Made by a program: the position numbers and the translations under genes | Origin: a virus | Strand: one strand, 5' to 3' | IMG/VR virus record: IMGVR_UViG_3300049847_000435 | Location: 22,103 to 86,102 of that record | Length of the DNA: 64,000 bases | The notes under the pieces: generated by a model | What the model was told of the DNA's origin: nothing | What the model saw: the letters and a program-made list of their open reading frames with translations, nothing else | The model's database searches: none | Part shown: in pieces, positions 1-64,000 of the stretch | Layout of the letters: the number at the start of each line of letters is the position of its first letter | Position numbering within the stretch: position 1 is the stretch's first letter

Positions 1-55
1 TAAAAAAATTTTGGACGTTTTTATTTCTCCAAAACTCGTATAATTCTTCTCGTAA

Positions 56-108
56 AATGTAGTCTAACCTACATAAAAACGCTCTAAATCAGCTATACTA
101 TAAATACA
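56..108 (+). promoter_or_regulatory. Phage promoter motif copy 1 (ATGTAG-N6-CTACAT ... TATACTATAAATACA)
   Basis: Inverted repeat then a -10-like box 19 nt later; same architecture at 17734, 39997 and 43817. Confidence 0.6.
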
Positions 109-176
109 AAAGTAGTCGTATAATTTATCCTTATACGTAGCAATATTATACGAAGTCAAAAGGGGAAAAGTGGCAC

Positions 177-581
177 ATGGATGCAGTAGTTTACGTCGTT
201 GAACGCCAACCGCTTGAGTATTCAGGCGGATACCTAGAGAGCGACAATGATTTCATCCGCAACAACCAAGATATCGCCGTCGAGCTTCTGGAGAATGGAA
301 ATTCTCCAGAATACCCTTACAGTCGAGCGAGCTTGATACTCATTAATAAAGTAGAGTCGATAGCGAGGCGAGTCGTGCTGGAGGAGAAGAGTCTTCGTTG
401 GTTCGTAATGGGAATGGGTGTGTGGTTTTTCGTTGACGCGCGCGGCAGTCATCACGATTCGAGAAAGACGATACCCGCAATTGGAGAACTCGAAGACTTG
501 ATGGCGGAATGGGATGCTTATATTAAACTTTCTGGCGAGCCGATGCGAATTAATAAGCGGGGCAAAAAATTTACAGATTAG
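177..581 (+). CDS. hypothetical protein
   Basis: 134-aa ORF with upstream AGGGG RBS. Confidence 0.6.
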   Translation: MDAVVYVVERQPLEYSGGYLESDNDFIRNNQDIAVELLENGNSPEYPYSRASLILINKVESIARRVVLEEKSLRWFVMGMGVWFFVDARGSHHDSRKTIPAIGELEDLMAEWDAYIKLSGEPMRINKRGKKFTD

Positions 582-624
582 TAATACGCAGCGAGATGGC
601 TCGTGAACGGGGAGATAACTGACG

Positions 625-834
625 ATGACCTACAGCATTCTCGACTTCAATCTTTGCATCAAGAAGGCGAATTTTAAGACGCTCGCCAGCGCTGCCCGTC
701 GTGCCATTTCGGACTTCGACCAATCCAAAGTTTGGTTCATCGAAGATGCCTCTGGCGAAATACAGGCGATTGTTCACTGTTCGCAAGTTTGGATATCGAC
801 GCCATTGGCTAGTGTAAAAGACATGGCTCGGTAA
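625..834 (+). CDS. hypothetical protein
   Basis: 69-aa ORF with GGGAGA RBS. Confidence 0.55.
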   Translation: MTYSILDFNLCIKKANFKTLASAARRAISDFDQSKVWFIEDASGEIQAIVHCSQVWISTPLASVKDMAR

Positions 835-904
835 AAGTTAGAACGACAGGATCAATTAGCGCAAAAGGAGGAAAAGCACCGATTCAGGAATGGCGGAGAG
901 CGAA

Positions 905-977
905 AGCGGCGAAGTGTTCGGGAGCATACCGGCGTTGCAAGCCGGAGGGCTGGTTCGACTCCAGCATACGTGGCTCA
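905..977 (+). ncRNA. tRNA-like element or pseudo-tRNA (Ala, TGC anticodon)
   Basis: Anticodon arm CCGGC-GTTGCAA-GCCGG and T arm GCTGG-TTCGACT-CCAGC are perfect; acceptor stem is imperfect and offset. Confidence 0.45.
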
Positions 978-1047
978 GGTATCCATAAATCCTACCAAAG
1001 CCCGCCAGGCATTATTTTATTCGATTCAACCAAAAGCAGGGGGAACC

Positions 1048-1131
1048 ATGAACCAGAACACAACTAGTAAGCCCGTAGAAGAGATTAAAGTAAAAGAGAC
1101 AATCGAGGTCTGGAAGCCGAAAGGCAAATAG
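1048..1131 (+). CDS. 27-aa peptide (MNQNTTSKPVEEIKVKETIEVWKPKGK)
   Basis: Strong AGGGGG RBS; read manually, below ORF-track cutoff. Confidence 0.35.
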   Translation: MNQNTTSKPVEEIKVKETIEVWKPKGK

Positions 1132-1288
1132 CAATCATACATCTTCCAACGTGTGCGGCGCGTAGGCGTCGTCAAGGTAAACGGTCGGCAGGATGACCGC
1201 TACAACGCGATTGGAGTTTCTCCTCCTTGTGAGTCTGGGTGAGAGGGAGGGCTTTCACCCAGATAAATTTTCAGTAAAAGGAAAAATC

Positions 1289-1528
1289 ATGAACGTAGGC
1301 GATAGCGTAGTTTGGATTCAGGTGAAGTCATACGGAAACAAAAGAGAATTGAGCAAGCGCGAAGGCATCATCACCGATATATCCGGCGACAAGGCAACTG
1401 TCACGCTCACCGGCTACGCGTCAAGTACGTCGGTTGTCGCAATCTCCGATCTAAAACTAAAGAGCCAGGACACGCCAATGTCTATCTTGGAGTTTGCAGT
1501 TTCCCGTTTCGGGGCGAGTGCCCAGTGA
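1289..1528 (+). CDS. hypothetical protein (possible SH3/KOW-like beta fold)
   Basis: AAAGGA RBS before MNVGDSVVW; beta-strand-rich pattern. Confidence 0.55.
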   Translation: MNVGDSVVWIQVKSYGNKRELSKREGIITDISGDKATVTLTGYASSTSVVAISDLKLKSQDTPMSILEFAVSRFGASAQ

Positions 1529-1761
1529 CGCCGATGTACACCTATCTTTGCAATGATGGCGTATGGCGTACGCGCTGCGCTCATCACATCGCAAAGAACT
1601 CGTCGCTTGCGCCGCGCCGGTATCCCGGCGATCATCCTGGCGAGGCGGTGCAGGAATTCGTCGAGACGGAATTGGTGAGCGGTAAGCGGGTGACGAAAAA
1701 GACACCCATGTTTTACAAAGAAGAGAGCGAGATAGGCTGCCCGGTGTGCCGGGCTTTGTGA
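1525..1761 (+). CDS. hypothetical Cys/His protein
   Basis: GTGA overlap with previous stop; CxxH and CPVC motifs. Confidence 0.5.
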   Translation: MTPMYTYLCNDGVWRTRCAHHIAKNSSLAPRRYPGDHPGEAVQEFVETELVSGKRVTKKTPMFYKEESEIGCPVCRAL

Positions 1762-1779
1762 AGTAAGGAAGGGAGTGGT

Positions 1780-2775
1780 ATGGGTGAAAATACAAAGATC
1801 GAATGGGCGCATCACACATTTAATCCGTGGATGGGCTGCACGAAGGTGAGTGAAGGCTGCAAGCACTGTTATGCAGAGCAGCAAATGGATAAGCACTATA
1901 AGAAGGTGCAGTGGGGTACATCCGGCAAGAGACTTCGCACATCCAAGGACAACTGGCGTAAGCCTATCCAGTGGAATAAGTGGGCGAAAGAGCGCGGTAT
2001 CCGCTATCGTGTTTTTTGCGCTTCCTTGGCTGATGTTTTCGAGGACAAACCCGACCAGCCGGAGATGGATGATTGGCGAGCCGATCTCATGCGGTTGATC
2101 TCTGCCACGCCGAATCTCGACTGGTTACTGCTGACGAAGCGACCAGAGAACGTAATCTCAAAAATCAACAAGGCGATTAAGCTGATTTCCTCCGATGATA
2201 ACGCTGCCGATTTGATGGTGGCGATGGAGTGGCTAGGCTGGGTAAAGCATGGATCAGACTACGCCCTACCAAACGTCTGGATCGGCACTTCGGTCGAGAA
2301 TCAAGAGGCGGCAGATAAACGCATTCCCGAACTGCTGAAAATCCCGGCAAAGGTGCGATTTCTGAGTATGGAACCACTATTAAGCAATGTAGACATCGGG
2401 CATGACCTAGTTCCGTCGTTCGCATCTGACGATCCTCGCCACTTTCCGAAACGCAACGGCATCGAGTGGGTTATCGCTGGCGGCGAGTCTGGTAGTCATG
2501 CCCGACCCATGCACCCCGATTGGGTACGGTCAATTCGCGATCAATGTGTAACCGCTGGCGTTCCGTTCCTATTCAAGCAGTGGGGCGAGTACGGTCCCCA
2601 AAACGATCTAGTGCCCGACACTTCTGAAATCAAGGAGAAATTCGTCACGGTGAGCCCGAAAGGGTTTACCGGAAAAAGCTGTGAATATCCTGTGGCAATA
2701 GGGATGTGGCGAATAGGAAAGGCGCGGTCAGGTCGTCTTCTCGATGGCGTCGAATGGAATCAATTCCCGGTATGA
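1780..2775 (+). CDS. phage Gp37/Gp68 family (DUF5131) radical-SAM-like protein
   Basis: TKIEWAHHTFNPWMGCTKVSEGCKHCYA, LLTKRP, LSMEPLL, GGESG, FFKQWG-like motif. Confidence 0.9.
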   Translation: MGENTKIEWAHHTFNPWMGCTKVSEGCKHCYAEQQMDKHYKKVQWGTSGKRLRTSKDNWRKPIQWNKWAKERGIRYRVFCASLADVFEDKPDQPEMDDWRADLMRLISATPNLDWLLLTKRPENVISKINKAIKLISSDDNAADLMVAMEWLGWVKHGSDYALPNVWIGTSVENQEAADKRIPELLKIPAKVRFLSMEPLLSNVDIGHDLVPSFASDDPRHFPKRNGIEWVIAGGESGSHARPMHPDWVRSIRDQCVTAGVPFLFKQWGEYGPQNDLVPDTSEIKEKFVTVSPKGFTGKSCEYPVAIGMWRIGKARSGRLLDGVEWNQFPV

Positions 2776-3335
2776 AAACCTACCAACTCATCTACGCTGA
2801 CCCCGCCTGGTACTATAATGATAAATGCCATTCTGGACAGAGAGGGGCGGGCTACAAATACCCTTGCATGACACTTAACGATATCTGCAACCTACCTATA
2901 CCAGATATAGCCGCTGAAAATTGCCTATTGGCGATGTGGTGGGTGCCTCCTATGCCAGAGGAGGCGATCCGCGTGGTTAACGCTTGGGGATTCAAGCTAA
3001 AGACAATGTGCGGATTTACGTGGCATAAGACCACGAAGAACGGGCACCGTCATTTCGGCATGGGAAACTGGACGCGTGCCAACGCCGAGAATTGTTTGTT
3101 TGCAGTGCGTGGCAAACCAAAGCGAGCCAGCGCTGCGGTATCGCAAATGATCGTCGCGCAAGTTCGCCAGCATAGCCAAAAGCCCGATGAAGCCAGGGAT
3201 CGACTTGTGCAATTGATGGGCGATGTGCCCAGGCTAGAAATGTTCGCCAGGGAAACGACGCCGGGATGGGATGTTTGGGGAAATCAGGTAGATGGATCGA
3301 TTGAGATTCCAGCTATGGAGATGTTTGCGAAATGA
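2772..3335 (+). CDS. MT-A70 family adenine methyltransferase
   Basis: IYADPAW, GMGNWTRANAE, HSQKP, RLEMFAR, GWDVWGNQ; ATGA overlap. Confidence 0.9.
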   Translation: MKTYQLIYADPAWYYNDKCHSGQRGAGYKYPCMTLNDICNLPIPDIAAENCLLAMWWVPPMPEEAIRVVNAWGFKLKTMCGFTWHKTTKNGHRHFGMGNWTRANAENCLFAVRGKPKRASAAVSQMIVAQVRQHSQKPDEARDRLVQLMGDVPRLEMFARETTPGWDVWGNQVDGSIEIPAMEMFAK

Positions 3336-3763
3336 CCATCACGTCACTGCTCATCATCGCCGCCATTATTCTTTTTATCAATCGCAATCTAATCACCCAT
3401 GCTTACCGCCATCGCCACGCCATCTCCAACACCGTCAGTGGTGTCGTCATTCACGTCGTTGACGGTGACACAATCAAGGTCGCCATTGATGGACGCGTCG
3501 AAACCGTCCGCTACATCGGCGTCAACACTCCAGAGATTGGCGAGCGCGGATACAAAGATGCAACCGAAACTAATCGCAGGCTCGTAGAAGGTAAACGCGT
3601 ACGCATGGGGTCAGACAAGCAAGACACTGACAAGTACGGACGAAAGCTCCGCTATGTCTGGGTAGGCAAGAAACTCGTCAATCGAGAGTTGTATCGGCAA
3701 GGGGTAGCAAAGCTAATGATCATCGAACCGAACACGAGACGCATAGGGGAGATTGCATCGTGA
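3332..3763 (+). CDS. thermonuclease (SNase) family protein with N-terminal TM/signal
   Basis: VVDGDTI, VRYIGVNTPE, DKYGRKLRYV. Confidence 0.9.
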   Translation: MTITSLLIIAAIILFINRNLITHAYRHRHAISNTVSGVVIHVVDGDTIKVAIDGRVETVRYIGVNTPEIGERGYKDATETNRRLVEGKRVRMGSDKQDTDKYGRKLRYVWVGKKLVNRELYRQGVAKLMIIEPNTRRIGEIAS

Positions 3764-4797
3764 CGAACGAACTCGTCCCGCTCTCGCCAACTCTGGCATT
3801 GGTCGGACTCGCCGCCAATGAAGCAGCGTCCGCTTTTTCGTTTGGCGACTATGTTCGCCGAAAAAGCAAAAACACGGTCAAAAATCAGCGCGTCGATCTG
3901 GCATCGTTCGCCGAATACCTGGCAGTCATCGGCATTGCTACCACCGCCGATGACCTACAGTCCACCGCCGTCGCCTGGAAGGGGATTTCATGGGGCGTTG
4001 TCTCCGGTTTCGTGCAGTGGGCACTGCAAAATAGTTTTGCTACCGGCACGATCTCGCGCCGACTCTCCACGATAAAAGTCTACGCGGCAATGGCGATGCA
4101 AGCGGGTGCAATCCCGCCCGAAGAGTACACAAAAATGCAGACAGTTCACGCCTACGCGGGCAAAGAGGCGGATCGCATCGACCAGCGCCGCGTGGACACT
4201 GGTGTCGCAGTGCGCAAGGGTACGAAAAAGTCAGAGGCGACCGAGATTAACGACGAGCAGGCAGCACGTCTCAAGAGTCACCCAGATACGCCACAGGGGT
4301 TGCGGGATCGGCTACTGATGTGCCTACTACTAGATCACGGCCTACGCGTAGGTGAGGTCGCATTGCTCACGCGCAAGAATTTTATCAAGAAGGGAAAGAT
4401 CAACTTCTATCGCCCCAAGGTCGATCTTTGGCAAACTCACCTATTGAGTGCAGATGTAAAGGCGGCGCTCGTCGCGTACATGGCATCACCCGGCAATGGC
4501 TCGACAGATGAGGAGATGCCGATCTTTCGCGCTACAGTGCGCAGTAAGAATTTACACAATCCAGGCTACACCGAACGCGCTATCCAACACCGAGTTAAGG
4601 CGCTGGGTGAAGCTATCGGGCTATTCGATTTATCACCACATGATTGCCGACATTACTGGGCAACCAAAACCGCCCAAATGGTTGAGGATGGGAAAATTAG
4701 TCTACTCCGCCTGCAAGAGGCTGGCGGCTGGAACTCGCTCAATATGCCGCGCAGGTATGTGAAGCGTGCTGAGATTAGCAACAAGGGGATCGTGTGA
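3760..4797 (+). CDS. tyrosine recombinase, Cre-like catalytic box
   Basis: GLRVGE, HDCRH, GGWNSLNMPRRY (R-H-R-W-Y). Confidence 0.88.
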   Translation: MTNELVPLSPTLALVGLAANEAASAFSFGDYVRRKSKNTVKNQRVDLASFAEYLAVIGIATTADDLQSTAVAWKGISWGVVSGFVQWALQNSFATGTISRRLSTIKVYAAMAMQAGAIPPEEYTKMQTVHAYAGKEADRIDQRRVDTGVAVRKGTKKSEATEINDEQAARLKSHPDTPQGLRDRLLMCLLLDHGLRVGEVALLTRKNFIKKGKINFYRPKVDLWQTHLLSADVKAALVAYMASPGNGSTDEEMPIFRATVRSKNLHNPGYTERAIQHRVKALGEAIGLFDLSPHDCRHYWATKTAQMVEDGKISLLRLQEAGGWNSLNMPRRYVKRAEISNKGIV

Positions 4798-5054
4798 GCG
4801 AGCCAACTATCACGGATGGGCACGACCCGCAATCGGTAGCGCTGAATCTGGGCAATCCCGAAACTATCGGCGATTTAACCGATTACGTCGGCATTACCCT
4901 CACGTCTGAACAAGAGAAGATACTGCGCGCCGAGTGTCATCGGCGATACGGACAAGCGTGGCTTTTCGGTATCGAACCGGATGGCGATTTATTTAGAGTC
5001 GTTCAGTTAACGGTAAAGCCGACCTCGTTGATTACGGCAGGCAAAGGAGTGTAA
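4794..5054 (+). CDS. hypothetical protein
   Basis: Translationally coupled ORF. Confidence 0.55.
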   Translation: MSEPTITDGHDPQSVALNLGNPETIGDLTDYVGITLTSEQEKILRAECHRRYGQAWLFGIEPDGDLFRVVQLTVKPTSLITAGKGV

Positions 5055-5057
5055 CTC

Positions 5058-5930
5058 ATGGCAACAAAAACCAGTAGTTTTGGAACGGGCAAGCGCGAGG
5101 GACATAGCGCCGCCGCCTTCTATAACCGACAAATGTTCTCTGTAGTAGAGAATCCTACAGCCATGCAGTCGCTCACTACATCACCGGTTGAGCAGGGAAG
5201 CGAGTGGATGGATAGAATTTACAATACATCTTCTGAGCACATGCGTGAAGTCCCAAGTAGCTCAGTAGGATTGTCTTTTACGTCACCGCCATACAACGTC
5301 GGTAAGGAATACGAGGGCGATTTGGGCATGGATGATTATCTTGATTTGGTCGAGAATGTAGGGCGAGAAGTGTATAGGTCACTCGTGCCCGGCGGTCGCT
5401 ACGTAATCAACGTTGCTAATCTCGGACGAAAACCATACATCCCGCTTCATTCACTCTTCTACCGGATACATCAGGGGATTGGCTTCTTGCCGATGGGTGA
5501 AATCATCTGGCAAAAAGGTAAAGGAGCTAGCGGGAGTTGCGCTTGGGGCAGTTGGATGAGCGCTAAATCTCCCAGATTGCGGGACCTGCACGAATATCTC
5601 CTAGTATTTGCAAAGGATTGTTTTGGAAGACCGGACAAGGGCATCAGCGATATCGGTCGTGATGATTTCATGGACTCAACACTATCAATCTGGAATATTA
5701 GACCGGAGTCAGCGAAGAGAGTGGGTCATCCTGCACCATTCCCGATTGCCCTAGCTGAGCGCGTTATTAAACTTTACTCTTACGTAGGCGATACCGTCCT
5801 TGACCCTTTCTCTGGCTCTGGAACGACTTGCGTTGCCGCCAAGCGGAACGATAGGCATTTCGTCGGGTATGACGTTTCTGGGGAGTATTGCCAACTAGCG
5901 GAAGATCGACTATCGGAGCAATTATTATGA
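5058..5930 (+). CDS. site-specific DNA methyltransferase (N4C/N6A, beta class)
   Basis: [22 protein letters not shown]. Confidence 0.92.
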
Positions 5931-7009
5931 AAAAGAAATTCTCAATTACGGACGAAATAGCCTTAATCAACACCTTTTTTAAATCGCACAGACTACCCGC
6001 CTACGTGCCGAACACCGATACGAACGTCGTGCGCGCTGGGAAGTCCTTCATATCGCTTGGTATCAAGCTCGGCGATGGGGCACGCATTTCTGCAATTGAA
6101 TCCCGCTTGCGCGAGATGTCCGAAGTGCTCAGCGAAAGCCGAGGGGAAGCGACACCCGTTCGTCTACGTAATTTGCCACTACAGTTAGAAATCCCCCACC
6201 CAGAACGGCAGCCTATCCTGTGGGACAACCCAGACGTGGCGGAGCACTCCGCCGCACTCGGCAAGTCGTTCGGCTACAAGGGTGAGCAATTGGAAATCCT
6301 CAACTTTGAAGCAACCCCGCACGTGCTCATTTCGGGCACTACCGGAAGCGGGAAAAGCACGTTACTGCAGGTCTTGCTCACAAGCCTATGTCAATCAACG
6401 CCGCCCAGTGAATTGCGACTAGTGCTAATCGACATGAAGAACGAAGACCTGCCACCCTTCGCAAGGTTGCCCCACGTCCAAGAGATCGCCACTACCGGCG
6501 AGTCAGCGGCAAGACTTTTGACGTGGGTACGCGATGAAAAGGATCGCCGCGTTGCGACTGGTGGCAAAAAGCATCAACGCATCGTATTGGTCATCGATGA
6601 ACTGGCGGAATTAACCAGTACACTCAAAGAACAGAATGTAAAACCTAGCGTCTTTGGCTCAATCCTGGCGATTGGTCGCAGCAAATCGATCAACGTCATT
6701 GCCGCCACACAAAAGCCACTGGCGTCAATTGTCGGTAGTGTTGCCAAGTCAAACTTTCCGCTTCGCTTAGTCGGACGCGTACTGTCCGCCGATGATGCAA
6801 AAGTCGCAGCAGGGCAAAGTGGAACCGGAGCCGAATACCTGCCGGGGAAAGGATCGTTTCTCTATGTGGACGGTGCCGAAGTTCGCCGATTTCAGTCTTA
6901 TCTAATTCCAGACATCCAACGGCAAGCGTCATTAGCTGCCGACCGATGGATAGAACAAGCGCCGCTACCGTGGGTTTCGGTTGGCGCATTAACAAATGAG
7001 GAGAGGTAG
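5927..7009 (+). CDS. FtsK/SpoIIIE-family ATPase, no TM segment
   Basis: [42 protein letters not shown]. Confidence 0.88.
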
Positions 7010-7044
7010 AGTTTCGCCATACCCAATCAATCAGGAGGTGAGTC

Positions 7045-7203
7045 TTGAGATTTAAATATTGCGCAAATCCAGATTGCAGAAAAGAAATCTATCCGGGTCG
7101 AGAAATTGTGCATAAGAGAAAAAACTACTGTTGCATCCCCTGCTACAAAGGTCCAGAACTCGAAGAGCGCAGACGTAAGGCAAGGATCAAAAAGAATAAG
7201 TAA
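7045..7203 (+). CDS. small Zn-finger-like protein
   Basis: AGGAGGT RBS, TTG start, CANPDC...YCCIPC; read manually. Confidence 0.5.
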
Positions 7204-7226
7204 TCCCGCAAGAGAAAAGGAAAACT

Positions 7227-7781
7227 ATGCTAAAAAACGACACATGGATACGCACGATGGCGACCGAGCAAAAAGTGATCGAGCCGTTTGTAGATAGGCA
7301 GGTGAGATCGGGCGTTATCTCCTACGGGCTAAGTAGCTTTGGCTACGACATCCGCGTAGCGCGTGAGTTTCGCATCTTTTCGGCATCCACTGGCGAATTG
7401 ACCGTAGTGGACCCTAAGAACTTTGACGAGCGCGCATTGGTTCCGTTCGAGGGTGACGTGTGCATTATTCCACCCAACAGCTTTGCGTTATCGCGCAGCG
7501 TCGAATACTTTCGGATGCCACGCAACGTCATGGGGCTGTGTCTCGGAAAAAGCTCATACGCCCGCGTGGGGATCGTGACGAACTTCACACCCTTTGAACC
7601 GGGATGGGAAGGTCACGTCACGATTGAGATATCAAACACGACACCCTTGCCCGCTAAGGTTTACGCCAACGAAGGCATCGCCCAGGTGCTCTTTTTCGAG
7701 GGCGAACAGCCAGAGGTCTCCTATGCCGACAGGCACGGGAAGTATCAGGCGCAAACGGGGATTACGCTGGCGAGGGTATGA
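7227..7781 (+). CDS. dcd: dCTP deaminase
   Basis: [38 protein letters not shown]. Confidence 0.95.
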
Positions 7782-7796
7782 CAAAAGGGAGAAATC

Positions 7797-8165
7797 ATGA
7801 GCACAATAACATCTGAACGCACAATCGCAACGCAATGTATTAAGTGCGACTTTTGCGACGCTACATCCGAATCAAAATCCGAAACCGGAACAGTATTCTA
7901 TCGGATGTACAAATGTTATGGATGCGGCAGGGATTTATGCGGCATTCATGCAGTCTATCAAGAACTATTGCTTACACACCTCGTAGATTGCAATTATCTG
8001 TGCAAAGAGTGTGATGTATCATTTGTACCGGCGAGAAATGAAGTGTCAGTCGTTATGGCGGAAGCTTACAGGAAAAGAGAGGAGATTATTAATGCGTGGA
8101 AGACTAGCTGTGAGCGAGATGCGACACTTGCAAAGGAAAACCATGCAACCATACTACCAGGATGA
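7797..8165 (+). CDS. Cys-rich hypothetical protein
   Basis: CDFC, CYGC, CGIH, CKEC motifs; RBS. Confidence 0.6.
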   Translation: MSTITSERTIATQCIKCDFCDATSESKSETGTVFYRMYKCYGCGRDLCGIHAVYQELLLTHLVDCNYLCKECDVSFVPARNEVSVVMAEAYRKREEIINAWKTSCERDATLAKENHATILPG

Positions 8166-8841
8166 TTCAATAACTCTATATCTCGGAGACTGCCGAGATA
8201 TTCTACCGAGACTAAACGGAGAATTCTTCGTCTTCACCGATCCACCCTATAACGTAGGCAAGAATTATGACGGTTGGAACGACTCTATGCCGGATGGCGA
8301 ATATTTTGATTTTTGCCAAGAGTGGATCGGTGCGTGCAAGCGCATCTCGACCGAGATGTGTATCTATCCACCCAAAAAGCACCTACTAAAATACTGGAAT
8401 ATGCTCGGTGAGAACTACCAGCAAATCATTATGACGTGGACGCCAGAGGGTGCATTTCGCTATGGATACGTAGATCAATTTGCTACCCTACTGTCGAACG
8501 CCAAGCCCAAAAAACGTACAAAGAATGTATGGGGCGGCGTTCAAGTTCAAGGTCTCGGTTATTTCTTCAAAGAAGATAACTTCGGACACCCAGGCTACAC
8601 GAGCGAGGACATAACTAGCCGGGTCATCAGTAGTCTTGCTGGTGAAGTCACCGTCCTCGATCCGTTTGGTGGAACCGGAACCACCGCCAGAGTCTGCAAA
8701 AATAGCGGACTCAAATGCGTAACAATTGAATATTCAGAAAAATGGTGCGAGTTCATGGCGATGCAGAGATTGAGACAGAAAAGCATATTTGAGCCAACCG
8801 CACCTTTCCAACCTCTTGCATTTCAGCAAACTCTATTGTAA
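8143..8841 (+). CDS. DNA methyltransferase (beta class)
   Basis: LYLGDC, TDPPY, VLDPFGGTGTT; AAGGA RBS before 8143. Confidence 0.88.
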   Translation: MQPYYQDDSITLYLGDCRDILPRLNGEFFVFTDPPYNVGKNYDGWNDSMPDGEYFDFCQEWIGACKRISTEMCIYPPKKHLLKYWNMLGENYQQIIMTWTPEGAFRYGYVDQFATLLSNAKPKKRTKNVWGGVQVQGLGYFFKEDNFGHPGYTSEDITSRVISSLAGEVTVLDPFGGTGTTARVCKNSGLKCVTIEYSEKWCEFMAMQRLRQKSIFEPTAPFQPLAFQQTLL

Positions 8842-8948
8842 TCTATACAGGTAGCGTCGTAATGGCGCTACCTGTCAACTACCGCAGACGTAAATCTACA
8901 ATCTTTCTCCATCGACCACGCTGCCTTTCGAGACATGAAAGGAGTTCA

Positions 8949-9143
8949 ATGGAAACCACCGAGCACCCATACAATCCCGATATCACAACACAAGATCAGT
9001 CACCGACCCGAAAAAGCGAAGAGAAAGAGCTAAGTAAAACCCATACACGCGCCGGATTCACCAAGAACAAGGGCAAGGGGCTCAGTAAGGCGATCCGCGT
9101 CATCTCCCGTAAATCTCGTCAACTGAATCGAAAGCGAGGGTGA
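8949..9143 (+). CDS. basic hypothetical protein
   Basis: AAGGAG RBS; coupled to thyX. Confidence 0.5.
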   Translation: METTEHPYNPDITTQDQSPTRKSEEKELSKTHTRAGFTKNKGKGLSKAIRVISRKSRQLNRKRG

Positions 9144-10132
9144 ACATGCTCAAAAACCCTCAACTTATCGGCTATACCCTGCCGACCCTTCGCCCATTTA
9201 CGCGATACGACGGCGATATCGGCGAGATATTTTCAGGCACTGGAACCTACGCCGAGAATCTGATCGAGTTCGCTGGGCGCGTCTGCTATTTCAGCACCGC
9301 CAGCATGGGCAACGCTCCCGACTTCATTGCCGCTCGCATCCGCGAAGGGCACACCGATATTTTAGAACATGGCTGGATAACGCTCTCGGTTGAAATCCCA
9401 GAACCATCACACGTCACCGACTTCTATCGTAGATGTAAATATCTCGTTGCCGACCCAGACCCAGACGACGCTGAACGCTGGATTATCTCTGGCAATTTCC
9501 GCGCATGGCTCGCCTACTTCGGGCACGACAAAGATGTGATGGGCGAATGCGCCATTGTCGCTCCGACTATATTTAGTGACGAGTCACCTACACGGTATAG
9601 CGGGAAAGTATCATACGATAGCAGACAGCGCCAGACCGGGCAGTCACGCGTTACCCTGCTCGCCATTAACGCCACGCCCGTCGATAGTCTGCCACCCGAA
9701 AGAAAAGACGCACACCGTTCGGCGACATTCCTAGTTGAAGGAGTCAGCCGGACATGCTCGCACCAGTTTGTTCGCCATCGGCTGGCGAGCTTCTCTCAGG
9801 AATCACAGCGGTATGTCGATCTCGCTAAAGGCGAATGGAACGCAGTAGTCCCGCCCGCCATCGCCGAAAACCCAAAGGCGCTGGCTGTCATGACTGCATT
9901 ATGGTCCGCATCCGAAGCCGCCTATGCCGAGTTGCGCGATCTTGGCATTCGCAAAGAGGACGCCCGTTTCCTCCTGCCCAACGCCGCCGAAACTCGTTTT
10001 GTCGTCACCATGCCGATGGACGGCTGGAAGCACTTTCTCGATCTGCGCGACACGAAGGCGGCGCAATGGGAAATTCGCAACGTCGCCAAAATGGTGCGCG
10101 AGCTATTGCGGGATGTGGGCTTTGCAGATTAA
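9140..10132 (+). CDS. thyX: FAD-dependent thymidylate synthase, extended
   Basis: HQFVRHRLASFSQESQRY, EDARFLLP, AQWEIR. Confidence 0.92.
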   Translation: MNMLKNPQLIGYTLPTLRPFTRYDGDIGEIFSGTGTYAENLIEFAGRVCYFSTASMGNAPDFIAARIREGHTDILEHGWITLSVEIPEPSHVTDFYRRCKYLVADPDPDDAERWIISGNFRAWLAYFGHDKDVMGECAIVAPTIFSDESPTRYSGKVSYDSRQRQTGQSRVTLLAINATPVDSLPPERKDAHRSATFLVEGVSRTCSHQFVRHRLASFSQESQRYVDLAKGEWNAVVPPAIAENPKALAVMTALWSASEAAYAELRDLGIRKEDARFLLPNAAETRFVVTMPMDGWKHFLDLRDTKAAQWEIRNVAKMVRELLRDVGFAD

Positions 10133-10349
10133 AGACTTCTTCCACCTCATTAATATGGAGCAAGTCCTGCCGCAATACTCACGCGATATCTACACGCATG
10201 AACTACAACGGCAAGGAGACGCCCCTGAATTGGCGCAATTCAGACTACAACAGCGAATTGACGGGCTACTAATACAGCACGCCACGGAGATGTATTTCTC
10301 GGCGCAAAGGGGGAATCATGACCAGCAAACGACGATTGCGGCGACGTAG
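10122..10349 (+). CDS. hypothetical protein
   Basis: Fills the gap between coupled genes; start uncertain. Confidence 0.4.
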   Translation: MQIKDFFHLINMEQVLPQYSRDIYTHELQRQGDAPELAQFRLQQRIDGLLIQHATEMYFSAQRGNHDQQTTIAAT

Positions 10350-10533
10350 TTGTGAAAGTAAGATACAGCACCCGAACGAAGCGATTGCTGCACGCGTCGC
10401 CAGGGCGGTGCAAGAGAAAGGCATGGGGATTCCGGTGCGCGCCTACAAATGTCCATATTGCAGTGGGTGGCACATCGGCAGGCCGAATAGTCGTGGATTA
10501 CAGGCTTTACGCGCAGAACGGGAGAATAGATAG
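10318..10533 (+). CDS. small Zn-ribbon protein
   Basis: RAYKCPYCSGWHI. Confidence 0.6.
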   Translation: MTSKRRLRRRSCESKIQHPNEAIAARVARAVQEKGMGIPVRAYKCPYCSGWHIGRPNSRGLQALRAERENR

Positions 10534-10800
10534 ATGGAAATCACAGGAACGATTATAGAGGTTGGCTTAGATACGACTGTAGATTTGTCGATAGCCACAA
10601 TCCAGACGGAAGTCGCTGTATTTCAGATAGCAGTCTCGAAATTCATGGCGCAGGCACTCGCTCACAAACTCTACCAAAAAGTATCGCTTATTCTGCAAGA
10701 CCCGATCTTGGTGAGTGATGGTAAGGCGACAGCGACATTCATCAACACGCGTACGGTAACGAATTTTGACGAACCCACGACTGCCGCAATGGCGGGATGA
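10534..10800 (+). CDS. hypothetical protein
   Basis: Coupled ORF with RBS. Confidence 0.55.
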   Translation: MEITGTIIEVGLDTTVDLSIATIQTEVAVFQIAVSKFMAQALAHKLYQKVSLILQDPILVSDGKATATFINTRTVTNFDEPTTAAMAG

Positions 10801-10815
10801 AAGGAGAAACGATAC

Positions 10816-11337
10816 ATGCTTGACAGTAAAGCGTCTACACCCCAACCGCCGCCCGTCGCCGGCAAGATCGACGTTGCGCCTATTGTGATTGCCGATATCG
10901 AGGCACGCGTAGCGGCTGGTAAAGAGAAGTATGGAACGCCGCTGCAAACCAATAACGGGCGTTCGGCGCTATGGGATTTGTACCAGGAACTGATCGACGC
11001 CTGCATGTACACGCGGCAAAGGCTCCTGGAGGAAGAACAATGGAGTGAAACGCCGGGCTTAGTCATCTCTTTTAGTGAAGGCGACCCCGTCGCCAAAACA
11101 GATGCAACATCCGCCTACAACTGTTGGGTAGACCGGCAAGGGCGATTCGATGCCGGTCAGACCTACGTCATGACCGATCTAGTAATGAGCGCAGAGGACG
11201 CTATCGCCGATCTAAAACGCGGCAAGCTGGTGATCATCGACATTAGCGATATCGAAAAGGTGCGGAATGGTGTAGGGGGGCAGGTCGAGACGCAATATGA
11301 AAGACTGTCCGCCAGAGCGCAGGGGCGAGACGAGTAG
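10816..11337 (+). CDS. probable all-alpha NTP pyrophosphohydrolase-like phage protein
   Basis: GKEKYGTPL...DLYQELIDACMY helical motif. Confidence 0.55.
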   Translation: MLDSKASTPQPPPVAGKIDVAPIVIADIEARVAAGKEKYGTPLQTNNGRSALWDLYQELIDACMYTRQRLLEEEQWSETPGLVISFSEGDPVAKTDATSAYNCWVDRQGRFDAGQTYVMTDLVMSAEDAIADLKRGKLVIIDISDIEKVRNGVGGQVETQYERLSARAQGRDE

Positions 11338-11355
11338 GGGAATGGACAAAACACA

Positions 11356-12138
11356 ATGAAGACATTACTCAGGAATGCCGATGGCGAAAGATTGATTTGG
11401 TGGAATTGGCAAAACTTAGCAAAGCCAGGGCAGCGCAGAAACGCCCGCGCATGGCTGCATTTTTACGATAACAGCATAGGCGTGCAGTGGGTGTTTCGCC
11501 CCAGAAACCTGTCGATAGGCGTTACATTCGCAGATACGACGGTTGACGACGACTCACTGTCTTTTCATTTCTCAATCCCTTTCCTGATTGCGCTCTACGT
11601 CAGTATTTCAAGACTGCCCATCGTCAAGCGATTGCCTGGTGTGAAGTACGTAAGTGGGAAGTGTGATAGCGGAATGCGATCTATCGACTTCACTTACGAC
11701 AGGCGAGAGAATAACTGGGTTCACTGGCGCTTGTGGCGCAATCCGCACTTCGGAAATTCCAGAGACTGGCGGGATGACGGGTTGTTTGTTGATGATGTGA
11801 TTTTCGGGAGAGACAAATACTCCGAGCAAGAACTGGACTCTCAGCCATGCGTGATCGTGATGCCGGAGCGATCCTACAATGCTACGGCGCGCCGATACGT
11901 CGCTACATGGACACGAAAGCGATGGCGAAAACCGAAGTCAATCAACCGGGTCGAGATAGAAGTACCAGAAGGAATCGGCACGCCTGGGCATGGCGAAAAT
12001 AGTTGGGATATGGATGATGACGCGGCATTTGAATTCACAACGAATGCCGACACGGTAGAAGAGGCGATTGAATCCCTTCGAGCCAGAATCCTTAAGGAAC
12101 GTAAAAAGTTTGGCGGCGAATATTGGGTGCCATCTTGA
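11356..12138 (+). CDS. hypothetical protein
   Basis: 260-aa ORF. Confidence 0.65.
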   Translation: MKTLLRNADGERLIWWNWQNLAKPGQRRNARAWLHFYDNSIGVQWVFRPRNLSIGVTFADTTVDDDSLSFHFSIPFLIALYVSISRLPIVKRLPGVKYVSGKCDSGMRSIDFTYDRRENNWVHWRLWRNPHFGNSRDWRDDGLFVDDVIFGRDKYSEQELDSQPCVIVMPERSYNATARRYVATWTRKRWRKPKSINRVEIEVPEGIGTPGHGENSWDMDDDAAFEFTTNADTVEEAIESLRARILKERKKFGGEYWVPS

Positions 12139-12149
12139 AAGGGGACTAA

Positions 12150-12350
12150 ATGGACAGCAAAGAATCGACAGAGTCAAAAATCTGGACGGAGATGATCAGC
12201 CTTTGGCAAAAGCTTGAACAGGCAAAGCCAAATGGGCGAAGCGAACAGGCGCGGCGATATGCGGTTGCAATCACAGAATACCAGAAGGTGATGGGGTACT
12301 TCTACACATTCGTAATGCAAGAATGTTCGCTCGATCACAAGAGCGAGTAG
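12150..12350 (+). CDS. hypothetical protein
   Basis: AGGGG RBS. Confidence 0.55.
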   Translation: MDSKESTESKIWTEMISLWQKLEQAKPNGRSEQARRYAVAITEYQKVMGYFYTFVMQECSLDHKSE

Positions 12351-12461
12351 AAGCGCGGTCGAACATCCGGTAACGGGCGCAGATAACAGGAGTAGGGGAT
12401 TGACTCGGCTCCATGCCGTGGCCTCTGCGCCGACCATAATAGGGAAATAAAGGAAATAACC

Positions 12462-12640
12462 ATGAACGTCCACGCGGCTACAAATCCTGGATATCCTACG
12501 ACGCCGAAACTGGTAGCCTACTAATCTATTTCGATGGCGTGCCGGTTCCAAAATACGTGTCGTGGATCAATGACAGACTTGCCACTCTGCATGATTGCAA
12601 TAACGATGCCATTGTCGGAGTAATGATCGCCAACGCGTAA
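12462..12640 (+). pseudogene. possible frameshifted DUF2283-like small gene
   Basis: Frame SYDAETGSLLIYF...DAIVGVMIANA lacks its own start; RBS+ATG at 12462 is in another frame. Confidence 0.3.
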
Positions 12641-12791
12641 AGGCGCATATCGGCGCAAAATAGCGTGAAAAACGTGAATTTCGTAACTTTTCCTTATAGA
12701 AATAGAATTCCGCAGCGAAGCAAGGAATGTAAGATTAATTACACATCTCATTGTGACTATGCGATAACTGAATAGCTAATCGGAGCGCGTT

Positions 12792-13121
12792 GTGAATCAG
12801 ATAGCTGAATTTATATTCAAGTGGCTTAGTGGCAATCCGGGCGAGTATTGCGTCTCTCCTGGATCGGAAGTTCGGAGGACATTCGGTGCTATTGACGATG
12901 GCGAGTCAATGTTTACCGCAACCACGTACAATAACGACGGTCATGATATTTGGATAGAGTACACGGGCGGTGGGTGGATTTGCCATCTTCGCCAGGGTGA
13001 ATCTTTGCAACTGGCAAAGATTATTGTTTGGGATTGGTGGATTAAATCCACTTGGTTTGGGCTAAAGCGAAAGATTTGGTATTGGTCATTGTCCAGAGTA
13101 ATGAAAAACACAAAAGCGTAA
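12792..13121 (+). CDS. hypothetical protein
   Basis: GGAG RBS, 109 aa. Confidence 0.55.
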   Translation: MNQIAEFIFKWLSGNPGEYCVSPGSEVRRTFGAIDDGESMFTATTYNNDGHDIWIEYTGGGWICHLRQGESLQLAKIIVWDWWIKSTWFGLKRKIWYWSLSRVMKNTKA

Positions 13122-13146
13122 CACCGAATAGTGAGGAGGGATAAAA

Positions 13147-13521
13147 ATGGGTGTAGGGATGCCACAAGAATTACTTTTAAACGAATTCGGATCGCACGTA
13201 TGGAGCGCGTTCGGTGATGTGCCTTATCACGTTGGCTCGTCTTTGCGAAGTAAGCAATGGCGAGATGTTGACGTCAGACTCATGCTTGATGATGACGATT
13301 GGAACGACATGAGATTTGGCGACCCAAACAGAACTCATACCAATGCGAAATGGGTAGCCCTTTGCCTCGCCTTTTCCGCTCTCGGAAAGCAAATAACTGG
13401 ATTGCCAATCGACTTTCAAATACAGAAGCGGTCGCTCGCTAATGAAATGTATGGAGGCGAGGACAGATCTGCGCTCGGTTTTGTGCCGCTAAGATACGAG
13501 GATAGAGGGCAAAATGAATAA
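13147..13521 (+). CDS. minimal nucleotidyltransferase-like protein
   Basis: YHVGSS...RDVDVR and IDFQ third Asp (Pol-beta NTase pattern). Confidence 0.6.
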   Translation: MGVGMPQELLLNEFGSHVWSAFGDVPYHVGSSLRSKQWRDVDVRLMLDDDDWNDMRFGDPNRTHTNAKWVALCLAFSALGKQITGLPIDFQIQKRSLANEMYGGEDRSALGFVPLRYEDRGQNE

Positions 13522-13810
13522 CGAAGTGATTGCCAAAGAAAAAGAAATTTACCCAGCTTGGGGCGGCATAGTATTTTCGCGGGCGTTTGCGTCTAGATTT
13601 CCCATTACCATGCAAATACTAAATGCCGCAGTCAACGATGCTCGATTGCAGGCAAAGAAACGGGCGTTTGAGTCGGCTACCGGGATTGCGTGGGAGGACA
13701 GATATAAAACGCACCCGATTGCACCTGGCGTTACAGTGAAAGATGTTAGAGTCGAGATCGAACGACAGGCGAATGAAATAAGAGGGGAGCGAGATACCGA
13801 AGACCCATGA
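13514..13810 (+). CDS. hypothetical protein
   Basis: Coupled ORF. Confidence 0.55.
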   Translation: MNNEVIAKEKEIYPAWGGIVFSRAFASRFPITMQILNAAVNDARLQAKKRAFESATGIAWEDRYKTHPIAPGVTVKDVRVEIERQANEIRGERDTEDP

Positions 13811-15074
13811 ACGAAGTAATCAACCGATTCATCTCTGAACTAAAACCACACCCGCGCAACTACAACGGGCATAGCGATAGGCAGGTTGACGATCTCGCCC
13901 TTTCGCTTAAAAGGTTCGGTCAGCGCAAGCCGATTGTAACATGGCGCGACATGATTGTCGCTGGGCACGGACTAACGATGGCTGCGCAGAGGGAGGGATG
14001 GACGACCATTCTGACCATGCCCATTCCCGATGACTGGGACGAGGCGACCGTGTTGGCGTACCTGGCAGTCGACAACGAACTGGCGCGTCAAGCCGACCCC
14101 GATCTTGCGCAACTGGCTGCGATTGCTAAAGGGTTGGAAGGGATCGACGAAGAGTTGGCGAAGCTGGCAGCCGGTGGGGATGATGCGCTCAAGGCGTTGA
14201 TGGCGACGATTGAAGACGAACAGCCGAATGGTGACGCCGATCCTCAGACTAACAAAGCTGACGAATTGCGCGTAAAGTGGGGTGTCGAGTTGGGTCAGAT
14301 GTGGCGATTACCGAGCCGAGATGGGAAAGGCGAGCATCGGCTAATTTGTGGGGATTCTACCGATGCGGAAACCGTTAAAAGGGTGATGGGGGGGGCAAGG
14401 CATCAATCGTCTTCACCGATCCGCCTTATGGCGTAGCAATAGGCGCAAAGAACAGGATGTTAAATTCCTTCCAGAAGGCTGGAAGGAATTTAACCGATAT
14501 TGAGGATGACGATATGAAGCCGGAAGACCTAAAAGCCAAACTACTCCCAGCCTTCGAGTTAATTCGAGAGGTTGTTATGGCTGATGATTGCACGGTATTC
14601 CTAACAGCACCGCAAGGCGGCGAACTCAGCATGATGATGATGATGATGAGGGACGCGAAGCTTCCGATCCGTCACGTTCTTATATGGAAGAAAAACGCAC
14701 CAACCTTTTCAATGGGTAGACTCGATTACGACTATCAGCACGAACCCATATTGCTCACGTGGGGGAAACGGCACAAGCGACCCATGAACGGAACTCACAA
14801 GACGAGCGTTTGGGAGATTGATAAGCCGAGGGCATCGGTAGAGCACCCAACAATGAAGCCGCCAGAGCTATATATGAATGCGTATCTAAACAACTCGGAT
14901 GTTGGCGATATTGCATTTGAACCATACGATGGTAGTGGCACTGCATTAATTGCCAGCGAAAACACTGGAAGATATTGCCGCGCAATCGAAATCTCGCCCG
15001 GCTATACTGCTGTAGCCTTACAGAGATACCTTGACTCCTTTGCAATCACACCCGAATTGATCAATGACCGATGA
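13807..15074 (+). CDS. ParB-N domain + DNA adenine methyltransferase, split by a frameshift at a G8 tract
   Basis: ParB (PHPRN, IVAGHG, DN) then HRLICGDST; G8 at 14388-14395; next frame gives VFTDPPYGV ... HPTMKP ... FEPYDGSGT. Confidence 0.85.
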
Positions 15075-15822
15075 ACTTGAAGGCTTAGACGCCAAACTCC
15101 TACGCGGGATGTTACCCGCGCTCTACAAAAAAGCACAAGAAGGCGACCAACGCTCCATCGATACCGTCCTGCGCATCCTGCAACGTCTCGAAAAGAATGC
15201 GCCGACACCCGCGCCCAGCGATCCAGCCGAACCAGGCTTCACCGCGCCAATCAACGTACCGGGGCAGCTTCAATCACGCGCTAGTCGCAAGGAATTCGAG
15301 GCACTTCTCGAAAATCCGCCCGCCGACGACCCGTTTACCAATGAAGGAATTCTACAGCTTTCCGAGGCTTATTTCCGACAAATGGAAGACGGCGAAAATG
15401 ATGATAAGTGGGACTGGCGCAAGCACGCCTATGTAGCCTGGGCGTGTATCCCCAAAAATCTGCGTTACCCCAAAACGATCAACGAATTCGCCGCGCTGGT
15501 CGGGCTGACAAGCGCTTCCACTATTCGCAAGTGGCGCGCTAAAGACCCGGAAATACCGGAACGGATCGCCAGTCTACCGCGGCTCATGCTGAACCAACAC
15601 GTATCTAATGTACTGCACGCGCTAACCACCGTTGCCGCCGACCCCGTCCCGCAATCCCACCAAGACCGCAAACTCTTCCTCGAGATCACCGGCGTCTACG
15701 ATCCAAAGAGCAACATCAACCTACGTGGCGTTGTCGGCACTATCGAACTGGACGATCCGCTTGATGACGACGAGCAAGCAGCCGTCGAACGGATTCTAAA
15801 GGAAGTCGCCGCGCTGGAATGA
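15064..15822 (+). CDS. probable terminase small subunit (HTH)
   Basis: Directly upstream of terL; EFAALVGLTSASTIRKW HTH; DRKLFLEITG. Confidence 0.65.
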   Translation: MTDELEGLDAKLLRGMLPALYKKAQEGDQRSIDTVLRILQRLEKNAPTPAPSDPAEPGFTAPINVPGQLQSRASRKEFEALLENPPADDPFTNEGILQLSEAYFRQMEDGENDDKWDWRKHAYVAWACIPKNLRYPKTINEFAALVGLTSASTIRKWRAKDPEIPERIASLPRLMLNQHVSNVLHALTTVAADPVPQSHQDRKLFLEITGVYDPKSNINLRGVVGTIELDDPLDDDEQAAVERILKEVAALE

Positions 15823-17384
15823 AGCAATTAGACAGCCGTCAAATCAGAGCCGCCGCCCGTCGCAACACTGCCATCTTTGCCAAGTGCTGGCGCGAAGGCG
15901 TCAACCCGGCAGCCCATCAGTATGAAATGGCGCGGCGCATCGACGGCCCCAGTCCCTACCAGGCTGACTTCTGGCCACGCGACCACGGCAAGAGCGAGAT
16001 TTTCTGTCTCTCCTACCCCCTCCGTCGCATCTGCGAAGACCCCAACCTTCGTATCCTCATCGTGCAAAAGCGCGCTACTGAAGCCGAAAAGACCTTGAGT
16101 GTCATTAAGCAGGAGCTGGAGAGCAATCACCGACTTAAAGCCTACTATGCCACCCACTGGGAAGAGACGGTGGGCTACCGCGATATCTCCAATCAGGCGG
16201 GCGCAATCCAACTCTCTGGCAAAAAAGAGGGCGCATGGCAACAATCGCGCATCTACTGCAAGCGCACGCGGCGCGGCAAAGACCCCACCGTCGAGGCTGT
16301 GGGCGTGGGCGGGGCGATCACCGGCGGGCACTACGACATCATCATCCTTGACGACATTGAGGACGATGAAAACGTCCGCACAGACGAGCGCTTACGAGGG
16401 ATGATCGAATGGTTCACCGGCACCATTATGCAGCTGCGCGAGCCGCACACCAAGATCATCATCGTCGGCACGCTCAAGACCAACAAGCAGGACATCTACA
16501 ATATCGTCCTGAATTCTCCGGTATGGGACACCTACAAAACAAGTGCAATCCTCAGTCATAAGTTGAGCGATGTGCAGATTGAGCCAGTACGCAATGCCGA
16601 TGGCGTGATTATCGATGTGAATGTCACCACGCCGAACGTCGAAACGCTCTGGCCGCAGAAATGGAACATCAAAGCACTCATGCTCGAAAAGCTCGCCAGT
16701 TTGGACGTAGCGGTCTGGATACGCGAGAAGATGAATGATCTCAGCGCGCTGGCAGGCAAGGTCTTTAAGCGCGATTTATTCCAGTGGTACAACGAAGAGG
16801 AATTCAACAATCTCCGTCGCGACCGATTGCTTGAGCAGATTATCCAGGTGTGGGATACCGCCTATGGCGAGGGTGAGGAAAGCGATTATTCGGCGTGCGT
16901 GACCGCCGCTCTGGTGCGCGGCAGCATTTACATCCTCGACGTTTACCGCGCTAAGTTGGAGTTACCGCAACTCAAAGACGCCATCGTCAGCCAGTATAAT
17001 CAGTGGCTGCCTGAACGCGTTTACATCGAAAATAAAGCCAGCGGCAAGAGCGTCTTTCAGGTACTCAAACAAGAGACGGGCGTTCCCGTCAGCGAGATCG
17101 ATCCGCAGGGGCGCGATAAGCTCAGCCGGGCACGTTCCACGACTGTCTACATCGAGAATCGGCGCGTTTATCTGCGCTCTGGTGCGCTCTGGCTAGATGG
17201 GTTCCTGGGCGAGTTGACGATGTTCCCTGAGTCCGAGCATGACGACCAGGTAGACGCGTTCGTGTACGCGGTGTTGGCTTTGCTCCTTAGCGGCATAGTC
17301 ACATTTCATGATATTCAGAGTGGCGGCGGCAGTGAGAGATCGCCGCGTGCAAGTGAGTGGATGAGGATTTTGCAGGCAAAGTAG
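15819..17384 (+). CDS. terL: terminase large subunit
   Basis: PRDHGKS Walker A, IILDDIED, WDTA...SDYSA, IENKASG, HDDQVDA. Confidence 0.93.
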   Translation: MKQLDSRQIRAAARRNTAIFAKCWREGVNPAAHQYEMARRIDGPSPYQADFWPRDHGKSEIFCLSYPLRRICEDPNLRILIVQKRATEAEKTLSVIKQELESNHRLKAYYATHWEETVGYRDISNQAGAIQLSGKKEGAWQQSRIYCKRTRRGKDPTVEAVGVGGAITGGHYDIIILDDIEDDENVRTDERLRGMIEWFTGTIMQLREPHTKIIIVGTLKTNKQDIYNIVLNSPVWDTYKTSAILSHKLSDVQIEPVRNADGVIIDVNVTTPNVETLWPQKWNIKALMLEKLASLDVAVWIREKMNDLSALAGKVFKRDLFQWYNEEEFNNLRRDRLLEQIIQVWDTAYGEGEESDYSACVTAALVRGSIYILDVYRAKLELPQLKDAIVSQYNQWLPERVYIENKASGKSVFQVLKQETGVPVSEIDPQGRDKLSRARSTTVYIENRRVYLRSGALWLDGFLGELTMFPESEHDDQVDAFVYAVLALLLSGIVTFHDIQSGGGSERSPRASEWMRILQAK

Positions 17385-17458
17385 ATTGAGCTATTATTGC
17401 CTAGCAGCTCGTTGAGATTTATTTCTAGCGGGCTTTTCCATATTCTTTAGCTTAACAA

Positions 17459-17602
17459 GAGTACGAAAGAGTAATCGTTCGCAGCGTTATCTTTCGTACT
17501 CAGCGAATACCCACCACGAAAATGGCTAGACTCAATTGAGTCTAGCCATTTTCGTGGTAAATTTTACCTAAAAGATAACGCGACCAACGAAACTCTTTTA
17601 GG
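17459..17602. repeat. 46-bp perfect palindrome (17513-17558) flanked by two mirror-image hairpins
   Basis: ACCACGAAAATGGCTAGACTCAA|TTGAGTCTAGCCATTTTCGTGGT; hairpins 17459-17501 and 17567-17602. Confidence 0.9.
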
Positions 17603-17733
17603 CGCTAACTGAACTTCGGTGCAGGGATCGACTCTCTTGAGAATTCACGAACGAAACACAGGTATTATGCCACATTGCCGAGTGAAATGAAAATGAAGAT
17701 GGACCGTTCGATCTCTAGGATTGACGATGCGTA

Positions 17734-17786
17734 ATGTGATCAACACCACATATTAAGTATTTTTAAAAAAGTACACTATAAATACA
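17734..17786 (+). promoter_or_regulatory. Phage promoter motif copy 2
   Basis: ATGTG-N8-CACAT-N20-TACACTATAAATACA. Confidence 0.6.
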
Positions 17787-17824
17787 TGTTTTCGTGAAAA
17801 TTCTTTTGCACGCGGAGAACAACC

Positions 17825-17938
17825 GTGATCACCTATCTCGTTATCCTGCTTGTCGGTATCGCTATTGGCGTGAGTGCGACGCTAATCAGCGCTGCGCTTT
17901 TTGCGTCGAGCAGGGCAAGCGGGCGTGAGGGCGATTAA
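17825..17938 (+). CDS. 37-aa single-TM peptide
   Basis: GGAGA RBS, hydrophobic helix; read manually. Confidence 0.45.
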   Translation: MITYLVILLVGIAIGVSATLISAALFASSRASGREGD

Positions 17939-18055
17939 GCGACAGAGCTTCGCAAGTAATCTCAATTAGCATCGGAGGCGAGATAGGAAAACGATCATTT
18001 AACTTTTCTGGAAGCGGCGCAACGCAATCGAATCGCATCGTCTGCCGTTGCGGAT

Positions 18056-18325
18056 GTGTTTGAGATGCTTGATAAAGAAGATGTGAGTCTCATCGTTCGC
18101 GCCCGTCAGGCAGCAATAGAATTATGGAAAATAAAACAGCGTGATGGAGTTGTGCCGCCGAGAGAATTGAGCAGTGTAGCTACATCCTACAGCGTAACAA
18201 CTTTTGCAATTATGCGGGAGCTAGAACGGATGGGATGTCTAGCAAGCGGTACGGCAATGGCGATTGAAAAACGTTGTTTCGGTAATAACAACGTTTTTCA
18301 ATCGAAGGAAAATAACCATGAATGA
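18056..18325 (+). CDS. hypothetical protein (possible winged HTH)
   Basis: 89-aa ORF. Confidence 0.45.
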   Translation: MFEMLDKEDVSLIVRARQAAIELWKIKQRDGVVPPRELSSVATSYSVTTFAIMRELERMGCLASGTAMAIEKRCFGNNNVFQSKENNHE

Positions 18326-19319
18326 TATTGTCTATCCAGACAGCGAAAACGCTGCGCAATACGTAAAAAATGTCGAGGGCTGGGTGTCACGAAATGGTCT
18401 ATTTTTCGGGAACCTATCAACGTCTGAAAGTGCAGCACGTTACGACGGCTGCACTCATGTAAAATGCAAGAATTGCGGCTCGGCAGTAAAAAAGGGATAC
18501 ATGTCATGCGATGCGTGTATTGATAAGCGAGATATTGAAAAATACGCTTGTATGCCTCGTATTGAATGGGATGGCAAGTCTATGATTTACTCGCCAATTA
18601 CAGAGGATTACTATGCGTCGCCTGATGAAGCTGAGGATTCACTAGAGGACGATCAATCTATCGAAAGTCTGCGATTGGTGGTTTGTGAGCCGAACTTCGT
18701 TTACTTGCATTCTGGCTATTTCGACAGCGTAATGCCAGACGATGACGACATGCCTACCCCCGTATTGGCGGCAATCACCGCCTTTCGGCAAGCAGTATCC
18801 AAGCACGGGGAAGATAACCCCAGCTTTCGCCCACGCGGCAAGCTGGGCAGGCGCACCATGTTCGAGAGATCGCAAGTGGAAGAGATGAGAACATTTATGG
18901 AGCAGCGGACCTTCAGCGTGTCAACCGAACACGGACCATCCCTGAGTCTCGCTCAGGTTATGGAGAGGCTAAGCCTGACAAAGTCCGGCGTCTGGCACTA
19001 TCGCCGCCGATACGGAAAGTTGCTAACTGACTTCTACCAACGGGTTGGGCAATCCAGACCCCAGGCACGCTTCCTCGTCAGCCAGATCGAAGAGTTTGAA
19101 AAGTGGATCACCGATGGCAAGCCGGAAGATACTGATCTGCATGTCGCCGACATCATGCAACTAGAAGGAATGGACACCGTTGTTAGATTTAAAAACGGTG
19201 TCACAGTCGCCATTATCAACGAGGACGAATGGCGCGTTATACCAGAGATGTCACCAGATGAAGCAGAGAAATACTTCCGTCGGGCACGACAAGAGTGCGA
19301 TGATGGGATGGGGAAGTAA
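18318..19319 (+). CDS. hypothetical protein with Zn-finger N-terminus and excisionase-like HTH C-terminus
   Basis: CKNC/CDAC; LSLAQVMERLSLTKSGVWHY...RFLVSQIEEF. Confidence 0.6.
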   Translation: MNDIVYPDSENAAQYVKNVEGWVSRNGLFFGNLSTSESAARYDGCTHVKCKNCGSAVKKGYMSCDACIDKRDIEKYACMPRIEWDGKSMIYSPITEDYYASPDEAEDSLEDDQSIESLRLVVCEPNFVYLHSGYFDSVMPDDDDMPTPVLAAITAFRQAVSKHGEDNPSFRPRGKLGRRTMFERSQVEEMRTFMEQRTFSVSTEHGPSLSLAQVMERLSLTKSGVWHYRRRYGKLLTDFYQRVGQSRPQARFLVSQIEEFEKWITDGKPEDTDLHVADIMQLEGMDTVVRFKNGVTVAIINEDEWRVIPEMSPDEAEKYFRRARQECDDGMGK

Positions 19320-19320
19320 A

Positions 19321-19352
19321 GCGCAAATGCGAAAACGTTTTCGCATTTGCGC
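19321..19352. repeat. dispersed palindrome copy 1
   Basis: GCGCAAATGCGAAAACGTTTTCGCATTTGCGC. Confidence 0.9.
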
Positions 19353-19489
19353 GCTTGAGCGCACAGAATATCTGTGCTAAAATTAGGCAGTACATCCGCA
19401 AAGCCTCTGTGCTAAGCATGCTCAAATTTGCGGATTTTTTGACCGAAAACTGCTGGTATCAGTGGCTGCCGATAGGATAGGTCAATCTT

Positions 19490-19561
19490 AGCGGGGTAGA
19501 GCATCGGAAGCTCGCATGGCTCATAACCATGAGGTAGTTGGTTCAATTCCAACCCCCGCTA
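19490..19561 (+). tRNA. tRNA-Met (CAT)
   Basis: Acceptor AGCGGGG/CCCCGCT, anticodon arm CATGG-CTCATAA-CCATG, T arm GTTGG-TTCAATT-CCAAC; no encoded CCA. Confidence 0.88.
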
Positions 19562-19661
19562 CATGTCTTGGGTTGGGTGCGAGGCATACGTCAGTTTTGA
19601 CTGGCTACCACCAAAGCGACGGTTGTTGTATCGCCCCAAAAACGCACTTGACAACGACTAC

Positions 19662-20048
19662 TTACTCTGCGCGTTCCGAGAATATCTTCTCGACACTATC
19701 CCCCGGCTTATCCAGAAAGAATCGCTCAGGAAACAGCGCTACCGTCGATACAAGCCGATCTAGCAGCCCGCCCGCACTGCCGAGTCCATTCACCTTTGCC
19801 ATCCTCTTGGACATTTCCCAGCAATCGCCCGAAATGTCATTTGGCAACGCCAGATCAAACGCCTCCGGCATCATCCTGGCGAAATTCACGAGGCTTTCAA
19901 AGGTTTCGCCCATCGTCGGGTTGTTGGGCATTTTTGCCCGAATTGACTCTGCCATCTGCCAGATAACGTCAGTGACATAGATCGATCTCTTTTGCTTGCC
20001 GCCATCAACGCTGGCTATCAATATCGCGTGCAACTTCCTTTTCTTCAT
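19662..20048 (-). CDS. hypothetical protein (RHH-like N-terminus)
   Basis: GAGGGGG RBS; KRSIYVTDVIWQ. Confidence 0.55.
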   Translation of the reverse strand: MKKRKLHAILIASVDGGKQKRSIYVTDVIWQMAESIRAKMPNNPTMGETFESLVNFARMMPEAFDLALPNDISGDCWEMSKRMAKVNGLGSAGGLLDRLVSTVALFPERFFLDKPGDSVEKIFSERAE

Positions 20049-20135
20049 CTGTAATCCCCCTCACCGAATCATACAGCGTTTATCGCTGCACTAACAGTAA
20101 TGATGGTTACAGGACGGGTGCAGGGGAATAAAAGC

Positions 20136-20168
20136 AAAAAAACGCCAACCTGTTACGGCTGGCGTTCT
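20136..20168 (-). terminator. rho-independent terminator
   Basis: AACGCCA...TGGCGTT stem followed by T7 on the minus strand. Confidence 0.6.
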
Positions 20169-20172
20169 GCGT

Positions 20173-20427
20173 CTACTTGCGAATATCAAAAATGATTCGC
20201 ACATTTGCGGCGGCTGTTCTCTCGCCGTCAATCGAAAGTGGTTGCAAAGGCTCGTGAACACGGTTGGCTATTCTCTCCAATCGCTTGGATGCTACCTCAA
20301 CGGCATCCTGTCCAAAAACTTCGTACTGTGCTGCGTCCAGAGCAAAACTTGTACCTTGTTCTGGGAATCGTTCTGCCACCTTTGCGGCATTGCTTAAATA
20401 CTGCGCTGCGTATGTTGCGTTCGTCAT
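20173..20427 (-). CDS. hypothetical protein
   Basis: AAGGAAAG RBS. Confidence 0.55.
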   Translation of the reverse strand: MTNATYAAQYLSNAAKVAERFPEQGTSFALDAAQYEVFGQDAVEVASKRLERIANRVHEPLQPLSIDGERTAAANVRIIFDIRK

Positions 20428-20503
20428 GATATCTTTCCTTTTCCCGCTTCACCACACTTGCACGGGTCGTGTGGTGTTTGGTTGAGTTAGTCGAACACTG
20501 CAA

Positions 20504-20704
20504 TTAATTCAAATCTTCTACTGCATGACCGTAGAAATCACCGTCTTCCATGTAGATTGTTACGGTTTTTTCTTTTTCCGTGAACTCTTTCAAATTCACG
20601 TAAGCCTCCGCCCACTCCTTCGCCTCATCGAGAGTGGCAAATCCGCTCTCGATTGTGCCACCATCACTACCATCAATGGCGTAGTATTTGATTTTATATG
20701 TCAC
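20504..20704 (-). CDS. hypothetical protein
   Basis: GGAG RBS; FATLDEAKEWAE. Confidence 0.5.
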   Translation of the reverse strand: MTYKIKYYAIDGSDGGTIESGFATLDEAKEWAEAYVNLKEFTEKEKTVTIYMEDGDFYGHAVEDLN

Positions 20705-21479
20705 GGTTTCCGTGCTCTCCGAACTCCCAGACCCGGCACGGCGCTACGAGATTCTGCGGCGGGCAATCAAGCCAAAGCCGGAACCTAAAATCACGCCACG
20801 ACGCGTCACCCTGCGTCCAGAGTCGCCACAAACCGAGACGGTTGCTGCCATCAATTTAGACGGCACGCTTCTCACTGCAAAATTGACAGAGAAGCTGGAC
20901 GACTTTCGTCAGGTCGTAAAATTTCAGTGCCACATGGATTTTGACTGGGATGGTCGCCAGTGGTTTCGGCGACTCAGTAAATTCTCTGGCAACCCCATTC
21001 ACCGAGTAACCGAACTTTGCCATCGACTTCTTTCCGAAAATTTTGTCATCGAAGTCGATGCCGATTGGGTAGATGCGATCCATGCCGCTGACTACCTGCC
21101 GGAGCGGACAAAGTGGGTGAAGCGCGTAGTAGACGACGGGCAGTACAACGACTGGTTTTCTGTCGTCTGGGGCAAATATGACGACTACTACGAGGTCGCC
21201 AAGCGCATTCGTGGCAGTCGCTATCACGAGCATCAAATCGTGGTGCCATCCGTGCAGTTTGAAGCCGTCATGGATTTTGCTACCAACTATGATTTTTCGC
21301 TCTCCGATGGAGCCCACGAATTGATCGCCATTGCCAAAGCTAAACGCGACGCTGCGATCCTGACCACGGTCGAAAGGCCAAAGCCTCGCAAGCGCGTAGT
21401 CGCCCAGGATGTGCGCCCGAAGCTCGAATCCATAGCGGAAGGAGGAGTCGCCGATGAATTTGCGGACGACATTACTTAA
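20688..21479 (+). CDS. hypothetical protein, possibly 5'-truncated
   Basis: Long ORF coupled to the helicase; no clear start or RBS, overlaps the divergent gene head. Confidence 0.55.
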   Translation: MILYVTVSVLSELPDPARRYEILRRAIKPKPEPKITPRRVTLRPESPQTETVAAINLDGTLLTAKLTEKLDDFRQVVKFQCHMDFDWDGRQWFRRLSKFSGNPIHRVTELCHRLLSENFVIEVDADWVDAIHAADYLPERTKWVKRVVDDGQYNDWFSVVWGKYDDYYEVAKRIRGSRYHEHQIVVPSVQFEAVMDFATNYDFSLSDGAHELIAIAKAKRDAAILTTVERPKPRKRVVAQDVRPKLESIAEGGVADEFADDIT

Positions 21480-22878
21480 ACACCAGGAGCCAGCCATAGC
21501 AAAGCTCATTCGCTCGCGCATCGGCGCGCTCTTTATGGAGCAAGGCACCGGCAAGACGCGTACAGCGATTGAAATGGCACACATCCGGCAGGCAAAGATC
21601 GACTGCGTGGTCTGGTTTTGCCCGGTCTCCTGCAAAGAGACCATTGCCCACGAGATCATCAAGCACACCGACGCCAGCGAGCCAGACATCCACGTTTTCA
21701 ACGACAAGACCCGGCAGGGACATACCCCCAAAGCCTTTTGGTATGTCGTCGGTATTGAATCGGTGTCATCCAGCAACCGCGTCGTGCTGGCCGTCAACGA
21801 CCTCATCACCGAAAATACCTATGTAATCCTGGACGAGTCCACCTACATCAAAAATCATCGCAGTCGCCGCACTAAACGCATTACGCTCATGGCAGAGCGC
21901 TGCCGTTACCGAACGCTGCTTACCGGCACGCCCATCACAGAGGGTGTGGTCGATCTCTTTGCCCAGATGAAGTTTTTGTCGCCCAAAATCCTGGGCTACA
22001 ACAGTTTTTACAGCTTTGCTCGCAACCATCTGGAGTATCACCCAGACAGGAAAGGGTTGATTGTGCGTAGCCACAACACTGCCTACATTGCTAGCAAAAT
22101 CCACCCCTACACCTACCAGGTGACGAAGAGGGAATGCCTCGATCTACCCAGCAAGCTTTACGACGCTCGCTACTTCAGCATGAGCGACCAGCAGCGTTGG
22201 GCATACGAAGAGGCGAAAGAGGAGATACTGTCGGAGTTGTATGATGCGAAGTTTCCTGAGTACGTGATCTTTCGCCTCTTCACGGTGCTGCAGCAGATTA
22301 CCTGCGGATTTTGGAATCGCCGCCAGGAGGACGGCACCTATCGCCTGCACACCTATCCTCACATACGGCTAGACATGCTCGCAGACACCATCGCCAGCGC
22401 GCCGAAAGGTGAAAAATATATCATCTGGACGAAGTACCGATACGACATCGACCAGATCGGCACGCTACTGGGGCAGGAATACGGACCCGGCAGCGCAGCG
22501 TTTTTCTATGGCGACCTGAGCGAGAAAGCTCGCAACGAAGAATTGGTGAAGTTTCGCCAGAAAGACGGGGCGCGTTTCCTCGTCGCCACCACCCAGTGTG
22601 GCGGGCATGGCTTGACGCTCAACGAGGCGCATCGCGTCATCTTCTACAGCAACGAATTTAAATACGCCAACCGCGTGCAGGCAGAGGATCGCAATCACCG
22701 CATCGGGCAGGGCGAGTCCGTGCTCTATACTGACCTCATCTGCCGCAAGAGCATCGACGAGCGCATCGAGCAAGCCATCGCCAAAAAAGAAAGCGCCGTT
22801 CACGCCTTCAAACGTGAAGTTGACCGGGTGAAGGACAAAAGCAAAAAAGAAGTGGCGGAATTAATCAAATCTCTTTGA
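21454..22878 (+). CDS. SNF2-family (SF2) helicase
   Basis: MEQGTGKT, ILDES, LLTGTP, GGHGLTL, QAEDRNHRIGQ. Confidence 0.92.
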   Translation: MNLRTTLLKHQEPAIAKLIRSRIGALFMEQGTGKTRTAIEMAHIRQAKIDCVVWFCPVSCKETIAHEIIKHTDASEPDIHVFNDKTRQGHTPKAFWYVVGIESVSSSNRVVLAVNDLITENTYVILDESTYIKNHRSRRTKRITLMAERCRYRTLLTGTPITEGVVDLFAQMKFLSPKILGYNSFYSFARNHLEYHPDRKGLIVRSHNTAYIASKIHPYTYQVTKRECLDLPSKLYDARYFSMSDQQRWAYEEAKEEILSELYDAKFPEYVIFRLFTVLQQITCGFWNRRQEDGTYRLHTYPHIRLDMLADTIASAPKGEKYIIWTKYRYDIDQIGTLLGQEYGPGSAAFFYGDLSEKARNEELVKFRQKDGARFLVATTQCGGHGLTLNEAHRVIFYSNEFKYANRVQAEDRNHRIGQGESVLYTDLICRKSIDERIEQAIAKKESAVHAFKREVDRVKDKSKKEVAELIKSL

Positions 22879-22887
22879 AATTGGCAC

Positions 22888-22916
22888 TTGACATCTGAAC
22901 TGAATGAGTGTATTAT
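22888..22916 (+). promoter_or_regulatory. sigma70-type promoter
   Basis: TTGACA-N17-TATTAT with TG extension. Confidence 0.65.
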
Positions 22917-22953
22917 TATATCATAATATATTAATTCACTCGTTGAGTACCCA

Positions 22954-23328
22954 ATGGAGATCATCATGAAGGAAGAAAAAGAATTCCCGCACTGCCCATT
23001 GTGCGACAGTGAAATGTCTCCGTCCGTTATGGATGGTTCCTGGTTCTGTTATGGTCCGTCCATGAGTGGACGGTGCCCAAAACTCCCGGAGTTGGAGGTT
23101 GCGTTCAAGAAAAACGCAACCGAAGAGACGAAACAGAATGGATTTTACATCAACCCATTCCAGTGGCAAGCCGTCGCCACAACAGAAACAGTTATCTTGA
23201 CTACTACTCGAAGTGGTAGTCAAACAAACATAAAACTCGAACGGAAGGATAGGGGCGATCTTTCGTCAAAGCATGCAATCGAACAAATTCCTCTTCTTGT
23301 TCTTGAGTATTGGACTGAGCAAAAATGA
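22954..23328 (+). CDS. hypothetical Zn-ribbon protein
   Basis: CPLC...WFC...CP. Confidence 0.55.
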   Translation: MEIIMKEEKEFPHCPLCDSEMSPSVMDGSWFCYGPSMSGRCPKLPELEVAFKKNATEETKQNGFYINPFQWQAVATTETVILTTTRSGSQTNIKLERKDRGDLSSKHAIEQIPLLVLEYWTEQK

Positions 23329-23816
23329 TCATCACATTCGGGAAATACAACGGAACGGACACGGGCGCGTTAGCGAAATTCTCCGAAGGTCGAGAGTATC
23401 TTGTCTGGGGAAGCGAAAAGCTGAAATCCGAGAAGTGGCGGAGGGAATTCGAGCAAGCATTATCATCCGTCTCTCTTTCCTCAGTTTCGCTGGAAGAGCA
23501 AGCGAAGCTGACCGTCCAGTTCGATAAGGACGGAGATGCCGACTACGATGACATTCTCCGTTTCCTTCGCGACGAAAAGGCGGACAACGAAGAATTCGCC
23601 GAGAAGGAAAAAGCCACCGAAGAGAAAAGGCTGGAAATCTTTAAAGAATGGGAAAAAGAATCGGGGAAACCAATCAGTCAACTCCGCTCTCTTTTCAAGA
23701 GATTCGAGTGGCACGGGCGGGAGGATTTGGAGAGCATCCCGTTGTCCAACTTTTCGTCAGCGCAGGCAAAAGAACAACTTATCAACTATATCTGCCGACT
23801 ACAGCAGGAGTTATGA
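23325..23816 (+). CDS. hypothetical protein (TFGKY motif)
   Basis: MIITFGKYNG N-terminal motif; coupled. Confidence 0.6.
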   Translation: MIITFGKYNGTDTGALAKFSEGREYLVWGSEKLKSEKWRREFEQALSSVSLSSVSLEEQAKLTVQFDKDGDADYDDILRFLRDEKADNEEFAEKEKATEEKRLEIFKEWEKESGKPISQLRSLFKRFEWHGREDLESIPLSNFSSAQAKEQLINYICRLQQEL

Positions 23817-24685
23817 TTTACATCGGCTATCAAGACGAAGATAAAAAGAATATCATTGCCGACTATCGAGCGGAGCACGAGATCACCAAGCTAGTCGTGC
23901 TATACCCGGCAGACTTTCCGTTACCAATCGCCGACGCCGACGCTATTGAGTACGCAGAAATCATCATGTATCGCACATTCTATCGGCTACTCCAGGAGAT
24001 CGGACCAGCCACACTGATCGTGATCAATGAGTGCCTGCGCACTCAGAACCGTTACGATCTGACTTACAACTGCATCCGCAATTTTTTAAATCAGACCAAG
24101 CATCAGATTGTTTTCCAGCACCTTCCCCAGATCGACACAGCCGAAGATTTTATGATTCTGTTCGATTTCGACACTGGCAGCCAGTGGAAGCGGGAGCAAT
24201 TCAACGCTGAATTGGTACGCTCAAATGCAATAGTGCAAGTCAATCGGCTGCCCGTTCAATTCAACCCAATCGACGTGGCGACTGACGAAAAGACCAAGCG
24301 TCTGTATGATGCCGAGAAGGAAAAATTATTCGCCAATATCGGCACCAGTGACCCGCACACGCTGCCGCGCAACCTTTATCTTGTTGGTGGCAAAGCGAAA
24401 GCGGCGCACGTCGATCCTTTCAAGCATTACGTCGCACGCAACCAGCGGCTAAAACCCGGAAACGTCGCCACCTACGAAAACGCCAACGAGATCGATGCTC
24501 CCTACGCAATTATTGAACTGCCGCACCGCTTTATTGAATTTAGTGATTTTATCAAGCGTACCAACCAGTCCAAATTGGATGTGATGGTTGCCGACTTAAA
24601 AGTTGATGCCTGGTACATGGAACGCTACCAGGCATGGAGGGATAGACTCAATGCGACCTACGCAAGTCTACAGTCGAACCTGTAA
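23813..24685 (+). CDS. hypothetical protein, degenerate SF2-like
   Basis: LIVINECLR...YNCIR; coupled to the PAPS-reductase gene. Confidence 0.65.
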   Translation: MIYIGYQDEDKKNIIADYRAEHEITKLVVLYPADFPLPIADADAIEYAEIIMYRTFYRLLQEIGPATLIVINECLRTQNRYDLTYNCIRNFLNQTKHQIVFQHLPQIDTAEDFMILFDFDTGSQWKREQFNAELVRSNAIVQVNRLPVQFNPIDVATDEKTKRLYDAEKEKLFANIGTSDPHTLPRNLYLVGGKAKAAHVDPFKHYVARNQRLKPGNVATYENANEIDAPYAIIELPHRFIEFSDFIKRTNQSKLDVMVADLKVDAWYMERYQAWRDRLNATYASLQSNL

Positions 24686-25787
24686 CGTACTAGATGCAGC
24701 CAAAGAGCGCGTCAACTTCATCTTCGACAACTTTGAGGACATCAAGGTGTCAATCAGCGGCGGCAAAGATAGCACGGTGCTTGCCCATCTCATGCTAATG
24801 GAGGCAAAGCGCCGCAACCGCAAGATCGGCATTTTCTTCCTTGACGAAGAGGTTGTCTATCAATCCACCATCGACCAAGTGACATGGATGATTGAAGATA
24901 TCGCCCCAGACAATGTCGTTCCGTTGTGGTTACAGATCGAGTTCGACTTAACAAACTCAACCAGCTTCGAGGAAAACCATCTAACCGCATGGGAAGCAGG
25001 CAAACACGATCTATGGATGCGCCCCAAGAAATCCTACGCTATTAAATTTGCGCCGTGGGATCGGGAAAAGCAGATCATCCACGACAAAAACATCGGGCTA
25101 AACTATTATGCCGTGATCGACAATTTCGAGAACTGTTATAGTAATGCCGCCTTTATTGTTGGCTTGCGCGGCACGGAACATCCGAACCGATGGCGTGCCG
25201 TATCGAAAAATCCAGTGGAAATCAATGGCAATGCAGTCTACTGGGGTAGCCCAAAGCGGAATGACTGCTTTTCGCTCTACCCAATCTTTGACTGGAACAT
25301 CCACGACGTATGGAAGTACATCTACGAACAGAAATTACGCTACTCGAAGATATACGACTATATGTTCAAGAAGGGGATGCCGATCAACGAGATGCGCACG
25401 TCGTCGCTAATTCACGAGAAGTCATTCAAGTCGATTTGCGAGTTACCTGAATTTGAGCCAAAGACCTACAATCGGCTGGTAAAGCGCATCAAAGGCATCC
25501 AGTTTGCCCAAGAGACCGGGAAGTCAGCGAAGATGTTTAAGGCGCGCCAGTTGCCGAAAAACTTCAAGTCTTGGCGAACTTACCGAGACTTCCTGATTGA
25601 GACCTATCCCGACCCAGTCAATAAGCATGTGTTCGTCGAACGGTTCGCTCGACACCTCGACAACGAGTGGGTGGCGCGGCAGCAGTGCCGCCAGCTAGTA
25701 TTAAACGACATCGGAAACTTCGTGCCGGTGGAGAGTAAACCTGACCCACGCGAAGAGCTAATTGCGTACTACAGGAGCGTTCTATAA
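24651..25787 (+). CDS. PAPS-reductase-family protein (IbrA/DUF3440-like)
   Basis: SISGGKDS PP-loop, VGLRGTE, YPIFDWNIHDVW, MRTSSLIHE. Confidence 0.88.
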   Translation: MRPTQVYSRTCNVLDAAKERVNFIFDNFEDIKVSISGGKDSTVLAHLMLMEAKRRNRKIGIFFLDEEVVYQSTIDQVTWMIEDIAPDNVVPLWLQIEFDLTNSTSFEENHLTAWEAGKHDLWMRPKKSYAIKFAPWDREKQIIHDKNIGLNYYAVIDNFENCYSNAAFIVGLRGTEHPNRWRAVSKNPVEINGNAVYWGSPKRNDCFSLYPIFDWNIHDVWKYIYEQKLRYSKIYDYMFKKGMPINEMRTSSLIHEKSFKSICELPEFEPKTYNRLVKRIKGIQFAQETGKSAKMFKARQLPKNFKSWRTYRDFLIETYPDPVNKHVFVERFARHLDNEWVARQQCRQLVLNDIGNFVPVESKPDPREELIAYYRSVL

Positions 25788-26380
25788 TGCTAATCGAATC
25801 TATAGAGCAGTACATCGCTTTGCGCCACCATCTGGAGCCAGTGGTAGTGCAGGGAAAGAATCACAAGATAGCGATTCCATGCGCCAATACACTAGTTGTC
25901 AAGCGGGCGTTGGTGCTCGCCAATACGTACAACCCAAACAGCGTACCAGACGATAAGATGGAGCTACTAAGCCAGTCCATCATTGATAATGGCTTCGCCT
26001 TCCCGGTCGTTACCATCTACGACCCAGACCAGCAGGCATTTGTTATCATCGATGGATTTCACCGCTTCATGATTGCGGGGTACGACTATCTTGGGCTATC
26101 CCACATCCCGATTGTCGTACTAGAACATAACGCATCAAAGCGGATGGTAGCCACCATCCAGTTCAATAAGGCGAGAGGGGTACATCAGGTCGATTTAGAC
26201 GCTGATGTTATCCGGGGTCTAATCAACCAGGGCATGAGCGAAGATGACATCTCGATCCATCTTGGATTGGACATTGAGACCATTCACCGCTACAAGCAAC
26301 TCACCGGCATCGCTGATCTCTTCAAGAATGCGCAATATTCAATGAGTTGGTCAATCGTGGAGGTGGAAGATGCAGCCTAA
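25787..26380 (+). CDS. ParB/Srx-domain protein (IbrB-like)
   Basis: NTYNPN, IIDGFHR, TIQFNKARG, C-terminal HTH. Confidence 0.88.
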   Translation: MLIESIEQYIALRHHLEPVVVQGKNHKIAIPCANTLVVKRALVLANTYNPNSVPDDKMELLSQSIIDNGFAFPVVTIYDPDQQAFVIIDGFHRFMIAGYDYLGLSHIPIVVLEHNASKRMVATIQFNKARGVHQVDLDADVIRGLINQGMSEDDISIHLGLDIETIHRYKQLTGIADLFKNAQYSMSWSIVEVEDAA

Positions 26381-27023
26381 ATGGCCCTACGGTGACGCCT
26401 GGGAGCAGTTCCCCATCGAGTTGGGTGAAGTGTGGGGCATTTCCGCAAATGAAAGCCGGGTGGCAGTACACGACCTATTCGAGCCGCTACCGGAATTCAT
26501 GAAGTGCGCCGACATGCTCTTTGTCGATCCTCCCTGGAATCAGGGAAACGTCAACACCTTCTACACCAAGGCGGGTCGAACCGACTACATCAACAATTTT
26601 ACTGACTTTGAAAAGGCATTCTTTCGACGCGTAAAAGACATCAATCCAGTTACATGCTACATCGAAATTGGTTTTCAGGCAGTAGACAAATGGCAGGCGC
26701 TGCTTTCGGAGACGTACCCAGTTGTGCAAAAGTGGGACGTTGTTTACTACCGGAAGCACCCATGTCACATTCTGCGCGGCAGCCGCAGCGCTCCGCTTGA
26801 TTTTGACTATACCGGCATGGACGAGTCGAAGGTGATCGCCAAGGCAGGAGAAATCGAGCAGTATAGCGTACTGGGTGACATTTGTATGGGGCGCGGGCTG
26901 GTCGGTATGGCGGCATTTTCGGCAGGAAAGCCATTCGTTGGCACCGAACTCAACAAGCGGAGATTGGCTTGCCTATTACAGAAACTCCACAAGAAGGGTG
27001 CCGAGGTAAAAAAGTATGAGTGA
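26370..27023 (+). CDS. putative methyltransferase
   Basis: FVDPPW, DICMGRG, GTELN. Confidence 0.75.
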   Translation: MQPKWPYGDAWEQFPIELGEVWGISANESRVAVHDLFEPLPEFMKCADMLFVDPPWNQGNVNTFYTKAGRTDYINNFTDFEKAFFRRVKDINPVTCYIEIGFQAVDKWQALLSETYPVVQKWDVVYYRKHPCHILRGSRSAPLDFDYTGMDESKVIAKAGEIEQYSVLGDICMGRGLVGMAAFSAGKPFVGTELNKRRLACLLQKLHKKGAEVKKYE

Positions 27024-27261
27024 GAAATTAACCCCGGCGCAAGCCGCCGCAGCTTGCGCTACTATCAACGAATTCATCGCCGGGGAGGTGGACGTAAAAG
27101 CCGTGCCCGGCGATGACGGTTCCATTGCTTGGGTGCGTGTCTATCCGCAGGGAGAGTATCCATTCGCTCGCAATGAGGCGCTACAGCGTCTAGTGCAAGC
27201 CCAATACAATCCGCAAAAACTCTTGGAATTCGCCATCACCAAAGCAAAGGAAAGTAAATGA
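27016..27261 (+). CDS. hypothetical protein
   Basis: Coupled ORF. Confidence 0.55.
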   Translation: MSEKLTPAQAAAACATINEFIAGEVDVKAVPGDDGSIAWVRVYPQGEYPFARNEALQRLVQAQYNPQKLLEFAITKAKESK

Positions 27262-27722
27262 ATAGCTACATCTCGACGCGCAAGGCGCGTCAAATCGTCG
27301 AGGAATTCGGCATCACTGGAAATATCCCCGACGTACTGTCGAAGGCCGCCACGCGCAAAGATGTCGTTGCCCGGTATGACCCCGAAGAGCGCGATAAGTG
27401 GCAATTCAATCGAAACAGCCTTGTTCTATGGCTACTGGATGACGCTGCCCACAAGCGCGGCGTACGCGCCAAAAGCGAGAAGTCGACCATCTATGAGGTG
27501 CTACAACAAGACATTGCCGATGGCAACCCATCCATTGGCGAGATCGGCTTTACGATGGATGGCGACCAGCGCGCCGGCTTTGTACGGTTTATTGGGGTTG
27601 ATGAGCCACCGGAGGGCACAATCGTCCCGTTGGCTAACCTTGGCATCAACCCAGAAATCGGCTATTTCGACAAGCGAGAATTTACGGACGTGAAGTCAAT
27701 TTGCGAGGATGGTCATGAATAA
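27258..27722 (+). CDS. hypothetical protein (HTH-like N-terminus)
   Basis: YISTRKAR...KWQF. Confidence 0.55.
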   Translation: MNSYISTRKARQIVEEFGITGNIPDVLSKAATRKDVVARYDPEERDKWQFNRNSLVLWLLDDAAHKRGVRAKSEKSTIYEVLQQDIADGNPSIGEIGFTMDGDQRAGFVRFIGVDEPPEGTIVPLANLGINPEIGYFDKREFTDVKSICEDGHE

Positions 27723-28212
27723 ACTACCACCCCATACCGAAGAATTACTGAAAGAGTTTCAGAGCGGGACCATGTTCCCATTCTCTGAAACTCTCAATCG
27801 TGCGGGATTCATTATTAAGAGTGAATTCCTGCCCAGGGCCTACCCAGTCGCAACATTGGTGGTGACTCCCATGTTGTCGATGCAGGAAACCGGTGCCGTC
27901 TTCTACATAAACTTGGTAATCCTCAACCAGTTCAATAAGCAGCTACTTGAAGCCGATTCATTCCTCAACATCGCGAGCGAAGGCGACGAGCGTATCCTGC
28001 GCTCGCTCACTAATCAGGACACACTCGACTTCCATTTTTACGATCAATCTGTAGAGTACAAAGGTTCCAAGCGCATTCGCTGGAATGCTAAAACCGCTGG
28101 CGACATCCGCAATATGATGCGCCAGGCGAGGGAGCACAACGCTACACTGCATACACTGGACTTTCCAGTAGCGCGCACGGCGTTGATGGAACAACTGGAA
28201 GACGGTCGATAA
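27715..28212 (+). CDS. hypothetical protein
   Basis: GAGG RBS. Confidence 0.55.
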   Translation: MNKLPPHTEELLKEFQSGTMFPFSETLNRAGFIIKSEFLPRAYPVATLVVTPMLSMQETGAVFYINLVILNQFNKQLLEADSFLNIASEGDERILRSLTNQDTLDFHFYDQSVEYKGSKRIRWNAKTAGDIRNMMRQAREHNATLHTLDFPVARTALMEQLEDGR

Positions 28213-28244
28213 ATTCCCAAACGATCTGTGTAATTGATTCAATA

Positions 28245-28282
28245 AAAAAGAGAGTGACGCAGATGATCGTCACTCTCTTTTT
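28245..28282. terminator. bidirectional terminator
   Basis: AAAAAGAGAGTGACG...CGTCACTCTCTTTTT between convergent genes. Confidence 0.75.
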
Positions 28283-28289
28283 GTTAGGC

Positions 28290-28313
28290 AAATACGAAAA
28301 CGTTTTCGTATTT
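28290..28313. repeat. dispersed palindrome copy 2
   Basis: AAATACGAAAACGTTTTCGTATTT. Confidence 0.9.
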
Positions 28314-28945
28314 CATTTCATCGATACAGCACCCATTGCATCAGGCACGCGCTCGAACTCGCCATAGTGCCACCAATTGATTACGTTGAGTTCTCCACGA
28401 TCAGCGCGTGGAGGCAAAACAATCGGCGACGCGTCGAGCAATGCCTTGTACAAGGATTGTACTATCTCGACATCTGACGTGCAATACGCTACAGCCTTCC
28501 GAAAGTCCTCATCACTGCCACTGCGCAACCATTCGGCGGCACCTTGCCCATCCGCCAACTTTGAGCGACCAAGCGTAGCTTCGCTCACCACGCCCAGTCC
28601 ATACCAGCGCCCTGTATGATTCCGAATTTCGGCAAACAGATCGAACGTCTGGATCGTTTCGTGCTCAATCTCCAGTACATTCCAGCCTGCCTTTTTAGCG
28701 TTATTGATGATGACTGGGATGTCGAAATGATTAATGTTCCATCCACAAATCTCTGCGCCGGACCAGACGAGATAGTTGTACAGATCGATAATCTGATCCT
28801 TCGTCCATACCCGCGGCGACGACTCGTTGTCGTCAATCGTGACTGCGATACCGAATTCCATCGCGGCGATTTGCTGGTCGCGTGGAAGGGACTTGATATG
28901 CTCGTCTTGGAAAAATGTTGTGGTTTCGATGTCTAAGAAAATCAT
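28313..28945 (-). CDS. RNase H-like DEDD 3'-5' exonuclease
   Basis: FLDIETT, GWNINHFDIP, YCTSDV; GGAGG RBS. Confidence 0.8.
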   Translation of the reverse strand: MIFLDIETTTFFQDEHIKSLPRDQQIAAMEFGIAVTIDDNESSPRVWTKDQIIDLYNYLVWSGAEICGWNINHFDIPVIINNAKKAGWNVLEIEHETIQTFDLFAEIRNHTGRWYGLGVVSEATLGRSKLADGQGAAEWLRSGSDEDFRKAVAYCTSDVEIVQSLYKALLDASPIVLPPRADRGELNVINWWHYGEFERVPDAMGAVSMK

Positions 28946-28968
28946 TGACTCCTCCAAAAATATAGGTT

Positions 28969-29014
28969 TACCCCCTTTCAAATGCGAAAACGTTTTCGTA
29001 TTTGAAAGGGGGTA
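28969..29014. repeat. dispersed palindrome copy 3 (46 bp, 1 mismatch)
   Basis: TACCCCCTTTCAAATGCGAAAACGTTTTCGTATTTGAAAGGGGGTA. Confidence 0.9.
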
Positions 29015-29051
29015 GGGGGGGGGAACATCAATGGGGGTCTACCCCTTAACA

Positions 29052-29153
29052 CCGTTCGGTGAGCGTTCGTTTTGCCGTTCGGTGGCGTTCGTTCGGCGTT
29101 CGCTACCGGAGAAAACACCCCCCTCTGCTCGTTACCGAACGAACGCCGAACGG
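29052..29153. repeat. cluster of CGTTCG direct and inverted repeats
   Basis: Six GTTC(G) units then three CGAAC units. Confidence 0.6.
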
Positions 29154-29163
29154 CGATCCCCAA

Positions 29164-29358
29164 CTATGTGAAATACTTATCGATCATGTCTCGCAAATGC
29201 GGGGATTGAATTTGACCAATGTACTGATTGATCTCCTCCAGAATACTCATTACATCATCAAGCAACTCGTCGTTTGATTTCTGGAGAACTTCATTTCTTT
29301 CCAGCAAATCTGAAATGCGCTCGCTTAAACCTTTCGTTTCCGAATACTGATTGTCCAT
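29164..29358 (-). CDS. coiled-coil hypothetical protein
   Basis: AAAGGA RBS. Confidence 0.55.
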   Translation of the reverse strand: MDNQYSETKGLSERISDLLERNEVLQKSNDELLDDVMSILEEINQYIGQIQSPHLRDMIDKYFT

Positions 29359-29388
29359 TACGTATCCTTTCTTTTTAGTGAATCACTC

Positions 29389-29416
29389 CCAAATACGAAA
29401 ACGTTTTCGTATTTGG
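29389..29416. repeat. dispersed palindrome copy 4
   Basis: CCAAATACGAAAACGTTTTCGTATTTGG; overlaps a second hairpin extending to 29444. Confidence 0.9.
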
Positions 29417-29447
29417 CATAGGAGTCAACTCCTATGCCAAATACATC

Positions 29448-30533
29448 TTACTTACCGGTGGTCGCTCCCGCCTCTGCCGCCTTCTTATCAATTCCATACT
29501 TCGCCTTTATTGCCTCACCATTCGCGGTAAGAGAATCGGCGAGCGAATCGCACTCATCATCTGATAGCTCGACGATAGTGGAACGAATCTGCGTCTTGTT
29601 TTTCCTGCACCAGCCCACCACCAAGTAGGTGGTGGCGCTTGCCGATTCCGCGCCAAACAATTTATCGATGGTATTGATTAGCCGGTCAATCGCCGGGCTT
29701 TGTCGGGGAGCGCCATCGAATGGGTTGTCGCCATCTTCACTAAATTCCCCAGCGAGATCGTCGCCAACAATCTCGCCAGTATCGCCGTCTACGAAAGTAT
29801 ACATCGACTCATGGCTGGCGCTGGATTGCGCAGGCAGCAACGCAAAGGCTTCGTTGCGCATCGCCAGTAACTTGCGCTGTACCCATTCTGGGTCTGGTTC
29901 CAGAAACAGAAGATTCTTTACGCGTCGCACCCGCTTTCCGTCGTCCCCTGGGGTGCTGATTTCCTTTTTACGGCGAGTGAGCAGGAACGGCACGCCATTC
30001 AGACTGCCGCGAACGCCATGAGCCGCCTGAAGATTTTGCGTCAGTTGGATGATATCGTAAACGGAATGCGTCTCCACAATCACATACGCCAGACGTGCGA
30101 GTTCTGGAATGATCACATAGAGCCTTCCCACCTGCTTGCAACCACATTTACCGCCGCATAGACGTTCGCACTGCTTCGGACTCGCTGATGCCTTGCCGTC
30201 CTTCTCGCGTGAAAACGTCTGTATTTCGCTATCGCAGCGACGCTGTAGCCCGCCCGCACTATACTCCTCCATCCACGCCTGAAAGTTGCCGTCTGGCGTG
30301 GGGAATGGGAGCAGGATGCGGATCGACTTGGGCTTATCGCCATAAGCTTTGGCGAACGATTCGACGGCAGCGGCATCCTGGCTATCGAAGCGGAAGTAAT
30401 CCAGGTCTTTCCCGTAGACCTCGTACTTCTTCCCTTCGGCGCTTGTCTTCTGCTGCTTGACATCGCCTTTGCGCAACTTTCCAATGATCGGAAACTGCGC
30501 CGTCTGGTTGATTTGCAAACTCTTAATTGGCAT
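29448..30533 (-). CDS. Gp3-like (recombination-directionality-factor-like) protein
   Basis: MPIKSL..IGKLRKG..DLDYFRF..RRCD..CKQVGRL..THS pattern. Confidence 0.65.
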   Translation of the reverse strand: MPIKSLQINQTAQFPIIGKLRKGDVKQQKTSAEGKKYEVYGKDLDYFRFDSQDAAAVESFAKAYGDKPKSIRILLPFPTPDGNFQAWMEEYSAGGLQRRCDSEIQTFSREKDGKASASPKQCERLCGGKCGCKQVGRLYVIIPELARLAYVIVETHSVYDIIQLTQNLQAAHGVRGSLNGVPFLLTRRKKEISTPGDDGKRVRRVKNLLFLEPDPEWVQRKLLAMRNEAFALLPAQSSASHESMYTFVDGDTGEIVGDDLAGEFSEDGDNPFDGAPRQSPAIDRLINTIDKLFGAESASATTYLVVGWCRKNKTQIRSTIVELSDDECDSLADSLTANGEAIKAKYGIDKKAAEAGATTGK

Positions 30534-31524
30534 ATTCGATCCCCTTATTCTCTAAAATGAACTGCTTCACGGTATTGGGTAGCGCCTCCCAAACTTCGAG
30601 CGCCCGCTCCTGGTTTACTGCAATCTGGGCATGCAACTGCATGACACGCCCAGCCTCGTAGCTAGATAAATCTACATACAACGGACTCTTGACGAAGGCA
30701 TCCAGGTGCATGGCGATGTCTCGCAACTGAAAGCGCCGCATTCGTTCACGGTCCGCCATCTGCCAGGTCTGACCTTTGTGCCAGAAGATCGACTCTTCCA
30801 GTGGCAGCCCATCCCCCTTGGCGATGCGATAGTAGTAGTCGGTGAATCCCGCCAACTTCATCGGCATATCCACCAGTGCCCACCCAACCTGAGCCATTAC
30901 CCACTGAAACTGCGGCAACGTGACCGGGATGACTTCGAGCGGGGTCAAGCGAACGTGCTGGCTCATGCCATGATGCCAATAGCCAGCCACGCGAGCGCGA
31001 TTGCCTTCGCCATGCCAGTCGTAATCCCGCTCAATGAGGAGATCGACAAATTCTCCCGGCACTTGCTCGATGATAGGTTGCAGGTACGCCAGTAATCCTG
31101 GGTGACGGTCGCCTTGCCAGTTGGTCTTGAGTGCAACCGCCAATCGATGCTGGCAAAGCTTGCCGAATGTCGGCACGATCGGCGCTTGCTCATCACGACA
31201 ATCGCACCAACCGCCGCGCTTACTGCATTTGTGATTGCCGACCTGCCACAGATCGTTCCCATTGCTGTCAGCCTCCACGATGTGATAGAGTCCACCATTC
31301 AGTACAATCTCCATCGCCTTGCGTGCCCGGCTGCCACCCTTGACGTAGTGAATCTCCGGCCATTTTGCCTCGTACTTTTCGACCAGTTCCAGCAGTGGTA
31401 GCCGGTCAGCTTCAACCCTGGCTTGCTGCTGGCTATCCGCGGCGATCCCTTTCTGTGCTTCCGCCAAGATAGCCGCTTGCGTAGCGTCCCACCCTTGCTT
31501 TTTGAATTCTGCGATAGTGTTCAC
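30523..31524 (-). CDS. SWIM-type Zn-finger protein
   Basis: WCDCRD...LCQHRLA. Confidence 0.65.
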   Translation of the reverse strand: MNTIAEFKKQGWDATQAAILAEAQKGIAADSQQQARVEADRLPLLELVEKYEAKWPEIHYVKGGSRARKAMEIVLNGGLYHIVEADSNGNDLWQVGNHKCSKRGGWCDCRDEQAPIVPTFGKLCQHRLAVALKTNWQGDRHPGLLAYLQPIIEQVPGEFVDLLIERDYDWHGEGNRARVAGYWHHGMSQHVRLTPLEVIPVTLPQFQWVMAQVGWALVDMPMKLAGFTDYYYRIAKGDGLPLEESIFWHKGQTWQMADRERMRRFQLRDIAMHLDAFVKSPLYVDLSSYEAGRVMQLHAQIAVNQERALEVWEALPNTVKQFILENKGIEYAN

Positions 31525-31739
31525 TTGACCACCTCCAACAGTTTTTCGATCTCCCTTATCGCCGCTTCCGCCCCGCCACCGAACACATCACGCATTGGAC
31601 GAGATTGGAGCAGGCACAACATCACGCTTAAATTAGATTTCACCGTCGCTCGGCTGTCCGTTTGAATGCCATAGTCTTGCACATTCAAACTCTGCTTGTG
31701 CCCAGATTTGCGCGAGCGATTTTGTTTCATTTTTACCAT
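31521..31739 (-). CDS. hypothetical protein
   Basis: Coupled ORF. Confidence 0.45.
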   Translation of the reverse strand: MVKMKQNRSRKSGHKQSLNVQDYGIQTDSRATVKSNLSVMLCLLQSRPMRDVFGGGAEAAIREIEKLLEVVK

Positions 31740-31809
31740 AATTATTTACCGAGAATTGAACCTCGTGCACCCACCGGAACTTATCAGCAGCGAGCGCACG
31801 AGGATTGAA

Positions 31810-32184
31810 CTACCCAACGAACAGACTGCACGACAGAGCGTAGCGCGCCGCCTTCGTCAACCCCTTATACAATCGCTTGCGCAATACCTCTCTGTGCGCA
31901 GCGGCCTTGCTCTCGTAATCGCCAGGCAGAGCGATCTGGATATCCAACCGCTCTGATTTCCACGCGCTGTACACGCGTGGGTCAAGCGTTTCGGGGTCGG
32001 GAGTTTGCCGGGTGAAGCCCAACGCGGACAATTGACCCTCAACCTCGCCCAGCTTCTCCACAGGCACGCAAATCAACATATCGATGTCATTTGCGTAGAC
32101 GTTGCCATACGCGGCAGAGCCGATTAGAATCGGGCTGTAGGGACGCATGAGCGCCAGGGACTGCGAAGAGATAAGGCTTTTCAT
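31810..32184 (-). CDS. minimal nucleotidyltransferase-like protein
   Basis: LIGSAAYG...NDIDML, LDIQI. Confidence 0.55.
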   Translation of the reverse strand: MKSLISSQSLALMRPYSPILIGSAAYGNVYANDIDMLICVPVEKLGEVEGQLSALGFTRQTPDPETLDPRVYSAWKSERLDIQIALPGDYESKAAAHREVLRKRLYKGLTKAARYALSCSLFVG

Positions 32185-32396
32185 TTCGGCTTTACCTCCT
32201 TCTTGTTGGTGTCCCCGCTTCCGGCAGTCTGCGCCTGGGACGTCGCGTCTCTCTTACCCTCATTCAACGCACCGTTCAGGATGACCGTCGATGTCCCCTT
32301 CGGCGTGATCTTCCCAACCATCACCACAAGTGTCGCCATTTCTTCCCCCTTACATTATTCCAGCCATCGCGTTAGATAACAACGGCTGGAATTAAT

Positions 32397-32993
32397 TTAT
32401 GCCCCTGCAAGGGCGACATTTGGATTAGAGATAGAAAAGTAGCCGCGGCGCTGTTCGTCGTGCCACAGCTTCACCGGCGACTGCTGGGACTGCGCTAGCG
32501 CAACGCCCTCGGCGAATAGTTGCGCGTCCACCAAGTTACCCTGATTCTGCGCAAGCATATCGCGCAGAATGGCGACCATACCCGCGCCCTTGGCGCTGTG
32601 CGTTTTGGCATGATCCTCGTCGAGGTTGATCTCGACACCTTGCTCGTCTGAGATTTGTTGAATAAGCTCCAAGAGCGGAAACATGCGCGCTTCGTGTGCT
32701 CCAAACTTCGTCACGAATCCGCTGTTTTTTCGTGGCTCCAGGCAAATGACGATATTGCCGTTGTGGCGGTCGTAGATGGTGGCTTGGAGATGACCGGGCT
32801 TGATCGATTCGCTCGCGGTAACATAGAAGCGGGCAATAGTGCCAGCCTTCACGCCAGCCAGGTAGAGCTGATCCGCTTCGGGGTCGTCACTGGGTTGGAA
32901 GGTGTGTCCGGGGTGATTGAAGGGATTGATTCGGCGCGGGTCATGCGTGAGGTAGGTTTGAACGGCTGCACCGAGTGTGGTAGAATTCTGCAT
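32397..32993 (-). CDS. hypothetical protein
   Basis: AAGGAGA RBS before MQNSTT. Confidence 0.6.
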   Translation of the reverse strand: MQNSTTLGAAVQTYLTHDPRRINPFNHPGHTFQPSDDPEADQLYLAGVKAGTIARFYVTASESIKPGHLQATIYDRHNGNIVICLEPRKNSGFVTKFGAHEARMFPLLELIQQISDEQGVEINLDEDHAKTHSAKGAGMVAILRDMLAQNQGNLVDAQLFAEGVALAQSQQSPVKLWHDEQRRGYFSISNPNVALAGA

Positions 32994-33287
32994 GATAACT
33001 CTCCTTGTGAGATTATCGACACGGGAACGCTTGGCGAAACTTTCCACGGTAGAGCCAAGCGTTCCTTTTATACGAGTAAAGCAATGCAATACAATTGTAA
33101 CACTACAGATTACTTTTGTCAAGCTGTAATTTAATTTAAATTCACTAATCTGTATACAACACGAGTGATTGGGCTCGACAAGCCACCCACTCGTTGTCGA
33201 GCGGTAAACGGGAAGAGAGCGGGGAAACCAGGGAAACTGAGGAAAATTGGATCGAGATATTGCTTTTACCGCTAGACCGGGTGGCAT

Positions 33288-33317
33288 TTCAAATACGAAA
33301 ACGTTTTCGTATTTGAA
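33288..33317. repeat. dispersed palindrome copy 5
   Basis: TTCAAATACGAAAACGTTTTCGTATTTGAA. Confidence 0.9.
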
Positions 33318-33385
33318 GAAAAAAAAGAAGCGACCATCGCTTAGACTGTCGCTTCTGAGTAGAAAACATAGGATACCTTATCTAC

Positions 33386-34138
33386 TTATGGATAAGGTAC
33401 GGTAGCCTTGCAGGTTACATAGACCTCGTTTTCTCCACGCCTTTTTCTATCAATAACCACACCATCAATGGAGATGATGCACGATGGTGGATTACCCATA
33501 TCTGTATCAGCGATTCTAAGACGAAGCATAATGCCGCGCGTCGATACGAAAGAGTACTCCCACGACGAATTCACGTCATCTACCGTTATCTTCGGCATTG
33601 CGCCGACCTGATACTCTACCGACGAGTACACCGCCTCACCGCTCTCGCTCTCAATGCGAAATTGTATTGCGTGAGGCATTTCCGTTGGGGTTTGTGTTGG
33701 TGTCGGGGTCAGCGTCGGAATGGGTGTCTGCGTGCGCGTCATACTTGGTGAGGGCGTGACAGTTAGCGTAGGTGTAATCGTCGGCGTTGGAGTAACCGTT
33801 GGTGTTGGCGTATCTAGCCAGCCTGCGCCACTACAAATAGTAGGCACAGGCGTTAGAATCTTTTCATTCGCTAAATCCCTGAGTTCCTTCATGCCCCCAT
33901 AATGCGTTTGCGCTACGTAGTAGCTAAACGATAGTTTCTCGACTAACTCGTAGTCATCGCATCGAGATCGATGGGCGGCAATCTCGTCAAAATATTTGAG
34001 GTTTTGAGGCTGATCCAATTTATTATTCTCGTTAAGAGCGCCGAGGGTGCCGAAAACAAGCGTAACTATCAAAAAAGTCACTATGAAGGGGAATTTAGAT
34101 TTTTTTCGCTTCGATCTAGTAAGGCGATATTGACTCAT
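33386..34138 (-). CDS. membrane-anchored protein with Pro/Thr linker and C-terminal beta domain
   Basis: N-terminal TM, (TP)n linker, two C-terminal Cys. Confidence 0.7.
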   Translation of the reverse strand: MSQYRLTRSKRKKSKFPFIVTFLIVTLVFGTLGALNENNKLDQPQNLKYFDEIAAHRSRCDDYELVEKLSFSYYVAQTHYGGMKELRDLANEKILTPVPTICSGAGWLDTPTPTVTPTPTITPTLTVTPSPSMTRTQTPIPTLTPTPTQTPTEMPHAIQFRIESESGEAVYSSVEYQVGAMPKITVDDVNSSWEYSFVSTRGIMLRLRIADTDMGNPPSCIISIDGVVIDRKRRGENEVYVTCKATVPYP

Positions 34139-34210
34139 GGGTAGTGGGCGCTCCTGGGAGGAATTAGTTCCGTTGCTGGATAGAATCAATCAATACAGCA
34201 CTATTGATCA

Positions 34211-34927
34211 TCACTCTTTATCTATATCTCCCCCAAGTAGCTCGAATGTTGCTAGCGCCTCTATAAATGCGTTCTTTTCCTGAGCAGTGATAACGTAGTC
34301 GAAAATTTCAGTCCTGCCATAAAATCGGATTTTCGTGATTTTAGCCTTTGCCACCGCTTGCAACATTTTCATACTCGACTTTCCAGACAGCCCAATATCA
34401 TTACTTTCGTAAACATTGCCAGCGCCAAAATCTAACTTCGCATCAAGTGTGTTGAATTTCAAAGTAAATTTCTCGCCATCAGCAACAATGGTGCAATTGT
34501 CGAACATGGTAGCTTTTTCGCTGACCAAAAATACGCTGAAGCGAATCCATACATCGTCCCCGTCCGTTCCTATATATGGATAAATAGCCCCATCATCCTG
34601 CAATATCGTAAATTTGCTAGTGTAGAATGTGTTTCCGCTGAATTCGTCCTTACTTTTCTCTACCCTACTCAAGGCGTCCGGCATAAGCTCTGCCCAATAC
34701 CCACCTTCGACAACTGGCTTTTTTGTAACATCCACTGGCTTTCCGACCAAGACACCCCTGGCGACAGTTGAGGCGGAGACAACTACGCCGTCCTCAACTT
34801 CTACCGAGAGGGTGATTATTTTCCCATTGGTGATTACTGGTATTTCGTAGGTGTCAGCCAAAGCAACACTACTGAAAATGAAAATCAGAAACATTGAACA
34901 GAGAGAAACTGCAAGTGTCTTTCTCAT
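34211..34927 (-). CDS. secreted hypothetical protein
   Basis: Signal peptide ending ALA-D. Confidence 0.7.
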   Translation of the reverse strand: MRKTLAVSLCSMFLIFIFSSVALADTYEIPVITNGKIITLSVEVEDGVVVSASTVARGVLVGKPVDVTKKPVVEGGYWAELMPDALSRVEKSKDEFSGNTFYTSKFTILQDDGAIYPYIGTDGDDVWIRFSVFLVSEKATMFDNCTIVADGEKFTLKFNTLDAKLDFGAGNVYESNDIGLSGKSSMKMLQAVAKAKITKIRFYGRTEIFDYVITAQEKNAFIEALATFELLGGDIDKE

Positions 34928-35156
34928 ATGAAACTTCCTTTTTCGACTATGGGATTAAGTAAATTTAGCATGGCGGCGAGACCGCTTGCGGTAACATTAA
35001 CATGTTGAGACTTATTTCAAAACTGACATTTGACGTATATATCACCAATCAATACAATTACTTGCAAATATAAACTTCATACTTGACGAAAGTAAACCTA
35101 TCAAGTATACTGACTAAAGTTGCAGATTTTTTACTAAATGGGATACTGGAGGGGAT

Positions 35157-35393
35157 GTGATAGATAAATACAAGGTGCTTGAATTCATGGCACGAAAACG
35201 AATCTCCAAGCAGACGGAGCTAGCTAGCCGTCTTGGAGTAACTAGACAGTCCTTGTCAAACTGGCTGACGGGCAAAGATAAGCCAACAACCGACAATCTA
35301 ATCGCGCTGTGCCAAGAGCTAGAATGCACATTCGACGACATTGTCATAATCCCAAAAGGTGACGCCCCGGTTTTGGCTTTGTCACCAGCATGA
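35157..35393 (+). CDS. XRE/Cro-family HTH regulator
   Basis: QTELASRLGVTRQSLSNWLTGKDKP; GGAGG RBS. Confidence 0.88.
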   Translation: MIDKYKVLEFMARKRISKQTELASRLGVTRQSLSNWLTGKDKPTTDNLIALCQELECTFDDIVIIPKGDAPVLALSPA

Positions 35394-35774
35394 AAGAATC
35401 GGGGCTAAAAAAAAGAAAAGCTCACTGCGAGAACAGTGAGCCTTCCTTTAACCCTGATAGGTTCAGTCACCCTTTAGCCAACCATCAACAATTGTCAGAT
35501 GACAGATCGTTGATAGTGCGGTAAGATGAGTGACCCATATACAAATTGACTATCTCTCAACTTGGACGAAGGAAGATAGTCAATCGCCTAACACGCGTAG
35601 TGCGTGGTTGGTTACTATTGAGATTCTTCGTAGTGACCACGTAATCAGCCACTTCCTGACTAGTATCACCAATTCATCATACATACTGCACATTAAAAAC
35701 ATAGTTACAAAACGTTTACGTTTTGGTACAGAGACGATTGTGGTTTGGCGCACGTCTCCATACCAATGGTGGGC

Positions 35775-35824
35775 TGTGCTTCACCAGGGACTTGAACCCT
35801 GAACCCGATGATTAAGAGTCAGCT
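35775..35824 (-). mobile_element. attP-like site: 3' half of tRNA-Lys(CTT)
   Basis: Minus strand TGACTCTTAATCATCGGGTTCAGGGTTCAAGTCCCTGGTGAAGCAC; 60 bp downstream of the integrase; no 5' half. Confidence 0.75.
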
Positions 35825-35883
35825 ATTTTGCGGTTTACCAACCAAAACACTTGACCCTTCACAGCAGAGCAGATGACTAAAAA

Positions 35884-36801
35884 TCATGTGCTCTGGTCTT
35901 TCTGGTTCCTCGTCGCATTATCGTATTCCCGCCGTAAACCGCTCGAAACCCACTTTGCATATTTCGCCGCCGTGAACGAAACCGACGTGTGCCCCATCGC
36001 ACTGCTTACAGCGCTGAGCGCCATTCCGTTATTCAATCGTTCAATCGCGTATAGGTGCCTGATCGAGTGCGGATTGATTTGCGGGATACCAGCATCCACA
36101 CATCGGCGATTGAGCATTTGACGCACGCCGTTCGGTAATAGCCCTACTGAGTAATACGAACTCTGACCCCCAACCGATAACAGTAGCTTTTCGCAGGTAG
36201 TCGCCGGGCGGTTCATAAGATACTCAAGATAGGCAGTCTTGAAGTCTTCGCCAAATGGGCACAGGCGATCTTTCCCGCCTTTGCCATCTCTCACCAGGAC
36301 GAAGCCAGCGACTAGATCAACGTCATTCAGGGAAAGGCTACATGCTTCATTAACGCGTACGCCGGTTGACCAGAGTAACCGAACGACGAACTTGTCACGG
36401 ATATCGGCAAACGAAGACGAACCGATGAATAACAGCAACTTTTTCAGGTGGGTAGGGTCCGCAACTCGCGGTTTGTGTTTCGCAACTTTGGGGGCGTCGA
36501 TGTAGTCCACCGGATTATCAAATGTTTGCCGCTTGCGGTGGGATCGCTTTTCGTACCAGCGCATAAAGGCTCGAATAGCTCGAAAGCGTGCATGGATCGT
36601 CGATTCTGATATACCGGTCTTTTGTTGCGCTATAAAAAAGGCTTCTATCGTATCGGGGTCATCAGCCGGTAACCCACACTTATCTATGTAGCGAGAAAAA
36701 GCAGATAGCTGCTGGGCGTACCAATTGACAGTACTGGCGGATAAATGCTTTGCCCGCCGATTTTCGAGGAATAGGTCAATCTCCTGAGATATTTTATTCA
36801 T
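35884..36801 (-). CDS. int: tyrosine integrase
   Basis: TGVRVNE, DGKGGKDR, HSIRH, MGH...KY. Confidence 0.92.
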   Translation of the reverse strand: MNKISQEIDLFLENRRAKHLSASTVNWYAQQLSAFSRYIDKCGLPADDPDTIEAFFIAQQKTGISESTIHARFRAIRAFMRWYEKRSHRKRQTFDNPVDYIDAPKVAKHKPRVADPTHLKKLLLFIGSSSFADIRDKFVVRLLWSTGVRVNEACSLSLNDVDLVAGFVLVRDGKGGKDRLCPFGEDFKTAYLEYLMNRPATTCEKLLLSVGGQSSYYSVGLLPNGVRQMLNRRCVDAGIPQINPHSIRHLYAIERLNNGMALSAVSSAMGHTSVSFTAAKYAKWVSSGLRREYDNATRNQKDQST

Positions 36802-37071
36802 GGGCCACCTATGGACTAGCCAAGGCGACGCGGAACGCGCCAAACCATATCTAGTCTACGTCAAAAGTATTAAATTGCAAATAATGATTAATGGATGATT
36901 TAGCAGCGATGAGATGGCGATGTGAGCGTGGCGGGGGAAGTGGAGTACCGCCAGAGGCTAGCTGACAAAATTGTAACAAAAAATGACAGAGGTTAGAACG
37001 GGCAAATATATTACATTTACTTTCGACTGCCGACAGGTAGCCGAATAAGAAATTTCAAACAGGGGGATAAC

Positions 37072-37341
37072 ATGGCAACTCAAGTATTTCAAGTATTTCA
37101 GGTACTTAAAACACAGTGGTGGGTCGGCGAAAGCGCCGAGGCGGTTGCGGCGAAGGCGGCTCAGGGACTCGGTATGGACGCGTCAGTGGTTTTATCCTCG
37201 ACGCGCAAGCTCGAAGATGCGGAGCTTGAAGAGCGTTACTTCCCCTTAGAAGACGAGAGGGTGACGTTCGCCGAAGCGCTGCCGTGGATCGAGCCGTCCG
37301 AGATGCCGCGCGTGTTCGCTCTTAGATATACCAATGACTGA
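37072..37341 (+). CDS. hypothetical protein
   Basis: AGGGGG RBS. Confidence 0.55.
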   Translation: MATQVFQVFQVLKTQWWVGESAEAVAAKAAQGLGMDASVVLSSTRKLEDAELEERYFPLEDERVTFAEALPWIEPSEMPRVFALRYTND

Positions 37342-37347
37342 GGTGTT

Positions 37348-38634
37348 ATGAAACGAATGATCGACGCCTCGATGTGGGCGAATGAAAAGTTTGGCGAACT
37401 ACCAATGATTGCGCGATTGCTACTCGTCGGTATGATCACGATTGCCGACGATCAAGGTCGATTAAAGGCTAACCCAGCGTGGTTGCGTGCGCAGATATTC
37501 CCATACGATGACATTGGCAGTGACGATGTAGATAATTCACTCTGCCTAATCGCTGACAACGAAACGGTATTGCTGTACGAGGTTGATGGAAAGCGATACG
37601 CCCAGTTGGCGAACTGGTGGGACTACCAAAGCCTTCAATACGCCCAGCCATCAAAGCATCCGTGTCCATCTGGATGGAAAGACAGAATTCGCTACAACTA
37701 CAGCAAGGGCATGATTCTTTCGTGCAACTGGACATTGACAGATGGCAGCAAAGGGAAGGACACCTGTGACGAAAACGGGGTTCCCAATCAATCTCCTGAA
37801 CTAAAAGGTAAGCATAATCCACCTGGAAATCCACCTGGAAATCCACCCGGAAATCCACCCGGAAATCCACCTGAACGTATAAATATAGATCAAGATCAAG
37901 ATCAAATTAAAGATCAAGATACTAAGAGGGAGTGTGATCCTGTAGAGCCGCAAGCCACCCCCACTTTCGCTTCCGAAAATTCTCTGATTGTTTCGGAAAA
38001 CAAATCGCCCGAAACTGAAATGCCCGAAACCGTTCCTGGCGTCGACGCGCAAACCCTGGAGCTTACCCGGCGCTGGTCAAGGAATGCCCCGTTACCGGTT
38101 CGGGTTCGCATGAATGCCCAGCAAGCTGCACTTGTTGCAGCCGAGCCGACGCCAGTATCCGATCCTCCATCACGGATTCAATCCGTATCCTTTCAGCCCC
38201 CTACGGGAAACCACGTGATCGGCACCGATGAAGGAAAAATAATCATTCCTGCATCGACTTGGACGGAAATGCTTGGGGCAATGCTCGACGGTTTAGGTCT
38301 TAGAGACCTAGCGTCAGCAGGCGTCGTGAAGGCGAAGCGAGACGCGGGCGACACGCTTGAGACACTTTCTCGGATGAGCCCGAAATTTAGGACAAGGGAT
38401 GGCATCCAAGAGTTGTTTTCCAGTTGGGCAAGAGCAAGACCCGATTACCCAGTTCCAAAACCGGCATGGCTTGAAGAACATGCGAGTTTATTTTTAGCAG
38501 GAAAAGTTCGTTATCAGGATGAAAAAAGGACAAAACAGCATGAAAGACGTTCACCAGGAAGCGACGGAAATCGTGCAGGCAATGCAGTCAACGCAGAAGA
38601 CCTCTACCCGCAATATTCCCGCTTCGGCGCATAA
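37348..38634 (+). CDS. phage replication initiator (replisome organiser-like)
   Basis: ADDQGR...LRAQIFPYD...NWWDYQ N-terminal domain; internal iterons; followed by DnaC-like gene. Confidence 0.75.
   Translation: MKRMIDASMWANEKFGELPMIARLLLVGMITIADDQGRLKANPAWLRAQIFPYDDIGSDDVDNSLCLIADNETVLLYEVDGKRYAQLANWWDYQSLQYAQPSKHPCPSGWKDRIRYNYSKGMILSCNWTLTDGSKGKDTCDENGVPNQSPELKGKHNPPGNPPGNPPGNPPGNPPERINIDQDQDQIKDQDTKRECDPVEPQATPTFASENSLIVSENKSPETEMPETVPGVDAQTLELTRRWSRNAPLPVRVRMNAQQAALVAAEPTPVSDPPSRIQSVSFQPPTGNHVIGTDEGKIIIPASTWTEMLGAMLDGLGLRDLASAGVVKAKRDAGDTLETLSRMSPKFRTRDGIQELFSSWARARPDYPVPKPAWLEEHASLFLAGKVRYQDEKRTKQHERRSPGSDGNRAGNAVNAEDLYPQYSRFGA
37816..37872 (+). repeat. 12-bp tandem repeats (AATCCACCYGGA x~5), probable origin iterons
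   Basis: Inside the initiator gene, followed by AT-rich GATCAA repeats. Confidence 0.7.
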
Positions 38635-39394
38635 AACCACATACCAGTGCTTAAGCTGCCAAGACACCGGCTATCTCGGATGGAAGACTCCGCACGCCGG
38701 TTATCAGGTCAAGGAGTGCTCTTTCTGCGAGTGCGAAAGAGGGCAAAAAACGCTTGAGTACTGGAAGCTACAATCGATCAAATCTCAGCAAAAACAACTA
38801 GACTCCATCTTCTCAGGGGCTGGTATTCCTGCCCACTTCCGTGGATTCACCATTGAGAGCATGGTCGAACGCTGCGCGAAAGACCACGGCAAGAAAGAAG
38901 CTATCTCCACCGTCAAATCCTTTATCGAAAACGGCTACGTCGAAGACTCAATGAGCAAGCGCTATAAGAACGGCTTGGTTCTTTCTGGTGACTTCGGACG
39001 CGGCAAGACGGGATTGCTTACGCCAGCGCTGCGCGGTATGTTGGAGTCCGGCAAGAGTGGTTTGTGGATTGAAACCTATGATTTCATTTCTGAGATTCAA
39101 TCTGGCTACGAAGATGGTTCCAGCCTGAAACGGCTTGAGGCTGCCCAGCGATCCGACGTAATTCTCCTCGATGATTTTGGCGATAAAAGTCGTCTTACCG
39201 CAGAGACGGACGACCGCCGTCGCATCATTTACCAACTCATCAACTACCGGCATAACAACGGGCTGCCCATGCTCATCACGACCAACCTCACCGCGGCAGA
39301 AATGTCGTTACAGTTCGGTCAGCGCACAGTCGAGCGCATCATCGAGAGTTGCGCGTGGGTCAAGGTTGGCGGCGATAACTTGCGATTATTCTGA
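38540..39394 (+). CDS. DnaC/IstB-like AAA+ ATPase (helicase loader)
   Basis: CxxC Zn knuckle, GDFGRGKT, LLDDFG, LITTNL, ERI. Confidence 0.88.
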   Translation: MKDVHQEATEIVQAMQSTQKTSTRNIPASAHKTTYQCLSCQDTGYLGWKTPHAGYQVKECSFCECERGQKTLEYWKLQSIKSQQKQLDSIFSGAGIPAHFRGFTIESMVERCAKDHGKKEAISTVKSFIENGYVEDSMSKRYKNGLVLSGDFGRGKTGLLTPALRGMLESGKSGLWIETYDFISEIQSGYEDGSSLKRLEAAQRSDVILLDDFGDKSRLTAETDDRRRIIYQLINYRHNNGLPMLITTNLTAAEMSLQFGQRTVERIIESCAWVKVGGDNLRLF

Positions 39395-39407
39395 TGAGCA
39401 CGGAGGA

Positions 39408-39974
39408 ATGATGAGAAAACCACGAGCTACAATTCTAAGCGATGGAGAATTCCGCCAAATCTGGACAACATCTCACACAGTCGCCGAAGTGTGTGAACGC
39501 ACAGGCTATAGCCGCGATAGCGCGGTGCGCAGAGCCAGCGTGCTGGGGCTGCCTGGCTTTTGCCGAGTCAACAACGCAGTGACCCACCAAATCCACGAAG
39601 ATCGCTGGTCTCATCAAGGCGAAGACGCCACACCGAACGCTATGCAGCTTTCGCACGCCGCCTACGCCGCCGGGATCGTTGATGCCACGGGTAGATTCGA
39701 GACAGTACGCGCTACAAGCGGTATTCTCGGACATCGGCTCACAGTCACGACACACAAAGCAGCATCACCGTCGCTTGAAATCCTGAAAAACGTGTACGGT
39801 GGCATCGTAGAATCTCCGCTCATCGGTCCCGGCGTGCGCAGTTCTACCAGTATCTCTTGGACGATTGAAACCGTAGAACTTTATAGGCTCATCAAGGCGA
39901 TCTACGAAATGTCGCACCGATGGCGCGACGAGATGTACGCCGCGGTTCTCTTTTTTGAGCAACCAAAACGCTAG
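39408..39974 (+). CDS. HTH + degenerate LAGLIDADG-like protein
   Basis: AYAAGIVDATG motif; N-terminal HTH. Confidence 0.6.
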   Translation: MMRKPRATILSDGEFRQIWTTSHTVAEVCERTGYSRDSAVRRASVLGLPGFCRVNNAVTHQIHEDRWSHQGEDATPNAMQLSHAAYAAGIVDATGRFETVRATSGILGHRLTVTTHKAASPSLEILKNVYGGIVESPLIGPGVRSSTSISWTIETVELYRLIKAIYEMSHRWRDEMYAAVLFFEQPKR

Positions 39975-39996
39975 ATTACGGAAATTAGGCGGAAAT

Positions 39997-40049
39997 TAGT
40001 AATTAAAATTACACAAATTTTATTTCTTTATGAGTACACTAAAAATACA
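39997..40049 (+). promoter_or_regulatory. Phage promoter motif copy 3 (before parA)
   Basis: GTAA-TTAAAA-TTACAC-N20-TACACTAAAAATACA. Confidence 0.6.
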
Positions 40050-40091
40050 TTTTAGGTATTTCCGTAGTAGTTCAATCACATAGGAGTTGAG

Positions 40092-40997
40092 ATGTACACG
40101 GTTACGTTATCGAAATTCAAGGGTGGAGTCGCCGCCACCGAAACGACAGTCCAGTTGGCGACCCTCTACGCGTTAGCCGGGTGGCGCGTGTTGGTTGTGG
40201 ATACCGACCCCCAAGGCGGAGCGACAAAGCGCTTTTTCCCCAATGGCGATGGCGATGCTCTGCCCACGTTAGCGGACGCGGTGCGGGCATACGTTGCCGA
40301 CCGCAAGAGCCCAGTCACGCCATTGAGCCAGGTAAACCGCATCACTCGCGTTCGTCAGGACGCTCGCAAGAAAGAATTTACGCCGATCTCTGTAGTGCCA
40401 GCCAGTCGAGCGCTTCAGGATGAAGAAAGCAACATCGGCAATATGCCGGTGGGGCGCACGAAGGTCTTAAAGCGCATGTTGGCGACGGTCGCCAACCAAT
40501 ACGACTTGTGCCTGATCGACACCCCACCAGTGTTCGGCTACCTGAGCCGCAACGCCGTGGTGGCAGCCAATGGGCTGCTATTGCCGTTGCTGCCAGAACC
40601 CGCCAGCTTCAACGCGTTGCAGGAGTTGCGCAACGAACTAGCGATGATGGCAGAGGAGGACGAGATACCCGCCATCGTCGGCACCATTGCCACTCGCTTC
40701 TGTGGCAAAAGCATCCGCCACGAGATCGGTGAGACGCTACTGAAAATCGCAGGCGGCGAAAATAGCATCGAGGCATTGAGTCTATTCGATGGCAGCCAGC
40801 ACGAATTTAATGCAGGCTCTATCAACGGATTTAAAGCTCCCTATCTTGGCAGTGTCGCCAACGACAACAGTCAAGTATCGCCAGCCAATCTACGCAAGGC
40901 ATACAAGCCAATCGCTAAGGCACTAGCGAAGAGTATCGGGCTGGGCGTGCTCAACTTTGAGGTGATGGAGGTGCAGAATGAGACAATTTCAAATTGA
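40092..40997 (+). CDS. parA: ParA/Soj family ATPase
   Basis: KGGVAATET (Walker A lysine replaced), VDTDPQG, LIDTPP. Confidence 0.85.
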   Translation: MYTVTLSKFKGGVAATETTVQLATLYALAGWRVLVVDTDPQGGATKRFFPNGDGDALPTLADAVRAYVADRKSPVTPLSQVNRITRVRQDARKKEFTPISVVPASRALQDEESNIGNMPVGRTKVLKRMLATVANQYDLCLIDTPPVFGYLSRNAVVAANGLLLPLLPEPASFNALQELRNELAMMAEEDEIPAIVGTIATRFCGKSIRHEIGETLLKIAGGENSIEALSLFDGSQHEFNAGSINGFKAPYLGSVANDNSQVSPANLRKAYKPIAKALAKSIGLGVLNFEVMEVQNETISN

Positions 40998-41832
40998 GCA
41001 AAGCCAGGAGCGCCAGCTCGTGGAGATGGCAAAGTCTTTCGATTACCGTCTGTCCGATGAGGATTCCCGCGAAGAAGCGGTAGAAGCGACCGTGGCGGTA
41101 TTGCGCATCCACAAGCAGTTGCATGGCGCTGCCTGGGATATGGGGCAGCTATTGACCGAACAAAAAGCGCGCTTAGATCATGGCACCTTCGGCAAGTGGC
41201 TGAACGAGGTATTGCGCTGGGAGCCGCGCTACGCGCAGCTTTACATGCAAATCTTCACGCGTTGGCCGGATAAAGAACTTTACCTTTCGTCCGGTGTTGG
41301 GCTGATGGATTTCTCAAAGCAGATCGCTTTATCCGCCGACAGCGCGCCGGAGTCCGCCACACAGCGCGTTGTCGAGATCGTCGCCGAACGCGGTGTAGCG
41401 CCCAGCGTACGCGAGATAAAGACGATTGTACGCGAAGAACAGGTCAAGGTGGCGATTGAATTGCCGCTTGAGGCAACCTGCGACGTAGTGCGCAAGTACG
41501 CTCGCAATCAGGCAGTCGACCAGCGCTTTGAACGCGTTTCGTCTGTCACGATGGATGCCTTGCAGACGCTCGCGCCACGCGGCACGAAGTTAAGCGAGGG
41601 TGTTGTTAATCAGGCGAAGTCCCAGGTGCTCGACGAGATCGAAACGGTTCCCGCACCGGCGATAGTGCGATCTACTCAGTTCAGCCCGCGTTACGTGCCC
41701 GCCGATGATTTGGATCGGCAAATCACGCAACGGGTAACGCTCAGTACTCAGCAATGGAACACACTCGCCCAACTGGGCGATGGTGACTGCGACAGGGGTA
41801 TAGCCAGACTTCTGGAGCGAATAGAGGAATAA
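40978..41832 (+). CDS. DUF3102-like DNA-binding protein, ParA partner
   Basis: MGQLLTEQKARLDHGTFGKWL...RYAQLYM. Confidence 0.7.
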   Translation: MRQFQIEQSQERQLVEMAKSFDYRLSDEDSREEAVEATVAVLRIHKQLHGAAWDMGQLLTEQKARLDHGTFGKWLNEVLRWEPRYAQLYMQIFTRWPDKELYLSSGVGLMDFSKQIALSADSAPESATQRVVEIVAERGVAPSVREIKTIVREEQVKVAIELPLEATCDVVRKYARNQAVDQRFERVSSVTMDALQTLAPRGTKLSEGVVNQAKSQVLDEIETVPAPAIVRSTQFSPRYVPADDLDRQITQRVTLSTQQWNTLAQLGDGDCDRGIARLLERIEE

Positions 41833-41978
41833 GGTGCGCTTGCCAAAGCCAGGAAGCACAACAAGCGCACCCAACAAAAAAAAGCGCAGCGGAGCTACGG
41901 CTTCGCTGCCAATTCTATAGGATTTTCCACTTTTTTACAACTGGCGAAAAGCAGGAAAATCCTTACGAGGAATCGACA

Positions 41979-43817
41979 GTGCAACGACTACGCATCGCAA
42001 TTTTCCTATTGGTGGCAGGACTCATCCTATCATACCCCGGTCTTGGCGAGATGATCGCCGAGATGATCGCCAAGATGATTGCCGCAGCTAATACTACCGC
42101 TGGCCTTTGCCTGGGTGGCGTTGTCGTTGCACTGATCATCACGCTGGGCACGGTCATGGTCTCGCTCGTGGCGCAATGGCGCGGCATGATCAATGACCAG
42201 AACCGCCCCGTGGATGGGTCCTACCCGCTGCAACGCGTCAAAAACAGAGATGGCAGCACAACCATTATCGTGCCGGACAATATTTATGATGTTGGCGTAC
42301 GCGTGCTGCCCACCGGCGAAGTTGTTGCGCTCACTCAGAACATCCCGCTCCCGCTTTTCGCTTCATTTCGCGCCGCTGTCGAGAGTAAGCACCGCGTACA
42401 AGCTGCCATCCCCGGCGATAAAGTGTACACGACGAGTAATGGTGGTCTATTAGGGCGCTTTCTGGGGAACGGGCGCGGGAATAGCGGCATGATTGCCCCG
42501 CCACGCGTCACCGCCCCAATGGCGCGACTGGCAGCGGGATCATACGATAAGCATCCACGCCCGATTGTCGATTCCACCGCGTATCAGGTGGAGGAAAAGG
42601 AGGAAGTTGAAGAGATCGCACGTCCCGTACAACCAGTTACCGCGATTGAAGCTTTCCGAGGCAATACAAATACAAATCTTGCACTCGGTCAGACCGTCGA
42701 GGGCGAGGTAGTCTACTGGGATTGCACCGAGACTCCACACGTCCGCTTTCACGGAAAAAGTCAGGGCAGCGGCAAGACCAATGCCATCAAGCAGGTCGTG
42801 TTGGGTGCTGTGCGCAGTGGGGCGAGCGTGATCTTGCTGGATCGTCGCAACTTCAAGGATTGGGGCGATTATCGCCAGCACGTAGAGTGCGTTGACACGC
42901 GCGACCCCTTGCGATTCGTGGATGCCATCACGCAGTTGCGTGACATCTACCAGGAGCGAGATCGCCAACTTGGTGAAGCTGGCGTCGGCACTATTGCCCA
43001 AATGAAGCGACCGCTTCCGCGCATCTTTGCTGTAATTAGCGAGTTTGGCGCGCTATGTGATGTTGCTCACGCCGAGGGCTTGCTTGAGGATGTTTTGCAG
43101 CCGCTACGCTTAGTGTTGCGCGAAGCTGGTGCGACTGGCGTTCATCTAATCTTTGAAGATCAGGTAGTGGAAAAGACCTGGCCGCGTGCGGCGCGTGCGA
43201 ACTCTACGCCGATCACCGGCTACCTTCCGCAAAACTCGGCAAGCGCAGGCGACTACTACCACGCTCACAAATTGCGCCCGTACGAGTTCCACTACGACGG
43301 TCGAACATTCAAGACGTGGGACATGAAGATTGTCGCTCCGCAGATGCTCGCCGCCGTCCAGCCGATGACGCGTGGGCGCGTCCTAAATCCCACCAATACC
43401 GTGCGCAAAGAGACCATCTCCGTCGTGCCACCCGTCACCGAACGCACCGTGCAGCCGGTGGCAGAACAGGTATTCGACCCGCGCAAAGCCGACAACCGCG
43501 ACATCGTTTTTCGCTGGCGAAAACTCAATCCGAACGGGAGCCAGGCAGAGTTTCGTGAGTGGTGCGCAATGCAAGGCGTTGACATGGCGCGTGGCTACAT
43601 CAGTGACACGTTCGCCCTCTACGATCTCTGGCAATGGCGAGATGCCCACCCCTCTGGCAGCCAAGCGGAGTACAATAATGGGCGCATAGACGCCGGTAAG
43701 ATGGAAGTGCCGAGCGCAAAACTAGTAACGCTCTGGGCAACCTATGACCGTATCTGCAAGCCGCTACCGCCGCAGGTGAACATCTACCGTGATGGAAGCG
43801 GAATTAGGCTACAGTAA
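41979..43817 (+). CDS. membrane-anchored FtsK/HerA-like ATPase with C-terminal HTH-like repeats
   Basis: Two N-terminal TMs, PHVRFHGKSQGSGKT, VISEF, AGATGVHLI; two PxGSQAE repeats. Confidence 0.75.
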   Translation: MQRLRIAIFLLVAGLILSYPGLGEMIAEMIAKMIAAANTTAGLCLGGVVVALIITLGTVMVSLVAQWRGMINDQNRPVDGSYPLQRVKNRDGSTTIIVPDNIYDVGVRVLPTGEVVALTQNIPLPLFASFRAAVESKHRVQAAIPGDKVYTTSNGGLLGRFLGNGRGNSGMIAPPRVTAPMARLAAGSYDKHPRPIVDSTAYQVEEKEEVEEIARPVQPVTAIEAFRGNTNTNLALGQTVEGEVVYWDCTETPHVRFHGKSQGSGKTNAIKQVVLGAVRSGASVILLDRRNFKDWGDYRQHVECVDTRDPLRFVDAITQLRDIYQERDRQLGEAGVGTIAQMKRPLPRIFAVISEFGALCDVAHAEGLLEDVLQPLRLVLREAGATGVHLIFEDQVVEKTWPRAARANSTPITGYLPQNSASAGDYYHAHKLRPYEFHYDGRTFKTWDMKIVAPQMLAAVQPMTRGRVLNPTNTVRKETISVVPPVTERTVQPVAEQVFDPRKADNRDIVFRWRKLNPNGSQAEFREWCAMQGVDMARGYISDTFALYDLWQWRDAHPSGSQAEYNNGRIDAGKMEVPSAKLVTLWATYDRICKPLPPQVNIYRDGSGIRLQ

Positions 43818-43869
43818 TGTAGTTAAAATTACATAAAATTGCATTTTTTATAAGTACACTAAAAATACA
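43817..43869 (+). promoter_or_regulatory. Phage promoter motif copy 4
   Basis: ATGTAG-TTAAAA-TTACAT-N20-TACACTAAAAATACA. Confidence 0.6.
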
Positions 43870-43912
43870 ATTTTCTGACCAAGGTTCAGAAATAAATTAT
43901 TTAGGAGGTGAA

Positions 43913-44239
43913 ATGAGTCGAGCATTTTCCGGGATAGCTGTACTCGGCGCACTATCTTTTGTGGTCTGGCAGATCGGTGGACTAATTCCGCCCCATGCTA
44001 CGGTTTTGCTCTTTGGCTTTATGTTTGGCGCATTTGCCGGTATCCCCGCCATGCTAATCATTGCATCGAGATTGCGAGCCGTGCGCCATGATCATTACCA
44101 CCATATTCCCAATGTGAAACCCGTGGCGCAGCAAGTAGAGCCGTTGAGGCTGTCCGCAAAGCCTACGCGATACATCGTGATTGCCAGTCGCACAGCGTTA
44201 CCAGTGGGCACGCAGAACAAAATCGAGGTGGGGCGATGA
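43913..44239 (+). CDS. two-TM membrane protein
   Basis: AGGAGGT RBS; hydrophobic helices. Confidence 0.65.
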   Translation: MSRAFSGIAVLGALSFVVWQIGGLIPPHATVLLFGFMFGAFAGIPAMLIIASRLRAVRHDHYHHIPNVKPVAQQVEPLRLSAKPTRYIVIASRTALPVGTQNKIEVGR

Positions 44240-44382
44240 AATGCGCAATTTGCAAAAAGACCATCACACGGGCGATTTACGAGGATAGCAACGGCGTAAA
44301 AATCTGTTCGGATAACTGCCTGGAAAAACTAGCAGATAAAAGCGAAAAGCAGCGCAGCAAGCAAAAGAAGGTGATCAAATGA
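44236..44382 (+). CDS. small Zn-finger protein
   Basis: MKCAICKK...ICSDNC; ATGA overlaps at both ends; read manually. Confidence 0.55.
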   Translation: MKCAICKKTITRAIYEDSNGVKICSDNCLEKLADKSEKQRSKQKKVIK

Positions 44383-44645
44383 GCGATATGAATGTAATTC
44401 ATGTTCACGGGCTGCAGAGTAGAAGTGATAGAGCCGCACTTGTCTTCGATAGACAAATCGAATCCGACGACGACAGCAGCGACGAACGGGCAGAGCTTGA
44501 TGAATCGGCGGCGCTCATTGCGACCACGATTTACGACTACACGCCCTCTGATGTTTACTGGAAAGTGCTAGAACACTTGAATCGCCTAGAGTCCAGCCGG
44601 ATAGGTAAGGTAGAAAGGTGTTTAAACGTGCTAAATGGTGAGTGA
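44379..44645 (+). CDS. hypothetical protein
   Basis: Coupled ORF. Confidence 0.55.
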   Translation: MSDMNVIHVHGLQSRSDRAALVFDRQIESDDDSSDERAELDESAALIATTIYDYTPSDVYWKVLEHLNRLESSRIGKVERCLNVLNGE

Positions 44646-44652
44646 TGCCATC

Positions 44653-44680
44653 TCGAATGCGAAAACGTTTTCGCATTCGA
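44653..44680. repeat. dispersed palindrome copy 6
   Basis: TCGAATGCGAAAACGTTTTCGCATTCGA. Confidence 0.9.
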
Positions 44681-44695
44681 CGAGAGAGGTGAGCC

Positions 44696-44917
44696 ATGCC
44701 AAACTGCATAACCGACTATCGCCAGGGTAAGCATTTTATAGCGCTCAACGCTATCGCCCAGTTGCTTCGTCAGTTTCGCGATAACCGGGCGATTACTTAC
44801 TGGGCGATTGACGGTTATGTTTGGATCGAGGATGATAGCATTTCCAATCCGTATGCTCCATACTCGCTGCGCAAAACGGGGATTACGTCTGTGGACTTTG
44901 TGAGATGTAATAATTAA
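44696..44917 (+). CDS. hypothetical protein
   Basis: GAGGT RBS. Confidence 0.5.
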   Translation: MPNCITDYRQGKHFIALNAIAQLLRQFRDNRAITYWAIDGYVWIEDDSISNPYAPYSLRKTGITSVDFVRCNN

Positions 44918-44938
44918 GGATGGGTCATAGATCGGGAA

Positions 44939-45130
44939 GTGTTAGAGGTCTTTAAAAGTTGCACCTTTGCGATAATGAGTAAGCAAAGTGAATATATTGA
45001 GACGGCAAGAGCGCAGACCGGACGGCTTGAGCTTAATGCGAGCATCAATCTGGCAAAAGCAGAAGCGCTTGGTGAAGCAGTTAGAGTCATGATGGATACT
45101 ATCGAAAGATTACATCCAGATAATCGTTAA
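44939..45130 (+). CDS. hypothetical protein
   Basis: Short ORF within the operon. Confidence 0.4.
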   Translation: MLEVFKSCTFAIMSKQSEYIETARAQTGRLELNASINLAKAEALGEAVRVMMDTIERLHPDNR

Positions 45131-45147
45131 TTGAGGAGTATGGAATC

Positions 45148-45990
45148 GTGAACGAGCATCCGATTTTGTTTAGCAGTGAAATGGTGAATGCAATTTTGTC
45201 GGGTCGCAAGACACAGACGCGGAGGGCAATCAAGGACCAATCACTACTGGATAGATTGACACGAGTATCGTCCTGCTATGAATGTCCATATGGGGCACCA
45301 CACGATCTTTTGTGGGTTCGCGAAACGTGGCGAGCGGTCGAGTTGGACAATGGTAATGATGGGATTCTCTACAAAGCTGATGGACATTTCAAATCTATTG
45401 AAAATACACAAGCCGCCGCCGACTTGTGGTGCGATGCCTACGCCGACCGCAAGCATGGAAGCAACTGGCGTCCATCTATTTTTATGCCACGATGGGCAAG
45501 CCGTATCTCGCTAGAGATTGCTGATGTCCGAGTCGAGCGGTTGCAAGAAATCAGCGAAGATGACGCAAGGGCTGAAGGTTGTCAGCCATCTATTGTTGGC
45601 GACGATCTCGATCACTTGCAATACCGTGCAGGGTTTTCAGCACTTTGGGACTCCATCAACGGCAAGCGAAAAGCGTTAAATAAGCCAGAATGGATGCTAT
45701 GGACATGGGGACGCAACGAATCGGACGATCCGGAGGCACTCGGATTGGACATTCTGGATCCTTCGTCAATTCAATGGCGAAATCTGGATGATATTGATTT
45801 GCCAGAATGGGTTTCGTTCGGTGAGTCCTCGCCATCCACAGACGGTCAATACGATGTAATCTGGCGGGCGGGGGACGAACCGTCGTCAGTCTATCTTCGC
45901 CGCGAAGTTAGGGATTACGACTACGACTACCCCTATTCGTGGGCGTCTAATCCCTGGGTGTGGGTGATTGAGTTTAGAGTCGTACAGTAG
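45148..45990 (+). CDS. phage ASCH/PUA-like protein with internal insert
   Basis: PILFSSEMV..GRKTQTRR, LWVRETW, WRPSIFMPRWASR, NPWVWVIEF. Confidence 0.75.
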   Translation: MNEHPILFSSEMVNAILSGRKTQTRRAIKDQSLLDRLTRVSSCYECPYGAPHDLLWVRETWRAVELDNGNDGILYKADGHFKSIENTQAAADLWCDAYADRKHGSNWRPSIFMPRWASRISLEIADVRVERLQEISEDDARAEGCQPSIVGDDLDHLQYRAGFSALWDSINGKRKALNKPEWMLWTWGRNESDDPEALGLDILDPSSIQWRNLDDIDLPEWVSFGESSPSTDGQYDVIWRAGDEPSSVYLRREVRDYDYDYPYSWASNPWVWVIEFRVVQ

Positions 45991-45994
45991 CATT

Positions 45995-46477
45995 ATGCCC
46001 AGCCAAACCACCAAGCAGAAGCAAGAGATCATCGAGATAGCCCAGGCGGACGGATCGCTTGATTCGCTATACTGGATCATTGAGGTAGACTTCCGCGTCG
46101 GCTTCGGCGTGAAATCAGCCGGTGTTAAAGTAAACGACATCGTTCAGGTGATCCCCGTTGCGCCATGCCCAGACGCAAGCGAAGCTGATGCCGAGTTACT
46201 GCGGGCACTTTGCGAGCGATCTCAACTCGGCACCGGCAAGAAATATCACCTGGCATTGACTGACATAGAGATGCTTAATGCCCGACCCGGTATGGACTGG
46301 TGCGAATGGGGCGACGAGCACGAGAAGGTCGATAATATCTGCCCTGAGTGTGGAGCGGTTCACCCAACCAGCTACGAGGATACATGGTCTTGCTGCGGCT
46401 GGTCACAAGCGATAAAGCGGTCTGATTCGTGGTTTTTACAGGAAGGCGATTTTGTTTTTAGAATGCCGAGCGAGTAG
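45995..46477 (+). CDS. hypothetical protein
   Basis: C-terminal CPEC...CCGW. Confidence 0.55.
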   Translation: MPSQTTKQKQEIIEIAQADGSLDSLYWIIEVDFRVGFGVKSAGVKVNDIVQVIPVAPCPDASEADAELLRALCERSQLGTGKKYHLALTDIEMLNARPGMDWCEWGDEHEKVDNICPECGAVHPTSYEDTWSCCGWSQAIKRSDSWFLQEGDFVFRMPSE

Positions 46478-46499
46478 GCGGCACACTGTACCAAAAAAC

Positions 46500-46538
46500 A
46501 AACGGGGGGACGGTCAAAGTGTGACCGTCCCCCCGTTT
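46500..46538. terminator. bidirectional terminator between early and late operons
   Basis: AAACGGGGGGACGGTCA-AAGTG-TGACCGTCCCCCCGTTT. Confidence 0.8.
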
Positions 46539-46759
46539 TAGTTGATGCGAATTAGACTACCCAATATCGGCGCTGACCTACAACCCAAACAACCATGCAA
46601 CAACTCTCGCATATTTTACCTCTTGTTTTGGCTTTGGTTAACTGATGATGGATGATGCTGAAACTTTGTCGTGAGTCTAGCTAGGCTCGTGCCGTTAAAT
46701 ATAATGCTATATTCTTGTTACGTCAAAATCGATAATACGTCATTTGACGTAATGTAGAA

Positions 46760-47347
46760 CTACCTTCTCTCAAAAGTAATCACATAGCAAACGTGAGCAT
46801 TCCCCGGCAACCCCAAACTCGCTACCACGTCCGACATGATCATCCCGCTGGCATCGATCAGCGCAATCGCCAACGGCCCTAGATTCGGCGGCATAAAGCC
46901 GCCATCGATCACGACCTCCTCACGCGGCGCGTGCCTGATCACGTCATCAAAGTGGTCAATCTCGCCGTTGTAGCCGGTAAACAACCCGACCATTTCCGAT
47001 CCGCCGATCTGATTGACGCGTGCAACATGGTTGCCACCCGCCTCTAATTCGTCAATAAGGCGCACATCAGTCACGCGATATAGCTTCTGCGGCTGGGTAT
47101 GTACCTGGATATGTTGCGCCAGCACTTTACCGCCGTTTGACCAATGCCGTCGCGCATTTTGTGCGCGTGGGTCTGCCGAGTCTGTGTAGCTGCCGCGCCC
47201 ATACACCACCGGGTTCGGGTTAGTCGGAGGCGTGATAATTGGCGGCGTCACAATCGGCGGCACCGGCACCGCGTTGATCTCACTTTCTAAAATAGCGTGC
47301 GCCTCACCAATCAGCGCGCAGGCGCGTGCAATATTCTGTGGATTCAT
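46760..47347 (-). CDS. hypothetical protein in lysis position (Pro-rich linker + beta domain)
   Basis: AAAGGAGA RBS before MNPQN. Confidence 0.65.
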   Translation of the reverse strand: MNPQNIARACALIGEAHAILESEINAVPVPPIVTPPIITPPTNPNPVVYGRGSYTDSADPRAQNARRHWSNGGKVLAQHIQVHTQPQKLYRVTDVRLIDELEAGGNHVARVNQIGGSEMVGLFTGYNGEIDHFDDVIRHAPREEVVIDGGFMPPNLGPLAIALIDASGMIMSDVVASLGLPGNAHVCYVITFERR

Positions 47348-47358
47348 AAAATTCTCCT

Positions 47359-48069
47359 TTACCGAAAAGTAGCCTGTCGCTTCGGGTAGAGTTGGGCAAC
47401 GAGTCGCTTGTCTCCATCCGAGAGCGCATAGTTCCATTGTGTCGAATAGCCGTCCGTGGTCAACTCTGCCGGGATCGGGTAGAGCATGATCGATTGAGGA
47501 TCGAATGTTGTGGCGTGAATATGCGACCCCGTCACACCGGACAGAACATTTATTTCCGTCTGCACTGCACTCCATCCATCTACCCGCGCATGATAGGCGA
47601 GCACCTTGTCCCGATCCCAGTGGATACCGCCCTCCGGGTGCTGGTGTTCGTGCAGCAAGCCCAACGCGTGACCGAACTCATGTAATGCCACGCGTCGAAT
47701 TTCGCTATCCTGAGAGCGTTCGGTCAGCCAGCCCAGTTGCATGGTGGGTTGACCGGGAGCGATATCCAGCGCATCCGTGCCGACATAGGACCACGACCCA
47801 CCAGGCACGAATGTGATCCGAATCGTGCTCTTTAGGTTTCTCACTTGATCGGGCGTGACGACAAGTTGGAATTTTACGTTTGCGTATTCCATCCACTCTA
47901 TAGCGGTACGAAATACCTTTTGGCGCAGAACTGGCGATCCATCCAAAAAGCCAACGGTGAGGATTTGTCCAGGTTGCCAGAGTCGGTCACGGTCAGCGAC
48001 TCCACGGGACGTTGTTTGAGAGGATTGTTTGGGGCGGATTCCCAGCGCGCTACATGCGCGTGTAATCAT
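47359..48069 (-). CDS. metzincin metallopeptidase (astacin/M12A-like)
   Basis: GSWSYVG, HEFGHALGLLHEH, Met-turn SIMLY, LSDGD. Confidence 0.88.
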   Translation of the reverse strand: MITRACSALGIRPKQSSQTTSRGVADRDRLWQPGQILTVGFLDGSPVLRQKVFRTAIEWMEYANVKFQLVVTPDQVRNLKSTIRITFVPGGSWSYVGTDALDIAPGQPTMQLGWLTERSQDSEIRRVALHEFGHALGLLHEHQHPEGGIHWDRDKVLAYHARVDGWSAVQTEINVLSGVTGSHIHATTFDPQSIMLYPIPAELTTDGYSTQWNYALSDGDKRLVAQLYPKRQATFR

Positions 48070-48347
48070 CCGAACAAAAACTCCTTGATTTTAGATTTTG
48101 GCTCAATCGGGGCAGCCATACTTAGCGTGCCATCGGGTGCGTGTAGCATCCTCTGCTTTTCTTCTGCCCCCGACACCTGCATGAATTTCACCAGGCTATT
48201 GATTACTAAAATCACCGCGCCGGCAATCCCGGCATCGACCCAGCCATGCGACTGCGCATCGCCCAGAAAGGCAATTAGCGCTGGCCCCATTGTCAGCACG
48301 AGAGCCACCCAAAACCCAGCGGCTTTTGATTGTAAAATGTCTTTCAT
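48066..48347 (-). CDS. holin-like two-TM protein
   Basis: 93 aa, two TMs, charged C-terminus, lysis position. Confidence 0.6.
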   Translation of the reverse strand: MKDILQSKAAGFWVALVLTMGPALIAFLGDAQSHGWVDAGIAGAVILVINSLVKFMQVSGAEEKQRMLHAPDGTLSMAAPIEPKSKIKEFLFG

Positions 48348-48799
48348 GTGTTCACCTTTTTCTGTAAATCTAACTTGTCCGCATCTTTAAAGATCATTCC
48401 CGCGCTATCTCGAATCATCCAGACTATTGCCATCCAATTAAAAAATCTTGCCCAGGCAACCAACGGGCGATACTGCTCAATGCTCAATACCGGGTGCGCC
48501 CCTGTTGTGAGCGTCAGCAGGGCGAGCACTATCGTCTCCGACGCGAAATAGAAAGAGGTAGCCAGTGTGAGCCGGATGGGACGAATTTTAATATAGTAGA
48601 TGAGCAGGGTTACAGTTAGCATGAATGATGTCGCCGTCATGATCGGGTACAAAATTGACATCCAATACTGAACATTTGGACGGGACTGAGAGTTGTTAGC
48701 CATGAGGATGGCTAGCACTGTAAAGAAAATGCGCGCCGCGGTTTGTAGGTGAAACCGCACGCTCCATTTACTGCTCCGTATTAATTTAGTACCGATCAT
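48344..48799 (-). CDS. multi-TM membrane protein
   Basis: Three to four hydrophobic segments. Confidence 0.6.
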   Translation of the reverse strand: MIGTKLIRSSKWSVRFHLQTAARIFFTVLAILMANNSQSRPNVQYWMSILYPIMTATSFMLTVTLLIYYIKIRPIRLTLATSFYFASETIVLALLTLTTGAHPVLSIEQYRPLVAWARFFNWMAIVWMIRDSAGMIFKDADKLDLQKKVNT

Positions 48800-48803
48800 A
48801 ATC

Positions 48804-49616
48804 TTACCTTTGAACCATGTACAGCAATAGGCTGGCGATGCCAACCGCGGCAATGAATGATGCTCCAAATATAGCCCACAAAAGCGCTTTATTATCCCTC
48901 TGTGGTGTTGCGTGCTCTGCCCGAAAAATGGTGAGCATCGGCTTTATTTCGTTCCTGACGCTCTCTTCGATGTCGGCAACCCTCGCCTCTAGTATCGCAT
49001 GGCGTTGGATGATTCCGATCTCACCTAGTCTCCCGCCGCCGATTGATCGCTCCAACGCGTCGAGTCTCTGTACAACTTCGTCGCCGCGTCTCACGATTAC
49101 GTTTTTACCTGGCAGGTAGCGAAACCTTGACCCTGTCGGGTCTACCCTGTCCCTTGCCTCTTTGTAGGAGTGCGTCTCGCTTGAGCCCAGAACTGAGTAG
49201 AACATCTCGGAAAAGTCAATCGCATCGTCATTTTCGATAGCCGAAATGGTGAAGATGCAATCTGACTCGCATCGGCTGGCGATGAGTTCGGCGACCTTTT
49301 CAGAGGAACACGTGTTGAAAAAGACGAGTTCTGGCTTCCCTGTCTGGATATACATCACGATCATATCCAGCGGGATGATCTCATTACTCGCAACAAAGCC
49401 ATCTTCGCACAAGTGCCCCGCAAAGTGGATGATATTGAAAGGTTTTTCGTCAAGGATTGCGCGCAGGATGTCTTGTCTGCGCACCGGCTCGGATAGTTCG
49501 CGTGTTGAGTTGTGCGCCGCAATTGCAACAACTTCGCGCTGCAATTGCGGCAATGGCTCAAAGCCAGGCACATCCGTTATCGAGACCTTGACGATCAACA
49601 CTCTCAAGCTTTCCAT
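48804..49616 (-). CDS. CHAT (caspase-like) domain protein with coiled coil and C-terminal TM
   Basis: LPQLQRE, IIHFAGH, LVFFNTC (His-Cys dyad), AIDFSEMFY. Confidence 0.75.
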   Translation of the reverse strand: MESLRVLIVKVSITDVPGFEPLPQLQREVVAIAAHNSTRELSEPVRRQDILRAILDEKPFNIIHFAGHLCEDGFVASNEIIPLDMIVMYIQTGKPELVFFNTCSSEKVAELIASRCESDCIFTISAIENDDAIDFSEMFYSVLGSSETHSYKEARDRVDPTGSRFRYLPGKNVIVRRGDEVVQRLDALERSIGGGRLGEIGIIQRHAILEARVADIEESVRNEIKPMLTIFRAEHATPQRDNKALLWAIFGASFIAAVGIASLLLYMVQR

Positions 49617-49748
49617 ACATCTCCCCGACTATTATTAATGGCAGACAAAATCTTAAAGGCTCGTCGAAGAGTTCTCCGCGGTAAAGCGAATTTGTATGTT
49701 TATCTCCATCCTTCGTCAATGCTATTTAGCGAGAAACCGACTACGGAC

Positions 49749-50093
49749 TCAGTCTTTGGTTTTGCTTTCCCGTAGAAGTGCTTGTCCTACCGCAACTACT
49801 TGTTCGTTTCCAGACAACGCAACGCGGCACTCGTGATAATAAGCGCCAGCGGGCAAGGAGAGCGAGTCGACTTTAGCGATGGTGATGCGAACTACGTCGT
49901 TCACACCAGACCCGTTCACTAGAGTCGCCCCGCTCCCCGTGCCCTTCGTCAGTAGACGGGCACTAGATGACCATAGTCCCCATTCCACCGTGGCGCCGGT
50001 AAGGTTTTTAGGGGCACCCTCGTCGGTTACGTAGAAGTCTACTTGCTCATCTTCGCCTTGATAGAATGTGAAGTTTTGCTTTTCTGACGCCAT
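49749..50093 (-). CDS. virion-associated Ig/BppU-like small protein
   Basis: FYQGED...NLTGATV...LPAGAYYHE pattern. Confidence 0.6.
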   Translation of the reverse strand: MASEKQNFTFYQGEDEQVDFYVTDEGAPKNLTGATVEWGLWSSSARLLTKGTGSGATLVNGSGVNDVVRITIAKVDSLSLPAGAYYHECRVALSGNEQVVAVGQALLRESKTKD

Positions 50094-50167
50094 TACTGCA
50101 CCTCGTTATTTCTCGATCTTAACACTTTTGAATTTACATACGACTTGACATTTGATATAATTAGCCT

Positions 50168-50743
50168 ATGGCAAACAAACGAACGGAGTTAATCACAAAG
50201 CAGTGCTTGGCATGTGGAAATGATTTTAATACATGTCCACCTGGGAAATCTAGCCGTATATGCAGAGCTAAGTACGATCAAGTTTTCTGCTCCAACGCTT
50301 GCAGTTGTAAATCCAGATACAGAAGCGGTATTGACTGTAACGGATTATCAGAAGTAGATGCCGCATACATTGCCGGTTTTCTTGATGGTGAAGGATCGAT
50401 AATGATAATCGGTAGAGCCGACGCATTTATGATACGTGTTTCATTCGCCAACACTAAACGGAATGTATTGGAATGGATTAGAGAGAAGACGGGTGCAGGG
50501 AATATCACTGAAAAATCCAGAGATAATCCGAATCACGCTACTTCGTATATTCTTCTAATCAATTCAAATGCGGCATTCACCCTACTTCAAAAGATTTCAA
50601 AATATCTTATCATCAAGAAGATTCAGTCCGAACTTGCTATCGATTTCTTTGGCAAACTGCGCACCCCCAGACTTAAGTCGGATAGGGAGTGGCAGTCTAC
50701 CGAAAGAGACAGAATGAAAGAACTGAATCGACGTGGCGGGTAA
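50168..50743 (+). CDS. free-standing LAGLIDADG homing endonuclease with N-terminal Zn finger
   Basis: AYIAGFLDGEGSI, YLIIKK.Q; CLAC/FCSNAC; antisense to the late operon, TTGACA...ATAAT upstream. Confidence 0.88.
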   Translation: MANKRTELITKQCLACGNDFNTCPPGKSSRICRAKYDQVFCSNACSCKSRYRSGIDCNGLSEVDAAYIAGFLDGEGSIMIIGRADAFMIRVSFANTKRNVLEWIREKTGAGNITEKSRDNPNHATSYILLINSNAAFTLLQKISKYLIIKKIQSELAIDFFGKLRTPRLKSDREWQSTERDRMKELNRRGG

Positions 50744-50746
50744 ATT

Positions 50747-51609
50747 CTAGCCACCACTCGTAAACGTGAGATCGTAGGTAAACTGTCGTTCTGTTACCAC
50801 CCATTCGGGCGGGCTGGTCATTTCTGCCAGCCTCTTACAGTTCGTTTCCTGTAAGTCCAGACTATCGCACCACCCCATAGGGTGTTTCCCCGCTTAGTCG
50901 TTCAGGCTGCACAGGCTTGCACCTTGCTTGCCCCCTGTTGGCATCACAGCTTCCAAGTCAATCAGAGGAAATTATTCGATGCGGATTACGCCGCAAAGCC
51001 ACAAAAGTTTATGGAATCAGCCGAAGCTACGTTAATCGCAGAGAACAAAGAACGATCCAATAATGTCCCACCGCCCGTCGCCGCTTGGCTAAAGATGCCA
51101 TGCTCGGTGATGGCAGCAGATGCATCAAAAGTCACGGTGCCGACCGAACGCAGAATGTTTGCGGACGGCTGCGTCTTCGTCCCTGTTGCACGCGTATTGT
51201 CGGGATTTAATGCGGTTGTGCTTTCCGTAACAAGCGCAGTTTGCGCCGCCGATTCAGCAGTGCCACCCGTGCCCACTCCATGATAGTTCAGAGTTGTAAT
51301 GTCTGTCGTGCTATTGTCCATATCATCAACAATAAAAGCCACGCCAGCATCGGTCACGACTCGGTAACAGACCGTGCCGTAATCGATCCACTCGCCATTT
51401 GCCTTTCGCACACGGATTGACAATGACGATACGACGGTTGGAATCTCTGTCAGGCGAGAAAAAGCCCACGCCAAATGCCAAAAAAGCCAACCCTTGATAA
51501 ATCCCCATCGTGCTACATTTCTCAACTTCCACGCCAGGGGAGCATCCGTCACTCCTTTGATTAGTTTTGCGCTGAGTGAACCACCTAAGCTGCTCGTACC
51601 ACCTACCAT
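50747..51609 (-). CDS. virion-module protein split by a group I intron (exon 1 51609-51011, exon 2 50786-50747)
   Basis: Splicing joins ...ASADS-I-QFTYDLTFTSGG*, a natural ending after AITEHGIF...TLLDRSLFSAINV. Confidence 0.85.
50787..51010 (-). ncRNA. group I self-splicing intron (224 nt, no ORF)
   Basis: 5' exon ends in U paired to G in P1 (CCAU/GUGG), P3 UUUCCUC/GGGGAAA, P7 GACUA/UAGUC, terminal G. Confidence 0.85.
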
Positions 51610-51630
51610 AAAACCTCCAGAACTGAATTG

Positions 51631-54189
51631 TCACAATTCGCCATCAAGTTTCTTAGTGGACGAGAATAGCCCACTAAGAATACTTTTAGAATCGTGAAAC
51701 TTACCAATAAGTGTGGTTTTCGCCCACGACCCCGACAATTTTGCCTTTCCGATAAACGTACCCAAACCAGAGAACAATCCAACGAGAATCGCCGACGTAG
51801 AGACGTATCCAGACAGGCGCATTGAAACGCTTTTATTGATAGCGCCACCAGTAGAAATCACCCCACTAAGAGCGCGCATAAAAACCCTAATTAACAGAAG
51901 TCCGCCAGCGATGGAGATATTGGCGGATAGCGACCGTATAGCCATCCTCGCTTGATCGCCAGACGAATTAATCAAACCCGCGAAAGTAGTAACTGTTCGC
52001 TTCACTACACTTCCACTCGTGACAATACTGGCAGATAATCCGCTCGCGGTACTTTTCGTTATCGATCCAGTCGTTCCAATTAATCCAGATAGCAGAACGA
52101 GGATAGAGCGAATTGCATTTAAAACGCCAGAGGTAGAGACGGAACCGACCAGTGCTCTTCTTACCTGTTTAACGATTGTCGCCGTTAGTGCAATTGATGC
52201 GGTCAACGTGGTAGCCATTCGCTTAACTACCGCGCCACTCGTAGCAACTGAACCGCTCAACAGCCGCACAAAAACACGAATAGCTGATACAGTTGCCGAT
52301 GATGTGATTGAGCCAAGTAACGATTTGTATATTTGCTTGATTACCGTGCCACTTGCTGCGACCGTGCCACTGAGCGAGCGAGCAAAGCTAATCGTTCTCG
52401 ACAACGCTCCGCCTGTGGCAATCGTCGCCGCCAAACTACGCCATGTTTGTTTTACAACCGTGCCGCCTGTTGTAACCGTGCCACTGAGTGAGCGTAAAAA
52501 TGTCTTTAGCGCCGCCGCCGTGCCACTCGTAGTAATCGAACCGCTAAGAGTTCTCGCTAACAGCTTTATAGCTGTGCCACTGGTAGCAATTGAACCTTGC
52601 AATGCTCGATATGTAGAGCGTGTTAGTGCCCCCGATGTCGTTGCTGTGCCTGCCAGTAATTTAATAAATGTGCGAACAGCGGAAAGCGCACCACTGGTAG
52701 AAATAGAGCCACCAAGCACCTTCAATGTAGCCTTGATAAGCGATGCGCTTGTTGCTAGTGACGCCGCAAGCCCCTTTCGTGTGCTTTTGATTAATGCGCC
52801 TGCGGTAGTAGCTGTACCCGATAAAATCCTAGCTATAACTCTCTGTAACGATCCAGCCAATGCAACTGTACCGCCGACTACTTTCAGCGCCGATCTGGTA
52901 ATTGATGCGCTTGTTGTGACTGTACCTGTAACAGATTTTCTAGCCATGCGAACAAGCGAACCGCTTGACGTAATCCCACCCGATACCAAGCGTCCAAACT
53001 GCCTGAGAGCCGTACCGCTTGTTGTAATTGCACCACTTAACAGCTTAGAGGTAGATTTTATGACGGTTGCCGTTGGCGTTAATGAGCCAGCGATAGCCTT
53101 TCCCGCTCTACGAACCAGCGCACCGCCTGACGACAGCGAACCGGAAACCACTTTCAATGTTCGTATCGTTGCTGCGCCACTGCTCGCTATGGAACCGGAT
53201 AGCGAGCGAATAACCAGTCTCAATCCAGACAATGTTGCTGCTGATGTAATCGAACCAGACAATGAACGAAGCGTCCTTTTCAACAAAGCTCCGCTGGTTG
53301 TGGAGGTTCCCGATAATGCACGTGATATTGATTTAATCAGCGCCCCGCCTGTTGTCGCAGTGCCGGATAAGGAACGATAAATCGCCTTAATCAATCCACC
53401 GGCGGGAGTCATCCCGCCGGTCTTGGATGTTGATGTTTGTTTTACTGGTACGCCAGCAGGAGTCATACCAGCAGTTTTAGATGTCGATGTTTTCTTGACG
53501 GGAGCGCCAGCGGGAGTCATTCCGCCTGATAAAGATAGTAGATTCGCATTACTACCGCTCGCCAACATCGGCAATAAGTAAGGCGACCATGCAATAGGTG
53601 GGCTAGATTCCTCCCACCCAACTGTACCTGTTGCCGTCCAGAGATTCATCGTTCCCGAATCGATCAGATGGTCGCCTGGATTGCCAGCGTGCCATGACAG
53701 CAAATCTACAGTATTGATTGGTACAACGAATTGCATTTCGGCTGTGATGTCATCAGCATTCATCGCTTTATTGAAGACTTTGAAAGCTTCGCCATAAGCG
53801 CTAACATTTTCGCCGTCGTTTGTATTTCCGATAAACAACTTTTGTGCTGCCGCTGTGCCTGACGGATTGCCAGTGACTACAAGCTGACCATTCAGCCAAC
53901 CTTCCATCTGTCCAGCACCGGAGCCACGGCATACTAATGCCATGTGATACCAGCGACCTACTACTAGGTTGAATGATGCCGAAGCACTGCCCGAACTAAA
54001 CACCTTAAAATTTAATGCAGTGTTCGTGTATAGTTCAATGTATGCGCCGGTCGTGTTACCGAAGCTGAAAAAAGCACCGTTCGCCCCAGGGGTAGCGGGC
54101 AACATGAACCATCCCATCATCGTAAAATTGTAGATGGCTGGTAAATTTGTTGTTCTGCTTAGACTGGATGAACTGAATCTGTATGCCAT
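51631..54189 (-). CDS. LamG/concanavalin-like domain + long basic ~20-aa repeat protein
   Basis: FTMMGWF..WYHMALV..WLNGQ; repeats (K/R)xLSG(S/T)xxTSGxL. Confidence 0.75.
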   Translation of the reverse strand: MAYRFSSSSLSRTTNLPAIYNFTMMGWFMLPATPGANGAFFSFGNTTGAYIELYTNTALNFKVFSSGSASASFNLVVGRWYHMALVCRGSGAGQMEGWLNGQLVVTGNPSGTAAAQKLFIGNTNDGENVSAYGEAFKVFNKAMNADDITAEMQFVVPINTVDLLSWHAGNPGDHLIDSGTMNLWTATGTVGWEESSPPIAWSPYLLPMLASGSNANLLSLSGGMTPAGAPVKKTSTSKTAGMTPAGVPVKQTSTSKTGGMTPAGGLIKAIYRSLSGTATTGGALIKSISRALSGTSTTSGALLKRTLRSLSGSITSAATLSGLRLVIRSLSGSIASSGAATIRTLKVVSGSLSSGGALVRRAGKAIAGSLTPTATVIKSTSKLLSGAITTSGTALRQFGRLVSGGITSSGSLVRMARKSVTGTVTTSASITRSALKVVGGTVALAGSLQRVIARILSGTATTAGALIKSTRKGLAASLATSASLIKATLKVLGGSISTSGALSAVRTFIKLLAGTATTSGALTRSTYRALQGSIATSGTAIKLLARTLSGSITTSGTAAALKTFLRSLSGTVTTGGTVVKQTWRSLAATIATGGALSRTISFARSLSGTVAASGTVIKQIYKSLLGSITSSATVSAIRVFVRLLSGSVATSGAVVKRMATTLTASIALTATIVKQVRRALVGSVSTSGVLNAIRSILVLLSGLIGTTGSITKSTASGLSASIVTSGSVVKRTVTTFAGLINSSGDQARMAIRSLSANISIAGGLLLIRVFMRALSGVISTGGAINKSVSMRLSGYVSTSAILVGLFSGLGTFIGKAKLSGSWAKTTLIGKFHDSKSILSGLFSSTKKLDGEL

Positions 54190-54193
54190 TTAG

Positions 54194-54652
54194 CTATACA
54201 CTTTGTCGTTGGTATGCTACCATTTTCAATGTACTTCCCGACGCCGGAAATGCCTGCCCGCTATTATTGATTAGCAATGCTTTCCACTTAACAGGCGGAA
54301 GATACAGTGTGCCACGTGCGCCAATGCCACCAAGATTTAAACGCTGCAATGTCGTGACCGCTTGTAATGGAAACGAACCGACATAACTCGTCGATTGCCC
54401 GTATCCACTCGCTCCTGTTACGGTTGTACTATAGTTAGTTCCGTCAGTGGTCGGAATGACATACAGATCAACCGTTTTTCCAGCCGTGGGAGATGTTCCA
54501 AATGTTACCGTTAGCTCAAACAGCCCAAACAGATACAAATTTGTTGCATTGTCGTACTCAACACCTAATGCACTAGAGCCGTTAGCAAGTGAGTTTAATT
54601 CTGTAGTTGCCAGCGATGTAATAGTCGCCGCTAACCATTTTTCTGTTGACAT
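54194..54652 (-). CDS. virion-module hypothetical protein
   Basis: GGAG RBS; beta-rich. Confidence 0.65.
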   Translation of the reverse strand: MSTEKWLAATITSLATTELNSLANGSSALGVEYDNATNLYLFGLFELTVTFGTSPTAGKTVDLYVIPTTDGTNYSTTVTGASGYGQSTSYVGSFPLQAVTTLQRLNLGGIGARGTLYLPPVKWKALLINNSGQAFPASGSTLKMVAYQRQSV

Positions 54653-54661
54653 TTTTATCTC

Positions 54662-56188
54662 CTACTTAATCTCAATCCAGCTAGCCGACTCACCCGCCGG
54701 AGTCGTATCGAAATAACGTGCGCCGTTTGTTGTTACCCCATCACCCCAATTGCGCACGCCTGAGATAAATCCTTCCTTCATATCGTAGATGTAAGTACCA
54801 GGCTCCAAGTTACTGATTTCAAGCGGCACGCATTCCACGCCCTCCCCTGTGCAATTCGTCACGATGCGTCCTGCCCGATCTGTGTATCCTCGGTAGTTGA
54901 CCACACCATTGACGGCTAGATTCGCCGGAATATCGAAGGCGACTGCATACACGTACACTGCATCGCCAGTAGCGTTACAATTCCCAAGCGGACAAACGAA
55001 TTTAAATGTCTTATCGGCTGGATCGTAGTAAGCTGCCGCATTGTAGGTGCGTAGATTCATGTGTAATAGTCGATTCGCTGCTCCGAGCCGATTACCTAGT
55101 GCCATCGTGCGATCTGCGCTCAGATTTTCCCAGACCATCTTATCGCCAGACGTATTCTGACAAGTGACATTTCGGCAGAGATAGCCATTTGCTAGATTAG
55201 AATCCGCTTTTGCCTTAACTGTAAATGCCCAATATGGCGGGTTGTGTCGTTGATAGTCCCACACCGCCGCCGATGGGCAAGCAGGGCGATTGCTTCCGAG
55301 TGGCTCTACGCACAACTCTTTGTATGGTGCATGTGCATCGCCGGTGTCGTTGAGTCCACCCGTTCGCAGAATACCGCATCGAGTGTAGTCTCGATTGCAG
55401 CCTTCCACCTCCGCACTAAAGCTATGGAATCTTCCCGTCCCTTCCCGCACGGCATGATCTACATGCGCTACGATGCGGAAAGAACGAATACATTTTCGTG
55501 CCGATGTCGGTAGATATAAATAATTCTGCTGTTCGCACGGTAAATCAACCGCCGTGTTGATGTGATAGCCAGTGTGTTTGAGTAGATTTTCGTTCGTAGT
55601 CTGCCAAACATAGCCTAGCTGCTGGCCGTTAAATGCTTCAAGTGAACCGTATGTCATGGCCGTTCCGCTAATCACGTAATCCGCCATTCCGTTTGGGTTA
55701 CTGCCGTGCTCGTGATCGTAGTGGCAGCCCAATACGGAATTCCACAATGGATGCCAAAATGCAGCATCATGCGTTGTGCATTTTGGAGCGCCGACGTATG
55801 GTGAAATCATCGTAATGGGTGTAGCTGTTGGTGTGATGGTTGCCGTAGGCTTTATAGTTGCCGTAGGCGTCAATGTTAATGTAGCCGTTGGCGTAACAGT
55901 ATTTGTATTTGTTGGGACTACAGTCGCCGTATCGGTAGGTGTTATCGTTGCGGTAGCCACGACTGAGGAATTACAGGAGAGCGTGTAATTAGGCATCGTC
56001 CCCGAAACGATAGCGATACCATCGCAAAATACGGGCAACGTATCACCCGCCTGCATACTCACGCCATTAATAGCCGGAGCCGCCATCGGCGCCGGTGATG
56101 GTGTTGGCTCCCTCGAACATCCAACAAAGGTAAATAGTAGCGCAATCAATAATCCAAGTTTTCGCATTTTAATCCTGTTCAAAAACAA
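54662..56188 (-). CDS. secreted or lipoprotein-like protein with Thr/Pro linker and Cys/His-rich domain
   Basis: Lipobox-like FVGC, (TPTAT)n, GCHYDHEHG. Confidence 0.7.
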   Translation of the reverse strand: MFLNRIKMRKLGLLIALLFTFVGCSREPTPSPAPMAAPAINGVSMQAGDTLPVFCDGIAIVSGTMPNYTLSCNSSVVATATITPTDTATVVPTNTNTVTPTATLTLTPTATIKPTATITPTATPITMISPYVGAPKCTTHDAAFWHPLWNSVLGCHYDHEHGSNPNGMADYVISGTAMTYGSLEAFNGQQLGYVWQTTNENLLKHTGYHINTAVDLPCEQQNYLYLPTSARKCIRSFRIVAHVDHAVREGTGRFHSFSAEVEGCNRDYTRCGILRTGGLNDTGDAHAPYKELCVEPLGSNRPACPSAAVWDYQRHNPPYWAFTVKAKADSNLANGYLCRNVTCQNTSGDKMVWENLSADRTMALGNRLGAANRLLHMNLRTYNAAAYYDPADKTFKFVCPLGNCNATGDAVYVYAVAFDIPANLAVNGVVNYRGYTDRAGRIVTNCTGEGVECVPLEISNLEPGTYIYDMKEGFISGVRNWGDGVTTNGARYFDTTPAGESASWIEIK

Positions 56189-56191
56189 CTA

Positions 56192-56557
56192 TTATCCACC
56201 TGATATTGAAGGCAAAAATACCCGATACGGTAAATCATTTGTCCAGATCGATAACCTATTGCCGTCTTTATCCTGAGTCCAAACGTAAACCTTTGGACTA
56301 TTCAAACCGCAACACATCAGAACGCTACGCCAACCAACGCCACTCGGCTGAAAATCCACTTGCTTACCATTACCGAAACCATCAAGCGAGGCATAGACAT
56401 AAACCGGCTTCGGCTCGTTAACCGAAACAACTAGCGTCATGTACGGCGATTTACTGTCATCCTCTCGAATGTGAGATTTAACCTCAGCTATTAACGACTG
56501 TGCCTTCGCCGTCAACGGTAGTAGCATCAGCATCAGAATGATTACTAATCTCTTCAT
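56192..56557 (-). CDS. secreted small protein with C-terminal VFLP motif
   Basis: Signal peptide AKA-Q; ends YRVFLPSISGG. Confidence 0.65.
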   Translation of the reverse strand: MKRLVIILMLMLLPLTAKAQSLIAEVKSHIREDDSKSPYMTLVVSVNEPKPVYVYASLDGFGNGKQVDFQPSGVGWRSVLMCCGLNSPKVYVWTQDKDGNRLSIWTNDLPYRVFLPSISGG

Positions 56558-56717
56558 TGCGTTCTCCTTCAGCCTTAATTAGCACTTCTATCATTTGGAT
56601 TGCTCCGATTTGTCGCTGTTTTTGACGTAGTAATTCGCCAATATTTTCTTCGATTTTTTGCATTCCTAGCTGCAATTGCTCGTGTTGTTGCTGTAAAAAA
56701 TGTATATCCATAGTCAC
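56484..56717 (-). CDS. coiled-coil protein (tail-fibre chaperone-like)
   Basis: Follows the fibre gene; heptad Q/L pattern. Confidence 0.5.
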   Translation of the reverse strand: MTMDIHFLQQQHEQLQLGMQKIEENIGELLRQKQRQIGAIQMIEVLIKAEGERNEEISNHSDADATTVDGEGTVVNS

Positions 56718-59600
56718 CTACCATGTGTAGATCGGAATCGCCCGATCCGTTGAACTGCCATCAATACGACAAAGGATTTTTCCGTAATACGCACCCAAAG
56801 CCGCTGTACTGAACTTCATAGACTCAAATTTTATGTATGCCTTGTATGACAAACTTGTTGCCGCCGACCTGAATTCAAACCAATTGTCTCCGTCTGGTGC
56901 TGATTGCAGTGTGAGCGTCGTTTTGTTCGTGTTACTGCTAAAATCTGGTGCATGAGTTTGTAAAACAATCTGCGTATATTCGCCAGAGCTACCACTATAC
57001 TCCTGCTCGATCAATGTTCTGCGGGCGATTGAGCTTGGTAGGTAGCCATTGTACGCACCGGAATACATCGTCAAATAGCCTTGATGGATGGCACTTGCAG
57101 TATTATAGCCAAATGCACTATTGCTCGTTTGCTCGGTGAGAGTTAATCCGCTACTGTTTAACGTCGTGTAGACCGTTCCGCTGACGTTCGTGCGAATTGT
57201 TCCGGTCACGTCTAATGTGCCGCTAATCCGACTACCGCCACTGTCAAACTCGGCAACCGTTGACGTTCCATAGCCAAGCGAAATTAGCGGCTTGCTACTG
57301 ACACCATTCCGATCAAAGCGCAACCAGCCGCCGTTGCTAGACCCGTATCGCCCAAATTGAATGTCACCAGAATCAAGCGTCGATCCTCCCCACGACTTAC
57401 CGTCTACGCCGCTGACGCCAAGCACGGATAGACCAGCGGTATCGTACATCCAAAGACCTTCGGCATCTCCCCATACCAATCCATTTCCATTCCTGAAATG
57501 AAACACGCTCGTTTCGGAGAACACCGGAGCATCACTTTCGTAGATAGCTAAAATTTCACTGGCTGTCACAGCCCGATTGCATAGCACGAAATCATCAACA
57601 ATCGTATCAGACGGGTTCGCACCATATGAGCCGACCGTCCACGTACTGCTTGCCGCCGTTCCCGACGTTGTGGTTCCGACCAAAACACCATTACGGTATG
57701 CCGTTCGTGATGTTCCATCCGCTACCAGAACATAATGATTCCAACCGTCTTCCGGGGCGGATGCCGTAATTGTTCCGATTACATCGCTATTGCCAGAGTT
57801 GTAATAAATGCCATTCGTATCCGCGTTGCTCGAAAAAAGGTAGCCCCAACTATGGGCTTGACTTGCTTCTCGCCACGCCCAGATCATCGCTGTCCATTTG
57901 TCGCCTACGGCAACATTGTTGTACGTGATCGAACCAGATGCTGATGTCGTGCTAGAACTGGCGTGAGCCGTACCGCTCCATGCATAATCGCCTCCAAAAC
58001 TGCCGTCGAAATAAGCCGTCATATAGCCACGTTTTTCATACTGTGCCGCATCTGCGTACATATATGTCGATCCGGATGAAAATGGCAGAAAGGCAAGGCG
58101 ACACGCAGAGTAATTTATTCCAGAACTGTTTGTTGCAGTTATTGATATTCGCTGCCAAACATTGGTAAGCACAACTTCCCGGTATCCTCTAAAATTTTCA
58201 CCTGCATCTTCAAAAACAATGCGCCACGTACCCAATCCACGGACATAAACGGACACAGTTACAGTTTCGCCATTGTTCCATGCGAACGTCGAATCGGGCG
58301 CATGGAAATGTTTTTGATTGTATACGTAGGTACTCGCCGCAGTGCTTGCCATGAATAGCGAATAGCTTCCGACTTTAGAATAGGTTGTCGCTCGTATAAT
58401 CGTTAACTGACTGCTACCGTCATACTGCTCAACCCATCCAGACATGTTTGTCTCGCCGGATGGGTTGGGGCATCCATTCGTTGTCACACTATTGCATTGC
58501 AACCCTTTGCCGAATTTTGCTTCCTGAAATGTTACCGCTCCCGTTTTTGTTCCCGGCTGCCCCATATGTCCGTTCGGCTCTCCCGAAAAATTTGTGACGT
58601 ATGGTTCCGCTCCATCGAAATGCGCAATCAGAGCAGCGTCTTTTAGTTGGATTGCATGTTTCCCCACAATCCAACCCTGCGCCCGCAGATTCCCAGCTAC
58701 GTCCAAATCAAACTGCGCATCAGGAGCGCAGTTAACGCCAACGTTCGTGCCACTAGCATCGACAAATAAAATGTTGCTGCCCACCGTTAGATCACCGCCG
58801 CTGGTGACGTTGACGTTTCCCTTCGATGTTAGTGTAGCGAGCGTTAATCCGCCCGAAGTTGTGCTTTTCAGTAATGACTCCGCCGGAGTCGTGCCAACAT
58901 CTGCGCTTGCTGTAACAGCGTGCGTGTGATTGGTCGCGCTACTGTTTGTGGATGTCGCGGTTAATGAGCCTGGAACATTAAGCGTGATCGCCTGATTGCC
59001 AGTTAATGCCCCGCCACCACCCAAAGCGCCTGCGCCAGTTACCGTTATAGCTGACCGTGCAATCGTGCTGTCGATGGCGTGCGTGTGATTAGCCGCGCTG
59101 CTATTTCCAGATGTAGCGGTCAGTGATCCAGGCGTGTTTAATGTAATCGCCTGGTTTGAAGATAACGCCCCACCCCCACCCAGCGCGCCCGTGCCAGTGA
59201 CAGATGTGGTTAGCAGAACGTATTTGGCATCGCTTTCCGTTTCTGTGTAATAGCGGGTATCCATCTGGCCCGCATCCATTTGCGACTTTGTGTAGTAGCG
59301 CGTATCCGCTTCTGGAAAAGTGATACCACTTCCGCCACTAGACGATCCGCCGCCACTCACCACAGATACGCCACCACCAGAACGCAACTCGTAACGCGCC
59401 GAGGCAGGGCGTCCCGCGTTAACGACTTCCACCACGCCGCTCGAACCGTCCGGTAACGTCGCATTGGCAAGATTGCCATCAATGGCGACGTGTCGCGTGC
59501 CTACCGCAGCCGCAACCCTGGATTCCACCTTCTTCTCGTACTTGCCGTCAATGGCTTGTCGGATTTTCTTTTTTGCGTTCTGCAACTCGAAATTAGCCAT
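56718..59600 (-). CDS. tail fibre / receptor-binding protein with CBM-like and LamG domains
   Basis: DTRYYT repeats, GALGGGGAL and HTH repeats, NPSGETN...AQYE...YFDG, WNHYVLV. Confidence 0.75.
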   Translation of the reverse strand: MANFELQNAKKKIRQAIDGKYEKKVESRVAAAVGTRHVAIDGNLANATLPDGSSGVVEVVNAGRPASARYELRSGGGVSVVSGGGSSSGGSGITFPEADTRYYTKSQMDAGQMDTRYYTETESDAKYVLLTTSVTGTGALGGGGALSSNQAITLNTPGSLTATSGNSSAANHTHAIDSTIARSAITVTGAGALGGGGALTGNQAITLNVPGSLTATSTNSSATNHTHAVTASADVGTTPAESLLKSTTSGGLTLATLTSKGNVNVTSGGDLTVGSNILFVDASGTNVGVNCAPDAQFDLDVAGNLRAQGWIVGKHAIQLKDAALIAHFDGAEPYVTNFSGEPNGHMGQPGTKTGAVTFQEAKFGKGLQCNSVTTNGCPNPSGETNMSGWVEQYDGSSQLTIIRATTYSKVGSYSLFMASTAASTYVYNQKHFHAPDSTFAWNNGETVTVSVYVRGLGTWRIVFEDAGENFRGYREVVLTNVWQRISITATNSSGINYSACRLAFLPFSSGSTYMYADAAQYEKRGYMTAYFDGSFGGDYAWSGTAHASSSTTSASGSITYNNVAVGDKWTAMIWAWREASQAHSWGYLFSSNADTNGIYYNSGNSDVIGTITASAPEDGWNHYVLVADGTSRTAYRNGVLVGTTTSGTAASSTWTVGSYGANPSDTIVDDFVLCNRAVTASEILAIYESDAPVFSETSVFHFRNGNGLVWGDAEGLWMYDTAGLSVLGVSGVDGKSWGGSTLDSGDIQFGRYGSSNGGWLRFDRNGVSSKPLISLGYGTSTVAEFDSGGSRISGTLDVTGTIRTNVSGTVYTTLNSSGLTLTEQTSNSAFGYNTASAIHQGYLTMYSGAYNGYLPSSIARRTLIEQEYSGSSGEYTQIVLQTHAPDFSSNTNKTTLTLQSAPDGDNWFEFRSAATSLSYKAYIKFESMKFSTAALGAYYGKILCRIDGSSTDRAIPIYTW

Positions 59601-62377
59601 TACTGTTCGTCCGAATAGCGCTGAATCTCCACGCCCTGCACATTGGTCACACACACGCGATTACTGATCGTGTGTTGCACGTCGATCCTGATAATCCTGC
59701 GATCCGCGCCATTAAGCGTCGGGTCAATATCCCAGGTCACAAGATCGTTGTCTCCCGCCTCCATGTCTGGATAGCCATTGGCAGACTGTATCTGGATACC
59801 CCACGAGTAGCGTGCCTGTAAATATTTCTTTCCAGCCACCGTGGTGGCGATACTACTGTTAGGCAGCACAGCGTCATTGAGTGTTACTACCTTTCCATTC
59901 CCATCCGGGGTTGCCGGGTAGTACACTTTCCCGCTCGCGCTGCCGTCTGCGGCAGCCCAGGGCAAAACCACCTGAGAAATCCTGTCGTTATAGGAGGATG
60001 CGAATTGCGGACTAATGGCGGTTGAGCGGGACCATGTTTTTTGCTCAACAAACACATCGTTTGTCCAGAAGACATCATCCGTGATTTGAATCTTACTCAT
60101 CGCATCCACGAGGATGGTCAACGAGCCATAGTCGGCTAAATCCTCGATCACGGTCCACGCACCACCCTTTGCGGTTGTGTTGCGCTTCATATTCAAATTC
60201 GTGCTACTTTCAGCCCATGCGCCAGACGGCACGCCAACCGCGTCAAGAATGGCGACCACCACATCACCGCTATTTCCAGTCGTGATCACGGTAGAAGATT
60301 CAAATGTTGCCGGATCGACCGTAGCTGTAATGGCGTTCAGCCTTGCCCGTGATGGGTCGGTCGTCATCTTTTCGATCTCAATCAACACGTTCTTTGCCCG
60401 TCGGCTAATCGCCGAGCTTGTCCAGGTTGCCGCCACGTGACCGGATACCGAGATCGGCGTCACCCAATCCAATGTGTAGCTAGGCTCAGTTGGGTTGCGC
60501 GGCTTTTGGTATTTCGACGTGTAGAGTTTGAATTGTGTCGGGTAGGAAGTGCCCCCGCTACGCGCCCAACTCAGTTTGTTAATTAGATACGCGTCGGTGG
60601 CTACACCCGCATCTACCACATAGATCGGGTCGCCAGCAACATGCGCGGCTGCCGTCGTGCCATTTTGCGCACGCGCTGTAATGTTGATGGTCGCCGCGCC
60701 ATTGACGCTGACGGTCAACTGCTCGCTGCCGATCTGGATCGTAGTCGAACCGCTACGCGACAACCCAGCCGAGCTATCCCCGCCCGGCGTCGTCAGTGTC
60801 GTTGTGCCCGTGAACCCAGAGGTGATATCACTTTTTAAGCTCAACTGCATTGATGGCAGTTCGGTGAGTAACCATTCTTTTGCGCCACTGGCACCAATTT
60901 CATAGCCAGGAAAATGGATAATGTCGTATGTCCAGTTGTTTTTGGCCGTCGCCACATTCGTCCAGTTGTAGCGCAACGTGTACCCACTATTCGAGGATAG
61001 CGCGCTAATCGTTGTGCCCGGCCACGAGTAAGACGTGAATGTAGTTGTCCCAAACAAGAGCACACTGGCATTCGTAGCGGTTCCCCAAACGACGATGTGC
61101 AACCAGGCGTTCCCGCTTGGGCTAGTGCGAAAGATGCCGATGCTCCCACCTGCCACCGGGCGCTTCAAGAAGTCTGGCTGTCCGAGTTCGGTCAGGTCAA
61201 GAATCTGCGAAGCGCCGTTGTTTGGGTTTTCCTCCCCGAAGCGCGTCGCATTTTCGCAGATGATAAGCCTCTGCCCCGCTTGCAGGTCATTGATTAGCCC
61301 AGTAAGATCGAGTGTATTGGTTGCTTCCGTGCCGATAAAAAACACCCGCGGCCCCACCCAGGATTGAGCGGCTAAAAACGTGATTTCCATCCAACGATAG
61401 CCGTCTGGATAGCCCGCCGGGGGCGTCAGGTGCAATTGCGTGATCATCGCGCCATCGGAAAGGATGCGGCTGCCAGACAGGGCAATCGAATTATCGAGGA
61501 TGGTCGTACCGATACCGGGTCCACCAACCACATATTCAGTCCAGCCGGTGCCTATATACTTCTCACTGATCCACAAACTGCTGTTGTCATCGTCGGTCAC
61601 ATTGCCCGCGTCAAAGGATGGGTAGGCGGCAACGTAGTCGCCGCTTTGCCGCTCTTTCCATGCGCTTGCCAGGGTCGAACTTGCCTCTACCGTGCCAGAG
61701 CGCAACAAATTAATCTCACCTGCCACGATGACGGGAGCCTCGAAGGTGTTGATCATCTGCGCTGACGACACAATGCTGATACTCCAACGCGCTGAGTAAC
61801 CGTAGTCGTCCACGATATTCGCCTGGCTAATCCAGCCAAGTCGATAATTCGTCCAAGTGCCCACCGGGTCAGTTCGGGATTGAATGACAACGACGTGACC
61901 GGGTCGCAGTACGTTTTTAGGGGCGAGTACACCGCTAAGGCTCGCTGACCATGTCTTGACATTCCAGTTGTCGTTCAGCGTGCTGTTAATGCCAAGGTTG
62001 CCGTCATCGTAATTTTCGAGAGGGAACCAAAAGCGCACCGTCGCTCCGGAGGTGTGATTGCTGTTGTGCTCCACATTGTCGGCTGGTCTCACCAATGCAT
62101 TGAGCGAAGTCGCCGACTTGCCGTTGTACTTGCAATACTCCCAGCCTTCACCGCCTGCCGCTGGGCCAATCCACACCCCGCCAGCACTTGGAAATGAAGA
62201 GGCGCTGACAACATTTGCCGTAATTCCTGCCGAGGTGAGAGTAGATGAGAGTGTTGTAGAGTAAGCGAAATTATCAGTCCCGCCAGCGTTGATGGCAGAC
62301 CAGTTGTAGAAGTATGCGCTTGTATCTGGCAGCCATTGCGGCCCGACGTAAGCCCGAAATTCGATATATTCGCTCAT
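59600..62377 (-). CDS. minor tail / hub protein
   Basis: 925 aa after the distal-tail-position gene; RAQNGTTAAAH motif, discoidin-like segment. Confidence 0.7.
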   Translation of the reverse strand: MSEYIEFRAYVGPQWLPDTSAYFYNWSAINAGGTDNFAYSTTLSSTLTSAGITANVVSASSFPSAGGVWIGPAAGGEGWEYCKYNGKSATSLNALVRPADNVEHNSNHTSGATVRFWFPLENYDDGNLGINSTLNDNWNVKTWSASLSGVLAPKNVLRPGHVVVIQSRTDPVGTWTNYRLGWISQANIVDDYGYSARWSISIVSSAQMINTFEAPVIVAGEINLLRSGTVEASSTLASAWKERQSGDYVAAYPSFDAGNVTDDDNSSLWISEKYIGTGWTEYVVGGPGIGTTILDNSIALSGSRILSDGAMITQLHLTPPAGYPDGYRWMEITFLAAQSWVGPRVFFIGTEATNTLDLTGLINDLQAGQRLIICENATRFGEENPNNGASQILDLTELGQPDFLKRPVAGGSIGIFRTSPSGNAWLHIVVWGTATNASVLLFGTTTFTSYSWPGTTISALSSNSGYTLRYNWTNVATAKNNWTYDIIHFPGYEIGASGAKEWLLTELPSMQLSLKSDITSGFTGTTTLTTPGGDSSAGLSRSGSTTIQIGSEQLTVSVNGAATINITARAQNGTTAAAHVAGDPIYVVDAGVATDAYLINKLSWARSGGTSYPTQFKLYTSKYQKPRNPTEPSYTLDWVTPISVSGHVAATWTSSAISRRAKNVLIEIEKMTTDPSRARLNAITATVDPATFESSTVITTGNSGDVVVAILDAVGVPSGAWAESSTNLNMKRNTTAKGGAWTVIEDLADYGSLTILVDAMSKIQITDDVFWTNDVFVEQKTWSRSTAISPQFASSYNDRISQVVLPWAAADGSASGKVYYPATPDGNGKVVTLNDAVLPNSSIATTVAGKKYLQARYSWGIQIQSANGYPDMEAGDNDLVTWDIDPTLNGADRRIIRIDVQHTISNRVCVTNVQGVEIQRYSDEQ

Positions 62378-62721
62378 GCTAAAATGTCAATCGTCAGTTC
62401 CACTTCCCAATACCGCCCATACTTCAATCCGCTCGTCTTCGGCTTGCGCACAATCACGGTTGTATATGCCGTCTCCACCCACGTTCGGTTGGGCAGACGA
62501 GCCGCACAGCGCAGGGAAAGCGCGTCGACTAAAATCGTCTGCGTCCACCACTCGTAATCGGCTTTCGATAGGCTATTCCATGTCCAGGTCAGCGTTTTAA
62601 CGCGTGGGTCTATTGCCGTTCCCTGTCCATTTATCGCCAACGGTTCCCGATCTGGCGGAATGACGTTGCCGTTATCGTAAATTGTCTGCGGGATATTTAC
62701 CGCGTTGATTTGATAGGCCAT
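62374..62721 (-). CDS. distal tail protein-like
   Basis: 115 aa between tape measure and hub; LTWTWNSLS. Confidence 0.55.
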   Translation of the reverse strand: MAYQINAVNIPQTIYDNGNVIPPDREPLAINGQGTAIDPRVKTLTWTWNSLSKADYEWWTQTILVDALSLRCAARLPNRTWVETAYTTVIVRKPKTSGLKYGRYWEVELTIDILA

Positions 62722-64000
62722 TAGTCACCCGTAATTGCATCGGCTGTGGCTGTTACCACCTGAGCCGCAATCGTATCTACAATTTCTTGCCCGACATTGT
62801 TGTTTTTCTTTTGCATGGCGATCCGAATCCCGGCAATAATCAACTCGAAGACGTTGCCGCCGATGCTCTTGATTGATAGGACATTGGCTTCGGTGAAGAA
62901 CTGCCCGTTGATGAGCGCCACGATCTCCGTGCCAATGTCCGAGGTTGGAGCGTTTCGGATGCCACTATCGATTGCCCCGCGGATACCCGTGCCGATAGTC
63001 GCCAGCGCCAGCACGTTTTCAGGCGTGCCGAAATCGTTCGTTAGATCGGTAATGTAATCAGATGCCAAGCTGTTTACACCAGTATTCCCGTTTGCACTCG
63101 TGGCATTCCCGTTTTTCACAAGTGTGTTACCTAATCCGCCCAAACTCGTGACCGTTGACTCTGGCTTCGTCTTGACGAGCGTATCTAGTCGCTTCTGATA
63201 CTCGGCGATCTCCTGAGCGCTAGGCTCGCCGAGTATGGGCGTGATGATGGGTACAATGTCTTGCTCGATCTTCGTGCGCGCCAAGCCCTGTTCCTGTAGA
63301 GAAACTTCAATGATCGGGCTAATCGTCGGCGTTAATACGTCTCCGAGGTTATCCTTGATTATCGACATCTTGGCAGGGTCAGCGCTAATGACACCGTCAT
63401 CCGTGACCCATATTTTCGGTGTGAGCAACTTGCCAATGTTGGCGTTGATGGTTGCCATTACTTTCGGATCGGCACCGATAACGCCTTCGTCCGATAGTGA
63501 AATCTTAGGCGTCAACTGCCCGGCGAGCCGATCTTGGACAATCTTCGCATCGTCTGCGGTAAAGACAATCGACTGCGGTCCAAAGGTGAGCTTCGGTGTT
63601 ACCTGCCCGGCAAATCTATCGCGCACCAACTGTGCATCGTCGGCGGTAAAGATGAATGAATCCTTATTGATTGTGATTGAAATCTTTGGAGAGGGAAGGG
63701 TTGCCGAAGCCAGAAGCACAACGCTTTCAATATAGCCTTTAGGGATCGTCACATTCGGATAAGCGACATTCTCAAATAGCCCGATCTCTTTCAAATAGCC
63801 TTTGGGGATTGCCACATCTGGCGTTTTCGCGTCTTTCGCTATCGTAAATGTCGAAATGGTTGCCGTAAGCCTCACGTCCGGGTAAGCGACATCTTTCGCC
63901 ACCGAAAAACCGGTAATCGTTGCGCTTAGGTCAACCGCATTCCCCGTCAGGGCTTGGCCGTCGATGTTGATTGCGGGCGTCACGCCAGTCGCTGCGGCAC
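62721..64000 (-). CDS. tape measure protein, C-terminal part (truncated by window)
   Basis: ORF runs to the window edge; internal repeats; helical C-terminus; position. Confidence 0.6.
   Translation of the reverse strand, partial: AAATGVTPAINIDGQALTGNAVDLSATITGFSVAKDVAYPDVRLTATISTFTIAKDAKTPDVAIPKGYLKEIGLFENVAYPNVTIPKGYIESVVLLASATLPSPKISITINKDSFIFTADDAQLVRDRFAGQVTPKLTFGPQSIVFTADDAKIVQDRLAGQLTPKISLSDEGVIGADPKVMATINANIGKLLTPKIWVTDDGVISADPAKMSIIKDNLGDVLTPTISPIIEVSLQEQGLARTKIEQDIVPIITPILGEPSAQEIAEYQKRLDTLVKTKPESTVTSLGGLGNTLVKNGNATSANGNTGVNSLASDYITDLTNDFGTPENVLALATIGTGIRGAIDSGIRNAPTSDIGTEIVALINGQFFTEANVLSIKSIGGNVFELIIAGIRIAMQKKNNNVGQEIVDTIAAQVVTATADAITGD

Follow-up and report, generated by a model that had tools for sequence, protein, structure and literature searches.

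In the window, the 64,000-nt stretch of viral DNA analysed here (IMG/VR record IMGVR_UViG_3300049847_000435, positions 22,103 to 86,102), a group I intron without an ORF and a free-standing LAGLIDADG nuclease gene meet at the 3' end of a tail-fibre-like gene. Sequence comparisons favour the reading that these two selfish elements share one conserved target and probably cooperate loosely, by trans or 'collaborative' homing, to which we give a probability of about one half. The nuclease gene (50168-50743, plus strand) encodes 191 aa with an N-terminal four-cysteine Zn ribbon and one LAGLIDADG domain. It runs against a minus-strand gene made up of exon 1 (51011-51609, 200 codons, with the Ile-200 codon split by the intron), the 224-nt intron ending in G (50787-51010), and exon 2 (50747-50786, 12 codons and a stop, encoding the last beta-strand). 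The stop codon of the nuclease, TAA (50741-50743), was separated by 3 nt from that of the host gene (50747-50749), and by 43 nt from the 3' splice site of the intron. The original prediction had described an ORF-less intron beside a convergent free-standing LAGLIDADG gene, with 3 nt between the two stops and about 40 bp from the nuclease stop to the insertion site, and this architecture was borne out. The nuclease had also been placed on the strand opposite to the late genes, and every large ORF at 46-54 kb, the region surveyed, was indeed on the minus strand. Comparison with the nuclease-less relative L280 delimited the nuclease cassette as an insertion (50094-50746, plus strand) bounded by the next late gene (49749-50093, minus strand, 114 aa, phrog_1084). 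In L280 the ATG of this next gene lies about 3 nt after the host stop, and nuclease-less junctions were also found in X2 record 1 and X9 record 20.

The exon base before the intron is T (51011) and the last intron base is G (50787), and P1 (50999-51014, minus strand) pairs exon CCAU with intron GUGG, giving the U.G pair at the 5' splice site that is a group I hallmark, as is the terminal G. Excision of 51010-50787 gave an in-frame 212-aa ORF with no internal stop, and the spliced product was 91% identical end to end to intron-less homologues, its last 16 residues being those of P0004. Among the 120 host homologues listed, 105 had the full restored tail and 14, the window's own product included, had the same intron read-through as C-terminus. 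X3 record 15 is an intron-less allele, which diverges from the window exactly at 51011. In an alignment of 52 intron family members, 95.0% of cells were paired compared with 76.2% in shuffles, and none of 500 shuffles reached the observed pairing; 20 of the 30 scored pairs had changed on both sides, and sliding the pairing partners as a control gave 36-47% paired. By covariation, the core follows the group I order P3-P4-P5-P6-P7-P3'-P8-P7'-P9 with the P3/P7 pseudoknot, and within P7 the pairs 154-204 and 160-199 covary while a single nucleotide bulges out. In the window's copy, P3, P4, P6, P7 and P8 were scored (50859-50971, minus strand, pseudoknot included), with P5 left out for its gapped alignment, and 25 of 25 pairs were standard. 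Rfam covariance models gave no match at E <= 1 in 49500-52500 and none at E <= 0.01 across seven loci holding intron family members, which we read as a sensitivity gap of the library because the other group I hallmarks were present. An 18-nt stretch from the 5' end of the intron had no match in the viral contig collection, and no spliced joint was found in contigs of the RNA-labelled runs X9 and X21, which were unspliced and may be DNA. Judged by its sequence, the 224-nt element is a real group I intron of the self-splicing type with an intact core.

The interrupted host gene, with 2738 homologues, is tail-fibre-like by its fold matches, and the intron is inserted 40 nt before the end of the gene, inside the Ile-200 codon and at the start of the last beta-strand. 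A tblastn search of the host protein against GenBank phages found no match, and a related-locus search with this single protein confirmed no locus; host-family loci were retrieved with alignment A2 in its place.

The nuclease matched Pfam LAGLIDADG_1 (PF00961; E 1.1e-05, 26.7 bits against a curated cut-off of 23.1) and LAGLIDADG_3 (PF14528; 23.0 bits against a cut-off of 22.5). Its motif, AYIAGFLDGEGS, was placed at residues 66-77 (50363-50398, plus strand) by the family alignment and the alignment with I-MsoI. N-terminal to it, in the Zn-ribbon region (50204-50302, plus strand), C13, C16, C41 and C45 were invariant in a 40-sequence alignment (A3). At least 90% of the homologues in this alignment share Glu75, which stands opposite the Asp in the motif of I-MsoI and is presumably the catalytic acidic residue at the motif end. 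Against PDB, the family profile found I-MsoI at E 9e-13 and I-CreI at about 2e-11 over residues 57-191, and the chains of these two enzymes overall ranged from 1e-12 to 1e-10. In the structure model (pLDDT 93.0), the Zn-ribbon region forms two beta-hairpins and a helix, and the LAGLIDADG part has the alpha-beta-beta-alpha-beta-beta-alpha fold with one motif per chain. The top PDB matches of the model in Foldseek were I-CreI, I-CvuI and I-MsoI (probability 1.00), with TM 0.70-0.75 for I-CreI, normalised to the target, and an identity of only 18-26% in the I-CreI/I-MsoI match. By sequence and predicted fold, the nuclease is thus a LAGLIDADG enzyme of the I-CreI/I-MsoI type, the homodimer type. 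Enzymes of the I-CreI type bind pseudo-palindromic sites of about 22 bp as homodimers and make a 4-nt central cut. The window enzyme shares with I-CreI and I-MsoI (PDB 1bp7, 1m5x) the single motif per chain, the fold and the acidic metal-binding residue, but these two are encoded by introns of algal 23S rDNA and are without an N-terminal Zn ribbon.

A promoter of its own had been predicted for the nuclease gene, and a near-consensus site was found at 50133-50161 (plus strand), consisting of TTTACA (from 50133), a spacer of 17 nt and TATAAT (50156-50161) with an upstream TG. It matched at 11 of 12 positions and was the best of seven promoter-like sites in 49600-51700 (shuffle mean 2.9). The -35 element first proposed did not stand, as that TTGACA (50145-50150) lies 5 nt from TATAAT and therefore cannot serve as one. 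The nuclease ATG is 7 nt downstream of the -10 element, and its transcript would therefore have almost no leader.

We then consider how the nuclease and the intron are distributed in relatives. In nine of nine IMG/VR loci with a nuclease at least 40% identical (L197-L205), the nuclease directly follows the stop of a host-family gene, the neighbour in L203-L205 being called host-like by C-terminal sequence only, with no BLAST hit. Two of these nucleases (L197, L198) are convergent with the host gene and the others (L199-L205) co-directional. L017 and L018 likewise have the nuclease behind a host-family gene, and L206, a partial nuclease match, adjoins a gene with the same C-terminal module. The nuclease thus appears as a cassette, present in some genomes and absent from others, whose place beside a conserved gene is fixed. 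Four intron-bearing alleles (L278-L281) were retrieved independently by their junction pattern, and the nuclease was present in two of the four compared with three of 75 intron-less loci (Fisher one-sided p = 0.018, on small numbers of related sequences and with kinship ignored). Both elements occur together in L278, whose nuclease protein is 79% identical, and in L281 (48%, a different lineage), and the intron occurs without the nuclease in L279 and L280. Contigs joining nuclease and intron were found in all four sequencing runs examined, from four studies, at about 90-95% identity. A word share of 0.12 in 23 runs had first been read as the intron alone, which these contigs contradicted for the four runs examined; the other 19 runs, and parts of the window left uncovered by contigs, were given no weight as evidence. 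A combined scan of genome contigs for the guide-sequence word and the core motif gave two loci, neither with the host gene or the nuclease. The survey for co-occurrence that had been proposed thus found an enrichment of the nuclease beside the intron, together with single-element and double-negative alleles, so that the independent distribution named beforehand as counting against the pairing was found in part.

Some contigs of equal size may be further pairs. P0211/P0122 (3951 nt) and P0032/P0124 (3899 nt) are possible cases of intron plus nuclease, and P0086/P0127 (7608 nt) of a nuclease-bearing intron-less allele. Pairing by size was right once, for P0131 and L281 (2947 nt), and these leads were left out of the counts.

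Several observations bear on the target site of the nuclease. A non-Gln codon beside the insertion site was found in three of five distinct nuclease-bearing intron-less alleles compared with two of 43 nuclease-free ones (p = 0.005, on small numbers of related sequences). One variant site, that of L017/L018, is also present in the nuclease-free L025 and L053, and L013/L197, with the nuclease and no intron, has a site with few differences from the joined exons of the window. Eight of 228 nuclease homologues end in the tail of the host gene, joined at the insertion site or at most about 5 codons after it, and in P0155 the join falls exactly at ...G/QFTY. Mobile endonuclease ORFs of fungal mitochondria are known to bring a substitute gene end, while the displaced original end stays behind. 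A nuclease at the 3' end of the host gene resembles them, and such behaviour would explain the eight tail-ending homologues; unlike the fungal ORFs, the co-directional nucleases in L017, L199, L201 and L203 have no tail remnant behind them, with chance matches of 7-9 nt only. None of the loci fetched held a nuclease ORF with a host-like tail, and a degenerate pattern for the peptide common to P0155 and P0156 had no match in the viral contig collection. A dyad scan of 220 centres on 43 alleles placed the best centre 1 nt from the insertion site, with a mean of 5.26 matches of 11 (overall mean 2.85, sd 0.78), a weak signal given that the runner-up centre at -45 scored 5.14. Taken together, four indirect lines, namely locus fidelity, enrichment beside the intron, changed codons and tail fusions, are consistent with a cut by the nuclease at or close to the insertion site, and suggest such a target.

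The intron and the nuclease differ in how far they have diverged. Over all 224 nt, loops included, the window's intron was 98.2% identical to that of L280 and 96.9% to that of L278, whereas exon 1 in these comparisons was 64-86% identical; the second intron subtype (L279 versus L281) showed the same pattern. The 3' half of the nuclease DNA was 71.5% identical between the window and L278, and L280 is without the nuclease. It had been proposed that both elements co-convert, and for the recent spread this failed: an intron 96.9% identical lies 43 nt from a nuclease gene 71.5% identical, and the recent spread of the intron therefore did not carry the nuclease. The pair L279 and L281 also spoke against conversion of both as one unit. 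These results suggest, at the level of sequence, that the spread of the intron was wider and more recent than that of the nuclease gene.

Under collaborative homing, the nuclease dimer would recognise the conserved coding sequence ...GDSI/QFTY... of intron-less alleles and cut it at or within a few bases of the intron insertion site. The window genome would be protected by its intron, which splits the target, and a changed codon at this place would shield other nuclease-bearing genomes. In co-infected cells, the break would be repaired from an intron-bearing genome, with the intron and the 40-nt exon 2 copied, and the 650-nt nuclease cassette beyond exon 2 would be copied only sometimes, which would explain the wider and more recent spread of the intron.

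A possible but clearly less likely explanation is that the two elements lie side by side at a hot spot without depending on each other. In that case the nuclease would home to the place where the conserved ...SGG-stop end of the host gene meets the next gene and be protected by its own insertion, and the intron would have come to the conserved codons nearby by a lost intron-encoded nuclease (HEG turnover), by the nuclease of another phage or by reverse splicing. All four combinations of the two elements exist (both, intron only, nuclease only and neither), L013 keeps an almost unchanged insertion site beside its nuclease, and the intron is nearly identical between genomes in which the nuclease has diverged or is absent, all of which suit independence. 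Loss of an internal ORF is also plausible, since relatives of the intron carry their own LAGLIDADG ORFs in P6 at seven distinct loci, and HEG turnover is put forward in the available text of PMC10448857 to explain how such loci arose. Yet independence does not account for the surplus of altered codons, for nuclease ORFs that join the host tail at the insertion site or up to about five codons past it, or for the enrichment beside the intron, seen with two lineages of nuclease and two subtypes of intron.

It is improbable that the LAGLIDADG protein is mainly a trans-acting maturase for the intron, or domesticated, and not an active homing nuclease. LAGLIDADG maturases exist, the available text of PMC3984707 citing the protein of a Thermotoga 23S intron, and the gene adjoins the intron. 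Against this role, at least 90% of the aligned homologues retain the acidic residue of the motif, most close relatives of the nuclease stand beside intron-less genes, a presence/absence cassette in either orientation behaves as a mobile element, and L279 and L280 have a 224-nt family intron without the protein. Least likely, and very much so, is an old, vertical and immobile intron whose high identity reflects structural constraint only: its core helices are under obvious constraint, but it is 97-98% identical with loops included compared with about 75% for family members in other genes, its divergence is not proportional to that of the exons, the intron-less P0209 and P0210 share a 90% cluster with the intron-bearing P0021, and contigs with and without the intron are found together in runs X3 and X9.

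Loosely cooperating elements of this kind have relatives among known phage systems. The T7-like phages T3 and phiI reportedly have a DNA-polymerase intron with an adjacent free-standing HNH gene. As there, a free-standing nuclease and an ORF-less intron are predicted here to converge on one conserved site, although nuclease family and host gene are different and the window's wider intron family has antisense LAGLIDADG ORFs inside P6. The T7-like arrangement is mentioned in the available text of PMC10448857, that of PMC3984707 speaks of 'two different phages' for such pairs, and such convergence on one site has been proposed as the route to composite mobile introns. In cyanophage S-PM2, an ORF-less psbA group I intron and the free-standing F-CphI are described as a case of collaborative homing (Zeng, Bonocora & Shub 2009; PMC3984707, available text). 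The proposed target in the window is likewise the intron insertion site, cleavage at this locus being predicted only. F-CphI uses an Endo VII-type motif (PMC6083498, available text), unlike the window enzyme, which is an I-CreI-like LAGLIDADG protein with a Zn ribbon, and unlike the psbA arrangement, the window nuclease is convergent with a tail-fibre-like host gene and adjoins its stop codon. T4 mobE promotes trans homing of the defunct I-TevIII intron (PMC2790892, available text), and mobilisation of an intron in trans by a neighbouring free-standing nuclease is what we propose here; the T4 pair differs in that the intron still holds an inactive nuclease ORF and mobE belongs to the HNH enzymes. 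For the terminase intron of ICP1, which has an adjacent T5orf172 nuclease gene, the authors raise HEG turnover (PMC10448857, available text). There too the nuclease gene lies beside, not inside, an intron of a phage structural module, and cutting at the site is a proposal in both cases, but the ICP1 nuclease is GIY-YIG-like and that of the window LAGLIDADG.

The intron belongs to a larger family, whose 19-nt core motif had at least 119 matches in IMG/VR, and in GenBank MW202674.1 such an intron, flanked by two fragments annotated 'P22 coat protein', is labelled a hypothetical protein. Antisense LAGLIDADG genes flanking ORF-less introns (L095, L137 and others) were considered as further free-standing partners, and this generalisation was dropped because at least those of L095 and L137 sit within a second, neighbouring intron that interrupts the same gene. 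A stricter regular expression for telling nucleases inside introns from those outside missed most introns and was used for L095 and L137 only. Tentatively, and with much more doubt than confidence, we suggest that what is seen here may be a single frame of a broader partnership, as yet undescribed, which joins I-CreI-like LAGLIDADG enzymes with a very large, Rfam-invisible intron family in environmental phages. The intron would then act as an immunity device that nuclease-bearing genomes can exchange.

Collaborative homing is the leading explanation for how mobile group I introns originated, and in the available text of PMC3984707 and PMC10448857 it is based on a few phage systems, with no LAGLIDADG enzyme named among them. 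A full-text literature search for 'free-standing LAGLIDADG' with 'phage' returned only a chloroplast paper. The present case adds LAGLIDADG, the best-understood and most engineerable nuclease family, and a structural, tail-fibre-like host gene, and the locus also exposes an abundant intron family missed by standard annotation. Its main contribution is a set of natural populations whose samples contain all four allele states together, so that homing, immunity and the length of the co-conversion tract are directly testable. If the wider partnership is real, the nuclease clade would have been caught in four states, convergent, co-directional, tail-fused at the cut site and beside the intron, and a point mutation at the same codon would be an alternative to the intron as immunity. 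Natural populations would then display how free-standing nucleases and ORF-less introns come together, stage by stage, as composite mobile introns.

The window belongs to an 86,102-nt IMG/VR virus record, and a freshwater-sediment run in which every sampled word of the stretch occurs may be its source. As mapped across 46-54 kb of the window, the 191-aa ORF at 50168-50743 is the sole large plus-strand ORF, and all the others lie on the minus strand. Only 3 nt lie between its TAA stop and the stop at which a minus-strand ORF fragment (...QFTYDLTFTSGG) ends; a 207-aa ORF further upstream on the minus strand (51609-50986) has the C-terminus ...SADSINFCGFAA. Excising 51010-50787 gave a 639-nt frame whose 212 codons include no internal stop. 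Across its whole length the predicted product was 91% identical to P0004 and P0005, two homologues without the intron, and its last 16 residues were identical to those of P0004. Exon base 51011 is a U that forms the U.G pair in P1 (exon CCAU with intron GUGG), and the final intron base, 50787, is a G. The host protein had 2738 homologues at E <= 0.001, and C-termini were classed for the 120 listed. The full ...DSIQFTY...GG-type end is present in 105 and another kind of end in a single one (P0046); the remaining 14, the window's own product among them, end in the same read-through ...CG[FL]AA and so are intron-bearing as well. The intron at 50787-51010, between exon 1 (51011-51609) and exon 2 (50747-50786) of a minus-strand tail-fibre-like gene, is real. 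The ORF map and the splice-site reading thus confirmed the first observation of an intron beside a convergent LAGLIDADG gene.

The product of this host gene matched no Pfam family, and its PHROG match, phrog_5417, is labelled as of unknown function. A structure was modelled for P0004 (pLDDT 77). Against the PDB it gave one match at E <= 0.001, a Haloferax tailed virus 1 tail chain (E 3.4e-05), and against BFVD 46 matches at the same threshold, including predicted phage tail-fibre and tail-collar-fibre proteins. In the model the last beta-strand spans residues 199-209, and the insertion site (200/201) is at its start. Upstream, the 852-aa minus-strand protein at 51631-54189 consists largely of dozens of degenerate repeats of about 20 aa (...SLSG..TTSGAL.K...) and had no Pfam or PHROG match.

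Rfam returned no match on window positions 49500-52500 at E <= 1, and Rfam 15 returned 0 at E <= 0.01 on 7 loci containing members of the intron family. A blastn search of GenBank phages gave a single match, podovirus MW202674.1, 76% identical to the intron core and located (L001, 2908-3124) between two 'P22 coat protein' fragments. That record (16569-18084) annotates the coat protein as two CDS and places a 120-nt 'hypothetical protein' in the gap, which is an intron without ORF from the same family as the window's. A 19-nt core motif common to the two introns had exact matches in at least 119 IMG/VR stretches and only one copy in the window's genome; the motif matches listed comprise 80 loci (L078-L157) with 69 distinct cores, none lying in a gene of the host family. 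An alignment of the window and MW202674 introns with 50 of these IMG/VR sequences was used for covariation analysis. RNAalifold recovered P3, P4, P6, P8, and P9, with compensatory changes in 17 of 23 predicted pairs; when the P7 pseudoknot was added, 95.0% of cells were paired vs 76.2% in shuffles (0/500 as high), and both sides had changed in 20 of 30 pairs. Sliding the partners by 1-3 columns left only 36-47% pairing. In helix order and in the bulged P7 nucleotide the structure is that of a group I core, and in the window copy 25/25 pairs in P3, P4, P6, P7, and P8 are standard and P9 is a perfect 7-bp stem. The window intron (core 50859-50971, minus strand) is one member of a phage group I family that is very large and that Rfam 15 misses. 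Four IMG/VR loci (L095, L131, L137, and L147) apparently hold at least two family introns within one gene, and in ORFs that run into a family intron the ending ...KSSLIDLEA is translated core.

The nuclease ORF scored above the Pfam cut-offs for LAGLIDADG_1 and LAGLIDADG_3. In a 40-sequence alignment its four N-terminal Cys were invariant and the motif residue Glu75 was conserved in at least 90%. The family profile (residues 57-191) matched I-MsoI and I-CreI chains at E 9e-13 to about 1e-10, and the modelled structure (pLDDT 93.0) superposed on I-CreI, I-CvuI, and I-MsoI. Enzymes of the I-CreI type act as homodimers, and their targets are pseudo-palindromes of about 22 bp. The wider protein family comprises 6273 representatives at E <= 0.001, 41 of them at E <= 1e-30. 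The gene had been proposed to have its own promoter, and a promoter-like TTTACA-17-TATAAT with an upstream TG is present, although the TTGACA first proposed stands too near the -10 to serve as a -35. In the start region (50156-50170) the ATG lies 7 nt past the -10 hexamer with no Shine-Dalgarno, so that the predicted mRNA may be leaderless.

Among 75 IMG/VR loci with a host-gene homologue (552 kb), none had the intron, and the nuclease-family profile matched only L013, L017, and L018. A degenerate junction pattern applied to a metagenome collection gave four intron-bearing alleles, two with the nuclease. In L278 (intron 96.9% identical to the window's) it is convergent, with 79% protein identity, and cut by the contig end; L281 carries a second-subtype intron, about 75% identical to the window's, and a convergent nuclease with 48% protein identity. 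L280 (intron 98-99% identical) has no nuclease, the next gene's ATG lying about 3 nt after the host stop, and L279, again of the second subtype, has none within 1.9 kb downstream. The second subtype occupies the same insertion site as the window's intron, with P1/P2 nearly as in the window, a core about 75% identical, and no exact 17-nt motif. The nuclease was present in 2/4 intron-bearing alleles vs 3/75 intron-less loci (Fisher one-sided p = 0.018, uncorrected for relatedness), but the two elements are separable both ways.

DNA identity between the window and L280 was 98.2% in the intron, 92.5% in exon 2, and 69-86% in exon 1, with the nuclease absent; for L278 the values were 96.9%, 89.7%, and 64-77%, with 71.5% in the 3' half of the nuclease. 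Such high identity of intron and exon 2, beside a diverged exon 1 and a nuclease that is diverged or absent, indicates recent spread of the intron, together with exon 2, between diverged genomes without the nuclease. By eye, L279 and L281 were about 97% identical in the intron and about 85% in exon 1, and their similarity stops at the host stop. The original prediction that intron and nuclease co-convert was accordingly not supported for recent intron spread (L278 and L280, likewise L279/L281). When L280 1-411 was compared with window 49749-50093, a mosaic boundary fell exactly at the host stop; the host protein is 92%, the intron 98%, and the next gene's product only 46% identical. Logan contigs were taken from four runs of four studies, the labels being wastewater DNA or 'metagenomic RNA-Seq' for three runs and metatranscriptome for the fourth. 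Contigs joining nuclease and intron occurred in all four runs, such as X2 record 2 (50118-51066, 50 differences from the window) and X9 record 21 (50118-51441, 131 differences). The junction without nuclease was found in X2 record 1, an intron-less allele diverging from the window exactly at 51011 in X3 record 15, and neither element in X9 record 20, where a joint leads from 50097 through 315 letters to 51272. Among the contigs of these runs, none showed a spliced RNA joint.

An IMG/VR scan by nuclease alignment returned 79 loci. Wherever the nuclease had 40% or more identity across the greater part of its length (9/9 loci, L197-L205), it lay directly behind the host-family stop, convergent in L197 (same contig as L013) and L198 and co-directional in L199/L200, L201/L202, and L203-L205, although the neighbour in L203-L205 had no BLAST match and was called host-like by C-terminal sequence alone. 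In L206 (a 167,869-nt IMG/VR contig, 2905-4320) a shorter, partially matching relative convergently adjoins a 305-aa gene whose similarity to the host family is confined to the C-terminal module (...VIEFPWELEIKSGG). It seems to be this module, and not the whole host gene, that the nuclease follows. All host genes beside the nuclease in L197-L206 are without intron, which makes the position a property of the nuclease clade, intron or not.

Several independent, indirect hints place the predicted nuclease target at the insertion site. The codon directly 3' of the site was not Gln in 3/5 distinct nuclease-bearing intron-less alleles (L198 DQIEF, L199 DSLSS, and L201 DSILF) vs 2/43 nuclease-free ones (p = 0.005). 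Moreover, 8 of 228 nuclease homologues (P0146, P0155, P0156, P0157, P0230, P0233, P0235, and P0251) end in the host gene's tail (...LTxxxGG). The fusion joint of P0155, ...RRG|QFTYQLTCTAGG (...G|QFTY), is exactly at the insertion site, those of P0251 and P0233 are within a codon or so, and the other five lie some four or five codons further on. We read this tail as an original gene end that was displaced and stayed behind the nuclease, which would mark the break point. When 220 dyad centres were scored on the 43 nuclease-free alleles, the top one was 1 nt from the site, a weak signal (5.26 of 11 matches vs 5.14 for the runner-up). Against cutting at the site, L013 bears the nuclease yet has a nearly unchanged site, the L017 variant also occurs in nuclease-free L025 and L053, and no host-tail remnant was found behind the nuclease in 4 readable co-directional loci.

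The locus resembles collaborative-homing systems in arrangement, with an ORF-less intron adjoining a free-standing nuclease. Collaborative or trans homing has been described for 'two different phages' (review, PMC3984707) and also for T4 mobE/I-TevIII (PMC2790892), and was suggested for the ICP1 terminase intron, with HEG turnover as the authors' alternative (PMC10448857). The available portions of these accounts name no LAGLIDADG enzyme in such a role, and a literature search on free-standing LAGLIDADG in phage gave a single paper, on a chloroplast. The collaborative-homing interpretation is supported in part, by the arrangement and the hints on the target; separability and recent intron spread without the nuclease weigh against it. 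We consider two selfish elements at one target, collaborating loosely, to be the best reading, at a probability of about 0.5. That they are independent neighbours is less probable, and a maturase role for the LAGLIDADG protein, or an intron that is an immobile relic, deserves only small weight.

Beyond the window, LAGLIDADG ORFs recur across the intron family. The nuclease-family profile matched ORFs in 26/80 listed motif loci (695 kb). In 7 distinct loci (L080, L090, L111, L129 with its duplicate L142, L132, L134, and L156) such an ORF sits within an insertion in P6, antisense in all seen, and L095 and L137 hold two further antisense ORFs inside neighbouring introns. In L221, L224, L235, L239, L240, and L248, more distant LAGLIDADG genes (28-37% identity) have the 3' part of a family intron no more than about 100 nt behind them. 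These profile matches, P6 ORFs, and adjoining introns make I-CreI-like enzymes the regular partners of introns in this family.

What the first reader, a model, noticed from the sequence alone, without database searches (positions are those of the whole stretch)
50747..51609. Hidden group I intron splits a virion-module gene
Seen: the ORF track ends this gene at ...SADSINFCGFAA*, but 224 nt further on the minus strand reads A CAG TTT ACC TAC GAT CTC ACG TTT ACG AGT GGT GGC TAG. Removing 51010-50787 rebuilds ATA (Ile) and the in-frame end QFTYDLTFTSGG*. The removed piece has group I hallmarks: exon U paired to G in P1 (CCAU/GUGG), P3 UUUCCUC/GGGGAAA, P7 GACUA...UAGUC, P9 hairpins and a terminal G. 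Established: most characterised phage group I introns sit in DNA-metabolism, terminase or lysin genes. Inference: this small structural protein needs splicing to gain its last 13 residues.
Basis: partly seen in the sequence, partly recalled or inferred. Interest (0 to 1): 0.85.

Follow-up and report, generated by a model that had tools for sequence, protein, structure and literature searches.

The report
Group I intron in tail-fibre gene
A 224-base self-splicing-type (group I) intron interrupts the last 13 codons of a phage tail-fibre-like gene, next to a separate homing-endonuclease gene; this is a well-supported but ordinary kind of mobile element.

Summary
The minus-strand ORF 51609..50986 stops 7 codons into an insert. 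Removing 51010..50787 joins ...ADSI to QFTYDLTFTSGG*, which is exactly how uninterrupted homologues end (21 of 35 proteins fetched; 84 of 86 DNA loci with a readable site).

The insert is a group I intron.
- Rfam gives no hit.
- A covariance model built from 53 relatives, without the window, hits 50974..50858 at 98.1 bits, E 9e-19.
- On 54 sequences the P3-P4-P5-P6-P7-P8 core shows 97% paired cells and compensatory changes in 20 of 35 pairs.
- The exon ends in U, opposite G of the guide, and the intron ends in G.
- Exon 2 changes are all synonymous in three intron-bearing alleles.
- The same model finds the RT-PCR-proven intron of mycobacteriophage Baka's tail gene.

No spliced RNA was seen, but only contigs of four runs could be laid.

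The intron is 97-98% identical between alleles whose exon 1 DNA is only 71-78% identical. A convergent free-standing LAGLIDADG gene (50168..50743) lies 3 nt from the stop. Collaborative homing is plausible, with indirect support only.

Introns in phage capsid and tail genes are already published, so this is a new member of a known kind. Earlier AI notes of this scan had already flagged relatives of this intron family on other DNA.

The parts
51011..51609 (-). Exon 1 of the tail-fibre-like gene (codons 1-199 plus the first two bases of Ile200). Its last base, U at 51011, is the 5' splice site.
   Evidence: ORF. Homologues. phrog_5417 at 5.7e-10. Fold.
50787..51010 (-). ORF-less group I intron, 224 nt, ending in G at 50787.
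   Evidence: Absent from 84 of 86 homologous loci with a readable site. Family covariance model hit. Covariation.
50999..51014 (-). P1. Exon CCAU (51014..51011) pairs with guide GUGG (51002..50999), giving U.G at the splice site. The helix can extend by intron AA / UU, with a loop ACUU.
   Evidence: Read. In L141 and L145 the changes here fall only in the loop (positions 4 and 5). Relative L001 has the analogous GUGGAU| / GUCCAC pairing.
50986..50988 (-). In-frame UAA, 7 codons into the intron. It ends the 207-aa track ORF.
   Evidence: In-frame stops early in introns are described as common in PMC3984707 (passages read).
50981..50994 (-). P2 hairpin GCGG-CGUAAU-CCGC.
   Evidence: and the MFE fold. 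Invariant in the three alleles, so no covariation test was possible.
50965..50971 (-). P3, 5' strand UUUCCUC.
   Evidence: 7 of 7 pairs have changes on both sides among 54 sequences.
50934..50957 (-). P4 (CUUG 50957..50954 with CAGG 50937..50934) enclosing J4/5 GAA and a reduced P5 (GC-UGUGAU-GC).
   Evidence: P4: 2 of 4 pairs have double changes and 100% of cells are paired. P5: 3 of 5 pairs have double changes in the family, but the window's own P5 is only about 2 bp.
50904..50933 (-). P6, a long hairpin capped by a GCAA loop.
   Evidence: 3 of 10 pairs have double changes and 99.4% of cells are paired. The same hairpin appears in the MFE fold.
50895..50899 (-). P7, 5' strand GACUA. It forms a pseudoknot with respect to P3.
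   Evidence: 100% paired; the A-U pair changes to G-C in 6 of 54 sequences.
50885..50891 (-). P3, 3' strand GGGGAAA.
50871..50884 (-). P8 hairpin CACCC-UAUG-GGGUG.
   Evidence: 4 of 4 pairs have double changes. In some relatives an ORF is inserted here.
50860..50870 (-). J8/7 GUGCGA followed by the P7 3' strand UAGUC.
50799..50855 (-). Three 3' hairpins: P9 (50855..50834), P9a (50832..50812) and P9b (50810..50799).
   Evidence: In L145 two compensatory pairs fall here: positions 159 A>G with 174 U>C, and 181 C>U with 197 G>A.
50747..50786 (-). Exon 2: the third base of Ile200, then QFTYDLTFTSGG and the stop codon.
   Evidence: Identical peptide in window, L141 and L145. All changed codons are synonymous (3/0 and 5/0). 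It matches the ends of the intact homologues.
50168..50743 (+). Free-standing single-motif LAGLIDADG homing-endonuclease gene (191 aa, Cys-rich N-terminus). It converges on the host gene, with the two stop codons 3 nt apart.
   Evidence: PF00961 at 26.7 bits (cut-off 23.1). phrog_5046 at 8.7e-20. Homologues occur beside intronless alleles.
50133..50161 (+). Promoter-like site TTTACA-17-TATAAT with a TG, ending 7 nt before the endonuclease ATG.
   Evidence: 11 of 12 matches. This is a consensus scan only.

Best explanation
The gene at 51609..50747 (minus strand) encodes a 212-residue tail-fibre-like virion protein. It is interrupted, after the second base of the Ile200 codon, by a 224-nt ORF-less group I intron (51010..50787).

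Inferred from the group I fold and its known chemistry: in the late transcript the RNA folds into the P1-P9 ribozyme. A guanosine attacks after the exon U (51011), which is paired to G of the internal guide. The freed exon then attacks after the terminal G (50787). This joins ...GAU UCC AU|A CAG UUU... so that the last beta-strand and 12 C-terminal residues are translated. The UAA seven codons into the intron stops ribosomes on unspliced RNA.

At the DNA level the intron is a mobile element. It is nearly identical in alleles whose coding DNA has diverged by 21-29%. Its spread is probably helped by the LAGLIDADG endonuclease gene lying 3 nt beyond the stop codon. The proposed route is cleavage of intron-less alleles at or near the insertion site, followed by repair from an intron-bearing genome (collaborative or trans homing).

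Shown here: the exact junction, the fold with covariation, selection on exon 2, and the high conservation of the intron. Inferred: the catalysis, and the endonuclease's target.
For: Junction.
- 21 of 35 fetched homologues run ...DSI|QFTY... to the same end, and five have the identical 12 residues.
- 8 of 8 genome loci are uninterrupted.
- 84 of 86 loci with a readable site are uninterrupted.
- Intron-less DNA reads GAT TCC ATT CAG TTT.

Fold.
- On 54 family sequences 97.1% of cells are paired, against 79.6% in shuffles and 37-45% with slid partners.
- 20 of 35 pairs have changes on both sides.
- The covariation score is 0.509 against 0.179, reached by 0 of 500 shuffles.
- Model R1, built without the window, hits 50974..50858 at 98.1 bits, E 9.4e-19. 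It is the only hit in the window and in the 86-kb record.
- R1 finds 126 matches in 100 family loci, many of them outside the pattern used to collect the loci.

Group I boundary rules.
- In the window, U precedes the 5' splice site and G ends the intron.
- The same holds in a relative that splits a P22-type coat gene. Its junction ...TQFHVD|TQF... was checked against the uninterrupted Xanthomonas phage PBR31 capsid gene.

Link to a proven intron. R1 hits the RT-PCR-verified 265-bp intron of the Baka minor tail gene at 22.1 bits, E 2.5e-4 (paper PMC3706429, passages read). Rfam RF00028 also hits that intron, at 28.6 bits, E 3.5e-5.

Selection. All exon 2 differences are synonymous (3/0 and 5/0). 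Four of the 7 intron differences in L145 form two compensatory pairs.

Need for the join. In the AlphaFold model of intact homologue P0004 (pLDDT 88) strand 199-209 spans the junction.

Mobility. The intron is 220/224 and 217/224 identical, against 470/599 and 423/599 for exon 1 and 284/377 for the endonuclease gene.

Endonuclease link. Among intron-less loci with at least 800 nt downstream, the base just after the insertion site is A in 4 of 6 loci that carry the endonuclease and in 5 of 48 that lack it (one-sided Fisher p = 0.005, not corrected for relatedness). All 3 intron-bearing alleles also have A there.
Against: - No Rfam group I hit at gathering score, nor at E <= 10 on 1.6 kb or on 251 nt.
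- No spliced form was seen. Contigs from four runs, two on record as metatranscriptomes and a third labelled RNA-Seq that the tool judges probably DNA, carry the unspliced arrangement and show no joints. Contigs drop rare forms and may derive from DNA.
- The MFE fold is not unusually stable (z = -1.49).
- The window's P5 is reduced to about 2 bp, and 2 P5 pairs are non-standard in the model alignment.
- P10 is weak.
- For the homing part: the endonuclease gene has diverged as much as the host gene (75%), so it did not travel with the near-identical intron. Intron-plus/endonuclease-minus alleles exist (L141; X20 contig), and so do intron-minus/endonuclease-plus alleles (L031, L159, L170, L174, L208, L219).
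- The A association rests on 6 loci, and 2 of them lack it.
Confidence: 0.9

Rival explanations
1. The intron is genuine, but the neighbouring LAGLIDADG gene has nothing to do with it. On this view the endonuclease is an independent free-standing selfish gene that targets the intergenic region after the tail-fibre gene. The intron then spreads by other means: recombination between co-infecting phages, reverse splicing, or another endonuclease acting in trans.
For: All four combinations of intron and endonuclease occur. The endonuclease gene lies in either orientation and 8 to about 200 nt from the stop in intron-less loci. Window and L145 endonuclease DNA is 75% identical, while their introns are 97% identical.
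Against: The endonuclease stop lies about 44 nt from the insertion site. The silent A at +1 is enriched in endonuclease-bearing intron-less loci (4/6 against 5/48). That is expected if the site is the target and needs protection. The published precedent is S-PM2 F-CphI with the psbA intron (PMC6083498, passages read).
Confidence: 0.45
2. The insert is a dead intron or other insertion that no longer splices. The phage would then make a truncated 207-residue protein, and exon 2 would be a decaying remnant.
For: No spliced RNA was seen. P5 is reduced. There is no Rfam hit.
Against: Exon 2 is intact and in phase in three alleles whose exon 1 DNA differs by 21-29%, and all 8 changed codons in it are synonymous. 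Intron changes are compensatory. Truncation would remove the last strand of the beta-sandwich. The core scores in the middle of the family's range (98 bits, within 54-134).
Confidence: 0.06
3. The C-terminus is reached by something other than RNA splicing, such as ribosomal bypassing or a DNA rearrangement. On this view the group I-like structure is coincidental.
For: Only that splicing itself has not been observed.
Against: A 224-nt gap is far longer than known translational hops (from general knowledge, not tested). The structure is supported by covariation in 20 of 35 pairs. It is shared with an RT-PCR-verified intron. DNA contigs from other samples keep the insert.
Confidence: 0.01

Closest known systems
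Group I introns of Cluster J mycobacteriophages: the 265-bp ORF-less intron in the Baka/Optimus minor tail gene and the LittleE capsid intron (Pope et al. 2013, PMC3706429; passages read)
   Same: A small ORF-less intron in a tail gene. The exon ends in U and the intron in G. It was found by comparison with uninterrupted relatives. My family model R1 aligns to the Baka intron over its full length (22.1 bits, E 2.5e-4). The LittleE intron is associated with a LAGLIDADG gene on the opposite strand.
   Different: Baka's splicing is proven by RT-PCR; here it is not. The sequences are only distantly alike. Rfam sees Baka weakly (28.6 bits) and the window not at all. Here the LAGLIDADG gene lies outside the intron, beyond the stop codon.
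Collaborative homing: cyanophage S-PM2 psbA intron with the free-standing endonuclease F-CphI (Zeng, Bonocora and Shub 2009, as described in PMC6083498 and PMC3984707; passages read)
   Same: [quoted passage not shown] Here the stop-to-insertion-site distance is about 44 nt. A silent variant at the insertion site is enriched in endonuclease carriers.
   Different: The endonuclease family differs (LAGLIDADG here, Endo VII-like there). The host gene differs (tail fibre here, psbA there). Cleavage at the insertion site and protection by the intron are untested here.
Trans homing in T4: mobE and the nrdB intron / I-TevIII (PMC2790892; abstract seen in the search listing)
   Same: A free-standing endonuclease beside an intron-bearing gene could mobilise the neighbouring intron by co-conversion.
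   Different: In T4 the intron carries a defunct endonuclease gene; here it is ORF-less. Here the endonuclease and intron sequences show different degrees of divergence.
Rfam RF00028 (Intron_gpI)
   Same: The topology is the same: P1-P9 with the P3/P7 pseudoknot, as supported.
   Different: No match for the window, and none at gathering score in 18 relatives' loci. The NAR 2025 Bastillevirinae paper (PMC11878797, passages read) states that the Rfam and GISSD models are incomplete and may miss phage variants.

Membership tests
Group I intron | Conserved core: P3-P8 with the P3/P7 pseudoknot, the P4-P5-P6 domain, and P8 between P3' and P7'. | tested here: met
   35 pairs, 97.1% of cells paired, 20 pairs with double changes (P3 7/7, P8 4/4, P4 2/4, P5 3/5, P6 3/10, P7 1/5). 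The slid controls give 37-45%; the window fits the model built without it at 98.1 bits.
Group I intron | The last exon base is U, paired with G of the internal guide in P1. | tested here: met
   exon ...CCAU| opposite GUGG; relative L001 has GUGGAU| opposite GUCCAC, with its junction fixed by an uninterrupted homologue. This is sequence reading only; P1 covariation was not tested across the family.
Group I intron | The intron ends in G (omega-G). | tested here: met
   ...AACAGAACG|ACAG in the window, L141 and L145....GGAUG|ACAC in L001. The alternative boundary shifted by one base would give A/A and breaks the rule.
Group I intron | Exact removal restores the conserved reading frame. | tested here: met
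Group I intron | Guanosine-initiated self-splicing, or the ligated exons seen in RNA. | tested here: inconclusive
   no joints in contigs of 4 runs (2 on record as RNA, a third probably DNA). Raw reads were not available and in vitro splicing cannot be tested with these tools.
Group I intron | Recognition by the curated model RF00028. This is a recogniser, not a defining property. | tested here: not met
   no hit; the model scores the experimentally spliced Baka intron at 28.6 bits, below its gathering score of 50. A miss is therefore not evidence against membership.
Group I intron subgroup (IA-IE) | Peripheral elements such as P7.1/P7.2, P5abc and P2.1. | tested here: inconclusive
   Read: there is no room for P7.1/P7.2 (J7/3 is 3 nt), P5 is a simple hairpin, P2 is present, and there are three 3' hairpins. 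No subgroup models (GISSD) were at hand, so the subgroup is left open.
LAGLIDADG homing endonuclease | The LAGLIDADG motif and domain. | tested here: met
   PF00961 at 26.7 bits (cut-off 23.1) and PF14528 at 23.0 bits (cut-off 22.5). Motif YIAGFLDGEGS. There is a single motif, so a homodimer is expected (general knowledge).
Collaborative homing pair | The free-standing endonuclease cuts intron-less alleles at the intron insertion site, and the intron protects its own genome. | not testable with these tools
   Indirect evidence only: the 44-nt distance, and A at +1 in 4/6 endonuclease-plus against 5/48 endonuclease-minus intron-less loci.
Phage tail fibre / tail-collar fibre distal domain (host gene) | Fold similarity to solved or predicted fibre domains. 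| tested here: met
   9h4p_BD (Haloferax tailed virus 1 tail) at E 1.2e-5, prob 1.00; 8jou_a (phage GP4 fiber) at E 1.5e-2; 58 BFVD matches at E <= 0.001, including proteins named tail fiber or tail-collar fiber. The model is of homologue P0004 (90% identical to the window's ORF), not of the window's own spliced product.

The most novel reading that the evidence does not exclude
The single-motif LAGLIDADG enzyme recognises the intron insertion site GATTCCAT|TCAGTTT of intron-less tail-fibre alleles. Genomes that carry the enzyme escape self-cleavage either by the silent ATA variant or by the intron. That would make this a LAGLIDADG-driven collaborative-homing pair in a virion gene. More broadly, the intron would belong to a large family that Rfam did not recognise in any locus tested (the window and 18 relatives). 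Ten of 20 sampled members of that family sit in major-capsid genes of environmental phages. This contradicts the view that phage introns are confined to DNA-metabolism genes.
Probability: 0.35. Interest if true: 0.55.

Novelty: new member of a known kind. Interest (0 to 1): 0.4.

Why it matters
For annotation: the gene is called as a truncated 207-aa ORF here and in at least 13 database proteins, which gives a wrong C-terminus for a tail-fibre-like protein. The standard recogniser (Rfam RF00028) did not find this intron or any in the 18 relatives' loci tested, so automatic pipelines will keep splitting capsid, tail and RNR genes in metagenomic phages. The model built here (R1) gave 126 matches in 100 loci.

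For biology: the locus offers natural alleles in all four intron/endonuclease combinations. It also offers a candidate immunity variant at the insertion site. Together these make a clean test bed for how ORF-less introns and free-standing endonucleases cooperate. The kind of element itself is already documented, so a specialist would not be surprised.

Tried and rejected
- Rfam at three settings on the window and at gathering score on 18 relatives' loci: no group I hit.
- The search for related loci on viral contigs with the single protein: nothing.
- blastn against phages gave a single hit, which turned out to be the intron core inside a split P22-type coat gene.
- RNA evidence: one search for runs and one laying of reads gave no joints. 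Parts of the stretch without cover in those runs say nothing.
- I first guessed that relative L001 splices after TTCCAT, as the window does. Comparison with the uninterrupted PBR31 capsid gene showed the junction is six bases further on, after GTGGAT, so I dropped that idea and the supposed shared target.
- I considered P4 = CUUG with the invariant CAAG of GCAAGCAAGG. I rejected it because the variable CUUG positions covary with the CA(G/A)G segment before P6.
- A 4-nt inverted repeat (CTGA...TCAG) around the insertion site looked like a possible dimer site. It is too short to mean anything and was not pursued.
- The subgroup (IA-IE) could not be assigned.
- Before alignment A2, 23 of 77 unique core segments were dropped: L005, L007, L011, L038, L073, L074, L076, L088, L090, L091, L101, L108, L114, L115, L116, L120, L123, L124, L132, L133, L137, L138 and L139. 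They were mis-anchored by my regular expression or have an ORF in P8. A further 12 loci had no anchors at all.
- Nine of 100 loci gave no R1 match, by my reading of the table (L009, L014, L039, L051, L054, L059, L092, L096, L105). L009 and L014 showed no further similarity to the intron. The other seven had no anchors and were not examined individually, although L051 shows an intron-like 3' half.
- The Fisher test dropped loci with less than 800 nt downstream, the two intron-bearing loci, and exact duplicates of the 42-nt site context. It is not corrected for relatedness.
- Supplementary files of the papers were not opened. Those of PMC11878797 (tables of split phage genes) may bear on how common structural-gene introns are.
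- Literature claims rest on three searches and on passages read, not whole texts.
Full report
**What is there.** The window is part of an 86,102-base IMG/VR virus record, linear, estimated 81% complete by CheckV. On the minus strand an ORF runs 51609..50986 and ends ...SADSINFCGFAA*. Forty bases of the same strand, 50786..50747, read A CAG TTT ACC TAC GAT CTC ACG TTT ACG AGT GGT GGC TAG. Taking out 51010..50787 (224 nt) gives ...GAT TCC AT|A CAG..., that is ...ADSI-QFTYDLTFTSGG* (script translation).

**The junction is real.** A protein search gave 2738 relatives at E <= 0.001 among 3246 candidates. I fetched 35 of them.
- 21 run through ...DSI QFTY... to an ...SGG or ...SGS end. Five of these (P0004, P0005, P0008, P0012, P0022) end in exactly QFTYDLTFTSGG.
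- 13 stop with ...DSI(N/K/GVK)LCG(F/L)AA, or NFCGFAA in the window's own ORF.
- One (P0046) stops with ...DSIFSGALV.
- Every deviant end begins right after DSI.

At the DNA level, 8 of 8 loci from species-representative genomes are uninterrupted. Of the 88 loci from genomes and metagenomes taken together, 86 had a readable site. Of those, 84 are uninterrupted and 2 (L141, L145) carry the insert. Close intron-less alleles read GAT TCC ATT CAG TTT ACC (L143, L144, L146). L141 and L145 have the same 224-nt insert at the same place. They show that the INLCGFAA-type proteins are intron-bearing alleles, not an alternative natural C-terminus.

**It is a group I intron, although Rfam does not see it.** Rfam 15 gave only a tRNA at gathering score on the whole window. 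It gave no group I match at E <= 10 on 1.6 kb or on 251 nt.

I therefore looked for relatives.
- A blastn search of phage records hit one place. The core 50973..50855 matches, at 76%, a stretch lying between two CDS that are both annotated 'P22 coat protein' in MW202674.1.
- From these I cut 77 unique core segments. I kept the 54 that my anchors framed cleanly (the 23 dropped are listed under Tried and rejected) and aligned them (A2).

On that alignment the canonical arrangement P3, P4, P5, P4', P6, P7, P3', P8, P7' gives the following.
- 97.1% of cells are paired, against 79.6% in shuffles and 37-45% when partners are slid by 1-3 columns.
- 20 of 35 pairs have changes on both sides.
- The covariation score is 0.509 against 0.179, reached by 0 of 500 shuffles.
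- Per helix, the pairs with double changes are: P3 7 of 7, P8 4 of 4, P4 2 of 4, P5 3 of 5, P6 3 of 10, P7 1 of 5.
- The columns of the collecting pattern (P6 3' strand, J6/7, P7 5' strand) are invariant by construction. P3, P4, P5 and P8 were not part of any pattern.

A covariance model built from the other 53 sequences (R1) hits the window once, at 50974..50858 on the minus strand, over its full length, at 98.1 bits, E 9.4e-19. It hits once in the whole record. Over 100 family loci it gives 126 matches at E <= 0.001, in 91 loci by my reading of the table. Several loci hold two or three introns that my patterns had not found.

**Boundaries obey the group I rules.**
- In the window the exon ends ...CCAU, which can pair with GUGG 9-12 nt into the intron (U.G at the splice site). 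The intron ends in G.
- The only other boundary compatible with the homologues, one base to the right, would put A at both positions.
- For the coat-gene relative L001 I fixed the junction independently. The uninterrupted major capsid protein of Xanthomonas phage PBR31 reads ...TQFHVD TQFS.... L001's exon 1 reads ...TQFHVD and its exon 2 reads TQFT....
- That places the splice site after GUGGAU, opposite GUCCAC in the intron. Again this gives a U.G pair and a terminal G.

**Link to an experimentally spliced intron.** Pope et al. 2013 (PMC3706429, passages read) showed by RT-PCR that a 265-bp ORF-less intron is spliced from the minor tail gene of mycobacteriophage Baka. Model R1, with filters off, aligns to that intron over its full length at 22.1 bits, E 2.5e-4 in 851 bases. 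Rfam RF00028 also finds it, at 28.6 bits, below its gathering score of 50. So the window's family shares its architecture with a proven tail-gene intron. Rfam's silence is a limit of the model. The Bastillevirinae intron paper says the same of Rfam and GISSD (PMC11878797, passages read).

**Selection shows that exon 2 is used.** I compared the window with L141 and with L145.
- Exon 1 DNA is 470/599 and 423/599 identical, with 98 and 101 synonymous and 16 and 35 non-synonymous codon differences.
- Exon 2 encodes the identical peptide, and all its changed codons are synonymous (3/0 and 5/0).
- The intron is 220/224 and 217/224 identical.
- Of the seven differences in L145, four form two compensatory pairs in the P9 and P9a hairpins. 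The rest lie in loops or at the end of P5.

**The host gene.** Pfam finds nothing. PHROGs gives phrog_5417 (unknown function, 5.7e-10) and weak hits to a virion structural protein and a tail fibre family. Typed joined sequences are barred, so I modelled the natural intact homologue P0004 (90% identical to the window's ORF, same C-terminus) with 84 aligned relatives. The result has pLDDT 88.0 and pTM 0.82.
- The model has an N-terminal helical segment followed by a beta-sandwich.
- Its last strand (residues 199-209) spans the junction at residue 200.
- Foldseek's best solved match is a chain of the Haloferax tailed virus 1 tail (9h4p_BD, E 1.2e-5). The next is a fibre of phage GP4 (E 1.5e-2).
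- In BFVD 58 matches have E <= 0.001, several of them named tail fiber or tail-collar fiber.
- The gene lies directly after an 852-aa repetitive protein in a run of large minus-strand ORFs.

'Virion-module gene' is therefore supported, and 'tail-fibre-like' is the best name.

**RNA.** One run holds the whole stretch and may be the source sample. Many others hold about 15% of its words. I laid contigs of four runs and found no joints. Contigs 88-95% alike carry endonuclease gene, exon 2, intron and exon 1 unspliced. This includes contigs from two libraries on record as metatranscriptomic (X19, X20). Contigs cannot show rare forms and may come from DNA, so this neither supports nor refutes splicing. 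One X20 contig runs from the intron through exon 2 directly into a sequence resembling the start of the next gene. That is a relative with the intron but without the endonuclease gene.

**The neighbouring endonuclease.**
- ORF 50168..50743 on the plus strand passes Pfam's LAGLIDADG_1 cut-off (26.7 against 23.1 bits) and matches phrog_5046 at 8.7e-20.
- Its stop is 3 nt from the stop of exon 2, about 44 nt from the insertion site.
- A promoter-like site (11 of 12 matches, with TG) ends 7 nt before its ATG.
- Homologues lie just downstream of six intron-less alleles, in either orientation: L031, L159, L170, L174, L208 and L219.
- L145 has both intron and endonuclease. L141 has the intron only. 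So all four combinations exist.
- The window and L145 endonuclease genes are 284/377 identical. They have diverged about as much as the host gene and much more than the intron.

One pattern ties the endonuclease to the insertion site. The base right after the site is the third base of the Ile codon. Among intron-less loci with at least 800 nt downstream, after dropping duplicates, it is A in 4 of 6 endonuclease-bearing loci and in 5 of 48 others (one-sided Fisher p = 0.005, uncorrected for relatedness). It is A in all three intron-bearing alleles. This is what self-protection by a silent target-site change would look like. It fits 'collaborative homing' as described for S-PM2 F-CphI and the psbA intron (PMC6083498 and PMC3984707, passages read). 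It is indirect evidence and rests on few loci.

**The family and what is known.** I checked the upstream exon ORFs of 20 diverse family members.
- 10 match major head protein PHROGs, across five different families.
- 5 match ribonucleotide reductases.
- 1 matches the large terminase.
- 4 match nothing.

The P22-type coat genes (L001 group) are additional to these.

Introns in phage capsid and tail genes are in print. Examples are the Cluster J phages and, as cited there, Tuc2009 (PMC3706429), and Twort orf142, later identified as a tail tube gene (PMC11878797). My three literature searches did not turn up this family or this gene, but they cover open-access text only.

Earlier AI notes of this scan, which are unchecked leads, had already flagged relatives of this intron on other DNA. 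One follow-up called it a widespread family that Rfam misses.

**Verdict.** This is a genuine, precisely mapped group I intron in a tail-fibre-like gene (confidence 0.9). Splicing is inferred, not observed. The homing partnership with the LAGLIDADG gene is plausible (about 0.4-0.5). It is a new member of a known kind, of moderate interest mainly for annotation and as a test bed.

Noticed in passing
L034, L055, L065, L069, L098, L099, L103, L107, L109 (IMG/VR loci): Model R1 finds three separate introns of this family within 1-3 kb in each of these loci. Where the upstream ORF was checked (L065, L069 and L109 were not), the genes are major-capsid genes. Multiple sibling introns in one structural gene seem common.
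   Followed up: partly
window 50133-50168 (+): The promoter-like site (TTTACA-17-TG-TATAAT, 11 of 12) ends 7 nt before the endonuclease ATG, which suggests a leaderless or near-leaderless mRNA. No terminator-like site separates the convergent genes, so its transcript could run antisense into exon 2 and the intron.
   Followed up: no
proteins P0046, P0040, P0051: More distant homologues also break right after DSI but with other read-through ends (DSIFSGALV, DSIGVKLCGLAA). This points to different intron variants, or other inserts, at the same site.
   Followed up: no
L031 (contig of a Richelia sp. MAG), about 2846-3373: An intron-less homologue of the gene, with an unusual DQITFQW site, is followed on the same strand by a homologous Cys-rich LAGLIDADG gene.
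   Followed up: partly
window 51631-54189 (-): The 852-aa protein directly upstream is built of many repeats of an approximately 'SLSG..T.SGAL.K' unit. It is probably a fibre or shaft protein and was not analysed.
   Followed up: no
L005/L021, L007, L011, L073, L076, L081, L136: In these family members, which sit in ribonucleotide reductase genes where the host was checked (for L081), the sequence after P3' runs into a long insert in place of the short P8 loop. This is presumably an intron-encoded endonuclease ORF. The ORFs were not identified.
   Followed up: no
window 48804-49616 (-): The 270-aa ORF two genes downstream has a weak CHAT-domain match (E 0.022, below the cut-off).
   Followed up: no
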